Source: Azolla caroliniana (Eukaryota; Plantae; Polypodiophyta). From it: a DNA stretch of 64,000 nucleotides. Location of the stretch: positions 2,852,001 to 2,916,000 of the forward strand of contig JBHGNT010000006.1 of NCBI GenBank assembly GCA_043228905.1. Reading direction: 5' to 3'. The position numbers and the translations under genes are program-made. Shown here piece by piece: positions 1-64,000 of the stretch. Numbering within the stretch: position 1 is the first letter of the stretch; each line of letters starts with the position of its first letter. The notes below the pieces were generated by a model. That model was not told where the DNA came from. It searched no databases and saw only the letters and a list, made by a program, of their open reading frames with translations.

Positions 1-416
1 CCCGACGAAAATGGTCGCAGAGCGCTTGGCCATCCCACTGAACATCTCAATGCTAATTGTCTAAATTCAGAGGCATAAAAGGATACCGAACGCATACCTT
101 GATGTAATGAATAGAGTTTGGTAATGGCAGTTCGGCATCGGTCTATATCCCCAAATGTTGCCTAGAACTCTGCCAGGAAGGCAAGAAAATTTTGTAGAAG
201 TGATGATGAAGTTTCGACCAACAGTGCAAACCAGGCTTGTGCAGCTCTTGAGAGAAGGGTCCCGATAAGACCAACTTGACGAAAATCATTCGCATACCGT
301 TGAGGCTGTAGTTGGATAATAAGTTTGATTTGATTTATGAATCCTCGGGAGTGCTTCCTCGTGCCATCGAACTTGTCAAATAAACCAAACTTGGGCTCCA
401 TACTTGTAGTGGGATG
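1..416 (-). mobile_element. Older Tcn1-like Ty3/gypsy element, downstream part of gag (continues beyond window start)
   Basis: Translation MEPKFGLFDKFDGTRKHSRGFINQIKLIIQLQPQRY...GTLLSRAAQAWF is homologous to the intact gag at 9715-10842 (EPKISLPAKFDGTRSLFRGFLNQVRL). Stop codon at 162-164. Its 5' part lies at 11326-11976. Confidence 0.85.
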
Positions 417-931
417 TGTAAAGAATAGCGCGGAATATTGCTCGGCCACAACCGAGTCTTGAAACACTTCGTTTAAGGATCAAACATAAAAAATGAGAAT
501 AGAGATGAATACACGTACACCAAAAGAGAGTAAACAAGATGTTCACCTGGAAAACCCTAAATGGGAAAAACCACGGGAGCCCACAGACTCCGAACAAACA
601 CTATATGAGAAAGGTACAGTCAGAGACTCAGAGGCAATGGCCTCGAGCTCTGTTTCTTCGCCAATCGGCGGTTACAATAGAATATCACTCTGTATCACCT
701 CTCTCGCTCTCTCTACAACATTTATACACATACCACAATATGACAACATCTGTACACACAAAGTGTTTGCCCTAAGTCATATTTATACTTATATGAACTT
801 AGGGCTATTTACAAATATAGCCTCAATAGGCTTACTCAAAACATATTCACAAATATGTCTTCTCTTCCGGTTCTCACCGGGTCCTCTTCATTCAACACCG
901 GATCCCATCCAGAGGGACCGATTTCCCAACA
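417..931 (-). repeat. 3' LTR of copia element (515 bp)
   Basis: TGTAAAG...CCCAACA ends; direct repeat of 5021-5523; adjacent PPT at 932-941 (AGGGGGAGAA on the minus strand). Confidence 0.95.
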
Positions 932-941
932 TTCTCCCCCT

Positions 942-3900
942 TCACTCCGGCATGGGATGTCTCGCCAGCCTGATCCACTTTCGGCATGCATCCAGCTTGT
1001 CGGTTGTCAACACCTTGGTCAGCATATCCGACCCGTTCTCCTTTGTGTGGATCTTCATCAGCACGAACTCTTGATCTTCTACTCTCTCTCGGATCCAGTG
1101 GTACCTCCGCTGGATATGTTTCTTCTGGGAATAGTAGGCCGCGTTCTTTGCAATGTGGATGGTACTTTGACTGTCACAGTAGAGCCGGTATTCCTCCTGT
1201 TGGATCCCTAGTTCTCTAATGAAGTCCTTCATCCAAATTATCTCCTTGTCGGCTTCTACTGTTGTTATGTACTCCGCCTCCGTGGTTGACAACGCAACCG
1301 TCTTCTGCAGCCTCGACTGCCCTGATACACCCCTGCATAAGTCATGACATATCCGAATGTAGACCGGCTGGTATCCGCATCAGCCGACATATCCGAATCC
1401 GTGAATCTGTGAATCCTTCAAGTTGGGGATAACCAAAGCCAAACCAGAGACACATACTCGCGGTGCCTTTCAAATACCAGAGTATCCACTTGACCGCGTT
1501 CCAGTGCTCTTTTTTCCGGGATTGCTTATGAACCGGCTTACCACTCCGATTACATATTCGATATTCGGCCGGGTACATACCATCATGTATATCAAGCTTC
1601 TGACGGTAGAGGCATATGATATCTTCATCATATCCGTCTTCTCTGATCATAACTCTAATAGTTGGTATCATTCATAGTCATGAAATAGGTGAACAAGACA
1701 ACCTACCTATTGTGATGTGTCTTCGGGCTCTGCTTTCCGGACAACTTGCAATTTGCCGGAATTGTCGATCCAACCGTTGAAGCACCTTTGTCACGTACTT
1801 CTCCTATGACAACCACAACAGCTTCTTCAACCGGTCCCGGATGATGTGCATTCCCAATATCTGTCTTGCTGAACCCAAGTCTTTCATTGAGAAGGTCCGG
1901 TTCAGAGCCTCCTTCAGCATCCGAATCTTGCCTTGGTCTCTCGTCCACATATAGGAGGAGTATTAGGAAATCTCTTCCGTCAAATTTCTTCACAAACACG
2001 CAGTGATCGACTTGCGTATTGTGGTACCCTTGGTCAGTCATGAAGGAGTCGAACTTCTGGTACCATTGGTGGAGGGCTTGCTTCAATCCGTATAAGCTCT
2101 TCTTCAGCCGGCACACCAGGTGCTCCTTCCCTTTCTTCTCAAATCCTTCCGGTTGATGCATGTAGATCTCTTCTTCGAGGTCACCATGTAGGAACACCAT
2201 CATGACGTCCAGTTACTCTACCTCGAGGTCCATGCTTGTCGCTATTCCCAATACCGTCCAAATGGATGTCATCTTTACTACCGGGGCTAAGATCTCATCG
2301 AAATCCACTCCTTTCTTCTACTAGAACCCCTTCACCACAATCTGGGCTTTGTATCTCGTTGGGTTTCCGACATCTCCCAGTTTCAACTTGTACACCCACT
2401 TGTTCCGAAGTGCTCTCTTCCCTTTCAACAACTTCGTCAGTTCATACGTGTGGTTCTCATGTAGGGAATCCATCTCATCCTACATGGCACTCAACCACTT
2501 GCGGTTGTGGGTGTCTCTCTTTGCTTCTTCGAAGCTTTCCGTCTCCCCCTCATCGGTTAGCGACACATGATCTGCATCCGGAAATCTCCGGGGGGCTCTT
2601 CTCTCTCGAAGAGGATATCTTCGTCCCTGGTTTCTGACTACCGGTTCCTCCGTTTATTCCGAATCCGAATGTGATTCAGGATCTTGTCCGGTTCCGGTGT
2701 CTTCTTCTTCTTCTTCTTCTTCTTCTTCTTCGGTCGGTCCAGTTTCTTGTCTGTATCCGGCCGGTCGTTGAGTGTCATCCGGTTTCCGGCTAACATCTGG
2801 TTTTTAACCGGGTATGCCCTTGTGTCCTCAAGCCGGTTTTCATTGGATGATCCGAGTTCATCACCTTAGTCTCCGACTCCCAGTCGGCAATGGTCTTGTC
2901 TTCCATGAAGACTATGTCTCGACTCCGGAACACCTTCTTGTCGACTAGATCCCACACCTGGTAACCGAACTCATCATCGCCGTATCCAAGGAATATGTAT
3001 GACCGGGACTTCGGATCCAGCTTTTCTCTCTTGTCCTTTGCCACATGCACATATGTGAGACACCCGAACACCTTCAGATGCCAATAAGATACATCTTTAC
3101 CGGTCCAAACTTTCTGAGGTGAGTCTCCGTCCAAGGGGACTGAGGGCGATCAGTTTATCACATAGGTCGCCATCGTCAGCGCCTCAGCCCAAAACGTCTT
3201 GGGTTACTTGGCATGTGCGAGCATGCTCCGGACTCTTGCCATTATGGTTCGGTTCATCCTTTCGGCCTGCCCGTTTAGTTTCGGCGTCTTCGGCACGGTG
3301 AATTCGAGCCGGATTCCCTTCGACCGGCAGTATTCCTCGAATTTCCCCTGGTATTCTCCTCCGTTGTCCACTCGAACCGCCTTCGGCTTCCGGCCAGTTT
3401 CTCTTTCCACTTTCGCATGGAGCTCCTTGAAGACAGATAGCACCTGATCCTTCGTCTTCAACGGTGAGACCCACAACTTCCGGTTGTGGTCATCTATGAA
3501 CGTCACGAAGTATTGCGATCCAGCATGTGACTTCGTGTCCACTTGACACACATTGGTATGCACCAGCTCCAGTGGTGCATTCCGTCTCATCGATGGTCTT
3601 GACCGGAAGGAGGTTCGGTTTTGCTTGCCGGCAAGACCATCGGTGCACTTCTCAAGTTGCACGTCTTTCATCGGAATGAGATTGTCTTCTGCAAGTCTCT
3701 TCATCCCCTTCTCACTTATGTGACACAGTCTTTTGTTCCACAGCTCACCGGTAGTGTCAGATGCTACGTTCACTTCTTCCCGGCATATCCGGGCATTCAT
3801 CAAGTATGGTGTGTTGGTCTTTCGGGCTCGAGCCACAATCAGGCTTCCTTTGCAGAACTTCATAACTCCGTTCCGGATGCTACCCGTGTAGCCTTCATCA

Positions 3901-4991
3901 TCTAGCCGACCGACTGATATCAGGTTCAGTCGAACCTTCAGAACGTGTCGGACATCTTTCAGAAGCAACTTTCATCCGGTTGATGTCATCAACAACACAT
4001 CTCCTATGCCGACAATTCGGCATGTACCTTCACTCCCCATCCGAACACAACCATGATCTCCGGCTATGTAGGATAAGAAGCACCTCCGGTCCGGTGTCAG
4101 GTGGAACGATGCTCCGGAATCGACAACCCACATTGTCTCGTCACCGACAAGGTCTAACTCATTCTCTTCGATAATGAGCATCAGTTCTTCTTCACTTGTC
4201 GCATTGCCGACGTTCCCTTCCTATCCGGGCCTCTCCGGTCTGAACCATTTCGGTCCGAACTCTTCTTCGAATCGGCACTGTCGGTTTCCTTCTCTTTCCG
4301 GAAATATCGACAATTCTTCTGGAAGTGTCCCAGCTTCCCGCAATAGAAGCACGTGGGTCTTCCCCTTGACTTCGACCTCATCCCCGATTTGTCCCGGTTT
4401 TGGGGACTCCGATACCGGCCTCTTCCCCGGTTGTGGTCATCTTCCGTGACCAAGTCATTCGGATCAGTTCCGGAATCACGAACCTTCCGGCGAGCTTCTT
4501 CATCTAGGAAGCTTGATTTTACCCTTGCTAGGGACAATTGCTTTCCTTCCGGCCTGGCGTTGCCCAACGTGACAACCAACGTCTCCCAGCTATCCGGGAG
4601 GGAACCGAGAAGGAGCAATGTGAGTACCTCATCGACGAGAGGTACTTCCAACGAGATTGTTTGGTGTATTAGCCCCTAGAAGGCATTCATGTGCTCTGCC
4701 ATACTGGAGTTGTCCCGGTACCGGAGCCTCACTAGATTAACAACATTCTTGTTTTGGAACATGATGTCGATCTTCTCCCAAAGTTCATGAGCCTTGCTCT
4801 CTCCATTGAAGTTGTTATACAAGCTCATGTCGATGAAGCACCGAATTTATGCCATCATCTTCATGTGCATCACCTCCCACGTGTACCGACAACCAAAGAT
4901 CTTTAACCACCAAAATATCCCTCATCTTCGATTTCCACACTGAGTAATTGGAGTCAGTGAGCTTGAACATGCCGTCGAACGGTTCTTCCAT
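942..4991 (-). pseudogene. Copia gag-pol polyprotein, disrupted by stops, frameshifts and small deletions
   Basis: Gag MEEPFDGMFKLTDSNYSVWK and CFYCGKLGHFQKNC knuckle; PR WVVDSGASFH; INT DNGGEY...AERMNRT; RT LKKSLYGLKQ/LLYVD; RH STTEAEY...HIQRRYHWIRE. Confidence 0.92.
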
Positions 4992-5005
4992 TTTCTGTGT
5001 TGTTC

Positions 5006-5017
5006 GCTCTGATACCA
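5006..5017 (-). other. Primer binding site, tRNA-iMet
   Basis: TGGTATCAGAGC on the minus strand, 3 nt from the 5' LTR end. Confidence 0.93.
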
Positions 5018-5020
5018 GAT

Positions 5021-5523
5021 TGTAAAGAATAGCGCGGAATATTGCTCGGCCACAACCAAGTCTTGAAACACTTCGTTTAAGGATCAAACATAAAAAATGA
5101 GAATAGAGATGAATACACGTACACCAAAAGAGAGTAAATAGGATGTTTACGTGGAAAACCCTAAATGGGAAAAACCACGGGAGCCCACAGACTCTAAACT
5201 AACACTATATGAGAAAGGTATTGTCAGAGACTCAGAGGCAATGGCCTCGAGCTCTGTTTCTTCGCCAATCGGTGGTTACAATAGAATATCACTCTGTATC
5301 ACCTCTCTCGCTCTCTCTACAACAATTATACACATACCACAATATGACAACATCTGTACACACAAAGTGTTTGCCCTAAGTCATATTTATACTTATATGA
5401 ACTTAGGGCTATTTACAAATATAGCCTCAATAGGCTTACTCAAAACATATTCACAAATATGTCTTCTCTTCCGGTTCTCACTAGGTCCTCTTCATTCAAC
5501 ACTGGATCCCATTTGGAGGGACC
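5021..5523 (-). repeat. 5' LTR of copia element, outer ~12 bp and TSD lost
   Basis: Matches 417-919 with scattered substitutions; similarity stops after AGGGACC. Confidence 0.9.
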
Positions 5524-5541
5524 AGGCTTTGTTGATGCAGG

Positions 5542-6090
5542 TGTCGTGACTCTTGAGTAGGAAGCAGAGAGAGAGCGATGGCGATAGAGATAACGATAAC
5601 GATAGAGATGGCGAGAGCGGTAGAGATAGCGATAGTGATAGCAAAAGAGAGTGAAAGAGGGAGAGAGTGCGAGAGAGAGAAAAGTATAAGTGAGAGATAA
5701 GAAATGGGAATGCGATTATATTATGAGAAAGAAGATTACAAGGAGTAGGCTAAGGGCTAAAGACTGGTGTTGAACCGAATGAGTTGTGATGAGTGTATGG
5801 ACTCTTATTTATAGGCCCTTATGGAGTATTCTAGAATGTTCTAGAATATTTTAGATATTTATGAATAATAATAATAATAAATATAATCATGAAATATTCA
5901 AGAACATTCTAGAATAATCTAGAATGTTCTAAATATCTCGTAATAACTAAACATATAATTATTATGATTACATCTCACATATGTTATTACAATGGTTAAA
6001 GTACAATATGTAAACCAAGAGGTTATGGGTTCGACTCCTGGTTCGCCAAGATGAATGTCATGATAAGCCAAGATGTATGTCTTCATGACA
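5542..6090 (-). repeat. 3' LTR of Tcn1-like element (549 bp)
   Basis: TGTCGTGA...TCATGACA terminal inverted repeat; followed on the + strand by the PPT complement TTATCCCCCCT. Confidence 0.95.
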
Positions 6091-9000
6091 TTATCCCCCC
6101 TTTTTGATGACGAGTTGCACGAGTCGGAAGAAAAGAGTTCAGACTTGGTTTATGAGGATATTGGTTGTGAAATGCAACAACCATGTCGGAGGCATTGGCA
6201 AGATGTTCGGCAGGCTCCCATGTTCGATCATCAGGTGTATAGCCTAACCAATCAACCAAGTAGTATAGTTTGTTGCGAATGATCTTGGAGTCGAGGATAG
6301 CGGCAACCTCATATTCAGAGCCATTGGAAACGTCAATTGGAGGTGGGGGAGGTGTAACACGACCCGGAATAGAGCTCGTTGTGTAGGGCTCCAAAAGTGA
6401 AACATGGAAGACCGGGTGAAGACGCATATGAGGAGGAAGATCAAGACGAAATGTCACATCATTGATCTTACCACTTATGACATATGGGCCAAAACGTTGA
6501 TAATCCAATTTGTAGCAAGGTCGGGTCGTTTTAATGCTACCTTGTAAAAGCCATACACGATCGCCTACTTGAAATGTAGTCGATGAATCACGCCGATGAC
6601 GGTCAGCAATCTTCTTTTGAGTGTTTTGGGCTTCACATAAATGATGCAAAAGCATATCCTGAACTTCTTGGAGTCGAGTGAGCCGATCTTCAGCAGCTGG
6701 GTTTTTTGGGAGTTCAGGATGTTCAAGCATCGTCCAACGAGGATGGTACCCAATGTTTGCAAAAAATGGGGAATATCCAGTAGAAGAATGCTCGGAGTTG
6801 TTATAAGCAAATTCTGCCAAAGGTAGTAAATCCACCCAATCATCTTGTTGATAGTTGACAAAACAACGTAGATATTGCTCGACTGTTTGGTTGGTGCGCT
6901 CACTCTGCCCATTAGTCTCTGGATGGTAGCCGGAAGAGAGTTTACAAGAAGTATGTAAGAGTTTGAACATGTGCCGCCAAAATTTCGAGATGAATTGGGG
7001 ACCCCGATCACTGATAATATCATCCGGAAGACCATGATGGCGAAACACCTCCCGCAAGAGTAAATCAGCTGTCTCTTGACTAGTAATGGTCTTTGTGCAT
7101 GGAAGGAAATGTGCCATCTTCGTAAAACGATCGACAACCGTGAGAATCGAATCAAATCCCTTGGAAGGTGGAAGATCCGTAATAAAGTCCAAGGAAATAG
7201 ATTTCCATGGGCTCTCCGGAATAGGCATTGGCTGTAATAAGCCATATGGATGATGTCGAGGCTTTTTTGATCGGCAACATGTATCACAGCTACGAACATA
7301 ATCCGTAACAAAATGGCGAAGCCGTGGCCACCAATATCGGCGAGAAATCAACTCAAAAGTCTTGTGGATGCCGAAGTGTCCCGCCATTGGTGTGTCATGA
7401 CATTGTTGCATGACTTTGAGTCGAGAAGGACCGTCAGGCACATACAAGAGAGTTTGTCGAAAAAGTAACCCATCATGCCAACTAAACTGGGTGTAGTCTA
7501 GACGAGGATTTTGAGTTTGGGAGCTAGATGCACGATTTGGGATAATATGGCTCAAAACCTCTTGGGCGAACGCATCAGTCGCAATCTGCTCACGAATGGA
7601 ATCAAGAAGCCTTGAATCTCCCGGTGTGTTGATGGTATGCATTGCCATTATTCGTAGACGATCAGGACCTAAGAGGATTTGCTTTTGGCTTTCAAATGCG
7701 GCCTCTCCAGGTTGAAGTTCCATATACGAACGTCTAGATAAAGCATCTGCTTTTCCTTGTTGCATCCCAGGGCGATATAGAATTACAAAATCGAAACGAG
7801 TTAAGAACTGCGCCCAACGAGCTTGTCGTCGATTCAAGACTCGAGCACTTTGAAAGTATGTTAGATTTTTATGATCATTGTAGACAATAATCTGCTGAGA
7901 AGAACCCTCCAGAAAATGACGCCATTGTTGAAAAGAATCCACAATGGCAAGAAGCTCTTTGTCGTGAATCTCATAGTTGATTTCTGCGGCTTCAAATTTT
8001 CGTGAGTGAAAAGCCACCGGGTGCAGTTCACCATCATCACCAATTTGGGATAGTACACTTCCGAGTGCGAAATCCGATGCATCAGCTTCAAGTATAAAGC
8101 GCCTCATTGGATCGACATGGATTAAGATTGGTGCGGATGTAAATGCTTGCTTTAAACCCTCAAATGCAGAGTTCGCATCTATACTCCATACAAATGATCG
8201 ATTCTTGTGCGTCAGTTGAGTGAGGGGCAACACAATTTTTGAATAATCTTTGATGAACTTGCGATAAAAGTTTGCGAACCCCAAAAAACATTGCACATCT
8301 CGCACGGACTGTGGTGTTTGCCAATCCAAAATTGTTTGAACCTTTGATGGATCCATAGAGATGCCATTTGAAGAGACTATGTACCCCAAAAACTCCACTT
8401 GACATTGGTCGAAACTACACTTCTCCAATTTTGCATAGAGACCATACTCTCGTAGCCGTTGCAAAACTTGGCGAACATGTATATCATGTTCTTCTTGAGT
8501 TTTTGAGTAGATCAAGATATCATCCAGGTAAACAATGATGAAGATATCGAGGAAGTCTCGAAAAATATCATTCGCCATATGTTGGAAGACTGCTGGTGCA
8601 TTCGTGAGGCCAAAAGGCATCACTGTGTACTCAAAATGACCATAGCGAGTGCGGAACGCCGTCTTCCATTCATCCCCAGGACGAATTCGAACAAGGTTGT
8701 AGGCACCTTGAAGATCTAACTTCGTGAAATACTTTGCTTCACTGAGGCGTTCTAGAAGGCTTGAGATCAATGGGAGAGCATATCGGTTTCTAACGGTCAC
8801 TTTATTCAAGCCTCGATAATCCACGACCATACGAAGCGTACCATCTTTCTTCTTAACGAAAAAGATGGGTGCACCAGCAGGAGATTTTGAATGTTGGATA
8901 AAACCATTTGCCAAGTTCTCATTGATATATTCTCGAAGAACCTCTAACTCCGTGGGCGAAAGATTATAAATTGGTCCCCATGGAGGCTCTTTTCCTGGCT

Positions 9001-9688
9001 GCAAATCAATTGGGCAATCATATGGTCGATGCTCTGGTAGTCTATTAGCCTTCACCTTATCGAACACATCGGAGAATTCTATGTACTTCTTTGGTAGTTG
9101 GACCCCCAATTCTTGTGAGCTAGATGAGGGAGTTGCTAAAACCGCAAATACCATCATGTCTTCCTTTCTTCCATCCTCTCGTAATTGATGTATAGAGATT
9201 GTTGAAATTGTGGGGGATCCTAGATCCTTAGTTGGAGCTTCAAGAGACTTGGATTGTACGGTGACCTCTTCAATAGTTCTTTTTCTCCAATCAATGGTTG
9301 GGTTATGTAACTCAAACCAAGGAAGACCAAGAACTAGAGAGTGCTCCGGACTACTAATGATGTTAAATGAGATGACACTAGCCAAATTACCTAGGACTAC
9401 ACGAATTGGTTCAGACTCTTCGACTATATCTCCTGATGCTATAGGGCGACCATCGATGACTCCTACAGCTACTGGGTTTGGGAGTTTTTTCAAGATGATG
9501 TTTTGAGTCAATGCAAACTCGCGATCCATGAAACAAGAATTGGCTCCGGAATCTAGGAGGGCAGAGGCTAGGGCGCGATGACCTGTAGATGTGCTAAGCT
9601 CGACTTGTGCAGAAAAAACTCTACTAACTTGATTTGATGAAATGGAACCACAACTAGGTACTGACTCTACATAACTAGGATGGTCCAA
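6083..9688 (-). CDS. pol: Pol polyprotein (PR-RT-RNaseH-INT-chromodomain), probably entered by -1 frameshift near 9721-9727
   Basis: 1201-aa ORF: LLDSGA protease, YLDD RT, EADASD...DHKNL RNaseH, HHCC and SDRG...E integrase, GPY/F motif, chromodomain EYEVAAIL...YLVDWLGY...TWEP. The stop lies inside the 3' LTR. Confidence 0.96.
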   Translation of the reverse strand: MDHPSYVESVPSCGSISSNQVSRVFSAQVELSTSTGHRALASALLDSGANSCFMDREFALTQNIILKKLPNPVAVGVIDGRPIASGDIVEESEPIRVVLGNLASVISFNIISSPEHSLVLGLPWFELHNPTIDWRKRTIEEVTVQSKSLEAPTKDLGSPTISTISIHQLREDGRKEDMMVFAVLATPSSSSQELGVQLPKKYIEFSDVFDKVKANRLPEHRPYDCPIDLQPGKEPPWGPIYNLSPTELEVLREYINENLANGFIQHSKSPAGAPIFFVKKKDGTLRMVVDYRGLNKVTVRNRYALPLISSLLERLSEAKYFTKLDLQGAYNLVRIRPGDEWKTAFRTRYGHFEYTVMPFGLTNAPAVFQHMANDIFRDFLDIFIIVYLDDILIYSKTQEEHDIHVRQVLQRLREYGLYAKLEKCSFDQCQVEFLGYIVSSNGISMDPSKVQTILDWQTPQSVRDVQCFLGFANFYRKFIKDYSKIVLPLTQLTHKNRSFVWSIDANSAFEGLKQAFTSAPILIHVDPMRRFILEADASDFALGSVLSQIGDDGELHPVAFHSRKFEAAEINYEIHDKELLAIVDSFQQWRHFLEGSSQQIIVYNDHKNLTYFQSARVLNRRQARWAQFLTRFDFVILYRPGMQQGKADALSRRSYMELQPGEAAFESQKQILLGPDRLRIMAMHTINTPGDSRLLDSIREQIATDAFAQEVLSHIIPNRASSSQTQNPRLDYTQFSWHDGLLFRQTLLYVPDGPSRLKVMQQCHDTPMAGHFGIHKTFELISRRYWWPRLRHFVTDYVRSCDTCCRSKKPRHHPYGLLQPMPIPESPWKSISLDFITDLPPSKGFDSILTVVDRFTKMAHFLPCTKTITSQETADLLLREVFRHHGLPDDIISDRGPQFISKFWRHMFKLLHTSCKLSSGYHPETNGQSERTNQTVEQYLRCFVNYQQDDWVDLLPLAEFAYNNSEHSSTGYSPFFANIGYHPRWTMLEHPELPKNPAAEDRLTRLQEVQDMLLHHLCEAQNTQKKIADRHRRDSSTTFQVGDRVWLLQGSIKTTRPCYKLDYQRFGPYVISGKINDVTFRLDLPPHMRLHPVFHVSLLEPYTTSSIPGRVTPPPPPIDVSNGSEYEVAAILDSKIIRNKLYYLVDWLGYTPDDRTWEPAEHLANASDMVVAFHNQYPHKPSLNSFLPTRATRHQKGGIMS

Positions 9689-9727
9689 CCAAATGGCTCC
9701 TATTTTGGCCGGACTTATTCGTTTAAC
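9676..9727 (-). promoter_or_regulatory. Putative -1 ribosomal frameshift signal (G_UUA_AAC plus stem/pseudoknot)
   Basis: Heptamer 9727-9721, 6-nt spacer, 11-bp stem GUCCGGCCAAA/UUUGGUUGGAC; loop UAGGA can pair with downstream UCCUA; pol is in the -1 frame relative to gag. Confidence 0.75.
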
Positions 9728-10842
9728 ACATCCTCTAATTGGCTCAAGACATCAAATCTATTCTCATGGCATGGGCTATTAGGCTTAGTACTTAAGTTAT
9801 TAGACGTGATAGTAGAACTTGATGTAGGGTTGTCATGTGCACTTACTTGGTAAACTTGACGCCTGGGTTTATGTGGACAATTCACAGCTATATGTCCTGG
9901 ACCACCACAGTAGAGGCATAGGCGATGCGCCCGACGTCGTTGTTTCTCAGCATCTGATAAGGGCCCTCGACGTTGTGTCGACTCTATTTCCATCGGAGTG
10001 GGACCATCCCTCGTAACGGGTCTAGAACCTTGTGGCGGTGTGGCGACTATAGAAGCGTATGTCTGTTCCGGTTGGCGGCGTAACATTTGTTGACGTTCAG
10101 AACGTCGCTCAAATAGGCGATTATCACATCGCACAGCTCGGCTAATAGCTTCAGTAAGAGACTTTGGATCTTCATGGAAAGTAAGAAGAAGATCTTTGAC
10201 ATCGTTACGCAAACCCTGACGGAATTGATCCATTAAGGCTGCCTCATCCCAAGGGATGTCGCATGCCAAGAGACGGAAATCTGCGGCATAAGCTGAAGCG
10301 GGACGATCTCCTTGTCGGAGTCTTCGAATCTTGTTTATTGCAGTCCTAGTGCTATCCGTATCTCCAAAACTAGCTTGAAACTCCTTAACGAATTCCTCGA
10401 AATCCTCCAGTAATGGTGATTTCTTCTCAAGAAGTGGTGCAAACCATGCTAACGCTGTACCGCTTAGCAAGGTTCCTATTAATCCCACACAGGCAGCATC
10501 AGTTGGATACCGATTGGGATGTAACTGAATCACCAAACGAACTTGATTCAGGAAACCTCGAAAGAGAGATCTGGTACCATCAAACTTGGCAGGGAGGCTA
10601 ATCTTTGGTTCCCTTGGGGAGTTTTGAACCCCCGCCGCTTGTTCTCGTAATGTTAATATAGTAGCCTCAAGTTGATGAACCCGTTGTGATAACTCCTCAT
10701 ATTGATGAGCTTTCTCAGTACTGACTTGTTGAAGATCCCCGAGTAGCCTTTGATTTTCTTGCTCTAATGCCACAAACTTAGTGGTGAGCATATCGAGCTC
10801 CGAAAGGACACGCATATACTCTTGCTTGCTGACCGACTCCAT
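9715..10842 (-). CDS. gag: Gag protein (coiled coil, retrotransposon gag domain, CCHC knuckle)
   Basis: 375-aa ATG-initiated ORF with FDG...FL, LRQG..SASAY...F, PTPMEI and CLYCGGPGHIAVNC motifs typical of Tf1/sushi/Tcn1-group gag. Confidence 0.95.
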   Translation of the reverse strand: MESVSKQEYMRVLSELDMLTTKFVALEQENQRLLGDLQQVSTEKAHQYEELSQRVHQLEATILTLREQAAGVQNSPREPKISLPAKFDGTRSLFRGFLNQVRLVIQLHPNRYPTDAACVGLIGTLLSGTALAWFAPLLEKKSPLLEDFEEFVKEFQASFGDTDSTRTAINKIRRLRQGDRPASAYAADFRLLACDIPWDEAALMDQFRQGLRNDVKDLLLTFHEDPKSLTEAISRAVRCDNRLFERRSERQQMLRRQPEQTYASIVATPPQGSRPVTRDGPTPMEIESTQRRGPLSDAEKQRRRAHRLCLYCGGPGHIAVNCPHKPRRQVYQVSAHDNPTSSSTITSNNLSTKPNSPCHENRFDVLSQLEDVLNE

Positions 10843-10914
10843 AACCGCGGGGGAAAAAGAAAGAAGGATAAAGAAGAAAGCTTGCTAGGGTTATTGGAGA
10901 AAGGGAAAAGAAAT

Positions 10915-10925
10915 ATTCGGTTCAA
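10915..10925 (-). other. Self-priming PBS (TTGAACCGAAT)
   Basis: Perfect 11-nt complement of ATTCGGTTCAA at 11015-11005, about 30 nt downstream of TATAAATA (11048-11041). No TGG-type tRNA PBS is present. Confidence 0.85.
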
Positions 10926-10929
10926 ACCG

Positions 10930-11325
10930 TCGCCATCTCTATCGTTATCGTTATCTCTATCGCCATCGCTCTCTCTCTGCTTCCTACTCAAGAGTCACGA
11001 CAGTTTGAACCGAATGAGTTGTGATGAGTGTATGGACTCTTATTTATAGGCCCTTATGGAGTATTCTAGAATGTTCTAGAATATTTTAGATATTTATGAA
11101 TAATAATAATAATAAATATAATCATGAAATATTCAAGAACATTCTAGAATAATCTAGAATGTTCTAAATATCTCGTAATAACTAAACATATAATTATTAT
11201 GATTACATCTCACATATGTTATTACAATGGTTAAAGTACAATATGTAAACCAAGAGGTTATGGGTTCGACTCCTGGTTCGCCAAGATGAATGTCATGATA
11301 AGCCAAGATGTATGTCTTCATGACA
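10930..11325 (-). repeat. Rearranged 5' LTR: intact U3 (11005-11325) plus 73-bp inverted U5 (10930-11002)
   Basis: 10930-11002 is the reverse complement of 5542-5614; the equivalent of 5615-5769 is absent. Confidence 0.92.
11064..11164. promoter_or_regulatory. Two heat-shock element arrays in U3 (also at 5829-5929)
   Basis: TTCtaGAAtgTTCtaGAA and TTCaaGAAcaTTCtaGAAtaATCtaGAAtgTTC: alternating nGAAn units just upstream of the TATA box. Confidence 0.75.
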
Positions 11326-11976
11326 GCAGGAGGAGAGCTGTTTTTTTCTTCGAAATCCATAGATGTTTCAACTTGAAGCTTCCGTAACGATTCCCGAAGG
11401 TGGTCATTCTCAAGTTGAAGTTGATGCATGGCTTCCATGAGCTGATTTATTCTCTCGGTAAGATCCGACATGTTGAGGCTTAGAAAATGGGAAGGTGAAC
11501 AAGCTGTCACGAATGGGTGGTTGAGGGTAAATATTAAGAGAGAGCGAGAGTATAAGCAAGAGAACAAGACTGTCACAGACAAGTAGATGAGGCTCAATAC
11601 TAAGAGATAGCGGGAGAGAGAGCATAGACAAGAGAACAAGCAAGAGAGAGAGAAAATAGATAAAAGAATAAGAACTGAATTACGCTTTCATAACTGGTGG
11701 TGTTCGCCTTGATTGTAATCAATGTGCACCCGAGTATTTATACAAGAATGTGGAGGTATGCATGAAAGCTAGAGAACTTCTAGAGAGTGCATGAAGATGC
11801 ATTCTCTAGAAGTTTCTTGAAAGTTTTAGTGATCAATCTACAATGTAATAACTTGAATCTTATACAATATAATAATTTATAGATGGATGTAGCTCAACTA
11901 GTAAGGTTGCCCAATAAGACCAAGAGGTCATGAGTTCAACCCCCACAATTTCATTTGTGGCATCCTCTCTATGACA
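11326..11976 (-). mobile_element. Older Tcn1-like element: 5' LTR (11505-11976), self-PBS and gag N-terminus
   Basis: TGTCA...TGACA ends; TATAAATA at 11742-11735; PBS 11492-11501 complementary to 11701-11710 (9/10); gag start MSDLTERINQLMEAMHQLQLEN. Confidence 0.8.
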
Positions 11977-13450
11977 CTCATCGCTTACGCAAAAAACAGA
12001 AATAGATATGGTGCAAGTGGACAACCTTGTACACTTTGAGAAATTTGAAACACGCATCACCTTTAACCCCTCCTGACAAAACGGAACTGAACAGCAAGTT
12101 GAATTGTACAAAGAAGACACTCTTGTCACCCATTTCTCCAGAAAGCCAAGTCTAACAAGAGTACCATGAAGGAACTCTGAATCAACTCGACCATATTCTT
12201 TTTCAAAGTCAAGTAACAAAATAACCAAATCCTCTTTTTTCTTGCAAGCCAAGGCATTAGCTTCCCAAAAAAAAAAAAAACTATCCATTATACTTCTTTC
12301 CTGATTAAAACCTATTTGGGTGATATGAATCAAATCATGTAGCAAAGGTTGCACTCTCAACAATAATGTTTTTGAGAAGATTTTATATATTATATTTAGC
12401 AAAATTATTGGCCTCCATTTTATGATATCGTACGATATACCTTCACTCTTAGGTATTAAAGAAATCAAGCCAATTGCCATACTATGAGGCATAGACCTAG
12501 TATCAAAAATTCTTTGATAAGCTTTCGTTAAATCCTCCCCAATATATTCCCAATATTTGAGGAAAAAATGTGCAATATTTCTATCCTCCCTTGGACAAGA
12601 CGTAAGACTTAAAGCTCTAAGTGCATTACGTATTTCCATAATGTCAAAGGGCTTCACTAATGCAACCTTCATTTCGTTTGTGACTGTCACCAAGAGCATT
12701 ACCAAGAACAGCTATACATGGCCACATGCCTCATGTCATGGAGGAAATTATTTTGATAGTCTTCTACATTGCTTCAAATATTTTCAATGTAGGGTACCCA
12801 CAAGGTTTTACACTCCAAAATTTCCTCCTTTGCCTTCTTTCCGTCTGCAATAAATTTACACCCTTTATTCCAATACTAATTCCAATGTTTAAAAAGTTTG
12901 TGAGATGTGAAACAAACAACCCCCCACATCGAAAACCTAATGAGTACATTTTAGTACGAAGCATAACTTTTTAAGTGTGGCAAACAATTAATTAAGGTGT
13001 ATCACACTTGCCCTAAATTGACAATTACCCTTGGGTATATGTACAGTTGTTGTCCCCCCACACTTGAGCAAACATTCTCAAAATGAGATTAGTTTTCTAA
13101 CTAATTGCAATATTCAAATTGCAACGTCTAACTCCCCTAATCTCCAAGCATCAAGGCTGTTAAGTATTCACACTTAGTTGTGGTGGTGGTTGGCAAGCTT
13201 CCCTACATAAACCCCATGAAGGTAATAGTTGTATGTCTAATGAACCTCGTGAATTGTAGTTGGTCAAGGAGAATAGATATAAGGTGCAATGGATATCTAT
13301 TCTTGATGATGTGATTGAAGTCGAAACATGGCTTTGAAAGTTTCTCTTATTAATGAATTGTAGTGTTTTGATAGTGGGGAGTGGAGTGTCAAAAGAACCC
13401 ATTACTTAGTACTAGAATTTTAGTTAATTTTCCGTAACTCTATGTGCTTA
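11977..13450 (-). mobile_element. Degenerate L1-clade LINE ORF2 (RT) fragment
   Basis: LIPK...WRPIILLNIIYKIFSK...Q.GF...LLDFEKEYGRV motifs; the upstream boundary is approximate. Confidence 0.8.
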
Positions 13451-13559
13451 GCTTGGTTATATATAATGCTCGTATCAAGAATAGGTAGGGGCATGAAACT
13501 TTGTGGTAGATTCTAGAATTTTGCCTCTTTTTCTAATTCTAGCCCCACCATTTCACAAC

Positions 13560-16380
13560 TATGTGGTACCCTTGATAGTGAAAGCTTATAGCCAGAAGAG
13601 GCACTAGTTACTACTAGTTTGATTGGTTGTTTTATGTACAAAGATAAGTCCAATAAAGAATGTCATGTGTATAACGTGTCCAACAATATTTTTCTTTGGC
13701 GACCAAAAATGCTCAAAGAATGATGTACTTCCTCCCTCATGGTGCAAAATAAGCACAATTTATTTTGAATTGCAACATTGACATCACTTGATAATGTTCA
13801 GTCAGTCAAGCTTGTCAACCTTCATATTATTTGATTTTTTAATGTGTTCTTGGAATGGGGAAGTTGAATAAATCCAATACTCGTAAAAACAAAAATGTAT
13901 ATGCGCTTTCCAAACTTCCTATCTAATTAAAAGTGCTTGATATGGGAGGTTGAATTATTCGAGGACTATAAACCAAAACCATGTGTGATGACATTTTACA
14001 CAACTCGAGAGGGGTTGCTAAATGAGTAAAACATATCAAATATAATCAAGAACATGTGATAACCTCTTAATTGATCAAATGAAACCATATAATAAGAGAA
14101 ATGAACCACCTTCACATGACAACTAAATCTAGTATTACAACTTTTTTTGGTATCTCACACGTTCTTATTTAGATGTGGCGTGCGTCATTCATTAAACAAC
14201 TCCTTAACCAATCAAATGAAGCAATTTAATAAGAGACATGGACCATCTTCACCTGACAACTAGATTTAAAAAGAAACCACTTAAGTCAACCTGAACATGA
14301 TTGTTCTCTTAAGTCAATCCGGATGCATGAGTGCCAAACAAATGGCCACGGAAATAGTAGGCACGGCCGTAAAGATGCATGAGATATTTTTGTTAAATGA
14401 TGTAATATATAAATGCTTGGTTGTTTATGATAAATGTGGTTTTGAGATTTGGTATATGATGAAATGTCTTTAAATATTATTTGACATAAGCAATCATGGG
14501 GAGAAGATTAATTTACAAATCTATTTTATCCATTTATGGTTATTGTAGACGAACTTACTTAATGGTAATAGACACCAAACAACTACATAATCCTGTGTCC
14601 AAATACCTTTGTGAGTTCATACACGTGTATGATGGGGACCATCAAAAGTACAAGGTGTCTTGGGAGCATTTTCTTGCATTATGGATTTATTTATTATATG
14701 CAAAATTGAAGTACTTTGAAATTGTAGACTGCTAGCTAATGGTTGAGCATCAATGCAATGATATTAAAGTTTGTATTCTTTGGAATAATGGCTGTCTTAA
14801 ATATATGGCTTTTGAGTTCATTTAAAAATTGTAAATGGATAATGGCATAATAGGACAAGTTATACTACTAAAGGTTGTGCTTTTTTTTAATGAATTGTTG
14901 AAATCTATTTGCCAATTTTAAAGAAAACCAATGGTAAAGATTTCTTTAAAGTGAGCATATCAACTCTTTGATCCATGGACATTCCCATATTGGAATGAAA
15001 TCATCAGCATTGGCATCGTGAATTTACCAATAGTCATCACGCACTATAATAGATTATGAATCTCACTTTGGTGAACTTTAAATCTCAACCACGGTAACAT
15101 ATGTGCAAATGAATATAGCATGGTTAGCATACTATAATATAGAGTATTAACCTCACTTTGTAACGCATTTTCAAGCTATGGAGAGGGCCTACCCCAATCT
15201 CACACCCTAGTATTGTTTGCACTACTATGCTTTAATAGCCACATGGTCAAACATGTAAACCCATATAACTCATCTAAACTTAATATGATGCAATAGAAAT
15301 TTGTTGCACCAATCCTCTTAAATTTTATATCTACATCATATGTTTCATTGCTTCTATACGTGTCCATACATTATCCCCACATTATTGATCACCTATTAGT
15401 AGTGTAACACATGGATTGGATGTATGAGGCTCATGCATCAAGTATGGACAACTACAATTATGCATGTTGTTTCCAAATGGTTTGTGAGTAAAAATGCATG
15501 ATCTATTATCACTAGTTGCAATCAATTGGTGGTGATATCAATCAACGACTCTTTATGAGAGACAATATTATATGGTTTGAACCTTTGAAACCTCTCAATT
15601 ATTCAATAAACTCTATCATCATATTAAGGGTTTGTGACACACACACATGTTGTGTACACATTATTTGTTTGTTTAGGCTACTTTTGTCTAGTCTTTCTCT
15701 TGCCTATTCTAGGTTTTTTCTTTATAATGCTAAAACATGATTGTGTGGATTCCATTCTCCATTGTACTTAACCTAGAAGGTATGCTTTATACATGATGGA
15801 GGAGTTTGCCACAACTCTTTTTATTAGCACCATCTTTGCAAATACATATTGTATTATTTCAAAATGCCTAGTTGGAATCTTGTTGTAAAGGATGTATTTA
15901 TTTTAGGATGAAATACAATTGAAAATAGAAAACCATGCGATATTCATGAATATTCCCATATCTTGCCAATTTCCTTGTCTCACTAGTAAAAGTGAATTCT
16001 GCATCCCATTGGCGAAAAAGAGATTGTCATGTAATAACACATTGTGCTTTGCACACAGTATCTTTACATTCCTTGTCCCTCTAAGAAGAAGTGAATTTGG
16101 AATTGCATTTGCAAAAACGAGGTTGCCAAGTAATATCACATCGTGCTTTGAAAAGAAGAGGTTGGAAGTAATATGACATTTATGTTTGGAAGTACTAAGC
16201 GGTTTTGATGCACATTTCAAAACTATTGGCAAACACATAGGATCGTGCCTTCACTTGTGTTTGGAGAATTTGTTGAGCAACTTCCCATATTCTTTTCTTT
16301 CTTTGAATATGTCTTTCTTGGAATATGTTTTTGATCATCTTCCTTATCCTTGGCTATCCCAGGACCCACACCCATCATAG
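13560..16380 (-). mobile_element. Possible highly decayed hAT (DUF659-type) transposase remnant
   Basis: LVFANAIPNS / LFFANGMQNS (internally duplicated, 15990-16150) resembles the FFYANGIPFN motif; other matches are weak and boundaries are uncertain. Confidence 0.25.
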
Positions 16381-16840
16381 ACTTTTATATATGAAAAAGC
16401 AATTAAAACTAATATCGTCTTGGACTTTAAGATATTTAACTTATGATTTGTTGATTGTCAGGGAAGCAATTAATATGCTAACTATTAGTTTATAGACTTT
16501 TGTTGATCAACATTTGAAAATAGATTGCTTAATTTATAGCAAAGCTTAAATGAAAATGATATGCATTAGAAAATGCACACGATTGTATCGGAATATGGGG
16601 GCTTTGTTAGTATTAATATTCTTATGTGTATTTTATAGTTACATTTACTTATAAAGGGGTCTGACAAAATTGCTAGAAGCAATTATGAGTCATTTGATAA
16701 ATGGTGTGCGTGTATAGTTACAAAACTTAGGTTGGTCAATAACCTCAAAAAGAAGAAAGAATAAGAAAGGCATGTTCAAAGAACTGTAGGCTATGCACAA
16801 GGGGAGGGCATATAGGGGAGGAAGGTGGTGAGTGGGAGGA

Positions 16841-18237
16841 TCAGGCATGCGAGGTGGCACGACGACGTGTGAGTGCACGGTGTAGGATGGGTCGTATGGA
16901 TCGGAGAGATATCGTGACATCTTGATCTTCCAAGTATACACGTTTCGTTTCCCACCAACCCTTTCTATTGACCGACTCGGGATCGGACAACACTGGATTG
17001 TGTGGCCCATATTTGTGCCATAGAGAGCTTTCCCTAGGTTGAACCTTATACTCCACATAGTGCAACCCAAACTTTTGTGCGGGCTCGCCGTAGTACGTGG
17101 CGGCCGCCCATTCCGTCCCGATCGGTACCACTTGTATGAACACGGACCCGGGCCTCATGAACAATAAGTGTGTCATTGCCGCCCCATGGACACCTAGCAT
17201 CACATCGCATGTATTGAGGTCCCAGTAAATGTCGGCCATCTCGGTCGACGACTTGGGCGCGACGACGGACACGACGAACCCTAACCTCGTCGCGAGCTTG
17301 ACAACGTCCTTTTCATTGAGGAGCGCACGGGGGCTCTTCCGGGAGACAATGACGAGTTTTGGGCGGGAGGGCGAGGTATGAGGGGAAGGGGTGGATTGGT
17401 GGGTGACGACGCGTGTGCCCGACGGGGCCGACGTGCGTAGGAGCACTTTGGACAAGCTCGACTCGCGTTTCGGGAGGTAGGCCGCGCGCAGCACGTTGTC
17501 TCGGAAGTCTTGCATGGAGAGGCTAGGGTGGAGGGAGAGGCCGAGGGTCTGATTGGGCGGGGCAAGGGTGCGGTTGGCCACGGCCGGTATCGTCAATTCG
17601 TCCTGGATGTTTAAACCCACTTTGAGTTCGGGGAAGCAGTGTGTCCTCGGGTCGGCCGACATGTCGACAACCTTGTAATGTGTGAGCCTCTCAATGACCT
17701 CCTTGTACTTGGTCATCCACCAGCTGTGGTACTCCAGTATGAGCAGCACAACCTCCCCATGGAGATGGCCTACTGACAAATACAAAGGTATGAGGCCATC
17801 ATTGAATTCATGGTACACATTCCCTGTGTATCCTCCTGTCGAGAAAACTACCCCGGGAACTCGGTGCCGCACATGGCACGCTGCCATCTCCATCTCCATC
17901 TCAACCTCTTTCTCTGTCGAATTGGTCCCCATTCTGATGATTTGCCTCTTGATCCTCACTTCATCGATCGTCTTCATCACATTTTCTTCCCATTTTCGCG
18001 TGTATGGCCTGACCCTCTCTTCCCTCCTCTCCGCGTAGGCGCTGCCTGCAGCGGATAGCCTTCCCAGATCAATCACCTGTAAAACTGTGTAATTGTTCGG
18101 AAGAAGCTTCTGTCGAGGCCGCGCTCTGCCCCTTCCCATCACTCTCACGTCTCCCCTCACCACGCATACATCCGTTCGGGGATGCGATCGGTCGCACTCC
18201 ATGGATTTGTCGTTGAGATCAAGACGTGGTGGCCTAT
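16841..18237 (-). CDS. Glycosyltransferase family 61 (xylan arabinosyl/xylosyltransferase, XAT/XYXT/MUCI21-like), exon 2
   Basis: CDRSHPRTDVC, RPYTRKWE, GYTGNVYHEFNDGLIPLY, LGVHGAAMTHLLFMRPGSVFIQVVPIG, YYGEPA, GWWETKRVYL motifs; acceptor ttttctctgcag at 18238; stop TGA at 16843-16841. Confidence 0.95.
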
Positions 18238-18413
18238 CTGCAGAGAAAATCCGAGCAGAAGGAGCGCCAAATGATCTTCCGTCTCATGAATTAAGGGAAT
18301 TTAACGGTTCTTCCCAATCATGTAGAATCAAATGAATGAATTGAAACAGAAACGAAGAGAGAAAAACCAAAGAGACTTTTCCTTCCTGTTTCTTTGTTTT
18401 TTTTTTTTAATAC

Positions 18414-18729
18414 CTGCCTCTTGAAATTCTTCTCTCTTCGCGAAATTAATGGAGACTTGAGGTACCAATTTCGCCTGCGTGAGAAAGCGATCGCCGGGGG
18501 AGGATTCGTGAGCGGAGTAGGATGCGTGCAAGAGTGCCGCAGAGAGGAGGAGGAGGAGGAGCGGGAGGAGGAGGAGGAGGAAAGTGAGAAACGCAGAAGC
18601 AGCGCGAGAGGCGAGACGGATGTGATGGAGCCGTCTGCGGAGGATCAGGGAGAGCGAATTGGAAGAGTAAGGATGGATGGAGCATGATTCGATCCATAGA
18701 TTATTGAGCTTATTGCAGCAGAGCCTCAT
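18414..18729 (-). CDS. GT61 glycosyltransferase, exon 1 (cytosolic tail and type II transmembrane anchor)
   Basis: ATG in gccATG context, hydrophobic AFLTFLLLLLPLLLLLLSAALL, donor CAG|GTATTA at 18413. The phase-1 junction is in frame with exon 2, giving 570 aa in total. Confidence 0.82.
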
Positions 18730-21700
18730 GGCGGATTAGGGCGGACTAATCGCATGAAAACAGATAGGAAGGAAGCATGTATGGGGATCAAAGAGGTACG
18801 CAGAGGCAGAAGAAGAAGCAGAAGAAGCAGAAGCAGAAGCAGAAACAGAAGAAGAAGAAGAAGCAGCAGAAGAAGAAGGAGAGTCTTTCTTGTTCCAACG
18901 ACTTATGAGTTGCCTTCCCCGAATTCTGCGTCTGTCGAGTTTCGAACCCGCGACCTGTTTGTCTCTCTGCGAGTCGATTTTGCTTTTGTATTATTGGCTA
19001 GGTTTCGCGATGTAATCGCATTAGAGAAAAAGATAGAGAGAAGGGGAAGATGTTTTGGTGGTTGGTTTATTTCTGTTTCTTCTCCGTGGGATGGGCACCA
19101 ACAATAACAACTAAGAGTGTATATATATATATATATATATGCATAAATGTATGTATATGCTTCCATTCCACTTTCTTCCCATTTGCTGTACCAATAGGTA
19201 GTTAGGTGAATCAAACCCTCTTTGTGTTTGTTTCCCCTTTCGCCCGACCAAAACCACATCCCTTCTTCACCTCCTCGCTGCCCTCTCGTGCACCTCTGCA
19301 TATGTCCGCCCCGACACCCGCCACCCGACATACGGTTTCGTCATTTCCAGGACCTGAGCACTCCGCGGAACGTGTCCCTTCCTTTTGAGCCCCTCCCCGA
19401 ATCCGTAAGCTTTAGTACTCCGAATGTATCTGCATTCTGAGTTGGAAGGGTGGCATTGTCGATTAGCTAGTATAACATCCGACAGTTTGCTTTGAGCCAG
19501 AACTAGACCATGGTTTAATGGCTTAAACCACCGTTGTTCTATGGGGAGTTAAAACAATTTTGTTTGAAAGTGGATTGGCTTAACGCCCTGTTCGGGTTTA
19601 CCAAGCTTGAAACCATCTTGGGCAATAGCCTAGAGCCAGGTCATATATATATATATATGTATAACATATATGACTTAACATATATTAGTAAATTATCTTT
19701 TACTCCCGAAAGAGAGTAAGAGGGACACATTACCTCATGTTTTAGAAAGCTATTCGGAATCATCCTGAGATTTTTTTATTTACTAGTCGAGACAATATTT
19801 TCTGAGAGCACACTTAATGATTTCATATTGATTAGTGACCCCCTCTCGACCAACATGACCTTTCGTATACTTATCCATACATATCGGTTGTTTCAGACAT
19901 GGCAAACAAACCCAACTATGTGGAATTGTATTTTCCTCCTCATGCGGAGTGGATTCGATAAAGCTCGCCCTTTCCACCAACTATGCGGCAACCGAAACGA
20001 ATCCTCACGAGAGAAAATCATCTTTCGATGCTAAAACTATATTCACATGCTAAGGGGAAAAAGTAAAAAAGATGCATATTCTTTATGGCCATTATCACAC
20101 ACATGCTTTAGCATCTCTAGACCAATAGTTCTAACTATTTCTTATGAATTGCCACCATCTTATGTGTGAATTTCCACCCAACTATTGTCACCTCATATGA
20201 ACAAACTTCTGTTGTTATTTAATTTTGCAAATCACATCTTCCAGCATCATGTGAGCCTAAAGTTATAGGTGTTATAATTGCATGCAACTATGGGATGAGT
20301 TGAGAACATTAAGAATTCTAAAATATATAGGTGCAATCTTCCTTTTAACACAACCAACTCACATTTTTCTCACACCATATAGTTTATGTCACTATGTGTA
20401 TTTATTGCACATATCAATGTAATCTCCATTTCACTAGGTGCTATTATATTGTATGAACTATATATTATGCATGTCTTACGAAGTTCTACCAAACGTTGAT
20501 ATACAAATATACAAACATCTTGTTCGACTATTAATTTAATGTGTATACACACACACACAAAGACGTAGATATACCAACTTGTCTTTCAACAAAAAATAAC
20601 GTGTATTGCAAATGAGTTTTGATGTCATTGATGATGGATACTATCTAGGCCATTCAAACAAAAAAACACTTGTAATCTAAGTGGACTTTCAAAGATGATG
20701 GCTGATACTTTCTTGCACGCCCTTGGAAGTTCTTTTTTATTTTAGTAACACTTCATATTGCGGGTGGGAAACCTTAAGATGATGTGAAAACCATAAAAAT
20801 TTATTAATTACAAAAGCCATGCTCAAAAGCATTGAAAGGAAGTTTGAAAATTATCAAGGGAAATATTGTGGCCCAAGGGACAATCATGCAATTACTAAGC
20901 AAAAGAGGACTTCATTTAGAATGAGTGTTTGAAAACCATAATGGTTATGAACTTATGTGATTTACATATGTATAATCTATAATCCCAAAATTCTTAATTT
21001 AAAAAAACTAGATGTATTGTTCAATTGTTCTAGGAAATAGACCAAAGATCCAAAAGTTATTTTCAGTCTAGGAAATAGACCAAAGATCCAAAAGTTTCTT
21101 TCCAAAATGACGCAACACGCTTATGGAAATAATTAGAGAGGTGTAACCTTATCCTCAACAATAAGTTCTTTGAGTTAGGCCAATTCTAGAGCAAGTGGAT
21201 TCCAATTTTGCATCTTTTTGTGGCAATGTGTCTTCACTAGAGGTATGCCCAAATTGGTAAAACCCCTACTAACAATGACATAAGAATAATCTTTCTTTTA
21301 ATGGAAAAGTGGCATACTAAATTCTTGCTAAACACGCATTCCACCAAGAACGTCACTTAACTATGTTATTTTGTCTCTAGTGGTGGAAAAGGAACCCTAT
21401 CTCAAACCAAAATTTGAGAATGAGATCAAATGACTACCGCTTGTCGTTAGATCCTCGGCATGGTTTAAATTTTACACACGATTTTTTGAAAAAAGATATG
21501 GCTTCCTAGGTTCTTGTCACTTGATACATTAATGTTGAAGGCAAAGGATGATTCTAGTGAATACTCTCCAATTACATTGAAATATCAAGTCTTGATCTCA
21601 TTCTAATCCATTGCATGTGTTGTGTGATTATTTATCTTCCAATTTTGAATCAAATTTTGTGGTGAATAGAGGTAAAACATTGTGCCATAATTTATATATC

Positions 21701-21999
21701 TCCCACCAACTTCATTGTGCAAACTTTATCATGAGACGATTATCTTCTTCGTTTTCCCCCTAAAGAGATACGCCATGGTATTATAAAAGAAATACAAAAG
21801 TTGTGTTGGATAAATGAGTATACCAACCGACTCCATTGTGCTTACATCATAGCAATTTGATGTGTATATACAAGAACTACACATATTTGTACACCATATC
21901 TCTAAGATTTTTATGGTCTACTCCTCCCAAACTGCAACTTAGCATGCAGTGTAACCTATACCACCAACATATGTAGCAACAGAGTCCATAAACAAAGTT

Positions 22000-24900
22000 A
22001 GTAGACATTGTTTCCCAAACTGACAGGAACAATATACATCCATATTATATTATCTACATCTTCCCTAAAAATGAGCATTGAATCCCATAACATTTTAAAA
22101 TGCATTTGCTTCCTGAAAATAACATCAACATTGCATGTAAAACTTTCGTACTGACAACGTAATGTATGAATAAGTAACAACTAGAATTCAACAATTATAA
22201 CAAAAACATCATGAGCGACGTTGTCAAAACCTGATGTACATCGCATCGCGCCTTCCAAATTACCCACATCAGAATAGATGAAATTGTGTTCCAAATAATA
22301 TCATCCCTAAATTGCAAACTATCACTTAGAAAAGGTTTGAACCATTTGTATATGAGGAGGAAATATGTGAAAGGCTTCCACTATATCCTCCTTTTCATAT
22401 AACAATGGTTGTCCCTCTAGAATGCCCCACCTAACCGCGCCCCAAGTGATCACACAATTAGCATGTATCAATATCAACAACCTTAATATTCTCTTCCATA
22501 CTTGCATAATTTTAGGACAAAACCACAATACATGCTTAATTGATTGCATCATACATCCACAACCAAATCCACACGACTTACTATTTAGTTGTCGTAACCA
22601 AGACCAAACTGGTAGTGCATAATGGATCAATAACCAATGAAAAAGTACAATATTCTTGGGAATCTGCATACTCCATAGCCACTTCCAATATTTAGATACA
22701 TCCATTAAAGAGGCCCCATTTGCCAACTACACTTTCATAGTGGATGGTGGATGCAATTTCATACTTAAGAGCAACTTTCATCCCAACTTCACAGCATATT
22801 GAAAAAATTGAAAAAATTTAGTATGAGACGAAGGATTTGTATTTTCCAAAGATAATATGATGGATCCCAATGCAAATTCAACAATGACTTTTTTTAAAAT
22901 ACCCATTGTTGGCAAAATAACATACTATTAGAAGGAGAAGGATCTAAAATCCACCTTTTACCAGATTTACCAATCACTCTCATTGGATGTTGCAATGTCG
23001 TTTGCCAAATTGACGATTCCACATTAGTTTGCCATAATCTTCCTTCCTCAGATATATCAAAATAGTAACATTCTCCTTGAGATGTTGTTCCTTTTACTCC
23101 TATCATAACACCAACGGGAGTAAAATATCCAAACCAAACATACACAAAAAGTGACCAATTAGAGAGAAAATTCCCAAAAGATAACTAAATTGCATCAAAC
23201 TTAGTTCTAAAACCCCTACATCTGATAGCATGAAGTTGAGAATGATTAAGATGACAAACATAATTTCCCCAAGAAGCTACTGTGGCAGCCATACCATTAT
23301 CCAACTTAGCCCACTGTAATCGCAGTTTACTTCCAAGCAATACTATACCCACATGAGACGATTATCTTAAAACTTTACCCACATGTTTTTCCTTAAAAAA
23401 CTTCTCTATTATATCTAACATGATGTTTTGACGATGTATTTTGGACAAATTTTATAAAGGTAGATAGAAGTACAGGTATACTATGAGAATTGATTGGATT
23501 ACTCTCAATATTATGATTTTTCAAAAGCTTAATTTTTGTCTTACCTTATGCAATACCCATTCACCTTTTTGCCAGTTTGTAATGTCATTGCCTACAAGAT
23601 ACCCCAAGTCCCTTACCATTTCATCTAGATTGATGATTTCTCCTAGCTATAACAAGTTGTGTCATGTATACACATTAATATATAGTAACATTGATTGTTG
23701 CACTGTTGTATAATTGTAACCTTAACTTTTAACCTTCTTGTACTATTGTATAATTGTAAAACACCCATAATAGACATCAAACAACATATCATTAACATGA
23801 CCTTCAAGGTTTTGTGTCCAAATCCTAATCTTAGCATTGTTGACTCTATAAAGTCTTCGTGTATGCTGTAAATGGATTTTGCAATATCAACTTGCATATT
23901 TAGTATATGTTTCTTCATATTGTGCATATTTCATTCTAATTTAAGCATTTGCATCATTATTAATGATGTTGATGAGATGTGAACTAGAAATTTTTCACAT
24001 GGATTCCTTTGACCAGGTGTTCTTTGATTCTATTGACTAACATTTTGGCAACTAGCTTGTAAAATTCCAGAATGAGTGTGATGGGCCTCCAATTGACAAA
24101 CATCTCACATAACTTTTCTTAGGAAATACTTTAATTAAACGTTCATTCTAGGAAGATGGGATGCTCCATTCCAACCATGATTTGTTCATCATGTACAATG
24201 GTGCATCATTTAACATATCCCATAATTCAAGCATAAATTCAAATGTGATTCAATCTCATCCTAGGGATTCCATTTCCCTAGCCGCTCAATGTTTTTTGCA
24301 GTAAGCCTTCTATGAAGGGTAAATCTACCTTATTTGCTTCTACAATCTACTTTACCAATTATGGGTATGACATGAGTGGGAAAATTTTCTCCAACACATA
24401 AACCCGCTTGAGTTCGCATAGTGTCGACACTAAAGATTCTTGAGAATCAGTCAAGTGTTAATTGGTGTTAGTGATGAGTATACATTTGATTGTTTTTCTT
24501 TTTCTAGAAATACGCAGCCTTTAGAGAAGAATCCTTTATCAAACAATGATGTTTGACAATAGGGCATTCAACAATTTTGGAACTTATTGGAAATCATGAA
24601 GCATTAGAGTACATTTGGCCTCCCAAAGAGCATTTTGTTTTGGCAATATTAGTTTGACTTGTGTATACCTTGGCTGGCACACATTGATTCCACGTTTCTT
24701 TTACTTGTTGAACACAAATTCTACCCTCTATAATTAGCCACCTTCCATAATCTTTTGTGGTTTTTTTATTTTATGAAAAAAATACCACCAAGAAACATCT
24801 ATATCCATTTTTTCTTTTTCTAGAAATACATAGCCTTTAGAGAAGAATCCTTTATCAGACCATGATGTTTGACAATAGGGCATTCAACAATTTTGGAGCT

Positions 24901-25450
24901 TATTGGAAATCATGAAGCATTAGAATACATTTGGCCTCCCAAAGAACATTTTGTTTTGGCAATATTAGTTTGACTTGTGTATACCTTGGCTGGCAAGCAT
25001 TGATTCCACGGTTCTTTTACTTGTTGAACACAAATTCTACCCTCTATAATTAGCCACCTTCCATAATCTTTTGTGGTTTTTTTATTTTATGAGAAAATAC
25101 CACCAAGAAACATCTATATCCATTCACAGGAGCATAGAGCAGTGTCATGTTATGTGAAGGACACCTCGTAGGATACTAGAGTTTCTCGTTGATAATATAC
25201 ACAAGTCAAATGTTTAAGACCTATATGAGCCGTCGGTGCTCATTTTTGCAAAAGTGTTCATCTTTGTATCCTACCCAAAAACCAAAACTATAAAACAAGG
25301 GATCGGGGTCATTTATAGGGACTCATCAATTTTGCTAAAACCTAAGGATAATTAAGAAATTGTTTGATTAATCTTGGTAGAAAAATCATCAAGGTTGTTA
25401 ATCACATCTTGGAAACCTTCTAGATCTTTAACTAGCACCTATGGTAATTC
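22000..25450 (-). mobile_element. Degenerate L1-clade LINE ORF2
   Basis: zf-RVT region WKWLWSMQIPKNIVLFHWL...CGFGC...HVLWFC (22322-22726) and RT remnant QVDIAKS...MLRLGFG (23643-23927). Ends are approximate. Confidence 0.7.
24493..25124. repeat. ~315-bp tandem duplication inside the L1 remnant
   Basis: tttttctttttctagaaatac...catctatatccatt occurs twice head to tail with few substitutions. Confidence 0.9.
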
Positions 25451-26129
25451 TTGATAGTTAGGAGGGTGATGTAGAGTCATAAATTGTGGAGAAGACATAA
25501 ATGTTCCCTTTAGTTCACAATCTCAACAAGCTTGGTTGTAAAACTTTGTTCTTGTTAGCAATGGCATACATGTTGACCCCTTTCTTCTCTCTAGTTTCAT
25601 ACTTTCTATCAATCAAAAGGGATTAAGCTCTTGTAACTAAAAGATTTATGATTCTGACATAGTTCATTGTTTTCGTAATCCATACCACATTGTAAGTGAA
25701 GTTTAAATCATATTTTCGTTTTTGGCTTAATTTGTCAAATCAAGTGTTTAATGGCAAAGCCATTTAATTATAGTTTTTTCTACATTGTAATTTGTGTTTA
25801 TCATCAAATTTAACTTGTTTACAAATGTTGATTCATCATCCAACTTCAATTTGTTGTCAACTTCGACTTACAATAATAGTTAATGGACTTCCCATCCAAC
25901 TTAGACGTAGTATCTCAACTAACTTCAACTTATTAACAACTTCGATTTGGCCTCAAACTTCAAATCATCATCCAATGATTGTTTGTCATTCAACTTTGAC
26001 TCGTCAGGAAACTCCAACTTGATACTCATCAATTTGCAATTTATGCTTATTGTCAAAGTCCAACTTCAATGAGTTGTTCAAGTCCAGTAAATTGTCCACT
26101 TATACTTTGGCCGAATTTCAATAATTCTC

Positions 26130-26890
26130 TTAAACTTATGGGAGACTTGGTAATCTCAAAAATTCAGAATGTTTTATTTGTGATAGTTGTGGTTCTTCCA
26201 TTGAATCGGTTTACCATGTTTTATGGATATGTCCTATTGCTAGAGCAATTTGGAAAAGAATGTTGAGAATGTTGTATCCTATTTATTGTAAGCAGGTGTA
26301 CACATGGGGTTTTGTGAGATGGGGAAGATTGGCTAAAGAAATTCAGAACTATGAAAAGGAGTATGTTGATTTTCTTCTCCTCTCCGATGGAAGACATGTA
26401 TTGGAGGTCTCTTATACTACAACAATTCATTGTTTGGAAGAGGACAAGGTCTAGTCTATGATATCTTCTTTAGTAGTTTGGGTATTGTTGAAGGATAGAT
26501 GTAAATGTGTATTTCAGAAAGTTAAACAGAATGCGGTTAAGTTAGTCAAAGAGATATGGTTAATGCACTTACATACTTTAAGAGGTCAATATGAAGCAAT
26601 AACTGGTGAGCATGATGTGATCCGTAAACAACAACAGTTTTGAGAAATTTGGAAAAAGGCAGAGGTTTTCACCTCTTTTTGAGAGAGACTAAAGTGGAGA
26701 TATGCTCCACCAAGATGGCCTTTTCTATCCCCGTCTTGGAACAACCCTATATGAGGGCTTTTGATACTTGACATGCTGGTTGATGTGGATATGAGGGTTG
26801 TATTATATTGTATGAATTCGTTGTAGCCTTTCGACATCTTTCCATTAATACCAAGGTGAATCTTCATTAAAAATACTAATAATAATAATC
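26130..26890 (+). mobile_element. 5'-truncated L1 LINE 3' fragment
   Basis: CDSC...ESVYHVLWICP zinc finger and C-terminal KWRYAPPRWPF motif shared with the other L1 ends; (TAA)n tail. Confidence 0.75.
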
Positions 26891-27449
26891 TCAAAGATTC
26901 AACATCTTTGATGAGTTATCTCTCTTGGTTCACAACCACCACAATTCCATCTTGCCTTTCACACATACTCTCATGCTTTTGGGACAATATTGCATGAATT
27001 GCATAATTTTAGACCATCAATTTGAACATTTCATTTTTGAGATAGTTGTTATTTGCTATCAATAACCTTTTCGTTATGGAAAGACACATCTTAATATCCA
27101 AAATTGAATTACGATTAGTTTCATATTGGTGCATGATAAAAAAGTTGGGATGTGTGATCAATCTATAGATAACAACAATATCGTACATATTGAGTATAAT
27201 TTATGATGTTCCATCAATCAAGCTTAGCATTATAATTATAATTATCGGGCCAACTTGTGAGGAACAATCCTAACCAATTGTACCGTCCATTGTAAATACA
27301 AAGGCACGATATGGTTAAATGAGACTATGAGGGTGATACATTAGATCATATAAGAATGAGGACAAAGGAGGAATCATTGGACAAGAGGTTGGGAATGGGT
27401 GAGAGGTTGAAGATGGGGGGATGTCAAGGCACAACGTACTAGGTTGTGG

Positions 27450-27480
<31 letters not shown>

Positions 27481-27484
<4 letters not shown>

Positions 27485-28030
27485 TTTTTGGAGGTCAAAT
27501 GTGACATATGAGACCAAAAATATAACATTTTTGTAGAATGCATGTGAGAGTGAGTTGCGACTATTAATGTTCTAAGAGCACATTGTGAGTGTGGGAGAAA
27601 TCATGCAAGGATTAAATTTGGTGGAAGATGTGTTGAAGCATAGTTGAATGAGATTGAAGGCAAGGATTGTATCAATATGTAATACTTAGACTCCCAAACT
27701 TGTTTAAGGAAAAATGTGCATAGTCAACTACTCCCATGAATTGTGCCCCAATGTCTCGTCTCACATCAAAATGAGTGTGAATTATATCATATGTAAACAA
27801 TGGTTTAGATGGCAAAAACCACATGAGCTCTAGCACGTATTGATATATGTAGTTTACCCATTGGTAAATAATATGGTTTTGTAGATAGGTGTAATATATG
27901 TAGTTGTTACGTGCATAACCATAATTGATCATGAGATAGGTTTTTGCTTAATTTTTTCCTAGCCTTATGATGAGTATGTGTGGGTTAATTCTGAAAGAAA
28001 CGAGGGTATGAATTGGAATATTCAATTCCA
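27481..28030 (-). mobile_element. Short, diverged 3' fragment of RTE-X-like LINE ending in a (TC)n tract
   Basis: ttggaggtcaaatgtgacatatgagaccaaaaat and following sequence align with 28566 onward; abuts (GA)n at 27453-27480. Confidence 0.7.
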
Positions 28031-28329
28031 TGGTATGGGTTAATTATTAAGTGTGTTATCACTTCACCACTTCAAATAAAGTAAAGTGTGAACACACTAG
28101 GGCCTACGGTGTTGTGGAGGATTCTAGCAAGGGGAGAAAAGCTCGTTGATGTGCGTTCTCAAGGTAATCCACTAGTACGTGTAGGATCCGGGGTGAGACT
28201 ACTAGGGTCTGGAACCGGAGAGAGATGAAGGATGAAAGACCGAGCTTCACCAGTTCCGATGTCCGGCTAGGACACTGACCAGAGCGTTTCCGAATACGTA
28301 CCGGAAGCAATCGATCGATCAATCGAGTG

Positions 28330-28332
<3 letters not shown>

Positions 28333-28404
<72 letters not shown>
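28333..28404. repeat. (GA)n microsatellite
   Basis: Pure dinucleotide run. Confidence 0.98.
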
Positions 28405-28406
<2 letters not shown>

Positions 28407-28515
28407 ACTACCCATGTAGTGTAGTGTGGTGAGTGTGTGACCATACTCCATTGTCACATGTATTGTAAGTAGTGTTTTTCACACACATTTATTAATATAA
28501 TTGTGTGTTTTCACC

Positions 28516-28553
<38 letters not shown>

Positions 28554-28557
<4 letters not shown>

Positions 28558-29978
28558 ATTATTGTCTTTGGAGGTCAAATATGACCTATGAGACCAAAAA
28601 TATTACATTCACATGATATGTATGAAAGTGAGTAGTGACTCTCGATGTTCAAGAACTTTTCCAATGAATGTTGCAATCGAGAGGGCACATTGTGGTTGTG
28701 AGAGGAATTCATGCAAATATTGGGCTCGGTCGAAGAGATGTGGAAAGCATGGTCGAATATGATCAAAGGCGGAGCATTGTATCAAAGTGTGATACTCAGA
28801 ATCGCGAACTTGTTTAGGGCAAAGTGTGCATAGCCAACCACTCTCATCACTTGTGCCCCATCTCCCTGTTTCACATCGCAATGCATGTGAGCTAAGTCGC
28901 ATGGAAGCAATGGTTCGAATGTCAGATAACGGTATGGGCACTAACATGTATCGATGTGTATGATTTCCCCATTCCACAAAGAAAATAGTTTTGTAGTTAG
29001 GTGCAACATGTGTAGTATAATGTGTGAAGCGCGAGCCTCCACATTTGTCCCATGTCATGATACATTGGCGTTGCAAAAAGGCCTCATTTACAGAGGAATC
29101 TAATGATGCATCATGAAGCAAGTGTCTCGCATCCCATCTACCAAACCATTTTTCTATATCTTGCATCCAACCGGAACACAAAATTTTTCTTTTATGCGTC
29201 TTTTGGATCTTTTTTCTTGCTTCCCACACAATTCTATGAAGTCAATGTGAGGGACTTTTTGAACCTTAAGCATGTATTCAACAACCCTTTCCATGGCCAT
29301 GATCTCAATGGGAAGCGATCCCGTCTCAAGGAGGAGGGTGTAGGGAGTTTGTTTCTTAACTTGTAGAAACTTTGTAAGAAAATGTTTTTGGACATTTTCA
29401 AACTCTTTCCACATAGATTTAGGGATGCTACCGCCCCATACTTCCACCCCATAGAGAAGAACTAGTGTCACCAAAGTGTCGAAAAGATATTTCTTGAGGA
29501 CCCAACACTTAATATCTCCAAGATTACATGTGTTCTCAAATGCATAGTATGCTCGCTTACCTGCCTCTAAGTGGCATGTAGCACATTCATTCCATCTATG
29601 ATTCGAAGGAACTTCAAGGCCAAGATATTTGAAGCTTTCCACACATTCAAGTGGCTCATTGTTGTACATAATGCATGGTTTATCTCTTTTTTGGCTCTTC
29701 ACAAGCATAATCTTTGTTTTAGAGCTATTGACACTTAGTTTAGTATGCATGCAAAATTTTTCCAATGCCTTCATAAGCTTTTGTGCATCTCCTAAAGTAT
29801 TTGCAAGAAGCACTACATCATTTACATATAGCAAAAGCATAATCACAACATTCCCAATGGCAACTTCTTCAACACATTCTTCCTTTGCAAACTTGGTAAC
29901 CATTTCTTCCAATTCATCAATGCATAGACCAAATAGTGTTGGTGAGAGTGGGCATCCTTGCTTAACACCAATAGTGCT

Positions 29979-29981
<3 letters not shown>
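28554..29981 (-). mobile_element. 5'-truncated RTE-X-like LINE (RT C-terminal half and CCHC finger) flanked by (GA)n on both sides
   Basis: GVKQGCPLSPTLF, LLYVNDVVL (YADD decayed), SKTKIM, FKYLG, RLSSHALRCETGRW...CTLC...EYHTLIQC; microsatellites at 28519-28553 and 29982-30029. Confidence 0.85.
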
Positions 29982-30026
<45 letters not shown>

Positions 30027-30031
<5 letters not shown>

Positions 30032-30468
30032 TAGCTCAATTGGTAAGGTTGCCCAATGGAGACTAGGTGGTCATGGGTTCAACCCCTACATTCCACAATG
30101 GCATCTAGTGAATTGAGAGATATATAAGAAGTATATAATAGAGAGGTGAGGAAGTTGGGTTTCGAACCCATAATGTAGTGCTTGTAGTGCTAACAACTTA
30201 CCACTAGGGTAAGGTAATCACGATAAAGAGAGCAAGAGAGAGAGAGCCCAGATGGATGTACCTCAGTTGGTAAGCTTGCCCAATGGAGACCAGGTGGTCA
30301 TGGGTTCAACCCCTACTTTCCACAGTGCAATCTAGTGAAATAGAGATATATATGAAGTATATAATAGAGAGGTGAGAAAATTGGGTTTCGAACCCAAGAC
30401 ACAGTGCTTGTAGTGTTATCGACTTACCACTAGGGTAAGCTAATTACAATAAAGAGAAAGAGAGAGAC
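30027..30468. repeat. Two ~222-bp tandem units, each with a convergent pair of tRNA-like (A/B-box) sequences; SINE-like
   Basis: + strand TAGCTCAATTGG...GGTTCAACCCC; - strand CCCTAGTGGTAAG...GGTTCGAAACCC; the second unit starts at about 30250. Confidence 0.75.
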
Positions 30469-30469
30469 C

Positions 30470-31077
30470 CACACGCACACACACACACTCACACCCAAGC
30501 CGAACTGAACGGACTTAGATAAAATGAATATCTGCAAGCAAGCCTCCAGTCAGGGAGCTCTTGGGCTCGCCGCGAGTGGAGGCCTTGCACAGGAGATACA
30601 ACAGAAAACCGGAACCCTCAAAGCACGCGAGGTCGGGAGACCTCAAACCCTGAATGCCTCAACACACCAAAAAATGGGACCCCAAAACCGAAGAGAGCAA
30701 AACCAAAACGGGGGAACCCCAAAGAAGAGCCCCTCACCCCCTTTTATAGTCAAAGGAGGGAGGGATGTTACCATGTGGGAGGCAAAAATATATTTCCCTC
30801 CTTTTTAGAGGAGGATATTTTCCTCGATTCCAGGCAGTGTTACATTAACTCTCTTCTAACTCCCAACCCACTACCTACTACCTAACCTATGATGTACACT
30901 AAGTACTCATCACACGTACCTCTCGCTAACTCCTTAGTGCACTTCAACGCCTTATAGTCCGGTTTTCCTTTCTCATAAATATTTACATTTCCTCGGTGTT
31001 GATGTGCAAACGTTGCTCATCACCGTTTTATTCGCTCTCACCCGGTTTTCTCACCGTTCCCGGAAATGCTCATGACA
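30470..31077 (-). mobile_element. Partial gypsy LTR related to the LTR at 41652-42498
   Basis: Reverse complement begins TGTCATGAG...GTGAGAAAACCGGGTG and shares the CCCTCCTTnGACTATAAAA TATA block; flanked by ACGT at 31078-31081. Confidence 0.75.
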
Positions 31078-31843
31078 ACGTGAACAAGGATGTGCACATT
31101 TGCACATGAAAGTTCCTCTGTTTAAAACAAATGTAAATACAAAGTATTAATAAGTACAATACATGGGTATTTAATAGGTACTTTAAGGATCCCACAAAAA
31201 GAGGGAAAAAAGTGTGTGATGGGAGGAAATCGAGGGGAGGATCATTTATAGAAAACAACTGCCATAAAGCTAATGTAACTAACCCTCCTTGAGCTATAAA
31301 AAGAGGGAAGGAAGACTGTTAAAAGGGCGATCCATTGTTTTGGAGGGGAGGGTGTTGTCGGTTTGTGCTTTGAGTTTTCCGGTTTTCTGTTCTCTGCATT
31401 CAGTGAGGGAATGTGAGGCCTCTGCTTGCGTAGGAAGCCTGTGTGCTCCCGACTAGAGGCTCACTAGTCGGTGTGTTTGTTAAGCTCGAAGATCTATTCC
31501 CGCTTGGCAGGCGATTTCTTGTATTCTTTCTGTTAATTAGCTATTGATCTGTTGTATTCGAGTGCTCTTCCTATGTTCTCTGCCCCTACTCTCTATGTGT
31601 TGTGTCTGGTTTCGCTTCTTGTTTGTTGTTCCCTTCTCCATTCTGCGCTTATTCTTCATGTTAAGAGCCGACACTCAATTCCTGGAATCCGGCGATAGTG
31701 TAGGATCAGATTCAGGTCCTACGAGCCCGTGTGCTCCGCGAAGGTCTTCAGCCACCGAGCCAATTAGACCATTGCAAGCTTCGTAGACGCTCATTCCAAC
31801 TCCCTGGTCCAAGACCCCTATGGTCTTGTCCGATCCAACACGT
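31078..31843 (+). mobile_element. Partial gypsy LTR (same broad family), truncated at both ends by insertions
   Basis: CCCTCCTTGAGCTATAAAAAGAGGG TATA block; 3' motif GGTCCAAGACC...AACACGT as in the LTR end at 42439-42478. Confidence 0.65.
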
Positions 31844-32497
31844 TGTCGTGAAGAAAATTGGCCATAGGCGGAATCGGAGAAAAAGGCGCATGAACCGGCT
31901 CTTACATGGGTGGACACGAGAATTGATATTTTGTACATAATTCATAATTAGGTCGGCTGATGTAAATACTAGGTAGTACACATTTATTAGGGGATTTGTG
32001 CGTATCTCTGTCGAAAGGGACAGGGAATAAAGTGATTTGACTAGGGGAGAAGGGTCTCCCCTCGACAAACTATTTAACGAAGGAGAGAAGGAAGAAAAGG
32101 TATCGCGTGTTGGTGAGGACGAAGTGCTGCTACAGAACCGAGTGTCGAGCTCTCTCTCCTCCGATCGTCGTTCTCTGTGGGTGTCGGGAGTTCGCTGCCT
32201 CTGCTTTGTGGACAGCCCGTGTGCTTCTAGCAGAGGCTCTCCCCCTTTTTGTTTCTTCGAGTCGAGTGGCTGTCGTTTATGTGCGTGAGTAGGACCCTAT
32301 GTCAGGTCCATTACCGGTTTGCCGGTTGTAACTGTTCGAGTTGTAAGCTACTGATTATAGTAATCGGATTCCTGTTTCTTGCTCTTATTTTCTTTCTATG
32401 TGTATGCAACTCTCTCTCTCTCTCACTCACTCTCTCCTTGGTCCAAGACCCCCGTGGTCCCGCCTCTTCCTACACGCACGCGCGAAACTTCGCGACA
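31844..32497 (+). mobile_element. Single gypsy LTR (654 bp) related to the LTRs at 45413-46055 and 51724-52367
   Basis: TGTCG...CGACA ends; shares the GGCTGATGTAAAT...CTAGGTA...ACA...ATTTATTAGG block; ACGT on both sides. Confidence 0.85.
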
Positions 32498-33977
32498 ACG
32501 TACTTCTCCTATGACAGCCATTATAGCTTCTTTGTCCGGTCCTGAAGTATGTGCATCCCCAATATCTATTTCACCGAACCCAAATCTTTCATTGAGAAGG
32601 TCCGGTTCAAGGCTTTCTTTAGATTCCCAATTTTGGTTTGGTTCGGTCTGACGATCAACATGTCATCCACATATAGCAAGAGTATCAGAAAATCTCCTCC
32701 GTCAAACTTCTTCACAAATACGCAGTGGTCGGCTTGCGTCTTGTGGTATCCTTGGTCAGACATGAAGGAGTCGAACTTTCAGTACCATTGCCAGGGAGCT
32801 TGCTTCAGTCCATATAAGCTCTTCTTCAACCAGAACACTAGGTGGTCCCTCCCTTTCTTGACAAATCCTTTCGACTATTGCATGTAGATCTCTTCTTCGA
32901 GGTCACCGTGTAGGAACGTCGTCTTGACGTCTAGTTGCTCGACCTCGAGGTTCATGCTCGCCGCTATGCTCAACACAGTCCGGATGGATGTCATCTTTAC
33001 TACCGAGGCAAAGATCTTGTCAAAGTTCACTCTCTTTTTCTGCTGGAAGCCCTTCACCACAATGCGGGCCTTATACCTTGGTGGATTTCCGGCATCTCTT
33101 GGTTTCAACTTGTACTGTACCCACTACTTCCGGAGTGCTCTCTTTCCTTTCGGCTACCCCATCAATTCATATGTGTGGTTCTCATGAAGGGAATCCATCT
33201 CATCTTGTATGGAATTTAACCACTTGCAGTTGTGGATGTCTTTCTTCACTTCTTGGAAGCTTTCCGACTCCCCCTCGTCGGTTAACAACACGTGCTCTGC
33301 ATCCGGAAATCTCTGAGGGGGCCTTCTCTCTCTTAGAGGGTATCTCTGTCCTTGGTTTTTGACCACCGGCTCCTCCATCTATTCTTCATCTGAATCCGAT
33401 TCTGGATCTTGTCCGGTTCCAATGTTTGAATCTACTTCAGTCGGTTAGGTTCTTTGTCCAAATCCAGCTGGTTCATCATGGTCTTCAGCTGGCATCCGGT
33501 TTCCAACTGGATGTATCCTTGCATCTTCTAACCGATCTTTGTTGGTCGACCCGGAATCCATTATCTTCTTCTTCGACTCCCAATCGGCAATGTTCTTGTC
33601 TTCATGAAAACTATGTCTCGACTCCGGAAGACCTTCTTGTCGACCAAGTCCCATACAAGGTAGCTGAACTCATCATCGTCGTATCCAAGGATTATGCATG
33701 GTCGGGACTTCGGATCCAACTTTGTTCTCTTATCCTTTGCAACATGCATGTAAGAGAGACAGTCGAACATCTTCAAATGCCGGTAAGACACATCTTTACC
33801 GGTCCATACTCTTTGTGGTGTGTCTCCGTCCAAGGGTGTTGAGGGTGATCTGTTAATCACGTACGTCACTGTCATCAACGCCTCAACCCAAAATGTTTTG
33901 GACGTCTTAGCATGTGCCAGCATGCTCCAGACTCTCTCCATCACAATCCAATTCATCCATTTAACTAATACGTTCAG
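32498..33977 (-). mobile_element. Copia (Tork-like) element, INT-RT portion; 3' end lost
   Basis: YKARIVVKGF, QLDVKTTFLHG, LLYVDDML; closely similar to 1793-3270. Confidence 0.9.
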
Positions 33978-36900
33978 TGTCGAGAAGTCGTTGTGGAATT
34001 TCAATCATAATAGATAGACAACGCTGAAATACGAATCATAGAAATGCCAGAAAGACAAGATAAACAATGGTGCATAGAGATTTACGTGGAAACCCTAAAA
34101 CGGGGAAAAACCACAGGTGAATAGATTCTTCACTATAGTATAGTGGATATACAATACAAAGATGATTACAACACTCTATCGAGTGTATCAGCCACACATG
34201 GCTCTTCGTGTCTGCTGTTACAAACACAGCTATGGCGCGACTCACGCTTCTCTCTCTCTCGCTCTCTTGCACACTACAACTTCTGTACATACATTGTTCC
34301 TCTCTACACACATCACAACATGTTTGCCCTAGTTGCATATATACTTATGCAACTTTCGGGTTATTTACATACGTAGCCCTCATGGGGCGCACACTAAGAC
34401 TATTTACAAATATAGTCTCTCGAGTTAGCTATTTACACAATTCCGGTTTCGGCCTTGACCTATCGGCCTCAGCTGAGTTCCTCATCAACTCGGCTCCTGT
34501 TTTCCGATTCTTTGATTGTCGTCTTTCCGAACAGTCGGATCATCCTCCCACTGGAGGGACATATTCCCAACAAACTCCCCCTTCACGCCTGTGGGAGGAA
34601 AACTGTCAGTCCTGTATTTTGTCGACAAATTCTGAGTCTGTCCATAGATAGGTTCTTCGTTAGCATGTCGGATCCATTGTCGTCAATATGGATCTTCACA
34701 AGAGCAAACTCTCCATCTTCGACTCTCTCCCGCAACTAGTGATACCTTCTTTGTATGTGCTTGGTCCGGGAGTGGTATGCCGCATTCTTGGCTAGGTGTA
34801 TGGTGCTTTGGCTGTCACAGTGAAACAAGAACCCCTTTTGCTTCATGCCTAGTTCGGTGAGAAAATTTCTCATCCATATCAGCTCTTTTCCGGCTTCTAC
34901 TGCTGCCATATACTCTGCCTCTGTAGTCGACAAGGCTACAGACTTCTGCAGTCGTGACTGCCATGACACTGCTCCCCCTGCATAGGTCATCACGTACCCT
35001 GACGTGGATCGGCTTGAGTCGACATCTCCTGATATGTCTGAATCGATAAAACTTTCCAACACAGGTTTTCCGACACCATACCTTAGGCACACCCCTGAGG
35101 TGCCCTTTAAGTACCTGAGTATCCATTTCACCACTACCCAGTGTTCTCTCCCTGGATTACTCATATATCGGCTTACTGCACCCACAACAAATGCTATGTC
35201 CGGTCTCGTACAGACCATAGCATACATTAGACTTATGACGGCTGAGGCATATGGTACCTTCTTCATCTCAGCCTTTTCCTTCTACCCTTTCAGACACTGC
35301 TTCGCATTTAATCTGCGGTTTGTCGGCAACACGGAGCCGACCGACTTTGCGTTCGACATGTTGAACCTCTCTAGGATCTTCGTCACATACTTCTGTTGTG
35401 ACAACCATAGCACCTTCCGAGCTCTATCTCGGGTTATGTGCATTCCTAGGATTTGCTTTGTCGGTCCAATGTCTTTCATGGCAAATAATTTGCCGAGAGC
35501 TTTCTTTAAGCTTCCAATTTTCCTTGTGTCTTGACTAACTATCAACATATCATCAACATATAGCAAGAGAATCAAGAAATCTCCTTCTTTGTACCTTTTG
35601 ACGAACACACAATGATTGGCCTGTGTTTTCTGGAACCGATGTTCCATCATGAAGGACTTGAATTTCTTGTACCATTGGCGTGGAGCTTGTTTCAGACTGT
35701 ACAAGCTTTTCCTCAGTCGACACACCAGATTCTCTTTCCCTTTCTCCTCAAAGCCTTCGGGTTGATGCATGTAGATCTCTTCGTCTAACTCCCCGTGCAG
35801 AAATGCGGTTTTGACATCCAACTATTCGATCTCCAAGTCCAAACTGGCCGCTATGCTCAGAACAGTTCGAATGGATGTCATCTTCACGACTAGTGCGAAT
35901 ATTTCGTCAAAGTCAACGCCCTTCTTCTGTTGGAAACCCTTCACCACTATGCGGGCTTTATACATGGGCTCGTTGTCGACTTCTCCAGTCTTCACCTTGT
36001 AGACCCATTTATTCCTAAGTGCTCTCTTACCTTTCGGCAGCTCTACTAGGTCGTAGGTGTAATTCGCGTGCAAGGATTCCATCTCCTCTTGCATCGCGTT
36101 CAACCGTTTTTCTTTGCTCTCGTCGGCAATGGCTTCTTCATAGCACTCCGGTTCACCGTCATGAGTCAAGAGGATGTATTGATTGGCATATGTAATCGGT
36201 GCCTTCCTTTCTCTGAGTGGGTACCTTCATCCACTCGTTGTTGGCTCTTTTCCGGATGTCTCTGCCAACTCTTCTCTCTGCTTAGGATTCTGCTCATCAA
36301 TCGGCATCTCGAGGTTGGACAGCTCCAACTCATATTCCTCAATTTATTTTAGCAGGTCTGCCGACTCTGACTCGTAGTCTGTTGGTCTTTCCGAGTCGAC
36401 CGACTCAGATTCGGCTCTGTCAGCCAGCTGTCTCCTTACAGCTGCCGGTGACAACACATTTGGCCTTAAGTCGATGGTAGTTGAGGTTGATTGGGGAGTC
36501 GGTTCCGACTTCTGTTGCTTCCGGTCTTCAATTGTCTTATCTTCAAGAAAGACGACGTCCCGACTTCTCACTACCTTCTTGTCGACTAAGTCCCACAACC
36601 TATAGCCGAATTCATCTTCCAAGTATTCCATGAATATGCATGCTTTCGACTTGTTGTCGAGCTTTGACCTCTGATCCTTTGGTACATGCATATACGCCAA
36701 GCATCCAAACAGTCTCAGGTGTTGATAGGAGACATCCTTCCCTGTCCACACCTTTTGTAGGACATCACCCTTTAGAGGTACCGAGGGAGACCTGTTGATC
36801 AAATAAACAATTGTGTACATCGCCTCAGCCCAATAGGATTTCGGCAGTTTCGCATGAGAGAGCATGCTCCTCACTCTCTCCATGATCGTTCGATTCATCT

Positions 36901-39714
36901 TCTCTGCAAGCCCGTTCAACTCTAGGGTCTTTGGTACTGTGTATTCGATTCGAATACCTTGGCTCTTGCAGTATTCTTTGAACTGCCCTCTGTACTCGCC
37001 ACCGTTGTTGATTCAGACAACCTTCAATTTCCGACCCGACTCTCTTTCGGTTCTTGCCTGGAACTCCTTGAAAACCAACAATACTTGATCCTTCGACTTC
37101 AGTACGAAGGCCCATATCTTCCGACTATGGTCGTCAATGAATGTCATGAAGTACTGTCCTCCTCGATGTGATGGAGCATCCACATAGCACACATCCGTGT
37201 GTTAGGAAACAGGTCCCTCCGGATGGGAAGTGAGAAGAACCGTGTTGATGAGCAACTCGGCCGAGGCCGAAACCGGATGTGGCGTACCCGGCAACGGAAG
37301 ACCCGGTGAGAACTAGATGTGGAATACCCAACAACGGAAGACCCGATGAGAACCGGATGTGGAGTACCCAGCAATGGAAGACCCGGTGAGAACCGGATGT
37401 TGCAGGCCCCGTGAGAATCTCTCCGGATGGAAGGGACATATATGTAAATATGTTCCAGAGAGCCCACTGGGGCTATATTTGTAAATAGCCCGAAAGTCAT
37501 ATTAGTATAAATATGACCTAGGGCAAACTTAATATGTGTATGTAGAGTTGGTTGTATTATTATCGTTGTGGTGATAATTCTGTGTGTAACTGCATACAGA
37601 GAAGAGAGAGAGAGAGGAAGAGGTTGTTGCCTCTGTTGTAACCGCTTGGTGGCGAAGCGAGGGAGCAAGAGGTCGTTGCCTCTGTGCCCCATTGTTGTAA
37701 TCTTGATATAGTGATATTTTTGCAGTTTGAGGGCTACCGTGGTTTTTCCCATATTTGGGTTTTCCACGTTAACATCCAGTGCACTCTCTTCTTTACTGTT
37801 TCGTATGTAGATACATCTCCTCACATCCCTGTTTTCTGTGGTTGATCAGACGTCTCGGTTGTGGCCGAGCATAGTTGGAGACAAGTATCCTATCACCGTG
37901 TGCACTAGTTCCAGTGCAACATCTCTTCTCCTCGGTGGTCTTGAGTGTAATGCCACCCTGTTCTGTTTTCCGGCTAAGCAATCGACACACTTCTCTAGGT
38001 GCACTCCCTTGACTTCTGGCAGAAGTTTTTGGTCGGCTAACATGTGCATTCCTTTCTCACTCATGTGGCCTAGCCTCTTATGCCATATCTCCCCTACCGA
38101 GTCGACTGCCACGTTTACTTCCAATTTGCACAGTTGGGCACGCATCATATACAATGTGCCTTCTTTCTATGCTCGGGCCACTATAAGATTTCCTTGGCAG
38201 AACTTCCACTTGCCATTTTGAAAGCTACCACTTTAGCCTTCGTTGTCAAGTCTTCCAGTCGATATAAGATTCAATCTGATATCGGGGATGTGTCGAACAT
38301 CCTTCAATGTTAGTCGACACCCTGTCGACGTCGTTAAGCACACACTTCCGACTCCGGTTATCTTGCACTCTCCACTATCACCCATCTTTACATAGCCATG
38401 ATCCCCAACTATGTAAGTTGAGAAATACTCTCTCGACGGAGTAATATGAAACGATGCGCCGGAGTCGATCACCCAAGTGCACTCTTCGCTTGCAAGATTT
38501 GCACTTGTTTGTTCACAAATGAACAAAAGTTCTTCATTGCTCGTAGCAATGGCTGAAGTGTTCCTTTCATCCGGAATTTTCCGGGGTTCGACATTATTTC
38601 CGACACTGTTGTCATTCTTCATGTGTCGGAAGTCTTTCTGGAAGTGTCCAGGTTTTCCACAATGAAAGCACACAGGCTTCGATCTAGTGTGGGATTTGTT
38701 TGTTCGCTGCAGACTTCTTCTTCGCTGGTCCCTTCCTCTATCCATATGTTGAGTCAGATTCGACTCCGTTTGGGACATGACTCCTTTGTCTTTCCTCCTT
38801 GCCTCCTCGTTTAGGATGCTTGTCTTCACCGTCTGTAAAGACAAGTTCTCTTCTTGACAGCAGGTGCTGAGAGTAACCACCAGGTTCTCCCAGCTTTTCG
38901 GTAGTGTGCACGTCAACAGGATGGCCTGCATTGCGTCATCCAGGGGAAACTTGATCGCAGCAAATTGATTTACATACCCTATAAATGTGTTGATGTGTTC
39001 GACGATTCTCTCACCGTCTCTGAATTTCAGCCGTACAATTTTTCTCATCTCTCGTACAGACCCGACAGCTTCTGCGACATCTCATAAGCATTTGTGTCAA
39101 TCGCCACATGCTGAAGGACACTTACATCGACGCATTGTCGAATTGTGGCCACCGCCTTCCTATTCAAAAGCTTCCAGACCAACTCCAATACCCCCTTGGG
39201 TATTTCTGCTCTGTCGACTAGCTTGTACAGGTCTTTTACTATGAGAAGGTCTTCCATCTTTATCTTCCAGTCTGCATAGTTCTAAGAGTTTAGAATTATC
39301 ATACCTGGGAATCCACACACGCCTCCTTCCATGCTTGCACCTCAAGCTCTGATACTAGTTTGTCGAGAAATCGTTGCGGAATTTCAATCACAATAGATAC
39401 ACAACGCTGAAATACGAATCACAAAAATGCCAGAAAGACAAGATAAACAATGGTGCACACTGCACAGAGATTTACGTGGAAACCCGAAAACGGGGAAAAA
39501 CCACGGGTGAACAGATTCTTCACTATAGTATAGTGGATATACAATACAGAGATGATTACAACACTCTATCGAGTGTATTAGCCGCATAGGGCTCTTCGCG
39601 TCTGCTGTTACAAACACAGCTATGGCACGGCTCACGCTTCTCTCTCTCTCGCTCTCGTGCACACTACAACTTCTGTACATACATTGTTCCTCTCTACACA
39701 CATCACAACATGTT
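33978..39714 (-). mobile_element. Nested copia (Tork-like) element with complete 3' LTR and truncated 5' LTR
   Basis: LTR 33978-34572, PPT 34573-34582, degenerate gag-pol about 34583-39332 (WVIDSGASFH, YVDDML, STTEAEY), PBS TAGTATCAGAGC 39346-39357, partial LTR 39361-39714. Confidence 0.93.
37200..37895 (+). mobile_element. Copia solo LTR (696 bp) with 5-bp TSD CCGTG, inserted in the integrase of the nested copia
   Basis: TG...CA ends; TSD at 37195-37199 and 37896-37900; shares motifs with LTR 417-931; contains 40-bp tandem repeats at 37271-37400. Confidence 0.92.
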
Positions 39715-41651
39715 GTTTGCTCGAACAGCCTTCAGCTTCCGGCCGGTTTCTCTTTCCACTCTCGTATGGAATTCCTTGAAGACGGATAATACCTGGTCCT
39801 TTGTCTTCAGTGGTGAGATCCACAACTTCTGGCTATGGTCGTCTATAAACGTCATGAAGTACTATGATCCGGCATGTGACTTCGTGTCCACTTGACATAC
39901 ATACATCGGTATGCACAAGTTCCAACAGTGCATTCCGTCTTGATGGTGATCTCAACTGGAAAGAGGTTTGGTTCTACTTGCCAGTCAAGTAATTGGTGCA
40001 CTTCTCAAGCTGCGCGTCCTTCCCCTCTAGAATGAGGTTATCTTTGGCAAGTCTTCTCATCCCTTTATGGCTCATGTGACACAACCTCTTGTGCCACAAC
40101 TCACCGGCATTTATGGATGCCACGTTCACTTCCTCCCGGCAAATACGAGCATGCATCAAGTACAACGTGTTGATCTTCCGGGCTCCCTTTGCTGAACTTC
40201 ATGACTTTGTTCTGGATGCTACCCATCTAGCCGACCAGCAGATATCAGCTTCAACCGAACCTCCGAAACGTGCTGGACATCCATCAACAGCAACTTGCAG
40301 CCAATTGATGTCATCAACCATGCGTCTCCTATGCTGACAATTCGGCATGCACCTTCATTTCCCATCTAAACAGAACTGTGATCTCTGGCTCTATAAGATG
40401 AGAAGCACTTCCGATCGGGGGTCAGACGGAACAATGTGTCGAAGTCGACAACCCATGTCATTTTGTTGTTAATAAAGATGCAGCTCACTCTCCCCAGTGA
40501 TTAGCAGCAATTCTTCTTCACTTGTCATGATTGTCGACGTTCCTTTCTGATCCGAACTTCTTCGGTCCAGACCCTTCTTTGAGTCGGCATTGTCGGTTCC
40601 TTTCTCCTTCCAGAAGTGTTGGCAATTCTTTTGGAAGTGCCCTAGCTTTCCACAATAAAAGTAAGTGGGCCTCCCCCTTGACTTCGACCTCGTCCCCGAT
40701 TTGTCCCAGTTTTGGGGACTCCAAATCCGGCCTCTTCCCCGGTTATGGTCGTCTTCGGTTTTGGACTCCCGATCCTTCCAGCGAGCTTCTTCATCCAACA
40801 AGCTTGATTTTACCCTTGCTAGGGACAATTGTTTTCCTTCCGGCCCAACGTTGCCCAAAGTGACAACTAGCGTCACCCAACTATCTAGGAGGGAACCGAA
40901 CAGGAGCAATGCAAGTACCTCGTCGGCTAGAGGTACTTTCAACGAGGTTGTTTGATTTAGGATCCCCTGGAAAGCATTCATGTGCTCCACCATGCTGGAT
41001 CTGTCTTGGTACCAGAGTCTCACTAACTTAGGGAATACTGAAACCCGATTTACAACGTTCTTGTTCTCAAACATGATGCCTATCTTCTCCTAGAGCTCAT
41101 TTGTCTTGTTTTCTTCATTGAAGTTGTTGTACATGCTCATGTCGATGAAGCATCGAATGTATGGCGTCGTCTTCATGTGCATCACCTCCCACGTCATGGC
41201 ATCAATCTTGTCCGGTTTTTTGTCCCCGAACTCTACCGGCAGCCAGTGATCTTTGGCCACGAGCATGTCCCTCATCTTCGACTTCCACACTGAGTAGTTG
41301 GAGCCGGTGAGCTTGAACATGGTTCTGAATGACTCTTCCATTTTCTTCAAGATTTAGAACCTTGCTCTGATACTAGTTTGTGCGGAAAAGCGCTCGGCCA
41401 CAACCGAGTCTTAAACACTCAATGGAAGAACAAAAAAAAACAGAAATGGAGATTAATATGCTTACACAGACAACAGAGAGAACACAAGATGTTTACATGG
41501 AAAACCCTAATAGGGAAAAACCACGGGAGCCCACAAACTCCAACTATCTCTATGAGAAGAGGATACAATGCGAAACTTAGATGCAACAACCTCAAGCTCT
41601 ATGTCTTCGCCAATCTATGCTTACAACAGAAAAACTTTCTGTATCTCGCAT
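39715..41651 (-). mobile_element. Copia (Tork-like) element, gag-PR-INT portion with PBS and partial 5' LTR (same element as 32498-33977)
   Basis: Gag MFKLTGSNYSVWKSKMRDML; PBS 41364-41375; LTR from 41379 resembles 417-931 and is interrupted at 41651. Confidence 0.9.
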
Positions 41652-42167
41652 TGTCGTGAAGATTCCCAGCCATAGTGAGAAAACCGGGTGGAATGGGCAA
41701 AGTCGGCAATGTGCACCGTGTCCACATGTACATTCGAAAATGTGTATAAAATGACAAGGGGATATTTATCCCACATTGTAACGTCCTTCCCTCCTTGGAC
41801 TATAAAATGAGAGGAAGAGGCTCTTATGAGGGGTTGCCCATTTTGAGTGTTGAGGATATACCAATTAGATCTGGAGTTTGGTAGTTTTCCCTTCTTTTTA
41901 TTTTCACGGTTTCTACTTTGGTTCTTCACCATATTTCGTTTTAGGGTTTTGTTTAGACCTTCGTCGTCGTCGTCATGTAGGTTGAGTCTTTGTGTTTGTT
42001 AAGGGTTTCGTCCGGTTTAGAGCTTGCATGTACTAGTGGTTTCGTTTCTGCTCTATCTCCTGTGCAAGACCCCGCTCAGCGCAACAAGCTTGAGAGCCCC
42101 TGATCGGTGGCTTGGCAGTAGACCGCTGTTATAACCTAATCTACCTAACCAGAGTTGTATCTTGCTC

Positions 42168-42218
<51 letters not shown>

Positions 42219-42739
42219 AGTGGATTTTTGTGCATCTGTGTCTGTACTGGTGTCTTTGGAGTTCTTTCTTTCTAGTTTCTGTACATAGGAAGCATGACAT
42301 GTCTAGTCGGTGTTGTGTGTTTCCTTTTCGCTCTCCCATTCGGTTGCTTTCGGTACGTATTGGGAAAACGCTTTGGTCGGTGTTTCGGCCGGTTGCCGGA
42401 AACAGTGAAGCTCGACCTTCCATGCTCCGTCTCTCTCAGGTCCAAGACCTCGGTGGTCCCGCTCCAAATCTAACACGTACCCACAGATTTCCGCGACATC
42501 TTTGGTGAACCCGACGTGAAAGGGTGGCAAGGGAGGATGGAGTTGGAAGACGATGACTTCACGGAGATAATGGCGAAGGCACTGGTGGAGTTCGAAAAAG
42601 CGACGATGAGACGAGAAGTAGCACAACAACCCGTCAAGAGTGTGGACAACGGCCCATTCTACTTGGAAGCCTACAACGCGTAAATGGAGGTGCGAGGTGT
42701 AGACGAGGCTGGAGTTCTTCTGTCGGGTCGCAGCTATCA
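41652..42739 (+). mobile_element. tRNA-Trp-primed gypsy element: 5' LTR (41652-42498), PBS and gag start
   Basis: TGTCG...CGACA LTR with (TG)n; PBS TGGTGAACCCGACGTGAA at 42503-42520; degenerate gag (YLEAY) similar to 51145-51705. Confidence 0.85.
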
Positions 42740-45036
42740 TGATATGGCAAGATTCAAACCCATGACCTTATGTTACATGGGTTGAGCTCTTGACCATTAG
42801 ACTATATATTGTAATACGAAAAATATTATTTTCATTTAAGTTTTTACTATAGAAAATAGATGTATATTCTAGATTTCTCTAGAACATTCTAGAAACTTCA
42901 GGTGTACTCCTGAGAACACTATAAAAGGAGGCACAAGGCATTATTTCGAACCAAATCAGTTCAACGTCAGTCTTATGTCTCCTAGCTACTACTGTATATT
43001 CTCTTAACATAATATACATCTTTTGTTATCATCACTCTCTCTCTCTCGATCTCCCTCTCTCACTCACTCTTTCCTTCTCTCAAGAGTTCTACACTTCCCT
43101 TAGTACTAATCCTCATCTTTTAGTACTAATTCCTTCTCTGTCTTAGTACTATTCCTGACAATTTGAACCGATTTCAATCTCCTTCATTCTCCTCCTTTTA
43201 TCTTCTTACTTCTCCCTCCCTTCATACTAATCTCTTATTCCTCTTTTCTCTCATACTATGGCCACTGTTAGCACTCAAGAATATCAATCCGTTTTTTCTC
43301 GAAGTTGCAATGCTTGAAAGAGAAGTTTCTCGCATTGGAATAAGAAAATCAACAACTGTTGGGGGAGCTTCAACAAACTCCTTAGAGAAGCCACAAACGC
43401 AACAACATCATGGGGAACTAGCATTATGCGTGCAATAGTTCGAAGCGACCATTGTAGCGTTGCAACAACAAGGACCAAGTACACAAGGGATTCATAAAGA
43501 ACCCAAGATCGGCCTTCCTATGAAGTTTGATGGAACGCAATCATAGTTTAGAGGATTCCTTAATCAGGTACGATTAGTCATTCAAATGCATCCTTCCTGA
43601 TATCCCACCGATGCATCACGAGTGGGTCTAGTAGGCACGTTGTTAAGTGGCTCAGCTTTGGCATGGTTTGCTCCGTTGTTAGAAAATGAATCTCCATTAC
43701 TAAACAATTTTGAAGAGTTTATAAGTGAGTTTAAAGCCTGTTTTGGAGATACTTATAGCATAAGGACAACAATCAACAAAATCCGACAATTACGTCAAGG
43801 TGATCGTCCAACCTCCGCATACGCCGCAAATTTCCGTCTACTCACCTCTGATATCGCTTGGGATGACCAAGCACTAATGGAGTAATTTTGTTATGGCCTA
43901 CGTAATGATATCAATAATTTATTCTTGATCTTCCCCGAAGAACCAAAGTCATTGACAGAAGCAATCAGTCACACAGTACGATGCAATAACCGCCTCTTCG
44001 AACGACGTTCAGAACGTCAGTTTCAAATGCCGAGGGCAAGATTGGAGCCCACCTACGCTTCAGTTGTAGCAAATCCTTTCCCAAGGGAATCATTTAATAC
44101 GTCTCCAACAAATACTCCGACACCACACGTCGTCACAGACCCCTATTAGAAGAAGAAAAGCAACGACGTCGGGCAAATCGATTATGTCATTATTGCGGTG
44201 GACCGGGGCATATTGCAGTGAACTATCCCCATCGGCCAAGAAGGCAGGTAAATCAAATAACCGCTAATACTAATAGTACTAAACCCGAGTCTATTTCTCT
44301 AGGCGTGTCCGATAGTCCTAATAGTCAAGCCTTTCAAACAAATTTGAAATCCTTAGTCAACTAGAAGAAGAGTTAAGTCCAGCCAAAATAGGAGTCATTT
44401 GGTTGGACAACCCTAGATCTGTGCAGCCCATTAGTGGTTCCATTTCCTCTAAGCATGTTAGCAATGTGTTCTTAGCTCAAGTAATGGTTAGTACTAAAAG
44501 TACTCCTCCTATACATGTCTTAGCACTCTTAGATTCCGGAGCCAACTCTTGCTTCATGGATAGGATTTTTGCCCAAGCTCATCAGATATCCCTAAGAAAA
44601 CTTTCTTGCCCAACATTTGTAGTAGTTATTGATGGTCGTCCCATTGCTTCCGGAAAAATCGTAGAGGAGTTAGAGCCGATTCAAGTTGTCCTAGATAACT
44701 TCGTGTGTGTAGTATCATTTAATATAATTAGTAGTCCAGATCATCCAATTGTCTTGGGGTTACTGTGGTTCGAATTACATAACCCAGACATAGATTGGAG
44801 AACAAGAGAAATCCGGTATCGACAAATCCGAGGATCTACTCATAAGATTGCAACCATTTCGCTACATCAATTGCGTCAGGAAGGACACAAGGAAGCCCAG
44901 TTTGTCTTCACGGTATCAGTAAAACCTTCCAACACTACTAAAGAGGAAGCCACAATTCAACTTCCAGAGAAGTACCGTCAATATGCCGATGTGTTCGATA
45001 AGGTACAAGCCAATACGCTTCCTCACCACCAACCGT
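42740..45036 (+). mobile_element. Degenerate Tcn1-like chromovirus: 5' LTR (42740-43160), gag, protease
   Basis: Gag VGLVGTLLSGSALAWFAPLLE; PR LLDSGANSCFMD closely similar to 6083-9688; self-PBS 43163-43174; truncated by an LTR insertion at 45037. Confidence 0.92.
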
Positions 45037-45412
45037 TGTCGCATTGTTACACGCGTGCGTATAGAAAGACAGTGGTTGTGCTTCCACACACACACACACA
45101 CAGGTACACAGAAACTGCAACCGAATAAAACAATCGAAACAAGACAAATCGTATACGTATATAAATATTCTGATGAAAAAGGGGTTACAACCAGTAGGCT
45201 GGTGAGCGACAAATCTCCTACGCCTACGCCGGAACCACTCGGGCGTTCCGTGGAGCAGAGTCAGCCTCCCGAAAACCTGCACAGAGCAAATATAGAGAAA
45301 GAAAGAGGAGAAGAGCTCGGTCCCAGTCCGACAGCACTTCCTCCTCGACCAAAAGCGAACCCCTTTTTATGATTCCTCTCCCTCTCTTTTATAGCCCAAG
45401 GAGGGAGGTCGT
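45037..45412 (-). mobile_element. Partial gypsy LTR
   Basis: Starts TGTCG; shares the CTTTTATAGnCnAAGGAGGGAGG TATA block with 30740-30765; cut by the element at 45413. Confidence 0.7.
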
Positions 45413-48400
45413 TGTCACGTTGCTTTGCTTTCGCGTGTGAAACCAGACGGGACCGCGAGGGCCCTGAACCAAGGAACGTGAGAGAGAGAAGAAAGAGTGT
45501 TTGTTGAAACACGGAGAAAGAGAGAGAGACAAACAGAGGATTCGATTATAACGCCAGTAACGATTACAACCGGCAAGCCGGCGACAGACCCAGGTTGGGG
45601 TTCCACGCGCACACACAGGCGGCTCTCGCCAACATAGAAACGCGAAAAGGGGAAAAGGGGTCTCTACCGGAAGTACACGGGCTATCCATGAAGCAGAGGC
45701 AACAAACTCCGAAACTTGCAGAGGATGATGGGAGGAGGAATAGTGAGCGCTCGGTACGCACTTCGTCAGCACTTCGTCCTCGCTAAACCATGATACTCGT
45801 TTCTTCTTCTCCATTCCTTTATATATAGGTCGTCGAGGAGAGACCGTTCTGTCTCAGTCATGTCCCTTTATTCTCTATCCCTTCGGATAGAGATACGCAT
45901 CGATTTCCTAATAAATATGTCATACCTAGTATATTTACATCAGCCGTCCTAATCATAATTATATAATAGTTTTCTATTCACACGCCCACACATGTTAGGG
46001 CCGGTTCATACACGGTTCCTCTTGATTCCTCCTAGGGGCGGTTTTCTCTGCGACATCCACCCCCACCAAACCGCGCGTCCACCGGTATGTGCCAAATACA
46101 ACACTTGCCAGAGGAAACTGGCCCGCCATCACCCATCACTGCCCGACTCATCATTCGTTTCGAGACAGTCGTCGTCGTCAGTCGCGCATTCCGGGTCTGA
46201 CTCTTCCTCTTGACGCTTCTTGAATACCTTGACCCTTTTTCCTGCTATCGGCATCTCCATCTGTGTCCCGTCGAACTCCGCGAGATGATACGTGCCGTTG
46301 TCGTTCGCGCTTGTTACCGTATAGGGCCCGAACCACCTCCTCGCAAACTTACGCACCACCTTGTGTTGATTGTCGAGGCTGTTGTCGTACACCAGCACCC
46401 AGTCACCCTCCTCGATCTTCCTTGGCCTCGGTCGATGTGTACGGTTGAACCGACCTTTGTTCCTTTCTCGCGTTGTACGCAGCTTCTCCTTCACCCGCTC
46501 CATGTCTTCCAGTCTTCGCTCGAGTTGCCGGATCCATGCCGCCAGCAGCTCCTCCCGGCTCATCTCGTCCTTCTAGTCCATCGCGGCCCACAAAGTGATT
46601 GTTTTCTCCGCCGGCATGATCGGTTTTTGCCCGTACATAAGCTCCGTTGGCATGAACCCCGTCACCGAACTGTGCGTAGTTCGATCCGCCCATAGTGCGT
46701 AAGGAAGGAGCCGCGGCCAATTCCCGACCTGTCCTTCGCATGCACGTACTAACGCCTTCACAATAGGCCCGTGCCCACGTTCCACTTTCCCATTTGCCTC
46801 CGGATTGTACGCCGTAGTGAGGGAGAGTTTGACCCCTAGTCGATCAAATAGCTCCTCAGCTTCCTGCGTGTCTAGCTCTCCCCGATCCGCTACAATCTTC
46901 CCAACGCACCCGTACCGGCATATCACATCTTCGATTAGAAACCAACACACGGTCGCGGTCGTCTTGTTTTGCAGTGCGCAGCCTTCCACTTGATTCGTTA
47001 GGTCCTCTCGGGCTAGCGCCAGATACCGCATCTGTCCTACCCCCATTGGCATAGTCACTAAATCAGCCATCCATTTGAAGTGGACGGTTGGTGGGTAGGT
47101 TGGATGAAGCTCGTCTTGATGTCGGACTGTAGAGTGCATCTGGCAACTCTCACAAGTCGTCACAAAATGATGCACGTCCCGGTACAGCTCCGGCCACCAA
47201 TACTTACCCTTGAGCTTCTCGAATGTAGCCCACGTCCCGCGGTGTCCTGCCCAAGGACTGTCGTGATACGCCATAAACAACGCTTTCTACTCGTCTTCCC
47301 TCGCCACTACGCGAAGTGGGGTGCCGCTACGCTTCTTTGGATGCCTCCATATGCATCCTCCTCATAGGAAGAATCGGTACGCCTTCTTCCGCACCCGATT
47401 GTCCTCTTCTCTAGTCCACGTCGTGTCCGGCGTCATTGTCCGCAGGGACCTTCCTATTTGGAGCCACTCCCCGTCGTATTCGCTCTCGTCGAACTCGTTA
47501 AGCACTGGAGTGCCCCCCATCCTAGTTGCCACATTAGCTAACCCGAAGAAGTCCTCGCTGACTTCTTCGTTATCCGAAACCATGTCGTCCTCATCGCTAA
47601 ACCGCACCCTTGAAAGCATATCAGCCATGGCATTATCCTTTCCGGAGATGTGCCGTATCTCCAGGTTCAAGGACTTGATGTACGCGATCCACCTGAGCAT
47701 CGCCAGGTCTGGAGTCGCGCATCCGAAAACCATACCCAGAATCGGTAGGCAGTCTATCTCAATGATCACTTCCGTCCCGATCAGATAGTCCTTGTCGGCC
47801 TTGACTCCCGAAACGATACCCCACATAGCTCGCGCTTAAGTTGGGCGTATCCTCGTTGCCGCTCGCTCAATACCTTTGCCCCAAACCGGATCGGGAACCG
47901 TACGCCATCCTTGTCTTCCTGATTGATCACCCACCCGATCCCGGTCGGGCTCATGTCCACCGTCATGTAAATGGGGACTTCCTTGCCGTAAACCGCTTTC
48001 CGGAGAGTTGGTGCTGCGGCGAGCACCTCCTTCAGTCTCCGAACCGACCCCGTGTGCTCCGTCCTCCATTCGAACTAGCGCCCTTTCTTCAATAACCCGT
48101 AAAGCGATTCCACGACATGCACGTACTGCGGAATCCAGATGTGATAGAATGCACATGCCCCCAGGAACCTTCGGACCTTCGTGACCGACCCGCAATCATC
48201 CTTCATCGCGGAGATGGCTTCTACCTTCGCCGGGGACGGCTTTCGGCCGTAAGGCCCACATAGGTGTCCGACTACTAGGATCTCCAGTTGTCCGAAGGCT
48301 GACTTTTCTCCGGAGAAGGTGAGCCGCGCGCTCTCGAGTCTTGGTAGCACCTTCTCGAAGTCACGGATGTGATCCGTCACGAACCTCCGACAACCGTCCG

Positions 48401-51400
48401 GCCCGACCGACTCATCCTTGTCCTCCACCGGACATCCTTTGATCAGGACGTCGTCCAGAAACGGCATGGTGATGTCCGGGATGCTGTCCCTCAACACCTT
48501 GTTCATCGCATTCACCATGTGCGCCACTGAGTTCGTTCCCCCTTGCGGTGGAGTACACATCGGAACTAGGCCAAGAGGAGTCTGCATCGTCATGATATCC
48601 TTGCTCTCTACGGCTAGTTAGAACTAATCATACCCTGAGTAGAGATCCCCGACCGAGTAGATCGACCTCCCTGCGAAGGCCTCTGCGAACTCGTCAATGG
48701 TCGGTCTGATGCCTGCATTTTGAATGGTCACCTTGTTGACCGGCTACAGGTCCTGTATGAAGCGCTGCGTGCCATTCTTCTTTGGCACGATAAACTACCG
48801 ATTCGAATATGGGGTACTCGATGGTTTGAGGATGCCCATCTCCACCTTCTGTTTCAGCAGCTCCATCAGCTCTGGAATGTGAGCTCTAGGCACCGGAATT
48901 GGTTTGAGATTCCACAATACATGCGGTACCGTGAAGATCACCATTGGTTCTACGATCGTCGGGTCCACGCACCCAATCTCCTCCGGCGAGAATGTGAAGG
49001 CCTTCCTGTGCTTCCTGAGCATCCTCCAAAACCGGTCCTCCTTCGCCGGCAGTAGAAACCCACCCTCACCAACCTTGACCTCCCGTAGCGTTATGTCGGT
49101 GAACCGTTGTCCTATGTCAGCCGGATTCCGTAAGCTAGGGTCCGACGCGACCTCTTATCCATTCTTCCCTGCCCTCCGGCAAGGGTGTCGCGACGGGCCT
49201 CACCTTCCAGTCCATAGTCTTGTACTTCGTATTTACGTAGGTTGTCGAACCCGGCCTGATCTTTTCCCCGAAGTTCACGATGACTTCGTACATCTCCACC
49301 GAGGTAACTGGAATTGTCCGGTCTTCGCTAAGGCCCTCATCAACTACACCGCATAGCTCTCCCAAGGTGTCATCAAACGAGACCGCCTCCACTGCGCCAC
49401 TAATTTCCTCATCAGGGTGGAGAGCCCCGCATGACTTGAGCCGCTCTTCCACCTTCTTCTTCTCCCTACCGCCAATGCCGGTTAATGTACAACCTCCGTT
49501 GTCAAAGAGCCAAAATATCCTACTTATGGTACAGGTGTGGGGTTCCTCCGGCGCGTCCAGACTATTGCGGCCCCATGCCTTGATAGCCCTCTTTAAAAAT
49601 CCCCTCGGTTGTCACCGCCGAGAGTCTCGCAGTTACGCTCATGATTCAGTCTTACGGTCAGAAATTGAACGGAGTGTCGTCCGTCTTGGCTCTTCACACG
49701 CGCGTATGCTGAGTCGTTGTCGAGCACCTTTGTCTCCATGCGTGATGTCGTGATGTATGGTTCGCCGAGTATCACTGGGTGTGAGGACGTCTCTTGCACA
49801 AAAAAGTGTTGGTCTATCTCGACATCGCCGATCTTCACGCGTACGTTCGGGCACGCCCCGTGCAACTCCTCCGTAGCGCGGGTCGCCGCGCGTATCTTCC
49901 AGTCGTGTTTGGTGTTGATCGGCCATTTCCCCTTTTTGTAAAAGTCCATGGACATCAGATTGATCTCGGACCCATGGTCTATCAGCGCCACTACCGGCTC
50001 TTGCACATCCCCGATCCGAACAGGGGTCTCGGTAGTGGCTCTGGCCTAGTGTAACTTAGAATAATGGCTTTCCACCAACTCGTCCTCCAGGGCCGCATCC
50101 TCTAAGTGCGTAGTCCGCACCTCTACGGGCTTCTCCGGTTCCGGTTCCGCGGAGAGCCGTTTGCGCTTCACCAAGTCCACAATGGAGTCGTGGAACTCCT
50201 TCTTGATGATTCCAAGCACCTCCCTCAGCGACAGCTCCACCTTGCTGTCGAGGATCCTCTCTTCGAGGACCTTCCGCAGGTCCATTGTTCTTTCTATCTC
50301 GGTGCTCAGCCGGTACCCGGCAAGCTTGGCCTTGTCCGGTATGCCGGAATTGCCAACGTCACTCTTTTTTGGGCCGAACCGGGTGTCGTACCATTGCGAG
50401 GGACCGGCCCCTCTAGCCTTTCCCATGCACTTGTCTTCTACCAGAACCTCGTAGTTCTAGCATGCAGCCTCTTCGACCAGGTCATCCCACCTGGTGACCT
50501 CTTGGATCCGCTGCTCCACGCTTTTCCGCTTCTTCCTTCTTTAATCGGACTCCGGAGAGGCCTTCCAGCACCAGTGGCCAAAACCCGAAGTGGCTTGCCT
50601 CCTGTCTTTCGTTGCCCCCGACCCGGATTCCTGCCGATGCCGCATAATTCACGGCGTCAATGTGACGCGCGGCGGCCTCTTCCATCAGCCTCTTCATTCC
50701 GCCACGCCCAGTATTCAATTCCAGGATTTTCCGACTCTCGTTTGCGTGCACCCGCCCATTCCAGAGGTACACCGTGTTAGTTCTAAGCGCGTCTGCAAAA
50801 TCCGCGCAGTCTCTCCGGTCATGGCCGACTGCATCGCACCATATGCATCGATGTCCTGCCGGTGGTCTTCGATCGCGAGGTTGGTCGCCGTTGTCCCACC
50901 GTGCTTGCGCAATCTGGAGGTCGCGCACCATTTGCGTCAACTCCTCCAGCGCCGCTCCTCTGGAGGGACCCTTGACCACGTTGCTTGACGTCGACCCCGT
51001 CTCAAGCCAGTTTCGGGTTTCTTCTTGTCGTGCCGGCGAAGGATCCTCGAATTGCCTTGCCGGGACGGGCCTTGCTGTCGTCGACCCTTCCTCACTCCAT
51101 TCCCGCCATTTGTCAAAACAATTGCAGACTCCTTTAACCACGGCTCAGTCAGTGGTGAGGCCTACCTTCTCTCTGTCCAACGCGTCAACCGTTTTGACGA
51201 ACAGCAATACCTGGCTTGTATCGAGCACGGTCCGGTCCAACACTGATAACCGCGCGAACCGCGTTTCGAATTCCCAGAGGAGCACCAATGTGCTCCTCCC
51301 CTTCCCAGGGCTTTCGACCCATGCCATGAAGTCCCATTTCGACAATCGAAGCGAGTCGTCGAACCCATACCTTTCGAGGAGCCGCTCCCTGAAAACCTCC

Positions 51401-52367
51401 CATGTCTGGCATCCGGCCAGCACCTCGAGCACCTCTACATGGATGCTCGGCGTCACCACTCGAGGGAATACGGACAACCGTCTGTCTTCAAGGATGTCCC
51501 TCATGATCATCTCGGCCCGATAGGCCTCTAAATAGCTCGTGGCGTTCTTACCACCGAATCGGCCTATGGTGCTGACGATCGATTCTATGGCTCTGTCGAG
51601 GGTACTCGTTCCCTCATGAGCGCTCACTAGCCAGTCAACGGCTACCGCCATAGCTTCAACAAGCTCAGATCCCCTCAGCTTCAACACCTTTGCCATCTCT
51701 TTCACGTCGGGTTCACCAAATTATGTCGCGTTGCTTTGCTTTTGCGTGTGAAACGAGACGGGATTGTGGGGGCCCTGAACCAAGGAACGTGAGAGAGAGA
51801 AGAAAGAGTGTTTGCTGAAACACGGAGAAAGAGAGAGAGACAAACAGAGGATTCGATTATAACGCCAATAACGATTACAACTGGCAAGCCGGCGACAGAC
51901 CCAACTCGGGGTTCCACGCACACACACAAGCGGCTCTCGCCAACATAGAAACGCGAAAAGGGGAAAAAGGGGCCTCTACCGGAAGCACACGGGCTATCCA
52001 CGACGCAGAGGCAACGAACTCCAAAACCTGTAGAGGATGATGGGAGGAGGAATAGTGAGCGCTCGGTACCCAGTCTGTCAGCACTTCGTCCTCGCTAAAC
52101 CACGATACTCGTTTCTTCTTCTCCCTTCCTTTATATATAGGTCGTCGAGGAGACATCGTTCTCTCTCAGTCATGTCCCTTTATTCTCTGTCCCTTCGGAC
52201 AAAGATACGCATCAATTTCCTAATAAATATGTCATACCTAGTATATTTACATCAGCCATCCTAATCATAATTATATAATAGTTGTCTATTCACATGCCCA
52301 CACATGTAAGGTTTGGTTCGTACATGATTCCTCTTGATTCCTCCTAGGGGCGGTTTTCTCTGCGACA
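45413..52367 (-). mobile_element. Full-length but degenerate non-chromovirus Ty3/gypsy element (Phygy/Selgy-like), tRNA-Trp primed
   Basis: LTRs 45413-46055 and 51724-52367; PPT 46056-46065; PBS 51701-51718; gag CIWCDAVGHDRRDC, PR LIDHGSEIN, RT PQG...FLDD, RH, INT ADRGE...VERGH, FGPY. No matching TSD. Lineage name is tentative. Confidence 0.92.
51701..51718 (-). other. Primer binding site complementary to the 3' end of plant cytosolic tRNA-Trp
   Basis: The + strand reads TTCACGTCGGGTTCACCA, the tRNA-Trp(CCA) 3' end as I recall it; an identical PBS is at 42503-42520. Confidence 0.85.
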
Positions 52368-55201
52368 CTGTTACAACTTGTTACATCATCTTTATTCTCT
52401 ATCTGGTTCCTTCTTGGCCGGTTCGGTCTTCATTGCCGAAGGACCATCATTTTCCTTTCCGGAGTCGGATCCGCTCCAATCTAACTCATCATTACCGGTT
52501 TCATAATCCGACATCTTCTTCTTCCCCTTCTCTTTACGAGTGAACCGTCTCCTCGGTTCCTTGCGCGGGGAGAGCACGGCAAAGTCTCCACTACTCGTCG
52601 ATTCCTCATCCGACTGGTCATCCCGACTCAGTCGCTCATGCGGTTCACTTAACCGAAATGAGATCAGACGCTCTTCTAGAGTGCCAAGGTCTTCATCTTC
52701 TATCTAGACCAGTTCAGGCTCACTAGCCTCATCCTTCGGTATCGGGTCGGGGTCGGAAGTCAGAGCCGGTAAGGCATACCATGATACCGTCTCATCAAAC
52801 TTAACATCCCTACTAACTCAGACCTGCTTCATTCGGGGGTTATAACACTTATACCCCTTTTGATCATGCGAGTAACCGACCAGGATGCATTTCTCTAACT
52901 TTGCATCCAACTTCCTCTGCTTCTCATCCGGCACATGCACATATGCAATGCTACCGAATATACGAAGGTGTCTCAAATTCGGCTTGCGCCCGAAATATAG
53001 CTCATGCGCTAACACCTTGTAACCGATCCGGTTTTGGATGTAGACGATCGTCTAGACCGCCTTCGCCCAGTAGAAATGGGGCAAGCTCCTCTCTTCCAGC
53101 ATTGCCCTTGTCGCGTCAACAATCGACTGGTTCTTCCCCTCGGCTACACCATTCTGTTCTGGTGTGTATCTATAGTTGAACTCTCGCCGAATTCCTATTT
53201 GTTGTAGATAATTGTTGAATTGGCCGGAAAAATATTCTTTTTCGCCATCCGACCATAGGCACTTGATCTTCCTCTCTATTTCCCGTTCAACCAGGCTTTG
53301 TAGGTTCCGGAAACACTCGAAGACTTCGCTCTTCTGCTCAATGAGGTAGATCCATGTGTGCCGGCTGTAGTCTTCGATGACGGAGATGAAATATTGACTC
53401 CCGCCAAGACTCACGTTCTGTGTCGGTCCCCATTCATCCGAATGAATAAGGTCAAGCTTGTTACGGCTACGGTTTCGTTCGGTGGGGAATGGAAGCCGGT
53501 GTTGCTTCCCGAGTTGGCAGGCTTCACATATCTGGGCCTTCCAGCCATTGAACTTCAGCAAACCAAAAACAACTTGTTTCATTTGCAGGTCTTGAAGCCT
53601 CCGATAATTGACATGGTTGATCCGCTTGTGCCAAAGATCAATATCTGATTCAATCTTCTGTCCTATGGCGAATAAAGCGGTGCCGACGTCATTGGTATCG
53701 AGGATGAACATCCTCCCGTCTCTGCGCCCTTGCGCAATGATTTGGCCCTCTTCCTCGATGAAACACCCGAGGTGCATAAACCGCACCTGCATTCCCTGGT
53801 CGACAATCTGTCCAACCGACCACCAGGTTCTTTGTGATGGTCGGAACGTGTAATACGTTCATCAGGTTCCCCCTCTGTCCGACGTGGCTCAAAGGGACTT
53901 CTCCGATATGCACGATAGGGTGTGGAGTGTCGTCTCCGGTTTCAACAACTCCTAGTTGTTCCGGTTTCTCCAAGAAGGAGAACCACTCTCTGTGGCTCGT
54001 CATGTGATTTGACGCACCAGAATCAATGTACCATACTTCCTCCGATTTGGAAGTGTTCTTCTTCATCGAATTTGCCTCGTGCTTCATCACCAAGGTTGGC
54101 CCCTTATCGGTCTTCCCGGTTCTGGATCCTTTCGATCCTTGCGCGTAGTGTGAGCTTTGCTGGTTCTCCCAACCAGTTTTGCCAGATCCAGATCTATCCG
54201 AATTGGCGCGCTTCTTCTAGCACTCGCTTTCTCTGTGGCCCTTTTTGCCACAGTACCAACATTCCATGGCGGATTTGTCTTGCCGGCCTCCGACGCCGCC
54301 TTGACTCCCCCTACTTGTGGAAGTCCCGAAACTGTTGTTGGCACGTTCTCTGTGCCTTCTTTCCTGCTCTTGCCGGCCGCCTCTAGTGCGTGCCGACCCA
54401 CCTCGTCCCCCATGCCCACGGGGCCTATCCACCTCCATGTACAACATCTGGTTGTCCGATTGAGTGGTCCTAGACACACTCGCATGGTTTTCTTCAACCA
54501 TCAGCATCGATTGCAAGTCGAAGAAGGTCAATGGTTTCTCCCGGGTGCATATCGTTGTCCGGATTGGCCCGTACCTTTGCGCTAAACCACCAAGGCAGAT
54601 TTGTACCATCTCGTCTTCGTCCACCGTCACGTTGATGGACCCGAGCACACCGCAAATCTCCTTTATTTTGGTGTAGTCCATAACTGACATATCTCTTTGT
54701 CAAATGTTGTTCAGCTCTTGTCGAAGCTGCAACTTACGGGTTGTGGTACTTGCGGCAAAAATCTTACGTAGATTTTCCCAGGCCTCCTTTGGCGTCTTTG
54801 CATCCCTGATGTAGTCAAGCATCTGGTCGTGCACACAGGACACGAGGCAGTATAATACTCGGCTCGCTCCTTGCTCCCATACCGGGAAGTCCTTGTGTCC
54901 AGGCTCTGGTGCTACCTCATTCGTTCCTTCCAGGAAACTCCAATACCCATGCCCCAGTAGGTACTAGTGCATTTTGTATGACCAGGACGCGTAGTTGCTT
55001 CGATCGAGCTTCTCTATAGGAAGTGAACTCGATATACCTCTATCCATTTATTTATTTTTCTATCTATTGTTCTATTCTCACAACCTGTAGAATTTGTCTT
55101 GCGAAAGCAAATGTCGGCTGCAGAGGTCTTCAACCCTCACACTCTGATACCATGTTAAAACGTATGTGCGGAAGCGTAAGACAATAGCTTGGCTGCATAG
55201 C

Positions 55202-55260
<59 letters not shown>

Positions 55261-55648
55261 ATACACAAAATACAGAGAGTACTCGGGAGAGACAAAGAGA
55301 GCAGAACAATTAAATCTATTACAAAACAATAATAGTTCTCTATGTTCATAAAACGTGCTCAACAGCACTATTTACACAAGTCCTAAGAGGACTGACAAAA
55401 GTACCACGTACTTCAATGCTCACTCGAGCATCTGACACTAACTACGAGACTATTAACTACCTAGTAGTCTAGGCTACTACTAGGCTTCCGGTTACTATTT
55501 GTTCCAGCTAACCGGCTCCCCAGCTCACCGGCTCACTTGTTCACCGTCTCGCTGATCCGTCTCACCGATCCGGCTTCATCCTTCCAGATGCAGATCCGGC
55601 TCAGGCTTATTCAACCGATCCGGATCCGGTTGAGCTTTCCGCTCAATA
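52368..55648 (-). mobile_element. Ty1/copia element of a different lineage: 5' LTR, gag, PR, INT; RT-RH absent
   Basis: LTR about 55153-55648 with (GA)n; PBS TGGTATCAGAG 55142-55152 abutting the LTR; CWYCGKKGHRESEC; WYIDSGASNHMT; LWHKRINH...CEACQLGK; TPEQNGVAE. Confidence 0.9.
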
Positions 55649-56451
55649 GGCCCCAATGTAGACCCTAGATGCATTGCTTGTAGAGAGATAGAAAGCATTT
55701 CCCATTGTCTATGGGAATGTCACGAGGCAGTGGCTATATGGGGAAGGGCACTACGTTTGCTTTGCCATGCCTCTAGTTCGTTCACCCTCAACTGGGGACA
55801 TGCTTGCTGGATTTGTCTTGAGGATGATGTGGCGAAATACGATGGCACATGCGATGCTAAGTACAGAGGGGAGAATGGCATTGTGCGGTTTATCACTGAC
55901 AACAGGGTACCTACAACTTGTGCACAGAATCAAAAACTTGGAGATTTTTGGATGTTGCTTGCCCCCATTACTATATGGTATATATGGACAGCAAGGTGTA
56001 CCAGGGTATTTTCAGCACACAAACGCCCCCCTACTAAATCGATTAAGCTAATCTGGCACACATTAATAACTACATTGAGAGCTCAATATGAGCAGATTTA
56101 TGGTACTAATGATGTTGCAGAACTAATGAGGCTGAATTTTCGAAAGCGATGGTGTACAACACTGATGGCCGCAGCAAATGGAATGGATATACTATGGAAG
56201 TATGAAGTACCCAAATGGTTGTTCCCCCCTCCCATTAGATGAACGAGGAGCGTGAAAGACATGGCATGTGGGATAGTGAATGTTGGTGATGTGCATGAAA
56301 GGATGGCTAGAGCCATATGTGAAAGTGTAAGATAAATAAGCAAGATCTCTTGTGTAGGATAGGATAGTCTTGGCTCGGCCTTCCCGAGAAAGGGATCGAG
56401 TTTTATGTATATTTTAACTAAAGGAGTATATTCTTTTTTGGAAAAAAAAAA
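55649..56451 (+). mobile_element. L1 LINE 3' end with poly(A)
   Basis: CIAC...ESISHCLWEC, WYIWTARC, WKYEVPKWLFP; A-tract 56442-56451. Confidence 0.85.
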
Positions 56452-59400
56452 CTAGTAGTCATTGATCACTATGTTTACGGCTCATCCAAAATGGGTTTGA
56501 AGGCCTAACCACATTAGTAAATTTGATGCCAAACCCCCAAACGATTGAGGTATGCAATGATGATCACCTACAACTAGCTTCCAAGAAGACAATCATTGAA
56601 CCATAGTTGTTAAAAAACACATATTGTACGTTTAGCATATGTTTTAGAATATTCTATATTTTATTTTATTTTTTATTTATAGATTATACATTCCATGTAT
56701 TTAAAAAAAGGTAGAATACTCAACAAAACAGATGCATCAAATTTTGGAACAATATCTTTGACATATTGTGTGCTGCCAATTAGATTGTTGGGCTAAAACC
56801 TTACCCTTGCCAAGTTTACCTACAACGTTGTGCACTCCGTGATCAACATGATTCCATTCTTCGCATATTCCATTGTATGTTTTTCCACAAACCAATTCTT
56901 GGAATTTTAGCATTGGGAATATTCGGTAATTAGATGAATAAATCTGTTGGCGTTTTTAGTAAGTTAACTTAAATGCAAGATTTTATTTCTTCCATCCCTA
57001 AACTTTTTCCACTTTTTTCTGTAATGAGGAATAAAGGATGAGCTTGAGTATCAAAACTCAACTACGAGTATGGATCAATGATGAGATCAAACGTAGATTT
57101 TATTTCCTCCATCCCTAAACTTATTTGACTTCTTTAGAATGATGAGGAATAAAAAAAAGAGCTTGAGTACCAAAACTCAACTACAATAATCCACCTTTGA
57201 TCTTATTGGAGCTTTCTTTCTACATATTTTCAACATTGGTCTACCCCTAGGCCTACACGCATCTCTCTTTTGGCCACAATTTGACTACTAAAAATCATGA
57301 ACATTGGCATATGTTTATCAACTTCATAGACGATGTGTGAACATGTTTCATTGAGATCCCATGGGTGGTCATATTTGACCTCCAAGGATGTCACTAAAAT
57401 CTACCTATATATACCGTTCTAATGAATTATTTGTAGCTTTCTTGACCTTTCCATGCTCTCCAATTCATATGTACACAAATATTATCATGGAACATAAGAG
57501 GAACAATTCAACATTGCTTTCCTCTCTTCTAGTTATTGAAAATGTATCTGCATTCATGTTGTACAAATGTGTTGTGAGCGAGGAATGGCAATCTTGATTC
57601 TCAACATTGTGAAACGAATTTTCTTAAGAACATCGGTGGTACCGAAGGTAATGCAATTCAATATAACAGCAATGTTGTCAAGTTGTACTCTGGCAAGTAA
57701 TGTTTTGCTCCTCTCTTTTTATGTGTTGTGTTTACTGGCAAAACAGATATCCCTTCATATTTCTTGATTTATGATAGCACTTTTAGTACTTTCTTGTTTT
57801 TTCTCATTTTTCACATTTTCACTAACAACATTTAAGGTTTTCGTCTTTATTGAAATAATTTGGCAGCAGATGTATAGTATTGAATGCATTGTTTATTGTG
57901 TCAAGAAGTTTCATATATTTAAGGACAAACATCTAACTTGCCAATTATCTCCACTTGATATTGCCTGTGGATATTAGGATTCTTGGCAACTTGTTACCTT
58001 TATTGAAAACGATAAATAAAATTTACAATTCGAATTCCCTCAAAATGCATATGAATCTTAAATTGTCATTATTAATCCGTTCTCAAGCTAGACGAGCAAC
58101 ACATCCTTTGTCCTAATGAGTGAGATATTACTTCTCTATAGGATAGGATAAGTTCAATAAAGTTAGAGGTTGGAGCTCACTCTCATAGACCTTTTCAATG
58201 TGTTATGTTGATGCAAGTTGTAGTTCTTTTCATGTCGTTTATGGGTCTATTATTTCTCAAATGTTGTATCATATACTAATTACGTATGTTGAAATTTCGT
58301 CGTCCCAATTGTTAAATGTATAAGGTAACTTATATGCCAAATTAAATATTACAAGAGTAATCCATAAGTCTCTTTATTCACACTATCAATGGGCATCGCC
58401 AACTTGTTTGCTTGTGTTTTCAACAACCTTGTATCCTATCGCATTGAGTTTTTCTTTTGAGGGATTTCAAAGCACATGTATTTGTATGCACTTACACATA
58501 TCATGTATTACTATCATTACTTTTTTCCTTAATAATCTCTAACATAACCTTTTGCAAGATGACTTAATATCACACACAAGACTAAACATTTGAATGTGTT
58601 CACTTACATTTTTGAACGCCAATCAAATAGGGAGGATTTCAATTATGTTCTCCACTTTGGATGCAAAACTTGAGAATTAGAGTAATACTATATTCAAGTC
58701 TTCCTTTGATCTAAAGATTTTGGAAACTTTATGTTATTGAAGTCACTTTCAGCCACCAAAATGGTTGTTTCCTCGGCCAATCACATAGGACGCAGAACTT
58801 TGTAAATTGTTTACACTAATGAATGGATATCTTTTTTCAAAAAATAAAAAACAAAAGATTATAACCAATAGGAGAACTACCATTGACCAATTCCTCGTTC
58901 TACTTTCAATTCAATAGTTATGTGCTTGAGCTTAATATCATACTACAAATTTGCTTGGTCTCAGAATTTTCAGTCTTTGTTACATGGGAAATGTCATGAA
59001 GCATACAATGTGTATTCTCATATATTTAAGATATCTTCATTTCCGTAACCATGACAAAAAAAATCTTCATTTCCATAACCACGACAAAAAAAAATGGGTG
59101 GTGCATAAAAGTCGTGAATGAGTACAAGTTTGCCAACCATATGACCATTCATATTCATTTTCCTTGGCAATCACAAAGTTGCATGTATATGGAAATAGAT
59201 TTGAGGTTCCTCACCATTAATAGTGTCATGTCTATAAATAAATAAATAAGCTACATTTTGGTGATAAAAAGTTTACTTTAGAATCTCATGAGAATGAGAA
59301 TGAGGTCGTGGGCTCAACCAAAACTTGAGATCCAAAGTAACACAAATTAACCTCTGATATCTCACAACAATTGCACAATTAGTACCACTACATTGAAAGT

Positions 59401-59939
59401 CCCAGGTGATACATATATTTTGTCTAAACATCATTTACTTGCTAATTTTTGTCTACCACGTAAGCAAAAATGAATAATGGGGATCTAAGATATCCCAAAA
59501 AAAACACCATATTTTGTCACTTGACAAATGGAAGAACTTGATACATATATGCATCTAGTACAAGAAAAATGCATATATCAAGTTCTTGTAACAATACATT
59601 TCATATGCATTACAACAAGGACTATACAATAAATACCAAATTGATTATGACGAACATTCGGACAAAAGCATAAATAAATTGAGACAAAAAATGGAATGCA
59701 TGTGCACGCTCAAATTCTCTCTTTAAAAATCAAAAGCAGTTGCATCAAATAGAGAAATGGCATGCATTAAACAAGGTAAACAATACATGGAATGTGCTTA
59801 GAATGAAAAATATGAACTTTATTCGAAAAGGATTGTCTACTAATAAACATAATGCCTTCTGTTTCAGTGAATTTTTCCATTGTCATGGGCATCAAATATT
59901 TCAAGTTCCATGCCAAACAAGAGCATTTGGTTATCAAAA

Positions 59940-61984
59940 GAACTCTCAATGCGGATAGTTGGTGCTATGTATGCACGAGAGGCAAAATCGTCAAGATCCG
60001 TTTTGAAAGAGGCTTGCAGCCCGCATCCCCTAGGTTTCCGAAAATCTGGATGTTGATCGCAGGTTTCACCTTGTGGAATATTTCAAGTTCCATGCCAAAC
60101 AAGAGCATTTGGTTATCAAAAGAACTCTCAATGCGGATAGTTGGTGCTATGTATGCACGAGAGGCAAAATCGTCAAGATCCGTTTTGAAAGAGGCTTGCA
60201 GCTAACCATAGATGGATTGGGGTTTTTTCAAGATTGGAAGTACTCTTGGCTGTTAAGGGTTATTCAAATGATAAGACATACCGGTTGTTTGAGGTGGATG
60301 AAACAAATCAATTGTCTCAGTCCGGGGAAATGGTGATAGATTACCCCTATGCCATTGAGCACAAGATAAGGATAATTGGATATGCCGATCGTAAATGGTA
60401 TATTGATCCAATGATAGAGGAAATAAGGACACATTGGAAGCTGTGGGTGTTAGCTAAAAGACCGGTATTCAGATTAGATTGGGACCCAATTGACTATCAT
60501 TGGACAGATCCTTACACGGGTAACAAGTTCAATTTCTTCCAATATTCTGTACAGTTGGGAAGACATGTACTTTCAGACACACATGATGTGGTACCAGCTG
60601 CATCTCAATATTGGAATCAACAAGGTATTACTCCCCAATTCCTTGCAAAATTCTGGGCTATCTTATGGGCAAGAAAACAGCAACACAAAATATTACATGT
60701 ACAGTGGTTAGTTGTACACAAGGCGTTGCCGGTTGGCACATGGTTGCATAGGATGGGAGTGTCTTCATGTTGTACTCGATGTCATTTACAAACGGAAACT
60801 CAAAAACATTGTTTATGGGAATGCATTGATTCTCAACAGATATGGCAACGGCTCCTTAGAATTTTCGCTAATTATTTTCCCCCGTTGGTTCTCACTTGGG
60901 GCATGGTCGTTTGGACATCACTTGCCCGTGATGTGTTCCATTATGGCATCGAATCTATGGACCATGGGTTTTACACTAAAAATGGAAGTGTTCGTACATT
61001 ATCACTGATGTCATTACAGTTTTCAGGAGTAAGGAAGGAAGTTCAGCCAATATGGGAGATATTGAGTAGTACCACTGTCTATCACATTTGGAAAGCTCGG
61101 TGTTCTCTCGTTTTCCATAATCTGAAAACACCACCTGCTGAAGTGATTTCAAATATTTGGTTAGAGATAGTTCATGCTTTGAAGGGTCAATGGGATGGTA
61201 TAGTGGGAGATTGTGATGCTAAAATTGCTCAACGGCATGAGTTTCTTATTATCTGGACAACTACTCCATTTGTGACATCCAGGTACACTACTCCTTATTG
61301 GCATTTTCAGCCACCGAAATGGTTGTTTCCCCCGCCGATTACATAGAGGTTTAAAATCTTGTAATCTGTTTATACTAATGACAGGATATCTTCTTAAAAA
61401 AAAAAAAAAAAAAGAGGCTTGCAGCCCGCATCCCCTAGGTTTCCGAAAATCTGGATGTTGATCGCAGGTTTCACCTTGTGGAATATATGGAAAGCGCGTT
61501 GCCTCAAGGTTTTCCAAGGTACGATATGGCCCCTGGAGGAAGTGATCATGGACATATGGTTCACGCTTATCAACTGCCTACGAGGGCAACTAGAAGAGGT
61601 TTGCAGCCACTCCAACGACGTGGTCACTGCCCATTTGCGCTTTTGGCAGAAATGGCGGAACACACCTATGGTGATGCAAGGCGGGAGTGGCCCGAGGTGG
61701 AACTACCAGCCCCCACGTTGGTTGTTTCCTACTCACCTGCCACCCTCTCTTCATTGTAGGCCCCAAGAGCCGACTCGTACTAGGCAACATTGAAGGGCAT
61801 CGCCTTGGAAATAGGTAGCTTCTTACATTAAGTTAGGCCACAAGGCATTGTAAGTAGGCTCATCTTTTTTTACTTGATCGGAGGAAGACTCCCCGATGTG
61901 TGTATAAGTCTCCTTGTAGACTCTCTATGTAATAATCCTTCCTAACTAATGGGAAAGTAGCTTCATTTTGAAAAAAAAAAAAAA
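59940..61984 (+). mobile_element. L1 3' fragment B, with a 182-bp tandem duplication and interrupted by L1 fragment A
   Basis: IWMLIAGFTLWNIWKARC...WNYQPPRWLFP; poly(A) 61971-61984; the 5' boundary is approximate. Confidence 0.8.
60203..61413 (+). mobile_element. 5'-truncated L1 fragment A with poly(A) and 15-bp TSD
   Basis: Open 370-aa ORF with CTRC...HCLWEC and WHFQPPKWLFP; poly(A) 61396-61413; TSD AAAGAGGCTTGCAGC at 60188-60202 and 61411-61425. Confidence 0.92.
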
Positions 61985-63424
61985 GGAAAGGAAAGGAATA
62001 GCAACCAAAACTCCTAACTAAATGTGTCAAAAGAATAAAATGTGATGATGATGAAAGTTCAATATGTCTTTACCCCTCATTGGGACGAACAATATGTGAT
62101 AAACTAACAACAAAATGTACAAAAGTCTTTGATTCTAACACTAACACAATCTTTTATAACTAAACTAAGTGGTCAATATCACATGTTATAACTCCATCCC
62201 TAGATCTTGTACTTTTTCTCACAATGTAACAAACTCTATGAGAAAAACAATGCATAGGAACAATGTTTTTTATTCTAAACATAGAAAGCAAACAAATCAT
62301 GTTTCGTTGAGATGCAAGGGAATGAATTAGCACAATTTTGTGGGATCCATTATCTCAACTTACTTCTAGTGTTTGGTTGGAAAGGCATTGAAGGTGAAGC
62401 CTTAAAAAGGGTCATTGACTATGACATTAACATGGTTGACGGTGTTTAGTTGCAAAAGGCTTTCTAGAAAAAAAACCTAGACCAAGATGTTTCTTCGAAG
62501 AAGAGATCCCAAATTTGTTCCATTGGAACACCAATCATGTGTATAGTCTTTCCTAACAATCAACTTGAGATTGAGATTGAGATTGATATTCGGCCACTTG
62601 TAGCTGTCTAAGGAGGAAAATAACATCTCATATTGGAAACTAATTCTAAGTTGGGCATAAATATAGGAAGAAACACCACATTCTATCTTAAAGAAATTTA
62701 ATGGTTTAACTAATTTAGCAATGGTAGAACTCTTCACGTTTTTAATAAGAGCAACACCTTTTGAATACATATATAATTTTATTTTTGGGTTGTATTATTA
62801 TTTCACCCTCGATTTCAACCCCAATTTTGCGAGTTAAATTCCATTGATTAGATATTTTATGAATGAGGTCGTATAGATGGTCTTAACAACGTTTTTGTCA
62901 TTTTGTTCTAGCCTGCTTGACCATTACATAGTATGTATGATTTGGTGCTTGGGCTCAATTCAAGATCTATCACAGAGAGGACCCTTATCTATATATGCAT
63001 TTTTAAGTGCACCTACCCAAATTATATCGAGTGATGTATCAGTACATCGCAAAAACCCTTGACATTATTTTCTTAATAATACATTTTAGATGTCTTGCTA
63101 CGCAAGAAAGACCTTGGAACTAAAGACTCGTCACAATGCACTTTCATATCAAGACTTCTTCTCGATGGTGATAGAGCAACATGACTTACGAGAATCCTGA
63201 GATACTAGCTATGTATGGTGATTTGGAGAGGAGGATCGAAAGATAGATATGTTTTCGACGTCCATGGAAGACTCATTGAGATCAATGAGATAGGGCCTAG
63301 GTCCGATGGGGAGGAAGGGCTTGGTCATGTTTAAGTACAGTTTTGGACATTATATCTCAGAACCATGAAAGAAACCTCGAAAGCAAGGTGGAGATGATAT
63401 GGCCATCACCATCGCACCACCACC

Positions 63425-63462
63425 TACATACACACACATACGTACATCCATACACATGACAT

Positions 63463-63500
<38 letters not shown>

Positions 63501-63582
63501 TCATACAAATATCCATACATATGCATACTTCCATCCATCCAACCTTACATATATGTATACATACATACATACATACATACAT

Positions 63583-63613
<31 letters not shown>

Positions 63614-63802
63614 TACATACATACATACATACATACATACATACATACATACATACATACATACATACATACATACATACACACACACATACATACATAC
63701 ATACATACATACATGATACATACACACACACACACACATACATACATACATACATGATACATATGTACATGCATGCATGCATACATACATACATACATAC
63801 AC
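63425..63802. repeat. Compound (CA)n/(TACA)n microsatellite
   Basis: Directly visible simple repeats; a (GA)n run follows at 63899-63940. Confidence 0.97.
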
Positions 63803-63897
63803 GCGTAGTTACTGCTACATGTTGAAATTTTCTTCTCCAAATTCCTAGCAACATTTTGAAAAAGCTGCGTCAGGGCTCAGAACAGAGGACTCTGGTT

Positions 63898-63937
<40 letters not shown>

Positions 63938-64000
63938 AAGACACACAATCAGAGGATTAGGGTTTGGTTTTTTCTTTTTCTTTTTTATCATTCTGGATGA

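What the first reader, a model, noticed from the sequence alone, without database searches (positions are those of the whole stretch)
5978..6048. Chromovirus LTRs carry an outward-facing tRNA-like Pol III unit at the U3 tip
Seen: three otherwise divergent Tcn1-like LTRs each have a tRNA-like segment in the outermost ~100 bp of U3, antisense to the element. These are 5978-6048 (copy 11213-11283; AATGGTTAAAG...GGTTCGACTCC...CCA), 11883-11963 (TAGCTCAACTAG...AGTTCAACCCC) and about 42742-42806 on the minus strand (TAGTCTAATGG...GGTTTGAATC). All share an AGGTYATGRGTT core. Established: Cassandra TRIMs carry 5S/Pol III sequence in their LTRs, and TFIIIC-bound B-boxes can act as chromatin barriers. 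Inference: same position and orientation in three families points to a retained LTR module (insulator, outward Pol III transcript or small-RNA source) rather than chance SINE insertions. I do not know of a description of this, but could not check the literature.
Basis: partly seen in the sequence, partly recalled or inferred. Interest (0 to 1): 0.85.

Follow-up and report, generated by a model that had tools for sequence, protein, structure and literature searches.

The report
Jumping genes keep backwards tRNA-type promoter
In two lineages of self-copying plant jumping genes, the end repeats keep a backwards tRNA-gene-type promoter signature while the DNA around it has changed almost beyond recognition, which likely means that the element recruits the host's RNA polymerase III machinery, possibly to shield its own promoter from silencing.

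Summary
Confirmed and extended. Four LTR copies of three self-priming chromoviruses in this probably fern window carry, antisense near the U3 tip, an A box and B box at tRNA-gene spacing. It is not a tRNA (no ARAGORN/Rfam hit, no stem covariation, no conserved terminator). Of 42 LTR tips scored with generic motifs, 15 (about 11 families) have it, all antisense; 27 lack it. The A-to-B distance stays 42-45 nt while the box-to-tip distance varies 10-52 nt, and the spacer and the rest of U3 diverge; within U3 only the tip, the unit, TATA and the R start are conserved. Carriers form two clades whose union is rejected (AU p=1.7e-30). A very abundant ~200-bp non-LTR repeat shares its head with one subgroup, so exchange with a SINE-like repeat is likely. 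Best reading: a retained type-2 Pol III promoter acting in cis, likely as a chromatin barrier or opener beside the Pol II promoter; binding, transcription and benefit are untested. Closest known: Helenus/Cassandra TRIMs (non-autonomous; sense in those seen) and foamy-virus U3 Pol III cassettes. New variant of a known kind.

The parts
5542..11325 (-). Element A: chromovirus with open gag and pol, 5-bp target-site duplication GCAGG at 5537-5541 and 11326-11330
5542..6090 (-). 3' LTR of A (549 bp; U3 tip at 6090, TATA near 5805-5812, R start near 5782)
5978..6048 (+). tRNA-like unit in 3' LTR of A: A box 5985-5995, AGGTT 6020-6024, B box 6028-6038; faces the PPT and pol
5933..5973 (+). AT-rich tract (82% AT) upstream of the unit, candidate TFIIIB loading zone (inferred)
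6091..6105 (-). Polypurine tract of A
6083..9751 (-). pol ORF, 1222 aa: RT, RNase H, integrase, SH3, chromodomain
9715..10884 (-). gag ORF, 389 aa
11005..11325 (-). U3 and R start of the 5' LTR of A, 321 of 321 nt identical to the 3' LTR; most of R/U5 is missing and the last 73 nt of U5 lie inverted at 10930-11002
11213..11283 (+). tRNA-like unit in 5' LTR of A; faces outward
11505..11976 (-). 5' LTR of element B (second clade), followed by a self-priming-type PBS and a gag start that A interrupts
11883..11953 (+). tRNA-like unit in LTR B: A box 11890-11901, B box 11933-11943
42735..43160 (+). 5' LTR of decayed element C (L014 family), followed by a self-priming-type PBS, gag and protease, cut by a Copia element
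42740..42811 (-). tRNA-like unit in LTR C: A box 42804-42794, B box 42760-42750
30025..30460 (.). Two tandem copies of an abundant ~200-bp non-LTR repeat, each with two converging tRNA-like heads; the + strand head is 79% like the unit of LTR B over 84 columns

Best explanation
The U3 tip of these chromoviruses keeps the A box, B box, spacing and AT-rich upstream tract of a tRNA-gene (type-2 Pol III) promoter in antisense orientation while the tRNA body has decayed, so it likely recruits TFIIIC/TFIIIB and likely benefits the element in cis, most probably as a chromatin barrier or opener at the outer edge of its own Pol II promoter. Shown: the anatomy, the differential conservation, the intact sense TATA, R start and self-priming PBS 107-178 nt away from the unit's +1 (TATA), and two separate carrier clades. 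Inferred: that selection (not only slow decay) keeps the boxes (about 0.8); that the selected thing is DNA binding by Pol III factors rather than an RNA product (about 0.7 of that); that the gain is protection or opening of the Pol II promoter in the heterochromatin that a cage-type chromodomain integrase is expected to favour. In this geometry TFIIIB would sit on the promoter side and TFIIIC between the promoter and the flank. Origin (inferred): capture of a tRNA or SINE-head RNA, plausibly by mis-priming near the U3 tip, at least twice or once followed by a U3 swap.
For: 15 of 42 LTR tips score 4 mismatches or fewer on the antisense strand, none on the sense strand; all 15 have AGGTY at tRNA positions 44-48, which was not part of the score. 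A-to-B 42-45 nt, B-to-tip 10-52 nt in 14 units. Among 7 clade-1 families (Pol 71-87% identical): identity 0.90 at 44-48, 0.74 B box, 0.66 A box, against 0.41 anticodon arm and 0.32 3' part. Whole-U3 alignment of 6 families: conserved blocks are the tip, the unit, TATA and R start. AT 0.78-0.88 just upstream in all 6, where the rest of U3 is 0.46-0.81. A versus L010: 0 of 15 core letters differ, 8 of 18 spacer letters. No covariation of cloverleaf stems (228 of 500 shuffles as high; anticodon stem 30%, acceptor 39% paired). In run X1 two contigs of depth about 9000 cover the U3 tip with 0 and 1 differences; runs of four organisms cover it. TFIIIB/TFIIIC barriers are described in yeast (PMC9540200, passage); A/B boxes plus AT-rich upstream DNA define plant tDNA promoters (PMC13437025, passages).
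Against: No binding, chromatin or transcript data. The barrier passage concerns yeast and animals; I saw none showing it in plants. A boxes are often one or two letters off and no CAA lies at -10..+1 in 6 of 6. L033, inside a carrier clade, has lost the unit (score 5), and related chromoviruses in other sample sets, some with near-whole pol, lack it (26 of 26), so it is dispensable elsewhere. Between close copies (L012/L013, L014/C) core letters change as often as the rest (4 of 30). The core set was partly chosen after seeing the alignment. The strong conservation of positions 44-48 lies outside the textbook boxes and is not explained by the barrier idea. Carriers come from one series of assemblies plus the window, so they are probably one host lineage.
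Confidence: 0.45

Rival explanations
1. The promoter is kept for its RNA: Pol III makes a short antisense transcript that runs over the U3 tip (into the PPT and chromodomain from the 3' LTR, into host DNA from the 5' LTR) and tunes or decoys silencing of the element.
For: Both boxes, their spacing and an AT-rich upstream tract are kept, as initiation needs; foamy viruses transcribe Pol III cassettes from U3 (PMC6950176, passages). In A a T5 run lies 62 nt past the B box.
Against: No conserved terminator: first T4 lies 11-530 nt past the B box, and none within 600 nt in L017; the A copy's T5 is T4 in most other copies (6105 T>C). No shared fold: only 2 of 7 window units fold better than shuffles, and no covariation.
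Confidence: 0.17
2. A passenger: tRNA or SINE-head RNA is captured again and again near the U3 tip by mis-priming during reverse transcription (which would give this position and strand), or refreshed from the abundant repeat, and then decays without benefit.
Against: Fresh captures would keep stems and spacer as well as boxes; instead the boxes persist while spacer and stems are scrambled across 7 clade-1 families, whose units do not match the repeat (anticodon-arm identity 0.32).
Confidence: 0.15
3. The bound Pol III complex matters for DNA transactions rather than transcription: a polar replication-fork pause, a tether of the cDNA end, or a landing pad for tRNA-targeting elements.
For: tRNA genes are fork barriers and the related self-priming Tf1 uses a Sap1 barrier at its LTR; Ty3 and Tj1 insert beside tRNA genes (PMC7175516, passages). 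Fixed orientation fits a polar barrier. Earlier notes e1-10420520 and e1-10420559 report landing pads in fungal LTRs.
Against: B-to-tip distance is free (10-52 nt). I saw no element inserted just upstream of a unit in the U3 sequences printed, and A and C do not sit beside tRNA-like units; read by eye on a small set.
Confidence: 0.12
4. The sense genomic RNA uses the reverse complement to pair with a host tRNA (or with the self-primer) during packaging or strand transfer.
For: A tRNA-gene-like sequence in HIV-1 U3-R is reported to promote minus-strand transfer (title only, in a reference list). The best-kept block is contiguous (positions 44-62).
Against: These elements have self-priming PBSs, so no primer tRNA bridges the ends. 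The primer core differs in L017 and in clade 2 without a matching change in the B box. Positions 49-52, 57 and 59 vary as a promoter tolerates, and strict A-to-B spacing is not needed for pairing.
Confidence: 0.08

Closest known systems
Helenus / TRIMp3 (Kojima 2024, PMC10886601; read parts 1-4 of 6, figure and table section, supplement search hits)
   Same: [quoted passage not shown]
   Different: Helenus are non-autonomous, 311-1263 bp, tRNA-primed, and the unit is sense in the four LTRs I saw in the supplement (incl. the only plant family, Helenus-1_SMo); it is proposed to drive the element's own transcription. Here the elements are autonomous, self-priming, keep a sense TATA, and the unit is antisense. 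The paper says that 'not a few LTRs' in Repbase hold part of a tRNA but analyses only TRIMs.
Cassandra TRIM (as described in PMC10886601)
   Same: Pol III promoter retained in plant LTRs over long times.
   Different: 5S-derived type-1 promoter, non-autonomous, transcribes the element itself.
Foamy-virus U3 Pol III miRNA cassettes (PMC6950176, passages)
   Same: Pol III unit in the U3 of an autonomous retroelement.
   Different: Those have promoter, dumbbell hairpin and terminator; here no conserved hairpin or terminator.
tDNA/TFIIIC chromatin barriers of yeast (PMC9540200 passage; reference titles in PMC13578239)
   Same: Proposed working principle.
   Different: Host loci, not carried by a transposon; not shown in plants in the passages I saw.
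Tcn1 clade chromoviruses (PMC2864245, PMC6317226; passages)
   Same: Cage-type chromodomain, self-priming, gag-pol layout.
   Different: Both papers place plant Tcn1 in mosses and club-mosses; neither set of passages mentions a Pol III unit in the LTR.
tRNA-gene-like sequence in HIV-1 U3-R (Piekna-Przybylska 2010; title only)
   Same: tRNA-like sequence embedded in U3.
   Different: HIV is tRNA-primed; these elements self-prime. The paper itself was not held.

Membership tests
Type-2 Pol III promoter | A box and B box at tRNA-gene spacing | tested here: met
   generic motifs recalled from textbook knowledge, in line with the box motifs quoted in PMC10886601
Type-2 Pol III promoter | AT-rich upstream tract | tested here: met
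   0.65-0.95 AT in 14 units; CAA absent in 6 of 6
Type-2 Pol III promoter | TFIIIC/TFIIIB binding and Pol III initiation | not testable with these tools
   no ChIP or raw RNA reads available
tRNA gene | Cloverleaf with paired acceptor and anticodon stems | tested here: not met
tRNA gene | Poly(T) terminator just downstream | tested here: not met
Helenus (TRIMp3) | tRNA-derived sequence in the LTR, conserved around the boxes | tested here: met
Helenus (TRIMp3) | Short non-autonomous element without coding capacity | tested here: not met
   5.8-kb element with open gag and pol
Helenus (TRIMp3) | tRNA-complementary PBS; unit able to transcribe the element (sense) | tested here: not met
   self-priming PBS; antisense in 15 of 15; sense in the Helenus LTRs seen
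Independent SINE insertions | Tail and target-site duplication around the unit | tested here: not met
   none seen in alignments, by eye; old traces could be erased
Independent SINE insertions | Head shared with a dispersed high-copy repeat | tested here: inconclusive
   true for B/L040/L049/L051, not for clade 1 or L025; direction of transfer unresolved
Foamy-virus-type Pol III miRNA cassette | Stable hairpin plus terminator | tested here: not met
Tcn1 chromovirus clade | Chromodomain with aromatic cage at the integrase end | tested here: met
   PF00385 E=6e-12; Y, W, Y at the cage positions read by eye
Tcn1 chromovirus clade | PBS complementary to the R start (self-priming) | tested here: met
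   A, B, C; L013, L015, L016, L017, L051
Tcn1 chromovirus clade | Groups with reference Tcn1 elements in an RT/IN tree | not tested
   no named Tcn1 reference was among the sequences fetched

The most novel reading that the evidence does not exclude
Autonomous plant chromoviruses have twice domesticated a tRNA-type Pol III promoter as a portable chromatin barrier that lets a heterochromatin-seeking element keep its own promoter open; every new insertion drops a TFIIIC site and an outward Pol III start into the host genome, and such a start gave birth to an abundant SINE-like repeat.
Probability: 0.3. Interest if true: 0.87.

Novelty: new variant of a known kind. Interest (0 to 1): 0.68.

Why it matters
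It would show an autonomous retrotransposon carrying its own defence against position-effect silencing, built from host Pol III parts, and would give a short, natural, many-times-varied sequence with which to test whether tDNA/TFIIIC barriers work in plants, a function that the review PMC9540200 treats as understudied. Because each copy brings two units, the family would scatter many Pol III-factor sites through the genome, and the link to a high-copy repeat offers a testable route between LTRs and SINEs. It also extends the TRIMp3 idea, in which Pol III promoters in LTRs were tied to short non-autonomous elements.

Tried and rejected
No whole genome is held, so copy counts and flanks come from metagenome contigs and run contigs. 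ARAGORN at default and Rfam found no tRNA in the window, in 5950-6100, or in 8 loci; lowered ARAGORN thresholds gave noise (202 calls at ps80). Viral contigs gave only distant elements and four pattern hits that are not these elements (two beside tRNA-gene clusters). Expression: no RNA holder listed; two runs guessed as RNA were laid only on the 30030 repeat (2 and 45 contigs) and say nothing on strand, start or level. Conserved terminator in the PPT complement: rejected. Pairing of the unit with the self-primer: no covariation. CpG retention in the B box: 7 of 15 keep CG, 6 have CA (allowed by the motif), 2 have TG, against CpG o/e 0.38 elsewhere in U3: suggestive only. Two profile hits in L017 lie in protease-coding DNA and are taken as chance. 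Nine other LTR or LTR-like stretches of the window (Copia-associated) score 5-7, no unit. Cluster look-up gave no organism names. The unit tree (86 columns) cannot give the direction between LTR and repeat. Earlier-findings look-ups by place, sequence and one word set were empty.

Full report
Setting. No genome is held. The only host gene examined, a glycosyltransferase-61 ORF at 16841-18283, has ferns as best named hits at 47-56% identity, with gymnosperms close behind at 46-48%, so the host is probably a fern; the species was not determined. The window is a nest of Copia, Gypsy and LINE pieces.

The elements. A spans 5542-11325 on the minus strand with a 5-bp target-site duplication, open gag and a 1222-aa pol ending in a chromodomain. 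Its two U3 copies are identical over 321 nt, so it is young. B (LTR 11505-11976) is a 5' LTR followed by a PBS complementary to its R start and a gag start that A interrupts; its leader matches L049 and L051 at 82%. C (LTR 42735-43160) is the 5' LTR of a decayed member of the L014 family (79% over 447 nt). All keep a sense TATA about 35-40 nt before a conserved R start. This is the Tcn1-like layout (cage chromodomain, self-priming; PMC6317226, passages), though no named Tcn1 reference was in my trees.

The observation. They are not tRNA genes: no ARAGORN or Rfam call, and on 15 aligned units the cloverleaf shows no covariation (49.4% paired against 49.1% in shuffles; D stem 67%, T stem 69%, acceptor 39%, anticodon 30%). 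The stems that partly persist are those that overlap the boxes.

Relatives. One metagenome scan with an integrase-chromodomain alignment gave 53 loci; it read 14 of 64 parts of the collection. With 9 viral-collection loci there were 62; 39 had a callable LTR tip after the PPT with at least 110 nt, 23 were dropped (contig ends, no chromodomain end, no PPT). These 39 and the three window LTRs were scored over the first 200 nt with generic A and B motifs at tRNA spacing. Fifteen of 42 score 4 or fewer mismatches on the antisense strand (0 of 60 shuffles as good in 14 cases, 2 of 60 for L025); none does on the sense strand; 27 score 5-9 (a few of these tips, such as L002, L021 and L022, are probably miscalled). 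All 15 carry AGGTY at tRNA positions 44-48, which was not scored. Four pairs are near-duplicates, so about 11 families. Fragments L050, L060 and L061 show further copies. Twelve of the 13 callable loci from the ERZ series carry it; none of the 26 from other series does.

Conservation. In 14 units the A-to-B distance is 42-45 nt and the B-to-tip distance 10-52 nt. Among seven clade-1 families, with Pol 71-87% identical, identity is 0.90 at 44-48, 0.74 in the B box, 0.66 in the A box, 0.41 in the anticodon arm and 0.32 downstream. A whole-U3 alignment of six families (240-332 nt) is full of indels except at the tip, the unit, TATA and the R start, and the 40 nt upstream of the unit stay 78-88% AT even where the rest of U3 is 46-60% AT. 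Over seven close pairs 7 of 105 core letters differ against 113 of 620 others (Fisher p=0.003), but the core set was partly chosen from the same data, the pairs are not independent, and in the pairs L012/L013 and L014/C the core changes as much as the rest, as expected if one partner is a dead copy. In run X1 two contigs of depth about 9000 tile the U3 tip of A with 0 and 1 differences, and runs of four organisms cover the unit; the listed variants (6002, 6013, 6035, 6043, 6044) avoid the invariant box letters, but 27 rows were not shown, and two low-depth contigs skip or replace the unit.

Origin. Carriers fall into two fully supported clades: clade 1 (A, L010-L018) and clade 2 (L025, L040, L049, L051; B by its LTR and leader). 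Elements without the unit lie between them, and holding carriers together is rejected (p-AU 1.7e-30, 23 rows, LG+G4; the group was named after a first tree, and many intervening rows are proteins with unknown LTRs). So two gains, a U3 swap, or several losses. At 30025-30460 lie two tandem copies of a ~200-bp repeat with two converging tRNA-like heads; 3511 contigs of run X1 lay on it with summed depth far above that on LTR A, and loose ends mark its borders (depth is no copy number). Its first head is 70-79% like the B/L040/L049/L051 units and 40-55% like the others. Direction is unresolved. I infer that mis-priming by a tRNA-like RNA near the U3 tip would by itself leave an antisense copy 10-50 nt from the PPT; position and strand therefore say little about function, and the case rests on differential conservation.

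Mechanism. What is kept is what TFIIIC and TFIIIB read (boxes, spacing, AT-rich upstream DNA; PMC13437025, passages), not what a tRNA or a miRNA precursor needs (stems, hairpin, terminator). The element's own RNA still appears to come from a sense Pol II promoter 107-178 nt from the unit's +1. The most likely role is in cis on chromatin: TFIIIC between flank and promoter, TFIIIB on the promoter side, as in yeast barriers (PMC9540200, passage). Confidence 0.45; rivals are an antisense RNA (0.17), a recurrent passenger (0.15), a fork barrier, tether or landing pad (0.12) and RNA pairing with host tRNA (0.08). None was tested by experiment.

Known or new. Ten literature searches in the open library found Helenus/Ajax/Cassandra (PMC10886601: parts 1-4 of 6, figures and tables, supplement hits), foamy-virus cassettes and Tcn1 surveys, but no description of a conserved antisense Pol III unit in autonomous chromovirus LTRs. 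Subscription journals and Repbase were not searchable, Kojima notes that other Repbase LTRs hold tRNA parts, and the supplements of the sugar-beet preprint (passages only) were not seen. Three unchecked notes of this scan describe tRNA-like units in fungal LTRs, which hints that the theme recurs. Verdict: real, selected with fair probability, a new variant of a known kind; interest 0.68.

Noticed in passing
window 10918-11016: The 5' LTR of A has lost most of R/U5; between the R start and the PBS lies the inverted last 73 nt of U5. It reads like the self-primer plus the first 73 nt of minus-strand cDNA fixed in the genome, a possible fossil of self-priming.
   Followed up: partly
window 30025-30460: Abundant ~200-bp repeat with two converging tRNA-like heads, GA/A-rich borders and tandem copies, sitting at the end of a LINE RT piece; SINE-like but its class is not settled.
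   Followed up: partly
window 1-11976: Three-level nest: A and a Copia element both interrupt the gag of B; a 22-nt piece is repeated beside both Copia LTRs (898-919, 5502-5523).
   Followed up: no
window 16841-18283: Glycosyltransferase-61 ORF with ferns as best named hits; if the host is a fern, Tcn1-like elements reach beyond the mosses and club-mosses given in PMC2864245 and PMC6317226.
   Followed up: partly
literature: A review (PMC13578239, passage) gives more than 7500 tRNA genes for the fern Azolla filiculoides. Repeat-borne tRNA-like units could inflate such counts, as Helenus does in rust fungi; against this, ARAGORN at default calls none of the units here, and the host species is not determined.
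   Followed up: no
protein P0033: A Pol relative near clade 1 carries PF00692/PF22769 (recalled as dUTPase-type) domains.
   Followed up: no
L017:143-9244; L061:2530-2672: L017 holds two related elements head to tail around one LTR; L061 has a unit-bearing LTR inserted in the integrase of a close relative.
   Followed up: no
window 5824-5925, 11790-11820, 42865-42895: Short palindromic TTCTAGAA repeats in the middle of U3 in A, B, C, L014, L017 and L025, absent from L013, L015 and L016, which have CATG-rich repeats; possible transcription-factor sites (the likeness to heat-shock elements is recalled, untested).
   Followed up: no
L026 and L039, LTR tips: A B-box-like remnant lies 6-11 nt from the tip in this unit-less sister group of clade 2; scores are at chance level.
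   Followed up: partly
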